Source: Promethearchaeota archaeon | Lineage (GTDB): Archaea > Asgardarchaeota > Hermodarchaeia > Hermodarchaeales > Hermodarchaeaceae | Assembly: GCA_048939245.1 (NCBI GenBank) | Contig: JBHLPR010000066.1 | Location: forward strand, 1 to 12,567 | Length of the DNA: 12,567 nt | Direction of reading: 5' to 3' | Part shown: piece by piece, positions 1 to 12,567 of the stretch | Numbering within the stretch: position 1 is the stretch's first letter | Layout of the letters: the number at the start of each line of letters is the position of its first letter | Program-made: the position numbers and the translations under genes | The notes under the pieces: generated by a model | What the model was told of the DNA's origin: nothing | The model's database searches: none | What the model saw: only the letters and a program-made list of their open reading frames with translations

Positions 1-67
1 CGAAGGAAGATACGAATGTGGATTTCGCCTTCTCGGAGTTATCCAGGCTGATTCTAAATCAAACTAG
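1..67 (+). CDS. Possible 3' end of a convergent gene entering from outside the window (..EGRYECGFRLLGVIQADSKSN*)
   Basis: Open frame from base 2 to TAG at 65-67, ending 8 nt before the stop of the convergent 76..741 gene. Too short to identify. Confidence 0.3.
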   Translation, partial: EGRYECGFRLLGVIQADSKSN

Positions 68-75
68 TTAGTTCC

Positions 76-741
76 TTACTCTTTTTCGAGCAAAGTGAGG
101 ATTGCAGCAAATGTACCCAGCTTAGCAGAGATTTTTGTTGGTCCCGTTCCAATAATGAGGACATCTCCGTCTTTAATGTTAAAACACTCGAGCGTATTTT
201 TTAGTTGGATTTTTGGAACTCTGTGGTCTTTTACCATTATCAGGGCGTCTGGATCTGAATCTTGGATGAAGGTTGTAGCTCCGCTCGCACCTGCATGCAT
301 AGCGGCGTCTCGTTGTTGAACACCATCGGTGACAAATTGAGCGCATTGTTGGAGATGGCATCCGAAATTACAGAGGTCAATGGTATAGCTGCTTTCCGGA
401 AGCTCCACAATTTTCACTAATATCCGATTAAGGATTGCACAGTAGTGGTGGCCTTCTTTTGAAAGATGATGACCTTGTCGCTGTACAGGTTCAATTAATC
501 CTTGTTTTCGAAGAAAACGAATTAGTGATCGAATACTCCCACCCCCAAGTCCAAGCTCGGGGCCAAGATGGTACCGACCAATAGGGGTGGTGCTTTGGCA
601 GAAAGTGTAGAATGCAGCTAAGAGATGCCAGGGGTGGAATTCAGTGGGAGGACCCTGACGTCTGTCGATATTCAGAAGTTGGATGAGCTCCATAGAATCT
701 TCAATCTCCCCGTGATTCATGTGCCTTATTCTTCCTTGCAT
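76..741 (-). CDS. DUF4443/DUF2111-type protein with N-terminal winged HTH, putative transcription regulator
   Basis: PIGRYHLGPELGLGGGSIRSLIRFLRKQGLIE..QGHHLSKEG is wHTH-like. C-terminal motifs GVQQRDAAMHAGASGATT and GDVLIIG resemble this archaeal family. The real start may be Met9 (717) or Met17 (693). Confidence 0.7.
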   Translation of the reverse strand: MQGRIRHMNHGEIEDSMELIQLLNIDRRQGPPTEFHPWHLLAAFYTFCQSTTPIGRYHLGPELGLGGGSIRSLIRFLRKQGLIEPVQRQGHHLSKEGHHYCAILNRILVKIVELPESSYTIDLCNFGCHLQQCAQFVTDGVQQRDAAMHAGASGATTFIQDSDPDALIMVKDHRVPKIQLKNTLECFNIKDGDVLIIGTGPTKISAKLGTFAAILTLLEKE

Positions 742-1333
742 TCTTAATTCTATGCTGTTGAAGTTGAAATTGTTTCAGTTGAAGTTGGTGCACGGCTCGG
801 GTGACTGGTTGAGTGATTAATCCGAAGAGGATTGCATTAGTGGTGACATGAACTGCTGTAAAGGGCAGCCCGGTAATCAGTGCCACGATAAACGGCATAC
901 CAAAAGTCACAGTATACGCGAAATTAGTAATTAGATCAAAGAGGAGGGTGAGAAGGATTCCAAATAGGGCTGGCATTAAAAACCACTTGGTATCGGAGTA
1001 ATCAAACCGCTGCAACGCTTTTCCTAATATCCCCCCGATGATTCCAATGAAGACGGTACACCCAATCACCGCTAATCCGATTGGAGGAATAAAAGCCCCC
1101 CAAGGGTTCCAGATCTGATAAATTATCATAGCGATGAATGCGACAAGGACACCGATGAGAGGTCCAAAGAGAAACCCGCTAAGAAATACCATGATGGAGG
1201 AGAGTTCAATATTCGGAATGGCTGAGAGGGCATAATTGCCTCCAACAGCTAGAGCTGCAAATATGGCAACTAGCGCTATACGAATTGCAACCGTTGCTTT
1301 GGGGGATTTGAGCTCACCTCCGTTCTCTGTCAA
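701..1333 (-). CDS. ECF transporter substrate-binding S component (possibly cobalamin/CbrT-like)
   Basis: About 6 TM segments, N-terminal IALVAIFAALAV (AxxxA) motif, IPNIEL loop, GFLFGPLIG, and C-terminal GLPFTAVHVTTN. TTG start. Substrate inferred from the neighbouring DUF4430 gene. Confidence 0.8.
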   Translation of the reverse strand: MTENGGELKSPKATVAIRIALVAIFAALAVGGNYALSAIPNIELSSIMVFLSGFLFGPLIGVLVAFIAMIIYQIWNPWGAFIPPIGLAVIGCTVFIGIIGGILGKALQRFDYSDTKWFLMPALFGILLTLLFDLITNFAYTVTFGMPFIVALITGLPFTAVHVTTNAILFGLITQPVTRAVHQLQLKQFQLQQHRIKNARKNKAHESRGD

Positions 1334-1338
1334 GAGAA

Positions 1339-2073
1339 TCAGTCCTTCCTTTTTCGGAACCGCAGTATGATGTAGCTAACGGAGACAATAACGATGGCAA
1401 TTGCTAGAATGCCTACAAAGAGCATTGTGGTGAGATCGGTGGGGTTCTGTGTTTGAGTTATGAATTCAATCCCCAAGTGATAATCGTTGAGGAAGAAGAC
1501 TTCCGTATAAGCGGATAATAGGATTCCGGAACTAATGTCATAGACTAGTGTCGTATTTTGATTACCGAAGGGTCCTTGATGGTACACATAGGTTTTCGTT
1601 ATTGGTGTTGCAGTAATGTCTATACTTCCATTCAAGAAGTAACCGGAGGCTGCATCTGTGGCGTCTTGGTCGACGGTAATCCAGTCGAGATGAGATACTA
1701 GTCCTGGGAACCACGGCCAGATACTAAACGCTAGTTCTCCTGCGATTCGTGTATTATTGGCAAGAATCGTGAGGTTACCAATCGTAAGCAATCCGTACAA
1801 TTCGTCGTTGGTAATTTCCTGAATTTCAAAGGTCAATGGTTGTCCTGCTTGGGCTTTCCAGAAAGCTCCTGAACCAAATCCAAATTCAACGACTTCGCTG
1901 GTTACATTCGTTATTCGCCAATGAAGCTTAGGCGTACTCAACGCATTTGGATGGAGTCCTGGTGCATACTGCAAGGTTTGTGCTGAAGCAGGTTGAGCCC
2001 ATAATAAGACAACAGTTAGAGCGAAAATAAAGTTTAATCCTAGGATTGATTTATATTTCACGAATAATTTCAC
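1339..2073 (-). CDS. Secreted, C-terminally membrane-anchored surface protein of unknown function
   Basis: Signal peptide ending AQPASA, Thr/Asn-rich beta-type ectodomain with several NxS/T sequons, C-terminal TM plus RFRKRKD tail. The GTG start overlaps the upstream stop (GTGA). Confidence 0.75.
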   Translation of the reverse strand: MKLFVKYKSILGLNFIFALTVVLLWAQPASAQTLQYAPGLHPNALSTPKLHWRITNVTSEVVEFGFGSGAFWKAQAGQPLTFEIQEITNDELYGLLTIGNLTILANNTRIAGELAFSIWPWFPGLVSHLDWITVDQDATDAASGYFLNGSIDITATPITKTYVYHQGPFGNQNTTLVYDISSGILLSAYTEVFFLNDYHLGIEFITQTQNPTDLTTMLFVGILAIAIVIVSVSYIILRFRKRKD

Positions 2074-2588
2074 CGCATTTTAAAATAAACAAAGGAAGCA
2101 GCAACAACGACTATTGCAACTAAAACGCCGATGATTCCGATTCCCAATAGGAGTTCTGGGTCTGGAGTTGTGGTTATTGGTGATGTAGTTTCGGGGGCAC
2201 AATATTTCCAGAGTACATGATCGTTGTCTGAAAGCTCATAATTATCAGCGGATACTGGACCTAGTTCATCGTTAACCCAATATTGCCAGTAATATCTATT
2301 GTTGTTGGCGTTATTTTCAACCGTGTTAATGGAGTCGATGAATTTTCCGTAGGGAAACTGGGTGAACGTGACTGTGGCTGTTTGGTTTAAGACGTCAAAT
2401 ACGGTGGGGCCTGAAAGATTTGGAAATACTTGTTGGGTTGAATTACCGTAATCGATAGTTAGTTCAATATTCATGGCGAGCCTTTCTTGGATAGGAATCA
2501 CAGCTGAAGAGGTGCGGTTTATGCTATGTGGAAAGAAAAGGCAGAGCATTGAGATAACGAATAATCCAAAAAAGAGCTGTCTTTTCAA
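2070..2588 (-). CDS. DUF4430 (transcobalamin beta-domain-like) membrane-anchored protein
   Basis: Motifs TVFDVL, YGKFIDSIN, YWQYWVN, VSADNYELSDNDHVLWKY; signal peptide and C-terminal TM. Start re-called to the in-frame TTG at 2588 (MKRQLFF..), downstream of a TATA box and a GAGG SD. The ORF-track start is 2660. Confidence 0.8.
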   Translation of the reverse strand: MKRQLFFGLFVISMLCLFFPHSINRTSSAVIPIQERLAMNIELTIDYGNSTQQVFPNLSGPTVFDVLNQTATVTFTQFPYGKFIDSINTVENNANNNRYYWQYWVNDELGPVSADNYELSDNDHVLWKYCAPETTSPITTTPDPELLLGIGIIGVLVAIVVVAASFVYFKMR

Positions 2589-2598
2589 GTTACACTGC

Positions 2599-2631
2599 CT
2601 CGTAGGATAAAATATCCTACGAGTATTAAAA
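2599..2631 (-). promoter_or_regulatory. TATA box (TTTTAATA, 2631-2624) immediately followed by a perfect 25-bp palindrome, putative operator
   Basis: CTCGTAGGATA-AAA-TATCCTACGAG at 2599-2623 has perfect 11-bp arms and lies between the TATA box and the predicted transcription start. Confidence 0.7.
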
Positions 2632-2694
2632 CAATTCCATTCGCCGAGGACAAATTTCATAGCACTTATCCGTGTCTCATTGAAGTCAAGTCTG

Positions 2695-4215
2695 CTAATT
2701 TTCTACTGCTTTGATATAAGCTGCTAATTTAGCGATCTTGACTAATTTTTCTTTTCCACTTTTCATATCACGTACATTTACGGACTTCTTTGCCAGTTCT
2801 CGGGGTCCGATAATTGCAGCATATGGGATCTGTCGTTTACTGGCATCATCAAGATGTTTGGTAAGCGACCATGAAAACCCGTTGAATATCGTGCGTATCC
2901 CTGCTGCTCGAAGTTTTGAGGCGATTTCTCGGCAAATGCTGAGTTGTTTCTTTGATACGGGCGCGAGATAGATGTCTGCTGGTGGCTCCGGTGGTGGGAA
3001 AAGTCCAATCTCCTCTGCGAGTTCTAAAATGACGGTTTCTCCGAACCCAAATCCTGTTCCAGGTAGCGGCTGCCCGCCAAAGATCCCGACGAGGTCATCA
3101 TAGCGACCGCCACCTGCAATTGCACGGGGTAATTCACTTCGACGATCCCAGGCCTCAAAGATAATGCCCGTATAATAGTCGAGTCCACGGGCAATTCCTG
3201 CGTCAAATTCACATACGTCTGTGATTCCCAAATCATCCAGTTGTTTTGCTAGTTGGCTTAGGGGGTTAAGGGCTTGTTGTGTTGCTTCCGCTAATTGAAA
3301 CTCATTCATAGCTTGAAGGAATTCTATTGGTGGTCCCCGGATTGCAGAGAAATCTGTGAGTTTTTCCGCTGCATCTTGGGTTAAGCCAATGTTTATGAGC
3401 GCATTGATTAGCGCTTGGCGTTGGAGTTGAGGAAGTTGCCTTATCACTTCATTCAGTCTTGTTGACCGAGGAAGTTTCGGTTTTTCTTTTTGTTTTCCAA
3501 TATAGAAATGACGGAGCTTGAGCGCAATTTCTTCAGCTTTTCTAGCTGGGATTCCCGTCTTTGTAAGTTGATCAATTATTGTCTCTTGTAGAAGTTTTTC
3601 GCGGCGATCTAGCACACGGATTATTTCAATATAATTTGATAAGCCTAACTCATCGATGAAACTCTGGATTAGTCGGCGGTCATTAATACGAATAACAAAG
3701 TCCTTTGGTGCGAAGTCCAAGTCTAAGATGATGGCTGCTAGTATATTGATCACTTCAGCATCTGCTGCCACATCTTCAGTGCCCAATATGTCGACATTCA
3801 ATTGCCAAAATTCTTTGACGCGTCCTCGTTGTTGGGTTTCATCGCGAAATACTCGAGAAATTGAAAACCACCGTATGGGGCGTGGATAATATTGCTGTTG
3901 GACTGCTAACATACGGGCTAGGGATGGAGTTGTTTCTGGGCGTAAGACCAGTCGTCGCTCCTTGCGGTCAGTGACTTTGAAAGTTTCTTCAACAAGTGAC
4001 GGTCCCGATTTTAACTCATACAGTTCTATAGGTTCCACTGTGGGACATTCGTATTCTATGTAACCAAACAGTTTCGGGATTTCACGAAATGCCCTAAGTA
4101 TTCTTTCAATTTTCTGATAGAGTTCTGGATAAAAATCCCGAAAGCCACCCAACGCTAGTTCTTTGCTACGTTTCATTTTCAACAGCTCATATTCGTATTT
4201 CTCACTATTATCCAT
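2695..4215 (-). CDS. hisS: Histidine--tRNA ligase
   Basis: GFRDFYP, LRPETTPSLAR, motif 2 FRDETQQRGRVKEFWQ, HisA loop RGLDYYTG, GGGRYDDL, motif 3 GFGFG, C-terminal anticodon-binding domain. The start may be Met14 (4176). Confidence 0.97.
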   Translation of the reverse strand: MDNSEKYEYELLKMKRSKELALGGFRDFYPELYQKIERILRAFREIPKLFGYIEYECPTVEPIELYELKSGPSLVEETFKVTDRKERRLVLRPETTPSLARMLAVQQQYYPRPIRWFSISRVFRDETQQRGRVKEFWQLNVDILGTEDVAADAEVINILAAIILDLDFAPKDFVIRINDRRLIQSFIDELGLSNYIEIIRVLDRREKLLQETIIDQLTKTGIPARKAEEIALKLRHFYIGKQKEKPKLPRSTRLNEVIRQLPQLQRQALINALINIGLTQDAAEKLTDFSAIRGPPIEFLQAMNEFQLAEATQQALNPLSQLAKQLDDLGITDVCEFDAGIARGLDYYTGIIFEAWDRRSELPRAIAGGGRYDDLVGIFGGQPLPGTGFGFGETVILELAEEIGLFPPPEPPADIYLAPVSKKQLSICREIASKLRAAGIRTIFNGFSWSLTKHLDDASKRQIPYAAIIGPRELAKKSVNVRDMKSGKEKLVKIAKLAAYIKAVEN

Positions 4216-4268
4216 ATTGATAGTGAAAAATGGTGCCGGGACAGGGATTCGAACCCCGACCTAAAGCT

Positions 4269-4297
4269 TTCTGCATCCCATCTTTGAGAATGGGATT
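4269..4297 (-). other. tRNA intron 3, canonical 37/38, 29 nt
   Basis: Strict BHB: central helix CUGU/GCAG, bulges GG^A and AA^A, intron stem AUCCCAU/AUGGGAU. Confidence 0.93.
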
Positions 4298-4318
4298 CCA
4301 CAGGCTTCAATGCTACCA

Positions 4319-4340
4319 TTGCGCCTGGGTAAATACCAGT
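4319..4340 (-). other. tRNA intron 2, D-loop 15/16, 22 nt
   Basis: Central helix GUGU/GCGC, bulges AA^A and AA^U, intron stem CUGG/CCAG. Removal restores the D-loop AAUGGUA. Confidence 0.85.
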
Positions 4341-4347
4341 TTACACC

Positions 4348-4377
4348 TTCGGGAGCTGGTAACTAGCTACCAGCCTA
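4348..4377 (-). other. tRNA intron 1, position 8/9, 30 nt
   Basis: Central helix CGGG/CCCG, bulges AU^U and AA^G, intron stem GCUGGUAG/UUACCAGC, outer helix GUGC/GUGU. Removal gives U8-G9-G10. Confidence 0.85.
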
Positions 4378-4379
4378 AT

Positions 4380-4400
4380 CCCGGCACGGTGCCCGGCACG
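4380..4400 (-). repeat. 9-bp direct repeat CGTGCCGGG duplicating the tRNA 5' end into its leader
   Basis: Copies at 4400-4392 and 4388-4380 on the minus strand. Confidence 0.85.
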
Positions 4401-4424
4401 AAGAAATGTTGAACCAAACCCTCC

Positions 4425-4440
4425 CAAAAAAACCTTTCCT
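4425..4440 (-). promoter_or_regulatory. Putative BRE/TATA-like promoter of tRNA-His
   Basis: AGGAAAGG-TTTTTTTG lies about 25-30 nt upstream of 4400. The same GAAAGGTTTTT motif precedes the M50 gene at 11218. Confidence 0.5.
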
Positions 4441-4537
4441 CTCTCAATTTAGAGCGATAACTAAAATTACATCGCGTATTTGCCAGCTGATTGGCAGATT
4501 GTAGACCCTAAACTGATTGGTCTATGACCGAGTTGTG

Positions 4538-4846
4538 CTAAGCGACGTCGATGTTGTTGGAGGGGAACCCAAGATCACTGAGTATATTTTTGATATTGAA
4601 GCGATGGTCCCCCTGAAGGACGATAACTCCGTTTTTCGCACTACCTCCACAGGCACATTTCATTTTCAGTTTTGTGACTAGTTCGGATAGTGAAATATCT
4701 TTGCTATTAATGCCTTCGATGAGGGTTACTTCCCGTCCCCACTTTCGTCTCTCGACGCTAACTTTTATTCGCTGCTCGGTTTTTGCCAATTCTTGGCAGC
4801 GACAAATTTCTTTAGGCAAACTGCAAATAGGACAAATTTCTGACAT
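4538..4846 (-). CDS. sui1: Translation initiation factor aIF1 (SUI1/YciH)
   Basis: Archaeal N-terminal CPICSLPKEICRC zinc motif, RRKWGREVTLIEG, KCACGGS, LQGDHR. SD GAGGT at 4856-4852. Confidence 0.96.
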   Translation of the reverse strand: MSEICPICSLPKEICRCQELAKTEQRIKVSVERRKWGREVTLIEGINSKDISLSELVTKLKMKCACGGSAKNGVIVLQGDHRFNIKNILSDLGFPSNNIDVA

Positions 4847-4891
4847 TATTTACCTCATAAAGTTGTAGTGGTTAGGGTATCCAAGTTAACC

Positions 4892-4906
4892 CTTATAAAA
4901 GCTTAC
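4892..4906 (-). promoter_or_regulatory. BRE/TATA promoter of sui1
   Basis: GTAAGC-TTTTATAAG about 46 nt upstream of the ATG. Confidence 0.6.
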
Positions 4907-4971
4907 GGAGAAGCCTGTCAAGCCGAATAATGCTTGAATTATAATCCACTAGTTGGTATTGACGATTTTTC

Positions 4972-5187
4972 TTATCGTGCTGAGAGCTTCTTAATGATTT
5001 GAGGGCGTTCTTTATACATTATTCGTGCTCCACAGAATGGGCATTTGCTGGAAGGTAAGGTTGTGGCAAACGGCTTTCCGCAGTGGGGGCATCGATTGCT
5101 GGGTGGCATTGATGGGACGGGTGTTTGGCAATAGGGGCATGATAGGGTTTTTCCACATTTAGCGCATCGAAATGTAATCCTGAACAC
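4972..5187 (-). CDS. rpo12: RNA polymerase subunit Rpo12 (P) with an additional inserted zinc ribbon
   Basis: N-terminal FRCAKCGK and C-terminal KCPFCGARIMYKERPQIIKKLSAR match the RpoP/RPB12 pattern (CPxCGxRILxKxR). Two extra CxxC motifs lie in between. Confidence 0.88.
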   Translation of the reverse strand: MFRITFRCAKCGKTLSCPYCQTPVPSMPPSNRCPHCGKPFATTLPSSKCPFCGARIMYKERPQIIKKLSAR

Positions 5188-5226
5188 CTCGAAAAGTATG
5201 AACTACTAAAGGGCATCTCCTTTCGG

Positions 5227-5241
5227 TTAATAAATTTTGCT
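5227..5241 (-). promoter_or_regulatory. BRE/TATA promoter of rpo12
   Basis: AGCAAAA-TTTATTAA about 40 nt upstream of the GTG. Confidence 0.55.
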
Positions 5242-5250
5242 AAGTTTTAT

Positions 5251-5295
5251 CTTTAATCTCGAGAAGACCCGATCTTTCAGGGCGGGGTAGTTCAC
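5251..5295 (+). mobile_element. 45-bp minimal IS200/IS605-derived element (PATE-like; fused left and right ends sharing one hairpin)
   Basis: Preceded by TTAT. Starts CTTTAATCTCGAGAAGAC like the element at 6436 and ends TTCAGGGCGGGGTAGTTCAC like that element's right end. Confidence 0.8.
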
Positions 5296-5402
5296 GGCAA
5301 TATGAATGGAAGGCTGAGTAATATAATGCTTACAAATACGCTACCGATGATCAGAATGAGCAAAATTATTGCAATAATTAGATTTTGTTGTTTTTTCCTC
5401 AT
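5292..5402 (-). CDS. Unannotated 36-aa single-TM microprotein MRKKQQNLIIAIILLILIIGSVFVSIILLSLPFILP
   Basis: ATG overlaps the Get3 stop (TAATG). Basic N-terminus followed by one long hydrophobic helix. Fills the intergenic gap and is too short for the ORF track. Confidence 0.8.
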   Translation of the reverse strand: MRKKQQNLIIAIILLILIIGSVFVSIILLSLPFILP

Positions 5403-6388
5403 TATTTTTCACCATTTTCGGGAAGTACTCCAGTTCCTAATAGGTTTGAGAGTCGCTTCAATGATGGAATTCCTCGGATTTCTTCTTTGAATAAGGGAAT
5501 CTCGGTGATCATAAAATCGTCGTAGATGTCATGAATTTGTGTAAGGTATTGGAGTTGCATTGTCTTCCGAGCCTTACAGAAACTACAATCAGGTATGTCT
5601 GGAAAGATCATGTTTACGATGATATGACTACTGGGAATCTGATATTCATAAAGCGTTTGTAGAAGGCGTTCGGTCTCAGAAACTGCCATCGCTTCAGGGA
5701 TCATAATGATTACAAAGCTGGTTCTGGTGGGATCAGTGAGTTCTACTCTCGCCTCATTTATAGCGAGTTTCAATTTCTCGAGTTTTTCCAATGAATCGTC
5801 TTCTTCCTTCGAATTTCCTCGTCCAAAAAATGATTTCAATCGCCCGAACATGTTACTGAATCGTATTCGGAATTTGATGAGTTTTCCGAAGAAACTGTCA
5901 AGCATTTCTGGAAGACCTAAAAGGCGCAAGGTATGGCCAGTAGGAGCTGTATCAAAAATGACTAAATCGTAGTCGCATTCATGAATGAACTCTAAGACCT
6001 TGGAGAATGCTAAGGCTTCGTCAGATCCGGGTGCTGTCATATCCGCCAGATCTTCAACCCCCATCATATTCCCCATCGGGCCCATATCGCTTGTTTCCGG
6101 TTGTTGCGCCATCTCCTTATACTGCGCATAGGCTTTTTGTGGGTTGATTTCCATCCCAAAGAGGTTCTTCACTCCTTCAATTGGGACGACTTCGCCACCA
6201 CTGATATCTTGAGCAAAACAATCTCCCAGACTGTGCGCGGGGTCTGTACTTATTACAATGGTTTCTCGACCATGATCTGCTGCCCAAAGGGCTGATGCAG
6301 CTGCACTACTTGTTTTCCCTACTCCACCCTTTCCACCAAAGAGGAGAAATCGAAGCGTTTTCTTATCAAGCAAATCCACAAGCGTCAT
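5402..6388 (-). CDS. arsA: Get3/TRC40-like ArsA-family ATPase (single domain)
   Basis: Deviant P-loop GKGGVGKTS, switch I STDPAHSL, PGSDEA, switch II DTAPTGHT, Met-rich helical region, TRC40-insert-like amphipathic helix, CSFC dimer zinc motif, A-loop EEIRG. SD GGAG. Confidence 0.93.
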   Translation of the reverse strand: MTLVDLLDKKTLRFLLFGGKGGVGKTSSAAASALWAADHGRETIVISTDPAHSLGDCFAQDISGGEVVPIEGVKNLFGMEINPQKAYAQYKEMAQQPETSDMGPMGNMMGVEDLADMTAPGSDEALAFSKVLEFIHECDYDLVIFDTAPTGHTLRLLGLPEMLDSFFGKLIKFRIRFSNMFGRLKSFFGRGNSKEEDDSLEKLEKLKLAINEARVELTDPTRTSFVIIMIPEAMAVSETERLLQTLYEYQIPSSHIIVNMIFPDIPDCSFCKARKTMQLQYLTQIHDIYDDFMITEIPLFKEEIRGIPSLKRLSNLLGTGVLPENGEK

Positions 6389-6435
6389 AATTACAATTCT
6401 CCAGTTCTAAGATCCGATGGGGTTCCTTGGCTTAT

Positions 6436-6659
6436 CTTTATTCTCGAGAAGACTTGCCCTTTGAGGACGGGGATGACTCGAGGAGCTTAAATACATTTTT
6501 ACTCATCCTCTCGCTGAGGTCTTAGTCTCCGCGCCGAGAACCAAGGCATCGGGCTGATTGGGTAACATCGCTGGAACGGTGAGTAGAGCCTGTGGACCAG
6601 TCGACCCGAGTCGATGGCATGAAGCAGGAAGCCCCACTCTTCAGGGTGGAGTAGTTCAC
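6436..6659 (+). mobile_element. 224-bp non-autonomous IS200/IS605 (IS1341/TnpB-type) element without transposase
   Basis: TTAT target at 6432-6435. Left-end hairpin CTTGCCCT-TTG-AGGACGGG followed by GATGA. Right end GAAG-CCCCACTCTTCAGGGTGGAG-TAGTTCAC. Ends are shared with the copy at 5251. Confidence 0.85.
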
Positions 6660-6675
6660 AGCCTTATCTTGCACC
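6517..6675 (+). ncRNA. TnpB omega-RNA (reRNA)-like scaffold plus flank-derived guide; 5' end approximate
   Basis: GCCTGTGGA..ATGAAGCAGGAAGCCCC motif typical of tnpB 3' ends, CCTG/CAGG stem, TCGAC/GTCGA hairpin, terminal hairpin, TGAA(6620-23)/TTCA(6655-58) pseudoknot potential, and an internal TATA CTTAAATA at 6486-6493. Confidence 0.65.
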
Positions 6676-6677
6676 AA

Positions 6678-7043
6678 TTATGGGGGTATTGGGCCAATAA
6701 GTTGACTAACGGCTAGGAGCGCATAGAACAAAACTACAAAAATTGCCACGAGTGTTACAGCCCCGACTACAAATATTGAATATCGCATGCGGATTAATCC
6801 CCCGATTAATCCTGCAAACATAATAATGAGAAGTGCGATGAAGGTGATTACTGCATCCCAAGTTGGGAGAAGTGATTGAATGGGTTCTACTACCACAAAT
6901 GGGTATAATCCATAGCTATATGCTAATACTAAATATCCTAAGGCTCCACCGAATACAAAGAAAAGAATCGTTGCGAGTTGATCCAGGGGTTCTTTCGGCT
7001 CCTCTTCTTCTATTTCAGTATCGGTATCAGTAACGGTTTCCAT
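6678..7043 (-). CDS. Small three-TM membrane protein with acidic N-terminal tail (possible EMC6/Get2-like)
   Basis: N-terminus ETVTDTDTEIEEEEPKEP followed by three hydrophobic segments. The family guess rests only on topology and context. Confidence 0.7.
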   Translation of the reverse strand: METVTDTDTEIEEEEPKEPLDQLATILFFVFGGALGYLVLAYSYGLYPFVVVEPIQSLLPTWDAVITFIALLIIMFAGLIGGLIRMRYSIFVVGAVTLVAIFVVLFYALLAVSQLIGPIPP

Positions 7044-7049
7044 TTTCTC

Positions 7050-7763
7050 TTATTCTCCGGCAGGTTTGTAGATGACAAGGCATATAGGTACATTTGCTGT
7101 TGCCCAGTTTTGGTATTTGCCTTCGTACTTCAAACCATAATCACGTTGTCCTTGATTACCGAGGATAAGAAAAAGTGTATTGGCTCTGGCTTGTTTATAG
7201 AATCCGAGAAGCCATCTGTCTGTCCGGTGAAGTAATTTCTGCGCTAGTTCCAATGGGGGACGGCTAGTATGCTCTTTATAGAGGGTATCGAAATCTAAGA
7301 AGTGGATGTAGAGTAAATCGGAGCGATTGAGAAGTTTTGCGGTTTCAATATAGGTCCGCATATCACTATCCGCTGAGTGGAATTTTGCTTGGCCTGCAAT
7401 GTATTGTTGATTTTCGCGGTCTACAAGAACAGCTGATTTTCCTTGGTGAACAAGAAAGGAGAAGAGATTGAATCCATCGGATTGATTCCCATGGATGAGC
7501 TCATTGATTACGTTTGTAGCATATCCGTCCTTTGTGTCCAACGTTAATAGCAAACGGGCTTCTTTGAGTAAAAATTGAGGCTTATGTAAGGCAACCTCAA
7601 GCAGTCCAAAATTGTCAAGATGTACCAATACTACACGTTCTGTGGGTGCAAAAGCGGATAAATTGATACTTTGAGCTAACACTGTAGGTGCTATTAGTCC
7701 TAATCGATTTAAAATCGTGGCTGGCATCTGTACCATTTGCCCATCAACGTTATCAAATGACAC
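7050..7763 (-). CDS. Alkaline-phosphatase-superfamily-fold protein with degenerate metal ligands
   Basis: RVVLVHLDNFG, LLYIHFLDFD, LFLILGNQG and VPICLV occur in AP/NPP core-strand order. Start re-called to the GTG at 7763 (GGCGGGA upstream). The ORF-track start is 7871. Confidence 0.6.
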   Translation of the reverse strand: MSFDNVDGQMVQMPATILNRLGLIAPTVLAQSINLSAFAPTERVVLVHLDNFGLLEVALHKPQFLLKEARLLLTLDTKDGYATNVINELIHGNQSDGFNLFSFLVHQGKSAVLVDRENQQYIAGQAKFHSADSDMRTYIETAKLLNRSDLLYIHFLDFDTLYKEHTSRPPLELAQKLLHRTDRWLLGFYKQARANTLFLILGNQGQRDYGLKYEGKYQNWATANVPICLVIYKPAGE

Positions 7764-7867
7764 TATATTCCCGCCGATTTGCGACTTAAAATCTATTCTA
7801 GCTCTCTTATGATTACCTAAAAGAGTTTGTTGACACAAAATTGCGTGAAAGTGATACTGCGGTAATC

Positions 7868-9049
7868 TCAAATAGGCATTAGTACGAGAATAAAGACAAA
7901 AAATTGCATCAATAATATCATTATCCCTTCAAAGATGTCAACTTTCTGGTCATCATTTAGAGCGCGTATTAAGAACCATAATGATCCAGCTGCTGTCGCA
8001 AATTGTAATAGCACTGCAGCATCTAATGGGAGTGGGAGAAACATTGCTACACCACCTACGATAAGAAGAAGCACTTGGGTGGTTCCGCCTAAAGTATTGC
8101 CAATTGCGATGTCAGCTTTACTTTTTGTTGCTGCGATAATAGCGATGCCATGTTCAGGAACAGCCCCAGCTGCTCCAATTATTAGTGCCATAATCGCGAT
8201 TCGCTGGGTTTCGACGACTCCGATTGCAGACCAGGGAACAAAATCAAATGTTAGTTCCACTGCTTGTGAGAGCAGATAGCCTGCGATGAAAATTCCTACA
8301 AACCCTATGGCTGCTAGTACAACTGAATTTCGCTTAGAGTGTCGAGGCTCGGGGCGTATCTTGTCTTTTTCTGCGGGCTTTTTGACTGCGTATACTGCGT
8401 ATAGGGCATAGGAGAGAACCATAAGGAATGCAAGAACGGGAGGAAGAAAAGTGAGTTCCAAAGTAACACCATAAATGAGTTGGTTAACATAATGAAGGAT
8501 TCCAAACACAACAAGAAGGGCCATGGCTACTATTGTCCAACGTATGAGATCAGCATCGTCTTCGACAACTTCACGGGGAACGGTTATGTGTCCGGTTTTT
8601 CGTGTTGAAAGTACCACAACTATACCAAGTAATAAGATGTTGAAGCCTGCAGCCATAATTACACTCAATACCGCAATTTCAACCAACTCAGGGCTTGCCG
8701 TCAGGTATCCTCTCCAAGCCGTTAGGGCGCTGACAACAGCCTCAGGTGTATTAGAGGCGAGTGATGAAACGACTCCGATGAAATATGCACTCAACCCAAC
8801 AATGGCTCCCAATGATTCTAAACCATCAATGGCAAGATGAGAAGACCGAAATGTCAGCCAGACAGCAAATGCCATGGTTCCAATAATTAATATCAACACA
8901 TTTTGTAATACGAAAACAGAGAGAAGGAAAAAAATGAAAAGCGTAATGGCAACGACAACTTCTCTTCGTGAGATATGAAAGGCTTTGTGTAACGCAGATT
9001 CGCTCGTTAATATGTGTGTGTCCTTTTCATTGGTGTTGGTTTCAGTCAA
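7868..9049 (-). CDS. Ca2+/cation antiporter (CaCA family, CAX/ChaA-like)
   Basis: About 11-12 TM segments, alpha-1 repeat SSLASNTPE, alpha-2 repeat AAGAVPEH..DIAIGNTLGG, C-terminal FEGIMILL. Confidence 0.85.
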   Translation of the reverse strand: MTETNTNEKDTHILTSESALHKAFHISRREVVVAITLFIFFLLSVFVLQNVLILIIGTMAFAVWLTFRSSHLAIDGLESLGAIVGLSAYFIGVVSSLASNTPEAVVSALTAWRGYLTASPELVEIAVLSVIMAAGFNILLLGIVVVLSTRKTGHITVPREVVEDDADLIRWTIVAMALLVVFGILHYVNQLIYGVTLELTFLPPVLAFLMVLSYALYAVYAVKKPAEKDKIRPEPRHSKRNSVVLAAIGFVGIFIAGYLLSQAVELTFDFVPWSAIGVVETQRIAIMALIIGAAGAVPEHGIAIIAATKSKADIAIGNTLGGTTQVLLLIVGGVAMFLPLPLDAAVLLQFATAAGSLWFLIRALNDDQKVDIFEGIMILLMQFFVFILVLMPI

Positions 9050-9065
9050 ATGAACCAGCTCGTTG

Positions 9066-10583
9066 CTAGAATTGTTCTGTTTCGGTCAGTGTCTGGAGGA
9101 GCATTCCTTCTACTGTGAAAGGCATTAAGCTTTTGGCAACATCAATGGCATCACTAAGTTTACTTTCGGTTTCTGCATGAATTGTAAGGACGGAATCTCC
9201 TTCTTTCACCCGTGTGCCTACTTTAGCATGTAAATAGAGACCCGCGCTATGAATCTTGGGGGTTCCAGCCGCTCTTGCAATACGAACTAGTGCTCGGTTG
9301 TGTAGAGTTGCTACATATCCGTCAGAGGGAGCGCATAAATTATGGGTGTGGGATCCTATGGGAATATCTTCTGGTTTGATATCAGGTTTACCATTTTGGG
9401 CTTCGATAATTTCGCGCATTTTTTCTAAGGCTTTACCAGAAACTAAAATATCCTTCGCCATTTTTCGTCCTCCGCCTCGAGCCGCGAGACCACCCATTTC
9501 AAGTAGAATTCCCGCTAATCCGGTCGATTTCTCGATTAGGCTCGTGGGGCCTCCACCCATGAGGGTTTCTAAAGCTTCTTTCGCTTCAAGCGCGGGTCCG
9601 ATGGCATGTCCCACCGGTTGACTTCCATACGTCATGGCGCAATGAATATTGATGCCCAGCTCATTCCCCACAGTTATGAAATCATGACTTAATTTTCTGG
9701 CTTCTTCCATGGTGGTCACTTTGCATCCTTCACCTGTGGGAATATCCAACACTAAGTATTGGATTCCGGTAGAGAGTTTCTTGGCCATAATTGATGCAAT
9801 CATTTGGGGTCGTGGGTCAAGCTGTAGGGGGTGTTCAATTTGAATAAAGAGATCGTCTGCCGGTGCGAGATTTAATGATCCACCCCAGACAATAGCCGCT
9901 TTAGCGGTTTCTATGATTTTTTGTAGCTCATCTACAGTAAATTCGACATCAGCAAGAACTTCCATGGTGTCTGCGGTTCCGCTGGGACTAGTAATTGCTC
10001 GGCTACTTGTTTTTGGAATCAGTAGTCCTGCTGCTGCAACAATAGGGACAATGATTAGTGAAACCTTGTTACCTGGAACTCCACCAATGCTATGCTTATC
10101 AAATACATTAGCACCAAAATCCAGCCGTTCTCCTTCTTCTGCTATGGCTCGAGTAAGGTGTACAGTCTCCTCTAAAGACAACCCCCTAATCTGTTCGGAG
10201 ACCAAAAATGCTGCAATATCAATGTCTAATAGGCGGCCTGTTACCAAATCCTCAACGATTGCTTTGATTTCCTCACTATCTAAGCTGAACCCTTCAACCT
10301 TTTTTCGAATTGCCTTAATAGAGGTGGGTTTAACATCGCTGGTAACTTCTACAAAGTCTCCTTCTTTGACATTTAATTCTCGTTGCACCTCATTTAGTAT
10401 GCCCACTTTGCCTTGGTCAACCAAAGAGGTAGATTCGGCAATTGCGACAGTTTCTTCCTTCCGAAATTTTAGTAGCACGCGTTCTCCTGCAAACATCGCT
10501 AAATGGGTTATCTCAACAGGATTGAGGAAGATTTTATGCACGCCGCCTGTGTCAACATCAAGAATTTGTACTTTTAATTTCAA
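9066..10583 (-). CDS. deoA: AMP phosphorylase (archaeal thymidine-phosphorylase family)
   Basis: DKHSIGGVPGNK, PKTSSRAITSPSGTADTMEVLA, LAPADD, SIMAKK, QPVGHAIGPALEA, and the extra N-terminal domain of AMP phosphorylases. TTG start with AGGAG SD. Confidence 0.95.
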   Translation of the reverse strand: MKLKVQILDVDTGGVHKIFLNPVEITHLAMFAGERVLLKFRKEETVAIAESTSLVDQGKVGILNEVQRELNVKEGDFVEVTSDVKPTSIKAIRKKVEGFSLDSEEIKAIVEDLVTGRLLDIDIAAFLVSEQIRGLSLEETVHLTRAIAEEGERLDFGANVFDKHSIGGVPGNKVSLIIVPIVAAAGLLIPKTSSRAITSPSGTADTMEVLADVEFTVDELQKIIETAKAAIVWGGSLNLAPADDLFIQIEHPLQLDPRPQMIASIMAKKLSTGIQYLVLDIPTGEGCKVTTMEEARKLSHDFITVGNELGINIHCAMTYGSQPVGHAIGPALEAKEALETLMGGGPTSLIEKSTGLAGILLEMGGLAARGGGRKMAKDILVSGKALEKMREIIEAQNGKPDIKPEDIPIGSHTHNLCAPSDGYVATLHNRALVRIARAAGTPKIHSAGLYLHAKVGTRVKEGDSVLTIHAETESKLSDAIDVAKSLMPFTVEGMLLQTLTETEQF

Positions 10584-10671
10584 GGGGGAATGCTCCTAAA
10601 CTAATTAATTATCATGATGCTCTGAAATTAATGAGGTTAAAGTGTGATTTCATTAGTTCTTAAATGTGGTC

Positions 10672-11157
10672 TTATCGCAATTTAATTGCCATGAGTTGGG
10701 CATCTTCACCATTCCGATAATAGGTGCGCAAAGTGCGGATTCGTTTGAAACCGAGTTTGTCGTAGAGTTTTATTGCTGCATGGTTTGTAATACGAACTTC
10801 GAGAATGATTTCTTTTGCAGCGTAAACAGTCTCTAAGGCTTTCGTGGAGTGGTTGATTAGTTCTGATGCTATCCTTTGGCGTCGGTATTCTTGCAAAACT
10901 GCGACACTCACGATATGGCCTCGTCGAACCCATTTTAGTCCGAAGTTGGAAATTCCTCCCTCCATGCGGCACATGATGTATCCAACGACTGTGCCCTCTG
11001 TTTCAGCGACATAAAATGCTTCAGGATATCTTTCTTGGATTTGTCGAAAGAAGTATTCTGGGTAGTTCTCTGGTAAGGTATCAAGATTAATCCTCATAAT
11101 TGTCGGGATATCCGACGGTTTTGCATTACGTATAACGAAACCTTGGAGCTGGGTCAA
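10672..11157 (-). CDS. rimI: N-terminal acetyltransferase, RimI/Ard1 (Naa10-like) GNAT
   Basis: NLDTLPENY, VGYIMCRME, GHIVSVAVLQEYRRQRIA, LEVRITNHAAIKLY, YYRNGEDA. Confidence 0.93.
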   Translation of the reverse strand: MTQLQGFVIRNAKPSDIPTIMRINLDTLPENYPEYFFRQIQERYPEAFYVAETEGTVVGYIMCRMEGGISNFGLKWVRRGHIVSVAVLQEYRRQRIASELINHSTKALETVYAAKEIILEVRITNHAAIKLYDKLGFKRIRTLRTYYRNGEDAQLMAIKLR

Positions 11158-11189
11158 TGAAATCAGCTAGTAGAGTTCTTACAATTGAG

Positions 11190-11230
11190 AATTAAAAGTT
11201 AATCGCCTAACCATTTGGAAAGGTTTTTGT
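11190..11230. promoter_or_regulatory. Back-to-back divergent promoters for rimI (-) and the M50 protease (+)
   Basis: TTTTAATT on the minus strand at 11197-11190 and GAAAGG-TTTTTGT on the plus strand at 11218-11230, each about 33 nt before its start codon. Confidence 0.5.
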
Positions 11231-11263
11231 GTGCAGACTCTTTGGCGTGCTTAGAGTGTTGCG

Positions 11264-12499
11264 GTGAAACAATTGTACGATGAAGAAACTCCTACACCTT
11301 CAGAACCTAAAAGGGAATACGCCTCTTCATATTCGAGTGAAGGTACATTCATACCAGACGCCTATCTCCTCAAGTTAAGAGATATTGTTAAAGAAGAATT
11401 CACCGTCAATTACGCCTATATTGACGCCCATGATAATCTTCCCATTTTTGTTATCGAATTAGATTCTAAAATGAAAGAGCGATCAGCAAGACTCACTGAT
11501 CGACTCCAACCACATAATCTATTGGCAGTAATTAGAAAAGTAGAACTCTTCGAAGGAACAGGTGAAAAGAGCACAGTCATCAAACTCATCCCTGCTCCAC
11601 CGCCTCGTCGAGCTAGCAGTTATACAATGAATATCATTTTGTTTATTGCTACACTAATTACTGTTCTCTTCGCCGGTTGGTACTTTGCCACAAGTCCCGG
11701 TTTTGTCTACGTTTACACCGATATCTTTCAGATTCCCTATAATCCCTTTTTAGTAATGATTGCTTATACAATCGCTTTGCTTGCAATTATAGGGCTCCAT
11801 GAATTTGGACATGTCGGGGCCAGCCGCTATCATAAGGTTGAAGCGTCGCTTCCGTACTTCATCCCAGGATTCTATTATGGAACCTTTGGGGCTCTTATTG
11901 TTCAACGTTCCCCCCCGCCAAATCGGGACAGTCTTTTCGATCTTGGAATTAGTGGACCTGTTGTTGGATTTGTAGTCTCTGTGGTAGTTGTCGCAATCGG
12001 ATTGGTGCTGAGCCCCATTCTTAGTCCTAGTGAATTTTCGCAGTTAACCACTTTCTTACAGCAATTACAACTACCACTGGGTACGCTTCCAACACCCATT
12101 CTTTTCGATTTGATGTGGGCGTTCATTACCTTCGGTATCCCTGCAGGTTATACTGCCTACATTCACCCTGTTGCATTTGCAGGCTGGGTTGGGTTTCTCA
12201 TTACCGCGCTCAATTATTTCCCAATCGGTCAACTCGACGGAGGGCATGTCTCTCGAGCACTTGTTGGAGGTCGATATCATCGAATAGTCTCTTTCGTAGG
12301 TGTTTTTCTTCTGTTCATCTTTGGCTATTGGTTCATGGCTCTAATCGCTTTCTTTCTCTTTGCCGGACGACACCCAGGTCCTGTTGACGATGTTTCACCT
12401 GTTAGTGGTTGGCGAAAAATAATTGGTCCAATCTCATATCTAATGGTTATTCTGCTGTTGCCGCCGCTGACCACAAGTTTCTTTCTACCTTTCCCTTAA
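11264..12499 (+). CDS. Site-2 protease family (M50) intramembrane zinc metalloprotease
   Basis: HEFGH zinc motif, SLPYFIP..GTFGA, ISGPVVG, HPVAFAGWVG, LNYFPIGQLDGGH, multiple TM segments. Confidence 0.95.
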   Translation: MKQLYDEETPTPSEPKREYASSYSSEGTFIPDAYLLKLRDIVKEEFTVNYAYIDAHDNLPIFVIELDSKMKERSARLTDRLQPHNLLAVIRKVELFEGTGEKSTVIKLIPAPPPRRASSYTMNIILFIATLITVLFAGWYFATSPGFVYVYTDIFQIPYNPFLVMIAYTIALLAIIGLHEFGHVGASRYHKVEASLPYFIPGFYYGTFGALIVQRSPPPNRDSLFDLGISGPVVGFVVSVVVVAIGLVLSPILSPSEFSQLTTFLQQLQLPLGTLPTPILFDLMWAFITFGIPAGYTAYIHPVAFAGWVGFLITALNYFPIGQLDGGHVSRALVGGRYHRIVSFVGVFLLFIFGYWFMALIAFFLFAGRHPGPVDDVSPVSGWRKIIGPISYLMVILLLPPLTTSFFLPFP

Positions 12500-12567
12500 A
12501 GTCTTCTGATGAAATTTCCATATCTCTTTTCTTATTGGAAAATTCTGAATTTTGAACGATGGCTTTT

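Follow-up and report, generated by a model that had tools for sequence, protein, structure and literature searches.

A three-intron tRNA-His gene in Hermodarchaeia with a probable leader-encoded stand-in for its acceptor strand

The tRNA-His gene lying on the minus strand of the window (the whole stretch of 12,567 nt that was analysed, from a Hermodarchaeia genome) is interrupted by three introns, at positions 8/9, 15/16 and 37/38, and its leader carries a spare copy of the 5' strand of the acceptor stem. Probably, this is a functional gene whose introns are spliced by the EndA endonuclease and the RtcB ligase with the help of the leader in the case of the first intron. From the comparison of homologous loci and from folding models, the spare copy is most likely a stand-in that would hold the 3' strand of the tRNA during splicing to be later removed by RNase P. 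The three introns represent one more case of a published pattern; what appears to be new is the leader stand-in, of which no description was found in the literature searched (judged mostly from titles and abstracts). The copy was missed by the original prediction made on this DNA, and in folding models the helix required for splicing at 8/9 fails to form without it.

Exon-intron anatomy of the tRNA-His gene

The elements of the locus are listed below in the order of transcription.

4426..4441, minus strand: predicted BRE/TATA-like promoter, a purine run followed by a T run, read from sequence
4385..4231, minus strand: tRNA-His(GTG) gene, 155 nt, four exons and three introns
4378..4385, minus strand: exon 1, tRNA positions 1-8, the same in 20 of 20 loci under the parsing used; start of the spliced tRNA according to ARAGORN
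4348..4377, minus strand: intron 1 at 8/9, 30 nt; absent in loci L013, L015 and L016
4341..4347, minus strand: exon 2, a 7-nt micro-exon, positions 9-15, which gives the 5' strand of the D-stem and the central helix of intron 2
4319..4340, minus strand: intron 2 at 15/16, 22 nt, of the relaxed HBh' form; in all 20 Hermodarchaeia loci
4298..4318, minus strand: exon 3, 21 nt, positions 16-37, with the anticodon GTG at 4301-4299
4269..4297, minus strand: intron 3 at the canonical 37/38 position, 29 nt, full hBHBh'; absent in L013-L015
4231..4268, minus strand: exon 4, 38 nt, positions 38-76, with discriminator A73 and encoded CCA
4226..4230, minus strand: T run directly 3' of the CCA, read from sequence as a putative archaeal terminator
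2695..4215, minus strand: hisS, histidyl-tRNA synthetase, matching TIGR00442 at 319 bits (above cut-off); located 15 nt 3' of the tRNA-His gene

Excision of the introns (30 + 22 + 29 = 81 nt) from the 155 nt joins exons of 8, 7, 21 and 38 nt into a 74-nt tRNA, which ARAGORN calls as tRNA-His(gtg) with a score of 122.4, a complete cloverleaf and an encoded CCA. When intron 1 or intron 3 is retained the call is lost, and retention of intron 2 gives a score of 103 with a wrong anticodon. An alternative register for intron 1 (28 nt, leading to a 76-nt product) was discarded, as it scores 113.7 against 122.4 and is contradicted by the intron-less sister loci. The original prediction of a tRNA-His with three introns at these positions, a 7-nt exon and 81 intronic nucleotides whose removal yields a canonical 74-nt product is thus confirmed. 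It had also anticipated that scanners would mis-call the gene, and this was indeed the case for the two that were run: Rfam reported nothing, while ARAGORN reported nothing without its intron option and a false tRNA-Cys with it. Hermodarchaeia genomes do have tRNA-His, missed by these scanners.

At the level of the splice motifs, a 4-bp central helix with predicted cuts two bases 3' on each strand is present in all three introns, and the central helices are kept with one mismatch at most in all homologues. The prediction of such a helix for every intron was therefore correct, but that of two 3-nt bulges in each did not hold for intron 2, where the second 'bulge' is unclosed. The central helix of intron 1 is made by acceptor positions 3-6 paired with the end of the intron, and it consists of four Watson-Crick pairs in 15 of the 17 loci that have this intron, with one wobble in L012 and one mismatch in L014; its outer helix (one Watson-Crick and three G-U pairs) and its irregular inner helix make it a weak match to the hBHBh' form. 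Intron 2 has a central helix of two Watson-Crick and two G-U pairs plus an intron-side helix, its 4-bp intron stem being invariant across the 20 loci. An exon-side helix was found in none of them, and without it the intron failed a strict enumeration of BHB motifs, which did return the introns at 8/9 and 37/38; intron 2 fits the known relaxed HBh' class and not the full BHB. Intron 3 is the top BHB of the same enumeration (outer helix of 7 bp, inner helix of 8 bp), and its motif becomes the fold of minimum energy when the spare copy has been removed together with introns 1 and 2. With its four exons in normal order within 155 nt, the gene has no separate or reordered halves of the split or permuted type.

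Further evidence for the junctions was obtained from 20 distinct full-length tRNA-His loci collected from genomes and metagenomes. Exon 1 is joined directly to exon 2 in L013, L015 and L016, and exon 3 directly to exon 4 in L013, L014 and L015, exactly at the predicted 8/9 and 37/38 junctions, which are fixed in this way by the sister genes. None of the 20 Hermodarchaeia loci is without the 15/16 intron, so this junction rests on the cloverleaf, the helix and the variation in intron length (21-25 nt) between fixed exon ends. L016 (G015:C48) carries a 37/38 intron of 31 nt that is unlike the introns of the sister genus, while L013-L015 are without it, possibly reflecting a separate gain. The spliced product is 74 nt long in all 20 loci, with ARAGORN scores of 117.5-122.4 and 10 variable exon columns, while all 17 first introns differ from each other and so do all 17 third introns, with the internal stem and the central helix kept. 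The near-invariance of the exons and the constant length of the product in the face of diverging introns argue for a functional gene rather than a pseudogene.

In agreement with this, the exon 3 pattern has one match in the genome of origin and one per genome in 17 of the 19 genomes of the class; the two matches in G004 are the ends of adjoining contigs. The original prediction had named another intact tRNA-His as the alternative to be looked for, and none was found in the genome of origin, which is 88% complete, by an ARAGORN scan and a T-arm census. The gene is apparently conserved and single-copy. It could be argued that a second tRNA-His gene lies in the unassembled part of such a genome and that the present one is a pseudogene, or that the mature tRNA retains the inserts at 8/9 and 15/16. 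Both are hardly credible given the behaviour of the exons, the single matches across the class, and the loss of the ARAGORN call or the drop to 103 caused by retained introns.

The tRNA-His gene lies upstream of hisS in all Hermodarchaeia loci read, and a T run of 4-5 follows most of the tRNA-His homologues. The hisS matches in L005, L006 and L007 contain in-frame stops, probably falling within the upstream extension of the query, and L005 and L007 have frames of 494-495 aa that are free of stops; judging from these frames, the start codon of hisS at 4215 in the window may be upstream of the start used in relatives. Elsewhere in the window, a 36-codon ORF (5402-5292, minus strand) that overlaps the stop codon of a Get3/ArsA-family ATPase (6388-5402) has a basic N-terminus followed by a hydrophobic stretch up to the C-terminus, and it looks like a small membrane-anchored protein.

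The identity elements of this tRNA-His are also unusual. It has T at position -1 (4386) and A at position 73 (4234) instead of the G-1:C73 pair, and Thg1 (PF04446) was found in none of the 19 genomes of the class, which are 72-91% complete. The motif-2 loop of the adjacent HisRS is unusual. The enzyme shares about 40% identity with its Heimdall-type counterparts but only about 30% with those of other Asgard archaea, the nearest solved structures being PDB 1wu7, 3hrk and 3hri. These features suggest a G-1-independent charging of tRNA-His. Systems without G-1 have been described in Caulobacter, Trypanosoma brucei and Acanthamoeba (PMC4338351), in which G-1 is likewise not encoded; unlike them, the present case is archaeal and combines A73 with T at -1.

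The spare acceptor strand in the leader

Two elements precede exon 1:

4392..4399, minus strand: spare copy of the acceptor 5' strand (GT plus positions 1-6), complementary to positions 67-74
4386..4391, minus strand: linker (CACC), followed by GT at positions -2/-1 of the true exon 1, with T instead of G at -1

The spare copy is present in 17 of 17 loci with the 8/9 intron, 12-16 nt upstream of exon 1 (12 bases in the window), and in none of the three loci without it. In every locus all eight of its bases pair with positions 67-74, the sole change being a C to T that yields a U-G pair. Among the 31 tRNA genes of the genome, the duplex between leader and acceptor strand is strongest in tRNA-His (-17.5 kcal/mol, versus -11.5 kcal/mol for the next). 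In all 20 loci, whether they have a spare copy or not, the first T of the TATA-like run is found exactly 34 nt 5' of the first GT in the transcript region, and this constant spacing places the copy most likely at the very start of the transcript. A sigma-70 promoter scan gave no match, this model being unsuited to archaea. The nearest relatives by hisS, at 65-82% identity to that of the window, include genomes named Hermodarchaeota, which assigns the window to Hermodarchaeia within the Asgard archaea. In a HisRS tree a locus with the 8/9 intron and the copy is found at the base (support 91/88), while the three loci lacking both fall inside one unresolved group with L014. This distribution points to one origin of intron and copy within Hermodarchaeia, followed by one to three joint losses.

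The possible importance of the copy derives from the fact that the 8/9 helix needs acceptor positions 3-6, which in a tRNA are normally engaged in the acceptor stem, so that both structures compete. For introns 2 and 3, ViennaRNA gives near-zero probability to the helices when the full precursor is folded, so its absolute values are unreliable and only the contrast with and without leader is to be trusted; on this contrast, the 8/9 helix goes from a probability of 0.00 without the leader to 0.99 with the native one. In 16 of the 17 loci the helix attains at least 0.7 in at least one of two precursor states, and without the leader none exceeds 0.05; L014 shows no gain from its own leader. The median for shuffled leaders is 0.006, 16 of the 200 attaining 0.5 or more; the value is 0.64 when only the copy is present and 0.15 when only the linker is. 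The predicted fold of the precursor has the linker paired with exon 2; once released, the linker may form a small hairpin with the spare copy. Two further candidates were tried and rejected: the helix between linker and exon 2 as a separate EndA site, whose register differs between loci, and a single long intron starting in the upstream copy, positions 7-8 of which vary.

The repeat could alternatively delimit a fourth intron of 12-16 nt within the acceptor stem, at 3/4 or 4/5, in such a way that the mature tRNA starts in the upstream copy and the gene has four introns with an exon of 4-5 nt. In favour of this reading, the spacing of the promoter is set to the upstream copy, and the conserved GT at -2/-1 is retained at this copy but not in every locus at the second one. 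Thermoproteales are known to have introns at 3/4 (PMC4090602), and the window gene allows a formal helix of 4 bp to be drawn. This helix, however, arises only from the wobble-palindromic nature of the repeat: two of its four pairs are G-U in most loci and all four in L011, mismatches appear in L012 and L014, and a conserved 4-bp central helix at the repeat boundaries, by which an acceptor-stem intron of the 3/4 type would be recognised, was not found. The corresponding folds lie 9-18 kcal/mol above the stand-in-bound fold, and with a fourth intron four loci would have U3-G70 in their mature stem, the second copy being the same everywhere. The Freyarchaeia tRNA-Thr described below does not allow such a helix to be drawn either. 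Taken together, these observations make a fourth intron quite unlikely; at 2/3, 5/6 or 6/7 no helix was seen by inspection.

A different explanation accepts the three introns as real and spliced and regards the upstream copy as the scar (a target duplication) left when an insertion gave rise to intron 1. The copy would then be neutral, or retained to maintain the distance to the promoter, with EndA or a chaperone opening the acceptor stem unaided. L012 can be read as one insertion after position 8 that carried its own copy of exon 1, and one event of this kind would produce the co-occurrence without any function. Independent events are few, and introns 2 and 3 are presumably spliced despite the low probability of their helices in the model. 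A neutral scar accounts for the co-occurrence but not for the kept complementarity, since the copy retains eight of eight pairs throughout the 17 loci, with introns that are all different from one another and HisRS proteins 66-82% identical to that of the window. In addition, the Freyarchaeia copy extends to the discriminator and CCA, an outcome not expected from a duplication of positions 1-8. A scar devoid of function is for these reasons judged unlikely, and the leader stand-in is the reading followed from here on.

Processing enzymes, proposed order of events and a Freyarchaeia case

The genome encodes two EndA paralogues. The catalytic one has Tyr124, His132 and Lys163 and a loop aligning with the crenarchaeal-specific loop, the roles of the residues being assigned by analogy with the Aeropyrum enzyme. 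It aligns over its full length with the crenarchaeal catalytic subunits PDB 3ajv_B (E about 1e-43) and 2cv8_A (1e-39), whereas the second paralogue has no catalytic histidine motif and matches structural subunits. EndA of this two-subunit type cuts relaxed motifs (PMC4033280), and the enzyme encoded here would be expected to do the same. RtcB and RNase P RNA are encoded as well, and protein-only RNase P (PF08745) was not found in the genome. The gene of the second EndA (C59) adjoins tRNA-Tyr and tRNA-Asp; that of the catalytic EndA (C90) is located downstream of a PhoU-like ORF and upstream of an SPFH-like ORF, both named by inspection.

With these enzymes and the pairings described above, a model can be drawn in which transcription of the leader, cleavage, strand exchange, the RNase P step and the order of events are all proposed. 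The transcript would start at or just 5' of the spare copy, which would pair with the 3' acceptor strand (67-74) and free the true exon 1. The freed exon could then pair with the end of intron 1 to build the splice helix, with the linker paired to exon 2 and helping to hold the motif. EndA would cut and RtcB would join exon 1 to exon 2, after which exon 1 would take back the 3' strand, the leader would fold on itself and RNase P would cut it off at +1. The introns at 15/16 and 37/38 would be removed by the same two-subunit EndA, and intron 1 may have to leave first, as the linker covers bases needed by the helix of intron 2.

The weak point is the release of the stand-in. Once all introns are spliced out, the fold with the stand-in bound is still predicted to exceed the cloverleaf in stability by 2.6-7.8 kcal/mol in 16 of the 17 loci, in a model of secondary-structure energies that leaves tertiary contacts and the irreversible RNase P cut outside, so that release would need tertiary energy or irreversible capture by RNase P. 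A 'ratchet' in which RNase P trims the stand-in first at its own +1 was rejected: it favours the true stem in only 5 of 17 loci and the release problem stays.

Since the pattern within Hermodarchaeia amounts to one origin, a gene for a different tRNA in a different class was tested for the copy. The tRNA-Thr(CGT) of Freyarchaeia is listed from a tRNAscan-SE call as beginning at 1545409, with the first of its three introns at 1545401 (PMC11291895 Supplementary Data 4, row 32), and the locus was fetched from G053, a single-contig genome of 3.58 Mb whose coordinates fit the table:

L112:1910-1749, minus strand: Freyarchaeia tRNA-Thr(CGT), G053; first intron at 8/9; leader copy pairing through the discriminator and CCA, with one bulged base

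The copy is present, in this gene alone among the 37 of that genome. The gene has an 8-nt exon 1 and an intron that forms a 4-bp helix with acceptor positions 3-6, and its leader pairs with positions 66-76 at -18.3 kcal/mol, versus -8.4 kcal/mol for the next of 37 genes. In the folding model this leader lowers the true acceptor stem from 0.86 to 0.00, while the splice helix rises only to 0.23. The tRNA-Thr(CGT) of the Hermodarchaeia genome itself has neither the 8/9 intron nor the copy. Inspected by eye, an Atabeyarchaeia tRNA-His listed with a 13/14 intron (L181, G039:C1:471100-471450) has no acceptor copy upstream, in line with what is expected when the helix of the intron is independent of the acceptor stem. 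A search with the tRNA-His pattern in five Heimdall-type genomes gave no informative result.

On this basis we lean slightly towards a general leader-encoded switch by strand exchange in Asgard archaea for introns placed beside the acceptor stem, in which the spare strand would hold the 3' end and might in addition prevent the next splice helix from forming, thereby determining which intron is spliced first. Such a switch would have evolved independently across tRNAs and classes, perhaps together with the intron in a single step, as an insertion bringing its own copy of the tRNA 5' end would restore the gene and supply the helper at once. If true, it would explain how introns of this kind can be gained without killing a single-copy tRNA gene.

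Comparison with known systems

Interrupted tRNA genes are far from exceptional in this phylum. In three complete Asgard genomes, 92-95% of the tRNA genes have introns and over half of them have several (PMC11291895), and a 2026 preprint (10.64898/2026.10.13.758758) reports up to five introns per Asgard tRNA gene, D-arm introns missed by annotators and two EndA paralogues in most genomes. The view of the original prediction that multi-intron genes are best documented in Thermoproteales and triple-intron genes rare is superseded by these published Asgard genes. Neither can 8/9 be maintained as an unreported position: it is already on record in a triple-intron gene, the Freyarchaeia tRNA-Thr(CGT) discussed above, if only as a table row, and 15/16 is the site of the first intron in several rows of that table (PMC11291895 Supplementary Data 4). 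The present gene shares with the published Asgard tRNA genes the phylum, the several BHB-type introns per gene, the missed D-arm introns and the two-subunit EndA; it differs in that the main text of the published Asgard census contains neither the word 'Hermod' nor the word 'leader' and sets acceptor and junction sites aside as 'other'.

The genome of origin is moderately interrupted, with about 0-2 introns in the other tRNA genes inspected. Some of these genes have D-arm inserts and are mis-called or missed by ARAGORN (C26, +69143; C90, +6192; C76, +11367; C81, -13182; C91, +884), as illustrated by two genes starting with AGCCCGG that have two inserts each. The leader copy is absent from these other D-arm-insert genes.

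The introns of Thermoproteales (PMC4090602, PMC4033280) are alike in reaching up to three per gene, in the relaxed HBh' form, in the acceptor-stem position 3/4 and in a heterotetrameric EndA with a specificity loop. In contrast, 8/9 is absent from the positions that the review text enumerates, a list that ends in 'etc.', and a leader stand-in is not described there. A parallel is offered by the split and permuted tRNAs of Nanoarchaeum equitans, Caldivirga and Cyanidioschyzon (PMC4090602), in which a leader or trailer that belongs to no exon enables the splice motif by pairing and is later discarded. In those tRNAs, however, the leader belongs to the BHB and has a trailer as its partner, whereas here the leader copy would pair with an exon outside the BHB to remove a competitor, in a gene that is continuous and in normal order. 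The stand-in would thereby represent a concrete answer to the question of how a splice motif can be made from bases locked in the most stable stem of the tRNA.

Follow-up and report, generated by a model that had tools for sequence, protein, structure and literature searches.

The tRNA-His gene and its surroundings

The window, the whole 12,567-nucleotide stretch of DNA that was analyzed, contains on its minus strand (4385-4231) a tRNA-His(GUG) gene of a Hermodarchaeia (Asgard) archaeon that is interrupted by three introns. Upstream of the gene, on the same strand, are a BRE/TATA-like promoter element (4425-4440), which is conserved in all orthologues and whose distance to the tRNA was calibrated against other Asgard genes; a leader copy of the acceptor 5' strand (4392-4399; G-2' U-1' G1'-G6'), which is a proposed decoy; and a spacer (4386-4391) made up of CACC, which can pair with G9-G12 of exon 2, plus G-2 and U-1. 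The gene itself comprises exon 1 (G1-U8; 4378-4385), intron 1 at position 8/9 (30 nt; 4348-4377), exon 2 (G9-A15; 4341-4347), intron 2 at 15/16 (22 nt; 4319-4340), exon 3 with the anticodon GUG (U16-G37; 4298-4318), the canonical 37/38 intron 3 (29 nt; 4269-4297), and exon 4 (4231-4268), which encodes the T-arm, the acceptor 3' strand (4241-4235), A73 (4234), and the CCA. The position of intron 2 was assigned to the sequence from BHB geometry. Intron 1 is cleanly absent in three relatives, and intron 3 is absent in three relatives. A normal 74-nt tRNA-His(GUG) with A73 and the encoded CCA results when the four exons are joined. All exons are colinear behind a single promoter-like element. A split (trans-spliced) tRNA was ruled out, as the pieces are not in separate transcription units, and so was a permuted tRNA, as the upstream element repeats the 5' strand and the T-arm and CCA lie downstream.

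The gene for histidine-tRNA ligase (hisS; 2695-4215, minus strand; TIGR00442 above the cut-off) is directly downstream and served as the synteny marker for finding tRNA-His orthologues. GTDB records place the same tRNA-His gene in Hermodarchaeota and other Asgard MAGs. ARAGORN and Rfam reported nothing in the window and missed the gene entirely, and a relaxed, genome-wide ARAGORN run produced noise; tRNA genes were therefore located by T-arm/acceptor pairing. Further upstream on the minus strand are an RNA polymerase subunit P-like open reading frame with an extra Cys-rich N-terminal part and several CxxC motifs (4972-5187; below the NCBIfam cut-offs) and a single-domain ATPase of the GET3/TRC40/ArsA family (5402-6388).

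All tRNA-His orthologues in the window's family (f1) have A73 (4234 in the window) and U or A at position -1 (4386 in the window). Thg1 was not found in the 19 family genomes searched (72-91% complete). The window HisRS is 38-44% identical over nearly its full length to the HisRS of families f4 and f13; its matches to other Asgard HisRS are fragmentary. Taken together, these sequence features suggest that His identity in f1 is independent of G-1. One f4 His-like gene (L575) also ends in A73.

The 8/9 intron and the processing enzymes

The 8/9 intron is, by its sequence and predicted pairing, a non-canonical BHB intron as that class has been defined in print. In the window, the central helix pairs C3-G6 with CCCG (4353-4350), the bulges are AU^U and AA^G, and the outer helix (C2-G10, G1.U11) is weak. 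The BHB uses C3-G6 and is therefore mutually exclusive with the acceptor stem; the initial annotation had recognized the same central helix and the same conflict. The 4-bp central helix (exon n-5 to n-2 against intron -6 to -3) is CGGG/CCCG in 11 of the 14 His sequences; L012 has one wobble pair, and in L014 the register is shifted or three of four pairs form. Two 3-nt bulges with at least one flanking 2-bp helix are present, and the inner helix is imperfect beside the bulge in several orthologues. Removal of intron 1 restores a canonical tRNA that matches the intron-less relatives, three of which have U8 and G9 joined in the gene. Intron 2 needs G10-U13 for its central helix, which puts it in competition with the outer helix of intron 1.

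Genes for RNase P RNA, for two EndA subunits (PF01974), and for RtcB are present in the genome. By inspection, one EndA gene has the catalytic His and the other apparently lacks it. The apparent catalytic subunit (L461:1474-2034, minus strand) has a Lys-Pro-containing insertion that, judged by eye rather than by alignment, is like the crenarchaeal-specific loop, which has been linked to a broad substrate range (PMC12397907).

A copy of the acceptor strand in the leader

The sequence GTGCCGGG occurs at 4399-4392 and again, with a period of 12, at 4387-4380. The 8-mer at 4399-4392 reproduces tRNA positions -2 to 6 and is fully complementary to the acceptor 3' strand CCCGGCAC (4240-4233), so that eight Watson-Crick pairs join G-2' to G6' with C67-C74. 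The upstream second copy proposed by the initial annotation is thus confirmed over its full 8 bp. Position 7' is unpaired in the window because the copy has lost one G: 7' is C in the window and T in L010 and L092, and in most relatives a G7'.U66 or A7'-U66 pair is present. C-to-U editing at copy position 8' was considered and rejected, as 8' is C, A, or T without pattern. An assembly artefact was ruled out, since an independent study yielded a contig that covers the stretch continuously, and the copy is also present in 12 relatives.

Across 13 orthologues, in genomes whose HisRS are 66-82% identical, the copy is 0.94 identical, compared with 0.30 for the DNA upstream of the promoter and 0.43 for the interior of intron 1, and it is therefore not a chance repeat. 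The second copy, which is exon 1, is invariant, and the first varies by C3' to U wobble and at 7'. Identity is 0.78 over the 13 nt that precede the copy, so promoter constraint near the start could explain part of the conservation of the copy. The first T of the TATA run is 35 nt before G1' of the copy and 47 nt before the true G1. Among 205 Asgard tRNA genes of the ordinary kind in which such an element is clearly recognizable, the median distance from TATA to G1 is 40 nt (interquartile range 35-47). G1' of the copy falls within this usual range, and, with the start position judged from promoter distance, the copy probably lies inside the transcript.

Occurrence among orthologues and other tRNA genes

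The copy is present in all 13 f1 tRNA-His genes with an 8/9 intron, and three tRNA-His genes of a sister genus have neither the intron nor the copy (3/3). The orthologue comparison called for by the initial annotation thus came out in favor of co-occurrence, with no intron-bearing orthologue that lacked the copy. A metagenome scan with a short pattern, whose matches were mostly random, contributed four more complete His loci, each of which has both the intron and the copy. In the three intron-less relatives, exon 1 is at the promoter distance held by the first copy in the others, which suggests that the old exon 1 was kept in place. The copy thus seems to occupy the ancestral exon-1 position, with a second exon 1 and the intron downstream.

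The pairing recurs in five further gene lineages in four Asgard families, namely Leu-UAA, Thr-GGU, a second His, iMet, and Phe. The tRNA-Leu(UAA) gene of the window's own genome is interrupted at 8/9 and preceded, at a distance of about 40 nt, by a 7-nt copy, as in 14/14 f1 genomes. In family f7, the tRNA-Thr(GGU) genes of 5/5 genomes have an 8/9 intron together with a copy at -12/-13, one of these copies being degenerate (5 bp). The Thr(CGU) gene, whose acceptor strand is identical and which has no early intron, lacks the copy in 5/5 genomes. The tRNA-His of family f8 combines an 8/9 intron with a copy; the identity base, G-1, lies just ahead of the second copy, which marks the second copy as the exon. 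Family f18 (Freyarchaeia-like, a name assigned here) has a 10/11 intron and a copy in iMet (6/6 genomes) and a 9/10 intron and a copy in Phe (5/5 genomes).

In a survey of 374 tRNA genes, the copy was detected in 35 of the 35 genes interrupted at 8/9 or 10/11 (34 full and one degenerate) and in one of the remaining 339, compared with about 3.8 expected from shuffles. Survey genes were found by T-arm pairing and the counts were curated by hand; the survey covered genes with an uninterrupted T-arm and uninterrupted positions 1-7, and the Phe genes were counted separately. Five genuine early introns that the automatic classifier overlooked, and one call that it made in error, were corrected by hand. 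The useful count is 6/6 gene lineages, as relatives are not independent, and it does not imply six separate gains. Introns at 13/14 or later had no upstream copy, and a search for counter-examples with two generic 8/9 patterns in 131 genomes returned only the f7 Thr genes, none of which spoke against the association. Two tRNA-Cys genes that were also retrieved lack both an early intron and a copy. Changes at copy positions 1'-6' keep pairing (C3' to U wobble), with single-G losses and the degenerate Thr copy as the exceptions. Among the genes compared, therefore, the leader copy co-occurs with introns that borrow acceptor bases and not otherwise.

Several individual loci deserve mention. The sole survey exception is the leader of the tRNA-Tyr gene L041, which has an exact 7-nt copy at -46 and no early intron; this copy is directly behind the preceding tRNA-Leu, is only partly present in relatives, and is probably due to chance. 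In the leader of the f8 tRNA-His (L383; G025:C78), the copy of the acceptor 5' strand is present twice in tandem, at -20 and -13. A further tRNA-Leu(UAA), whose 5' end is degenerate (L048; G006:C36 near 2760), is 4.6 kb from the intact gene and is possibly an integration remnant; it is no counter-example because the intact gene has the copy. Both introns of the f18 iMet genes (L244-L249) begin with similar sequence, a hint of local duplication as a route of intron gain. Intron 2 of these genes (15/16) needs G10 and G11 adjacent, so the 10/11 intron must be removed first.

Folding of the precursor and of the spliced RNA

When the leader is included in the folding models, the copy of His, Leu, Thr, and iMet is predicted to pair with the 3' strand at a probability of 0.96-1.0, and the modelled probability of the native stem is about 0, compared with mostly 0.8-1.0 without the leader. 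The fold with and without the leader, which the initial annotation had proposed as a check, agreed with its expectation: the predicted probability of the central helix in the window is 0.96 with the leader, 0.05 without it, and 0.03 when the copy is mutated. The modelled helix needs a 5' end at or before 4397, falls when the 5' end lies beyond that position, and is stable from 15 to 55 C. Mutation of the copy, and not of the spacer, abolishes the predicted central helix in most His orthologues. The helix fails to form in the model in L009, L011, three Thr genes, and one iMet gene. For Leu, a relaxed helix measure replaced the strict-register probabilities, which were low through G-run slippage, and Thr L377 was excluded from the folding-probability and orthologue folding results.

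The spacer may contribute as a guide to an extent that differs between genes. Modelled duplexes between the spacer and the D-arm (D-loop) reach -12 to -18 kcal/mol in Leu and Phe, and the Leu guide shows a compensatory change between two genera. In most Leu orthologues the BHB is predicted to form even with the copy mutated, as the guide suffices. The His spacer is a weak guide, a 3-5 bp complement of G9-G12 that is kept by wobble changes in relatives; its predicted pairing energy is -3 to -5 kcal/mol in His and about 0 in the f8 His. The tRNA-Leu(UAA) leader (G000:C59:13621-13770, plus strand; L038-L052, L576) looks like a decayed 5' half of a tRNA and can form a fold of its own that hides part of the decoy; it is the strongest case for a switch.

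When the nascent window transcript is modelled without its 3' strand, the central helix forms at 0.86-0.95 and no leader is needed. Together with the roughly 5% of central helix predicted without the leader, this suggests that the copy may raise the efficiency of splicing rather than be essential for it.

After splicing, the decoy state is still favored by nearest-neighbour energies in all four genes modelled, by 2.1 kcal/mol in the window and by 0.5-7.8 kcal/mol across orthologues. On splicing, the modelled advantage of the decoy falls from 10.0 to 3.5 kcal/mol in Leu, from 3.8 to 1.7 in Thr, and from 7.8 to 4.5 in iMet, and it is hardly altered in His (4.7 to 4.0). The initial annotation had held that the true acceptor stem forms once splicing is complete, which these energies do not bear out; the return to the native stem would need tertiary folding of the tRNA, the irreversible RNase P cut, or both. 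In bacteria, pairing of the leader with the 3' RCCA (73/74) slows RNase P (PMC9433436). The -1' and -2' bases of the copy pair with 73/74 in His and iMet, and, by analogy, this pairing may make the decoy state hard for RNase P to cleave.

Proposed role of the leader and alternative explanations

The leader is probably a cis-acting helper for removal of an intron whose BHB borrows acceptor bases, with the copy as decoy, the spacer as guide, and the true exon 1 engaged in the BHB. Before splicing, the copy would pair with the 3' acceptor strand as far as A73/C74, the spacer either with the beginning of exon 2 or with the D-loop, and exon 1 with the intron end to form the BHB, as modelled. EndA would then cut and RtcB would join U8 to G9. 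In the spliced RNA, exon 1 would compete back for the 3' strand, aided by the tertiary folding of the tRNA, and the RNase P cut at the true G1 would remove the leader and drain the equilibrium. The decoy arrangement would also stop RNase P from taking the leader off ahead of splicing. The idea of a surrogate acceptor strand that frees exon 1 gained support from the comparison of six gene lineages and is favored by folding; the copy may not be strictly required. The earlier decoy picture was also incomplete, as it missed both the spacer as a guide for exon 2 and the ancestral exon-1 position of the copy. As to origin, the old exon 1 would have been kept beside the promoter as a decoy, the duplicated exon 1 having arrived with or before the intron, and introns that borrow acceptor bases would persist only where such a duplicate exists. 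Opinion on a stronger version is evenly balanced: that a two-part leader of decoy and D-arm guide evolved repeatedly in Asgard archaea, is required for 8/9-10/11 introns, and forces splicing before RNase P, with prior duplication of the 5' end as the precondition for intron gain in a zone that is otherwise closed to introns.

It is unlikely, although some of the same evidence could be read in this way, that the copy is a functionless by-product of intron arrival by 5'-end duplication, with splicing occurring co-transcriptionally before the 3' strand exists. Perfect co-occurrence is equally expected if a single event makes both intron and copy, and the ancestral position of the copy, the resemblance of the Leu leader to a decayed 5' half, and the central helix predicted in the nascent transcript are all compatible with such an event. 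A by-product would not be expected to be conserved so far above the region upstream of the promoter and intron 1 in genomes that have diverged as these have, nor to change mostly in ways that preserve pairing, alongside a guide that compensates; the lack of an upstream copy where introns are at 13/14 or later also argues against it.

Still less probable is that the leader acts mainly as a guide extending the BHB outer helix, or as an RNase P timer, with the copy protecting the 3' end and CCA. The strong guide duplexes in Leu and Phe, the predicted survival of the BHB in most Leu orthologues with a mutated copy, and the pairing of -1'/-2' with 73/74 in His and iMet, comparable to that which slows bacterial RNase P (PMC9433436), would each fit, but spacer pairing is weak in His and absent in the f8 His, and in most His orthologues it is the copy rather than the spacer whose mutation abolishes the modelled helix. 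This reading overlaps the cis-acting helper and does not exclude it.

It is very improbable that the real exon 1 is the first copy, with the spacer plus second copy as an extra 7/8 intron that has a palindromic C2-G5 helix: the ancestral position, the G-2 U-1 that is invariant there and variable before the second copy, and the decoy state favored after splicing in the model are outweighed by the 7:66 mismatch in the window, L010, and L092, U3.G70 in three others, the general lack of U8 in the first copy and invariance of the second, a required helix that on inspection is impossible in Leu, Thr, and iMet, and the f8 His G-1 that sits on the second copy.

If the leader is such a cis-acting helper, it would explain how tRNA introns whose splicing signal conflicts with the most stable helix persist, and why they are rare. 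It would also give tRNA 5' leaders a further functional role, that of a disposable RNA chaperone in cis, and provide a short, testable example of RNA sequence alone setting the order of processing. The leader copy is a practical signature for finding such tRNA genes and annotating them correctly.

Comparison with known systems

Intron-rich Asgard tRNA sets have already been published (PMC11291895; bioRxiv 10.64898/2026.10.13.758758), and in Thermoproteales tRNAs introns occur at positions as early as 3/4 (PMC4090602). The Asgard census puts introns of the acceptor and those of the junctions together under a few 'other' cases, aligns only the gene body, and treats the route by which Asgard tRNA introns arrive as an open question (bioRxiv 10.64898/2026.10.13.758758). 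Our data bear on that question, since signs of local duplication are seen in all of the cases. In the openly accessible literature searched, no account of an acceptor-strand copy in a tRNA leader was found, and none is given in PMC4090602, PMC11291895, or bioRxiv 10.64898/2026.10.13.758758; the word 'leader' occurs 0 times in the two Asgard papers (the latter two).

Split and permuted tRNAs are known from Nanoarchaeum equitans, Caldivirga, Thermofilum pendens, and Cyanidioschyzon (PMC4090602, PMC3218864). The window gene is like them in that a disposable flank pairs towards building the BHB and in its unusually long distance from promoter to tRNA. In split and permuted tRNAs, however, the leader or trailer lies within the BHB and is removed by EndA, whereas the window gene is colinear and its copy lies outside the BHB, where it would titrate the competing strand. 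Bacterial leader-RCCA pairing is similar in that leader bases -1 and -2 extend the acceptor helix onto 73/74 (PMC9433436). The bacterial case is a 2-bp effect, whereas in the Asgard case a whole strand of 6-9 bp is duplicated and linked to an intron.

Attenuators and T-box elements are leader strand-exchange RNA switches in which two mutually exclusive helices share one strand. The Asgard leader likewise has mutually exclusive helices with a common strand. Unlike these switches, it involves no ligand or ribosome; the trigger would be splicing and the output the order of processing.

Among the closest known relatives are the non-canonical archaeal BHB introns, with which the window gene shares the 4-bp central helix, two 3-nt bulges, several introns per gene, and a motif that is partly exon. 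To these introns as published, the window gene adds the leader copy of the acceptor strand. At the level of sequence comparison, this copy is a real, conserved, and recurrent leader element that is tied to acceptor-borrowing tRNA introns and built on known BHB splicing.

Follow-up and report, generated by a model that had tools for sequence, protein, structure and literature searches.

The 12,567-nucleotide stretch of DNA analysed here (the window; contig JBHLPR010000066.1 of assembly GCA_048939245.1, from a Hermod-group Asgard archaeon) carries on its minus strand a tRNA-His(GUG) gene interrupted by three introns, each with a bulge-helix-bulge (BHB) motif read from the sequence, followed 15 nt downstream on the same strand by an open reading frame for a histidyl-tRNA synthetase (HisRS). 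The features of this locus are as follows.

4231–4385, minus strand: tRNA-His(GUG) gene, 155 nt, spliced length 74 nt, with exons 4385-4378, 4347-4341, 4318-4298 and 4268-4231
4234, minus strand: discriminator A73, followed by an encoded CCA (4233-4231)
4386, minus strand: position -1, a T, with no encoded G-1
4348–4377, minus strand: intron 1 at 8/9 (30 nt), the central BHB helix of which uses tRNA nucleotides 3-6
4319–4340, minus strand: intron 2 at 15/16 (22 nt), BHB
4269–4297, minus strand: intron 3 at the canonical 37/38 site (29 nt), BHB, with the anticodon GUG just before it
4386–4399, minus strand: 5′ leader holding a spare copy of the acceptor 5′ strand (4399-4392)
4426–4438, minus strand: conserved BRE/TATA-like motif 41 nt before the leader copy, inferred to be a probable tRNA promoter and conserved in 16 Hermod loci
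2695–4215, minus strand: HisRS of 506 aa (Pfam PF13393 and PF03129), with about 56 extra residues (220-275) predicted to be helical
7050–7871 and 1339–2073 (minus): ORFs of 273 and 244 aa with no Pfam match, the first resembling by eye a degenerate alkaline-phosphatase-fold protein and the second a membrane-anchored secreted protein next to DUF4430 and an ECF S component

ARAGORN and Rfam searches found no tRNA on the raw window, because the three introns interrupt the gene, but the spliced 74-nt sequence was called tRNA-His(gtg) by ARAGORN. When run with introns allowed, ARAGORN called the gene Cys, an assignment ruled out by the BHB geometry and by relatives that naturally lack the 8/9 and 37/38 introns (loci L013 and L015) and give the same junctions. 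On the minus strand, G1 is 4385, the base before it (4386) is T, 4387 is G and C72 is 4235. The first-pass annotation was right about what the sequence shows, namely a tRNA-His with A73 and no encoded G-1. It had named an assembly error at A73 as grounds for withdrawal; this was examined and rejected, as A73 is present in all 17 Hermod genomes in which the 3′ end was read. Exons are nearly invariant in Hermod, and this is the only GUG tRNA gene found in the genome that contains the window (G000, 88% complete).

The leader copy of the acceptor 5′ strand occurs in all 13 Hermod genes with the 8/9 intron and in none of the three without, as well as in genes with an 8/9 intron from two other Asgard families, f8 and f15, so that it accompanies this intron in three families (the window; L099 in genome G025; L242 in genome G056). 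The duplex between leader and 3′ strand was calculated at about -16 to -19 kcal/mol and was mostly weaker than -9.3 in genes without that intron, with one exception at -13.7. Folding placed the copy on the 3′ acceptor strand and freed nucleotides 3-6 for the splice motif, from which we infer that the copy is a probable stand-in for the 3′ acceptor strand while intron 1 is spliced. A fourth intron in the acceptor strand (3/4 or 7/8) was considered as an alternative meaning of the repeat but is disfavoured, since the 3/4 helix is all G-U in L011 and a 7/8 splice gives 7:66 mismatches in L001 and L010. This feature concerns splicing rather than identity, as position -1 is U in G000 under either reading.

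To survey N73 across Asgard archaea, as the first-pass annotation had suggested, pattern searches were performed on 301 Asgard genomes and the loci were then read individually, yielding three states. A73 was found in 59 genomes of five families, comprising the Hermod family (f1) and four Heimdall-group families (f4, f13, f25 and f27), and in all 59 His genes read in those families. Position -1 was readable in 58 of these and is T in 40, A in 17 and C in one, but never G. C73 was found in f5, f6, f8, f9, f10, f12, f15, f16, f19, f21, f22, f29 and f30, with G-1 encoded in 47 of 48 genes read; the exception (G027, T-1/C73) has Thg1, so the survey recovers the known archaeal route. U73 with A at -1 was found in three genomes (L158 in G099, family f24; L189 in G046 and L266 in G036, both f9 genus g17), a possible A-1:U73 identity variant; the HisRS of G099 is highly divergent and on the same contig, and G036 has a Thg1 match. 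The patterns miss genes with T-arm introns, and no tRNA-His was recovered for f2, f3, f7, f11, f14, f17, f18, f20, f26 or f28. Loki-type tRNA-His (L257-L283, f9) has A37 instead of G37, and several carry an intron in the variable region or near 31/32.

The f1 assignment rests on the closest HisRS loci (65-82% identity), which lie in Hermodarchaeota or Hermod bins. Family f27 includes a protein labelled Gerdarchaeota, f13 and f25 match records labelled Heimdallarchaeota, and the HisRS clade described below includes proteins with Heimdallarchaeaceae labels; reading f4 (closed genomes of 3.08 and 3.33 Mb) as Heimdallarchaeaceae and f21 as Hodarchaeales is our inference, drawn in part from the RpoB tree. 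In f27 (L139-L144, L177-L178), tRNA-His lies 0.3-5 kb upstream of hisS on the same strand in six genomes and its 5′ half is nearly identical to the Hermod one, while G123 has two A73 copies. A further family, f23, has A73 without G-1 in two genomes (L295/L319 in G212, closed, 4.36 Mb; L312 in G164), with no Thg1 (0/7) and with HisRS enzymes outside the clade (AU p 4e-68), and is independent of the Hermod/Heimdall clade. The HisRS of G212 has an insert at the Gly-Gly site and lies about 2 kb downstream of the tRNA, whereas that of G164 groups with the f21 enzyme.

A search for Thg1/TLP, also proposed in the first-pass annotation, was performed using Pfam PF04446 and a profile built from 13 Asgard Thg1 proteins. 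PF04446 was absent from G000 and from all 73 genomes of the five A73 families, two of them closed, but was found in 14 other Asgard genomes; the Asgard-trained profile found nothing in G000 (best E 0.18). As absence of Thg1 is the Asgard default (14/301 genomes have it), it excludes a route without favouring a G-1-independent one. Archaeal Thg1 is templated and adds U, with inefficient G, opposite A73 (PMC3245924). An RNase P RNA gene is present in G000 and in the four other genomes tested.

The HisRS beside the tRNA is the only one found in G000. At E ≤ 1e-45 it matches 69 of the 73 genomes of the five families and none of the other 228, and the matching proteins, of about 500 aa, form one clade (SH-aLRT 100). 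The 56 or so extra residues are predicted as helices in a confident model (mean pLDDT 92) and fall inside the insertion domain, which clamps the acceptor stem in the Thermus thermophilus complex (PMC4357726). Among 1.84 billion representative sequences only eight clusters scored above 300 bits, followed by ordinary 430-aa enzymes, and the clade has no close non-Asgard relative in this set. The best solved relatives are the HisRS of Thermoplasma (230 bits) and of trypanosomes (about 200 bits), whereas human HisRS scored 105 bits; a fold search ranked them alike, with human HisRS at rank 31 and lower. The enzyme is thus not of the eukaryotic cytosolic type by score and fold rank, although no eukaryote was included in our trees. 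At L017 (G007:C2:13038-14526), hisS is split into two overlapping frames near residue 166, a frameshift or assembly error.

Residues that hold G-1 in the T. thermophilus HisRS-tRNA structure (PMC4357726) are changed in this clade. The equivalent of Escherichia coli R123 is K in 129/135 clade proteins but R in 13/13 from C73 families, the R116 equivalent is T or S in 134/135, the R9 equivalent is R in 4/135, and the Gly-Gly pocket is never Gly at its first position (KE here; DD, as in Caulobacter, in the closed genomes G042 and G084). Each signal is imperfect alone: R116 is R in only 6/13 and Gly-Gly is retained in 8/13 of the C73-family enzymes, R123K is conservative, 6/135 clade proteins keep R and the Trypanosoma cruzi enzyme keeps that R. 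These changes are therefore supporting rather than decisive.

The five A73 families alone are rejected as a species clade on RpoB (p 2e-90), with f21 and f24 lying among them, so at least three changes are needed, of unknown direction. Horizontal transfer of the tRNA and HisRS pair into Hermod was suggested by linkage in f1 and f27 and by our first trees but is not shown: the HisRS data do not reject Hermod as sister to the four Heimdall families (AU p 0.39) and RpoB, assessed with quick trees on this one marker, does not reject Hermod plus the Heimdall-group as one clade (p 0.72). One ancient gain with two replacements and a transfer into Hermod are both compatible with these results. The HisRS of f21 (L149 in G210), a Heimdall-group family whose tRNA-His has G-1:C73, groups with Woesearchaeota/Aenigmarchaeota enzymes (SH-aLRT 96), suggesting replacement by transfer.

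The explanation that we favour, with fairly high confidence, is a histidine identity system that does not depend on G-1. The sequences themselves document a three-intron tRNA-His with A73 and no encoded G-1, an RNase P RNA gene, no detectable Thg1 and a single divergent HisRS next to the tRNA. What we infer from them is that the splicing endonuclease removes the introns, that RNase P cuts at the ordinary +1 site because no G-1:C73 pair redirects it, that nothing adds a G, and that the mature tRNA, which starts at G1, is charged by the co-occurring HisRS—with its altered 5′-phosphate pocket and enlarged insertion domain—through the GUG anticodon, A73 and the first base pairs, as measured for the Caulobacter enzyme (PMC3064791). 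All evidence is genomic, as neither mature RNA ends nor charging were assayed and no sequencing reads were examined, and which elements replace G-1 is not shown. In favour of this view, two closed genomes (G042 and G084) show the full set of A73, T-1, no Thg1, clade HisRS and RNase P RNA, alongside the family-level co-occurrence described above. However, the five families are kin and may represent one event, so that the co-occurrence does not amount to 59 independent tests, and C72 is kept, whereas U72 matters 91-fold in Caulobacter (PMC3064791).

The interpretation offered in the first-pass annotation—a eukaryote-like Thg1 activity, a retained U-1:A73 pair or a G-1-independent HisRS—is partly supported, in that the third option fits best, a specific U-1:A73 pair is unlikely and a eukaryote-like Thg1 is not supported, while its term ‘eukaryote-style’ holds for the tRNA gene only. 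The best-surviving rival, which we consider unlikely, is that RNase P cuts one base upstream and the encoded -1 base (U here) is kept, with the HisRS requiring the extra 5′ phosphate but not a G. T-1 can pair with A73 and G-2 with C74 in Hermod, where T-1 occurs in 15/16 genes; furthermore, Aeropyrum HisRS accepts A-1 and C-1 (PMC9976931) and Caenorhabditis elegans gets G-1 opposite A73 without Thg1 (PMC4338351). However, T is the -1 base of 20 of 30 other tRNA genes in G000, including 7 of 10 with G73 (none has C73), so U-1 is not special to this gene; with the same HisRS clade, 17 genes have A-1 and one C-1, which cannot pair with A73; and the pocket residues are the ones changed.

Less likely still is that G-1 is added after transcription by an enzyme too divergent to be seen, or unrelated to Thg1. 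A73 without encoded G-1 is the eukaryotic gene pattern (PMC3245924) and most genomes are incomplete drafts, but the Thg1 searches described above found none in the 73 genomes, including two closed ones, and the HisRS is changed at the G-1 pocket and is not of the human cytosolic type. Finally, a second, ordinary G-1:C73 tRNA-His, unassembled or hidden by other introns and leaving this gene accessory, is very improbable even given the incompleteness of G000 and the genes missed by our patterns, as no C73 His gene was seen in any of the 73 genomes with one doubtful exception (a bacterial-looking C73 match in G162), closed genomes show one A73 gene, exons are nearly invariant in Hermod and the gene sits beside the only HisRS.

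A more speculative and unlikely, but not excluded, reading is that A73 without G-1 was the state of the Heimdall-group ancestor and that eukaryotes inherited their A73 tRNA-His from it, the odd untemplated G-1 addition by eukaryotic Thg1 then arising as a patch after a G-1-requiring HisRS replaced the Asgard enzyme. In this view the C73/G-1 state of f21 (probably Hodarchaeales) would be a later replacement, which fits the grouping of its HisRS with DPANN (Woesearchaeota/Aenigmarchaeota) enzymes.

G-1 is one of the most nearly universal tRNA identity marks, and reviews list archaeal tRNA-His with C73 (PMC9976931, PMC3245924) and place the C73-to-A73 change in early eukaryotes. Here, A73 without encoded G-1 appears in the archaea closest to eukaryotes, with its own synthetase clade, and again with unrelated enzymes in a second Asgard family, which makes the origin of the eukaryotic G-1:A73 mismatch testable with a simple charging assay and offers a possibly orthogonal HisRS/tRNA pair, although the link to eukaryotes is not shown. 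Literature searches pairing Asgard or Heimdall with tRNA-His, G-1, HisRS or the discriminator, which largely did not extend to subscription journals, found no report of such a system in archaea, and a 2026 preprint on Asgard introns (10.64898/2026.10.13.758758) has no mention of discriminator, G-1, leader or Hermod. The way of working is, however, already established in bacteria and protists.

Among known systems, the G-1-less tRNA-His and divergent HisRS of the alphaproteobacterial RCS clade (Caulobacter crescentus; PMC3064791, PMC4357726) share A73, no encoded G-1, loss of the Gly-Gly pocket, extra inserts in HisRS and covariation of tRNA and enzyme. The present pair differs in its archaeal host, in G1-C72 rather than G1-U72, in a 7-nt D-loop rather than one of 9 with U20a, and in an insertion that lies in the catalytic insertion domain, not the anticodon-binding domain; it thus lacks the U72 and U20a of the alphaproteobacterial pair, and the relationship of the two enzymes was not tested directly. 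The G-1-independent systems of Trypanosoma brucei and Acanthamoeba castellanii (PMC4338351) likewise have no G-1 and no role for Thg1, and trypanosome HisRS are the second-best solved relatives by sequence and fold, but T. brucei has U73, identity is only 26-28% by structure alignment, the motif-2 loop is different and there is no 56-residue insertion. The standard eukaryotic route, in which Thg1 adds untemplated G-1 opposite A73 (PMC3245924), shares a gene with A73 and no G-1, but here no Thg1 was found, the HisRS is not of the cytosolic eukaryotic type and CCA is encoded. The standard archaeal routes, with encoded G-1:C73 or with C73 and templated Thg1, share the GUG cloverleaf, BHB introns and RNase P RNA, and both were seen in other Asgard families, whereas C73, encoded G-1 and detectable Thg1 are all missing in these five.

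Follow-up and report, generated by a model that had tools for sequence, protein, structure and literature searches.

We report here that in several classes of Asgard archaea the gene for the ATPase Get3 is genomically linked to genes for small membrane proteins. In the Hermodarchaeales genome studied here, four genes lie together on the minus strand of the window (the whole 12,567-nt stretch of DNA that was analysed), and code for a 237-aa soluble protein, a 121-aa protein with three transmembrane helices (the 3-TM protein), Get3, and a 36-aa microprotein with a single transmembrane helix. The 3-TM protein and the microprotein are best read as non-homologous membrane-side partners or clients of Get3.

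The cytosolic ATPase and chaperone Get3 covers the hydrophobic tails of its tail-anchored clients, of which Sec61-beta is an example, and takes them to the membrane. Two papers on the archaeal protein (PMC5868721, PMC6593721) report that it binds tail-anchored proteins in vitro, and state that its membrane side or receptor, and whether the pathway operates, are unknown. The strictly get3-linked small membrane proteins described here are concrete candidates, cheap to test, for the archaeal partners of Get3, and the 237-aa soluble protein is a further candidate. A full-text search, which had subscription journals and supplements outside its reach (and the supplements of Asgard comparative-genomics studies could hold the cluster), turned up no publication in which membrane genes linked to get3 are described for Asgard archaea.

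The Get3-type ATPase and the genes around it

The 328-aa ATPase (5402-6388, minus strand) consists of one PF02374 domain (5e-93, 312 bits, with a cut-off of 24.3), and scores 306 bits with the TIGR00345 model, whose cut-off is 135. In a search of PDB sequences its best single-domain solved relatives are the Get3 proteins of M. thermautotrophicus (3zq6; 4e-79, 269 bits) and M. jannaschii (3ug6; 2e-77, 264 bits), both of which bind tail-anchored proteins and align over the full length, while fungal and human Get3 match at 1e-65 to 1e-54. The P-loop and switch motifs are common to the ATPase, these two archaeal proteins and eukaryotic Get3/TRC40. The CxxC, a zinc-dimerisation motif of Get3, has the same place as in 3zq6, the CSFC at residues 268-271 (5576-5587) aligning with the CEFC of that protein. 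A Met-rich stretch (residues 80-125, with six Met, including those of MGPMGNMMG) and residues 166-192 (FFGKLIKFRIRF...) also align with 3zq6, the latter facing the matching region with no large gap, and may form part of a hydrophobic client groove with a TRC40 insert. The genome carries a single get3 copy (E<=1e-20). By its sequence, the ATPase is a genuine and ordinary archaeal Get3, for which binding of tail-anchored proteins and ATP hydrolysis are predicted. It has no essential difference from 3zq6 or 3ug6; what differs is the conserved set of neighbours, of which we found no description for M. thermautotrophicus or M. jannaschii in the literature examined.

Orthologues of this protein are named 'ArsA family ATPase' or 'arsenite-transporting ATPase' in databases, as would suit a catalytic subunit that powers a pump for arsenite or metalloids. 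ArsA is a tandem protein, however, while the ATPase has one domain and bears the CxxC; it reaches 148 bits with the ArsA equivalog model TIGR04291, far under the cut-off of 650, and E. coli ArsA (1f48; 3e-40, 142 bits) aligns with residues 14-168 only, about half of the protein. Furthermore, a Pfam and/or NCBIfam scan of the 15 larger ORFs of the window found no ars genes, with arsB, acr3, arsD and arsR all absent. A pump subunit is thus exceedingly improbable, and we discarded this identity. An earlier note on this DNA had already preferred Get3 to ArsA, pointing to the same CSFC, to the Met-rich region and to the lack of ars genes nearby, and its assignment holds.

The 3-TM gene (6678-7043, minus strand) lies upstream of get3, and the microprotein gene (5292-5402, minus strand) follows it directly, with one base in common between the get3 stop and the microprotein start (TAATG). 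For these three ORFs, the coordinates, lengths and common strand given in the earlier note agree with ours. The fourth gene of the module (7050-7763, minus strand) ends 6 nt ahead of the 3-TM gene. Gene callers can easily overlook two of the four, which are very small. As a separate observation, neither the fourth gene nor a repeat insertion in the spacer ahead of get3 appeared in the earlier note.

The product of the fourth gene (the 'A6 family') aligns end to end with its 237-aa orthologues when translated from a GTG start (11 sequences, 58 invariant columns). This start is preferred, and the listed ORF with a TTG start (7050-7871) is probably too long. The protein has no match in Pfam, NCBIfam or the PDB sequences. 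Its feature neighbours in the ESM Atlas are small clusters of the alkaline-phosphatase family (score 0.95), and this possible link to the alkaline-phosphatase superfamily, drawn from ESM features only, is taken as a lead: the PF01663 model does not match the protein, and hhalign against the PF01663 protein of the same genome gives a probability of 0.5%.

Linkage of the neighbours to get3 in Asgard archaea

Of the three neighbours, the 3-TM gene shows the strictest linkage to get3. It was found in 31 of 201 Asgard genomes, belonging to four families (f1, f7, f18 and f20), and adjoins get3 in 28 of them, the remaining three cases being at contig ends; in none of the 201 genomes was it found away from get3. 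Among 1.84 billion proteins, only eight representatives are related to the 3-TM protein at E<=1e-3, and its database annotation is 'hypothetical protein' and nothing more. On a quick Get3 tree the lineages that bear the gene do not group together but make up three or more distinct blocks (f1, f20, and f7 with f18). Its orientation is not constant, since in Freyarchaeia it is convergent with get3, and the outer flanking genes differ between the Hermod and Jord loci while the adjacency of the two genes is kept.

The other two neighbours have distributions of their own. In 36 of 90 loci, get3 is followed by an ORF of 32-39 aa that is homologous to the microprotein (Hermod 14/14, Thor 17/17, Baldr 4/4, and 1/1 in family f26). 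The ORF that follows get3 in another family (f5, genome G022) is microprotein-like, did not reach the family-profile threshold of E<=1e-3 and was left out of these counts. The 237-aa family is present in 130 of the 201 genomes, and its gene lies within ~1.3 kb of get3 in 36 of the 90 loci (Hermod 14/14, Thor 16/17, Jord 5/5, Frey 1/1), head-to-head with get3 in 16 of the 17 Thor loci and ~7 kb away from it in f20; of the three neighbours it is the one with the widest linkage to get3. The three distributions are patchy and overlap only in part, and the counts run across related lineages, so that they do not constitute independent evidence. In 45 of the 90 loci, from 16 other families that include Heimdall-labelled, Odin and Hod-labelled ones, none of the three neighbours is found within ~1.3 kb, and Get3 clearly works without them.

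Could the linkage be historical only, the neighbours being co-inherited without a common function? All the lineages in which it occurs are from one phylum, half of the get3 loci have none of the three neighbours, and get3 apparently has its own promoter (see below), which would all fit such an origin. We nevertheless regard it as distinctly unlikely. The adjacency of the 3-TM gene and get3 has outlived the inversions in Frey, the separation from the 237-aa gene in f20 and a complete turnover of the outer flanks, which supports joint action; the 3-TM gene is found nowhere else, and the overlap or few-nt spacing between the get3 stop and the microprotein start has been maintained. The earlier note had named non-conserved neighbours as part of what would speak against its proposed module, and the opposite was found, since in a number of Asgard lineages both small membrane genes are conserved neighbours of get3.

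The 3-TM protein compared with EMC6, Get2 and Get1

A hydropathy script places the transmembrane segments of the 3-TM protein at residues 23-41, 66-84 and 92-110. The 22 residues ahead of the first segment contain ten D/E and one K/R, and this acidic tail is kept across the family (median length 22 residues, with medians of 8 D/E and 1 K/R; n=28 sequences). TM1 is followed by a conserved G-[LIM]-[YF]-P-[FW] motif and TM2 by a conserved R-x-R/K-Y loop; the short basic R-x-R-Y is the sole predicted cytosolic loop other than the tail.

In its size class and its predicted three-helix, N-in outline the protein resembles EMC6 and the membrane domain of Get2. EMC6, OPTI (C20orf24) and the archaeal EMC6-like proteins have ~110-120 aa and three transmembrane helices, as the 3-TM protein has, and Lewis and Hegde (2021, PMC8675477) propose that GET2 derives from an archaeal EMC6-like protein. 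The 3-TM protein could then be an extremely diverged but true homologue, that is, a proto-Get2 that is linked to get3 and paralogous to the EMC6-like protein with which YidC is paired in archaea, and the earlier note had likewise suggested kinship with EMC6 or Get2/CAML. Our searches point the other way. No Pfam family, PF07019 included, matches any of 22 members of the 3-TM family at E<=10, and the best hit of the family profile among all PDB sequences is a sodium-channel subunit at E 2.4, with neither EMC6 nor OPTI found. As a positive control, the profile of the EMC6-like protein of this genome does find OPTI (7e-12) and EMC6 (6e-4) in the PDB sequences. Genome-wide, PF07019 matches only contig C26 and, weakly, C9. 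The real EMC6-like gene is a separate one, on C26 of this genome (G000; 118 aa, 22 bits with PF07019), and hhalign between the 3-TM family and the Asgard EMC6-like family returns a probability of 2.7%.

Get1 and Get2 (WRB and CAML) form the membrane receptor of Get3 in eukaryotes. A small three-helix membrane protein with a charged cytosolic N-tail, encoded together with Get3, would do the job of Get2 in tethering Get3. In Get2/CAML, however, the Get3-binding motif is basic, whereas the tail of the 3-TM protein is acidic, a difference that the earlier note had pointed out; there is no detectable sequence relation, and the 3-TM family is confined to four Asgard families, unlike Get2/CAML. The TM1-TM2 loop, which has ~24 residues, is mostly hydrophobic and includes GLYPF, sets the protein apart from Get1/WRB. 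The GET2 (PF08690) and Get2_like (PF14963) models have no match in the genome, and CHD5 (PF04420) gives matches at E>1 elsewhere in the genome and none at the get3 locus; these are weak tests, the eukaryotic GET2 and Get2_like models matching no or almost no control genomes. The ESM Atlas contains no structural model of the 3-TM protein, and its features there are uninformative (best score 0.88, to unnamed bacterial and viral clusters).

These sequence comparisons thus give no support to a common origin of the 3-TM protein with EMC6 or Get2; a true but diverged homologue is very unlikely, and homology to Get1 was likewise rejected. Of the module proposed in the earlier note, the Get3 identity and the conservation of the neighbours stand, and the EMC6/Get2 kinship of the 3-TM protein finds no support. 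This negative matters: the obvious idea of a proto-Get2 or EMC6 beside get3 is unsupported, and the canonical EMC6-like and YidC genes are elsewhere.

Possible roles of the neighbours, and the region ahead of get3

We propose that the three neighbours act with Get3, a tentative reading that we consider quite possible, if short of probable. The 3-TM protein would sit in the membrane with its acidic N-tail of ~22 residues in the cytosol and provide a docking site for Get3, and would in this role resemble the Get2/CAML tether by function and not by descent. Translational coupling would keep production of the microprotein matched to that of Get3, and the microprotein may be either a membrane partner in stoichiometric amounts or a dedicated client of the minimal tail-anchored kind. 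Insertion would then be performed by a canonical pair encoded elsewhere in the genome, the EMC6-like protein and the YidC/DUF106 protein, which is the Oxa1-superfamily member of this genome and is encoded beside secY on C44; since both genes are present, an insertase is available. We infer the docking, the membrane topology and all contacts of these neighbours.

The microprotein has its predicted transmembrane helix at residues 9-27 of 36 (hydropathy script) and a basic N-terminus, with three K/R among the first ten residues. Its changes by codon position follow a coding-type pattern (3>1>2), its start is preceded by an SD-like motif (GGTGA or GGAGG), and a Ser in the middle of the helix is invariant among 27 sequences. 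As in minimal tail-anchored proteins, the N-terminus is predicted to be short and cytosolic and the single helix to lie at the C-terminal end, with very few residues beyond it on the exoplasmic side; it differs from them in a predicted cytosolic part of just 8-10 residues, in its translational coupling to get3 and in the invariant polar residue of the helix.

The microprotein is built like a Get3 substrate and is too short to be captured co-translationally, which raises the alternative that Get3 handles the small membrane proteins as clients and that they are no part of its machinery, the microprotein being caught as it is made and the 3-TM protein merely being made nearby. In three Frey genomes, microprotein-like ORFs apart from get3 occupy a conserved place, flanked by a ~289-aa protein and a small GTPase, which favours the client reading and, as it would suit a protein with its own function, speaks against joint action; these matches, however, are weak (E 5e-5 to 7e-4). 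A dedicated client would leave unexplained both the invariant Ser and the tight translational coupling in four families, and the 3-TM protein is no classical Get3 client, yet no other neighbour has so strict a linkage to get3. A purely client role for the two proteins is on balance rather unlikely.

A stronger form of joint action is that Asgard archaea evolved a Get3 receptor of their own, unrelated to Get1/Get2. The 3-TM protein would be its acidic-tail tether, the microprotein a second subunit packing through the Ser of its helix, and the 237-aa protein a cytosolic cofactor, possibly with a degenerate alkaline-phosphatase fold, and clients would be handed over to the YidC/DUF106-EMC6-like insertase. 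We consider such a receptor unlikely. If it existed, it would be the first membrane-side machinery of an archaeal GET-like pathway, and eukaryotic Get1/2 would have replaced, and not descended from, the system of their close archaeal relatives.

Here 290 nt separate the 3-TM gene from get3, against ~65 nt in relatives. This spacer is non-native, a low-copy repeat having been inserted: in addition to the shorter spacer of the relatives, a ~229-nt element at 6432-6660, specific to this genome, has copies on C19 (9024-9253, 77% identical over 229 nt) and C69 (458-583, 81%). The native get3 leader (6389-6431, minus strand) has an SD-like GGAG and, at its upstream edge, a promoter-like GATAAG box. 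In relatives of the genus and the family, GATAAG-(N)-CT(A/T)TAAGC is conserved ~50-60 nt ahead of the get3 ATG and GGAG ~10 nt ahead of it, and the box is a putative get3 promoter. With this promoter-like box between them, and here the 229-nt repeat as well, the 3-TM gene and get3 need not be co-transcribed. A structured RNA in the spacer was also considered and rejected, given its low-copy repeat, a folding energy no better than that of shuffled sequences on either strand (z-scores 0.09 and 0.18), and the absence of any Rfam family at gathering score; the best Rfam matches by E-value in 5150-6750 are chance-level snoRNA and miRNA models, none of them within the spacer. A short copy of the repeat, with both ends and no middle, is located just past the microprotein stop (5247-5303); it corresponds to repeat families D2 and D7 and matches the 6432-6472 end of the long copy.

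Get3 ATPase and its locus

Our sequence comparisons show a bona fide Get3 whose gene is linked, across Asgard classes, to three genes that are conserved and mostly unnamed. The window is contig C78 of an Asgard MAG (2.52 Mb, 88% complete) whose near-identical database proteins are labelled Hermodarchaeia, Hermodarchaeota or Promethearchaeota, and every feature described in the earlier note is present at its coordinates, including the CSFC motif at 5576-5587. On the minus strand, starting from the most upstream gene considered, lie AMP phosphorylase (9066-10583), a Na/Ca-exchanger-type membrane protein (7868-9049), a 237-aa protein with a GTG start (7050-7763), a 121-aa three-TM (3-TM) protein (6678-7043) whose gene begins 6 nt after the 237-aa gene ends, and, beyond a spacer of 290 nt, Get3 (5402-6388) and a 36-aa single-TM microprotein (5292-5402). 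Downstream come a 71-aa double zinc-ribbon protein (4972-5187), SUI1 and HisRS, also on the minus strand. The 71-aa protein has four CxxC pairs, reaches 27.3 bits with the Pfam double zinc ribbon (at the cut-off) and a sub-threshold 18.9 bits with the RNA polymerase 7-kDa subunit ribbon; in relatives an 81-aa counterpart comes after the microprotein. Four tightly packed genes at 76-2660 (-) code for a DUF4430 protein, a 244-aa protein without family, an ECF-transporter S component and a DUF4443/PH0730-like DNA-binding protein. No tRNA was detected in the entire window, 4233-4400 included (ARAGORN; Rfam at gathering score).

By its sequence the ATPase is an ordinary archaeal Get3, a protein that archaea are known to possess according to PMC6593721. 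It scores 312 bits with PF02374 and 306 bits with TIGR00345 (TRC40/GET3/ArsA subfamily, cut-off 135), versus 148 bits with the ArsA equivalog model (cut-off 650). The top match among all solved-structure sequences is an ArsA, the tandem algal ArsA1 (5zme); the best single-domain solved relatives are the archaeal Get3 proteins 3zq6 (4e-79) and 3ug6 (2e-77), both known to bind tail-anchored clients, followed by fungal and human Get3/TRC40, while the alignment with E. coli ArsA is restricted to the N-terminal half. Its CxxC motif falls at the same place as the one in 3zq6, get3 is single in the genome at E<=1e-20, and no ars gene was found among 15 window ORFs scanned with Pfam and/or NCBIfam. 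The proposal of a Get3-type ATPase with no ars genes nearby thus stands, and we consider it highly improbable that the protein is ArsA.

Conservation of the neighbours

The 3-TM protein belongs to no Pfam or NCBIfam family. A word-based search returned 41 proteins, all of 116-123 aa, the names given all being 'hypothetical protein', and when 1.84 billion cluster representatives were searched exhaustively with the profile, 8 passed E<=1e-3, 6 of them full-length; as judged from these searches, the family is very narrow. Its profile matched in 31 of 201 Asgard genomes: 18/18 in the Hermod family (f1) plus the window's genome, 4/5 in Jordarchaeales (f7), 5/6 in Freyarchaeota (f18) and 3/3 in family f20, with no match in the remaining 23 Asgard families. 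When the coordinates of the genome-wide searches were compared by eye, the 3-TM gene was the direct neighbour of get3 in 28 of the 31, and in the other three (G010, G015 and G076) it lay at a contig end; it was never seen elsewhere in these genomes. Hermod, Jord and f20 loci have the gene upstream of get3 on the same strand, separated by about 40-120 nt or, in G086, about 600 nt; in Freyarchaeia the two are convergent. The outer flanks are wholly different between the Hermod and the Jord/Frey loci.

Two Jord-type loci deserve mention. In the Jordarchaeales genome G024 (L027/L150) the 237-aa gene is head-to-head with get3 at a gap of 243 nt and there is no 3-TM ORF, which looks like a loss, the other four members of the family having the gene. 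The G086 record (JAPDJY010000030.1; locus L087, G086:C2) is titled 'Thermoproteota archaeon', a label that looks outdated, as the genome collection files G086 in the window's phylum and its get3 neighbourhood is of the Jord type.

For the other neighbours, get3 was extracted from 94 relatives together with some 1.3-1.5 kb of flanking sequence in both directions. The window included, 90 loci had an intact Get3 ORF by the pattern used, and L022, L023, L119, L120 and L121 had none. With the microprotein profile, an ORF of 32-39 aa that begins no more than a few nucleotides from the get3 stop was found in 36/90 loci (Hermod 14/14, Thor (f6) 17/17, Baldr (f14) 4/4, f26 1/1). Genome-wide, strong matches occur in 17/18 Hermod genomes plus the window's, 41/43 Thor, 4/4 Baldr and the single f26 genome, and abut get3 wherever Get3 coordinates are listed. 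Family members have 3-6 K/R among the first ten residues, a single hydrophobic helix in which one Ser is invariant across 27 sequences, and a short, mostly Pro- or Gly-terminated C-terminal end; most of the genes are preceded by an SD-like sequence, GGTGA in Hermod and GGAGG in Thor. Among 15 Thor genes, pairwise differences at codon positions 1/2/3 number 1320/779/2065, the pairs not being independent. In three Frey genomes, ORFs that match the microprotein weakly (E 5e-5 to 7e-4) and share RRKILAI...LLF[LI]G[ST]... occur well away from get3 (L147:995-1111(-) in G053, L148:154-243(+) in G044 and L149:989-1087(+) in G076); in each case the flanking genes encode a conserved protein of about 289 aa and a small GTPase of the Ras superfamily. 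Both membrane-protein neighbours pointed out in the earlier note are therefore conserved.

The 237-aa gene is single-copy and present in 130/201 Asgard genomes. Its conservation is high: an alignment of 11 sequences drawn from three classes has 58 invariant columns. It lies within the extracted get3 flank in 36/90 loci, on the same strand in Hermod (14/14), head-to-head in Thor (16/17), and also in Jord (5/5) and Frey (1/1). Where both coordinates are listed for Thor, it is by eye <=700 nt from get3 in 36/39 genomes, 1.7 kb away in one and on a different contig in two. The distance is about 4 kb in Odin and about 7 kb in f20, and the genes are unlinked in f9 and f15. The protein has no Pfam, NCBIfam or PDB-sequence match. 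By ESM-Atlas features its neighbours are small clusters of the alkaline-phosphatase family (score 0.95, 180/256 features), but the PF01663 model does not detect it, and hhalign against the genome's own PF01663 protein was insignificant; a relation to the alkaline-phosphatase family is only a lead.

All three neighbours occur together in the Hermod family only, and in 45/90 loci, spread over 16 other families, get3 has none of them nearby; groups that carry the database labels Odin, Wukong, Heimdall, Borr/Sif and Hod are among these. In a quick Get3 tree (90 rows, midpoint-rooted), 3-TM-bearing groups form at least three blocks (f1; f20; f7+f18), f20 being sister to the Odin group, which is without the gene, and microprotein groups form three (f26+f6; f14; f1). 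This distribution requires old origins followed by losses, or else repeated gains, and under either scenario the adjacency to get3 is retained through rearrangements. We therefore regard a purely historical linkage, patchy as the distribution is, as unlikely. No published description of this get3-linked module came up in full-text literature searches.

Comparison of the 3-TM protein with EMC6 and Get2

According to Lewis and Hegde (PMC8675477), each archaeon has one EMC6-like protein, paired with YidC/DUF106, a GET2 homologue is not detectable, and the EMC6-like protein is a possible source of GET2. The EMC6-like gene of our genome is separate from the 3-TM gene (contig C26, 118 aa, PF07019 at 22 bits against a cut-off of 23.3, whole model covered), and its DUF106/YidC gene is beside secY on contig C44. 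As a positive control, a profile of 21 Asgard EMC6-like sequences found OPTI (7tut chain 9, 7e-12) and EMC6 (6e-4 to 4e-3) among PDB sequences, so the approach is able to detect the relationship. The best E of the 3-TM family profile against PDB sequences was 2.4, to a sodium-channel subunit, hhalign against the Asgard EMC6-like family gave a probability of 2.7%, and Pfam GET2, Get2_like and CHD5 had no match at the locus, the latter being weak tests because these models hardly ring in prokaryotic controls. The suggestion that the 3-TM protein is a relative of EMC6 or Get2 is thus not supported at the sequence level, and a cryptic homologue, for which three TM segments might speak, is improbable.

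Possible roles and transcription of the linked genes

The acidic N-tail of the 3-TM protein (median 22 residues, 8 D/E, 1 K/R; 28 sequences) and a short conserved R-x-R/K-Y loop after TM2 would be cytosolic by the positive-inside rule; a G-[LIM]-[YF]-P-[FW] motif follows TM1. We propose that the three linked proteins may act together with Get3, the 3-TM protein as its docking site through the acidic tail and the microprotein as a partner or dedicated client, while the insertase would be the canonical YidC/EMC6-like pair. Conserved linkage makes such a partner role a tentative reading, in which our confidence is a little short of even. That the small membrane proteins are pure Get3 clients would suit the single helix and short C-terminal end of the microprotein; we judge it a lesser possibility.

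In relatives the spacer between the 3-TM gene and get3 is about 65 nt. In Hermod genomes (e.g. L011, L009, L010; window 6389-6445) a GATAAG-(N)-CT(A/T)TAAGC box is conserved about 50-60 nt before the get3 ATG, and GGAG precedes the start in the relatives' spacer; these are probably a BRE/TATA promoter and ribosome-binding site of get3 itself, so get3 and the microprotein gene may form a transcription unit apart from the 237-aa and 3-TM genes. Just upstream of the box, a low-copy repeat element of about 229 nt (6432-6660), absent from relatives, is inserted, which makes co-transcription of the 3-TM gene with get3 doubtful in this genome. Other copies in the same genome are at C19:9024-9253 (77%) and C69:458-583 (81%), and a 57-nt version with the two ends only is right after the microprotein stop (5247-5303). 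The element has no Rfam match and its folding energy is not unusual; a small hairpin recurs in every copy, with compensatory changes (CCAC/GTGG, CCCG/CGGG, CTCAC/GTGAG). Gene content is unaffected by the insertion.
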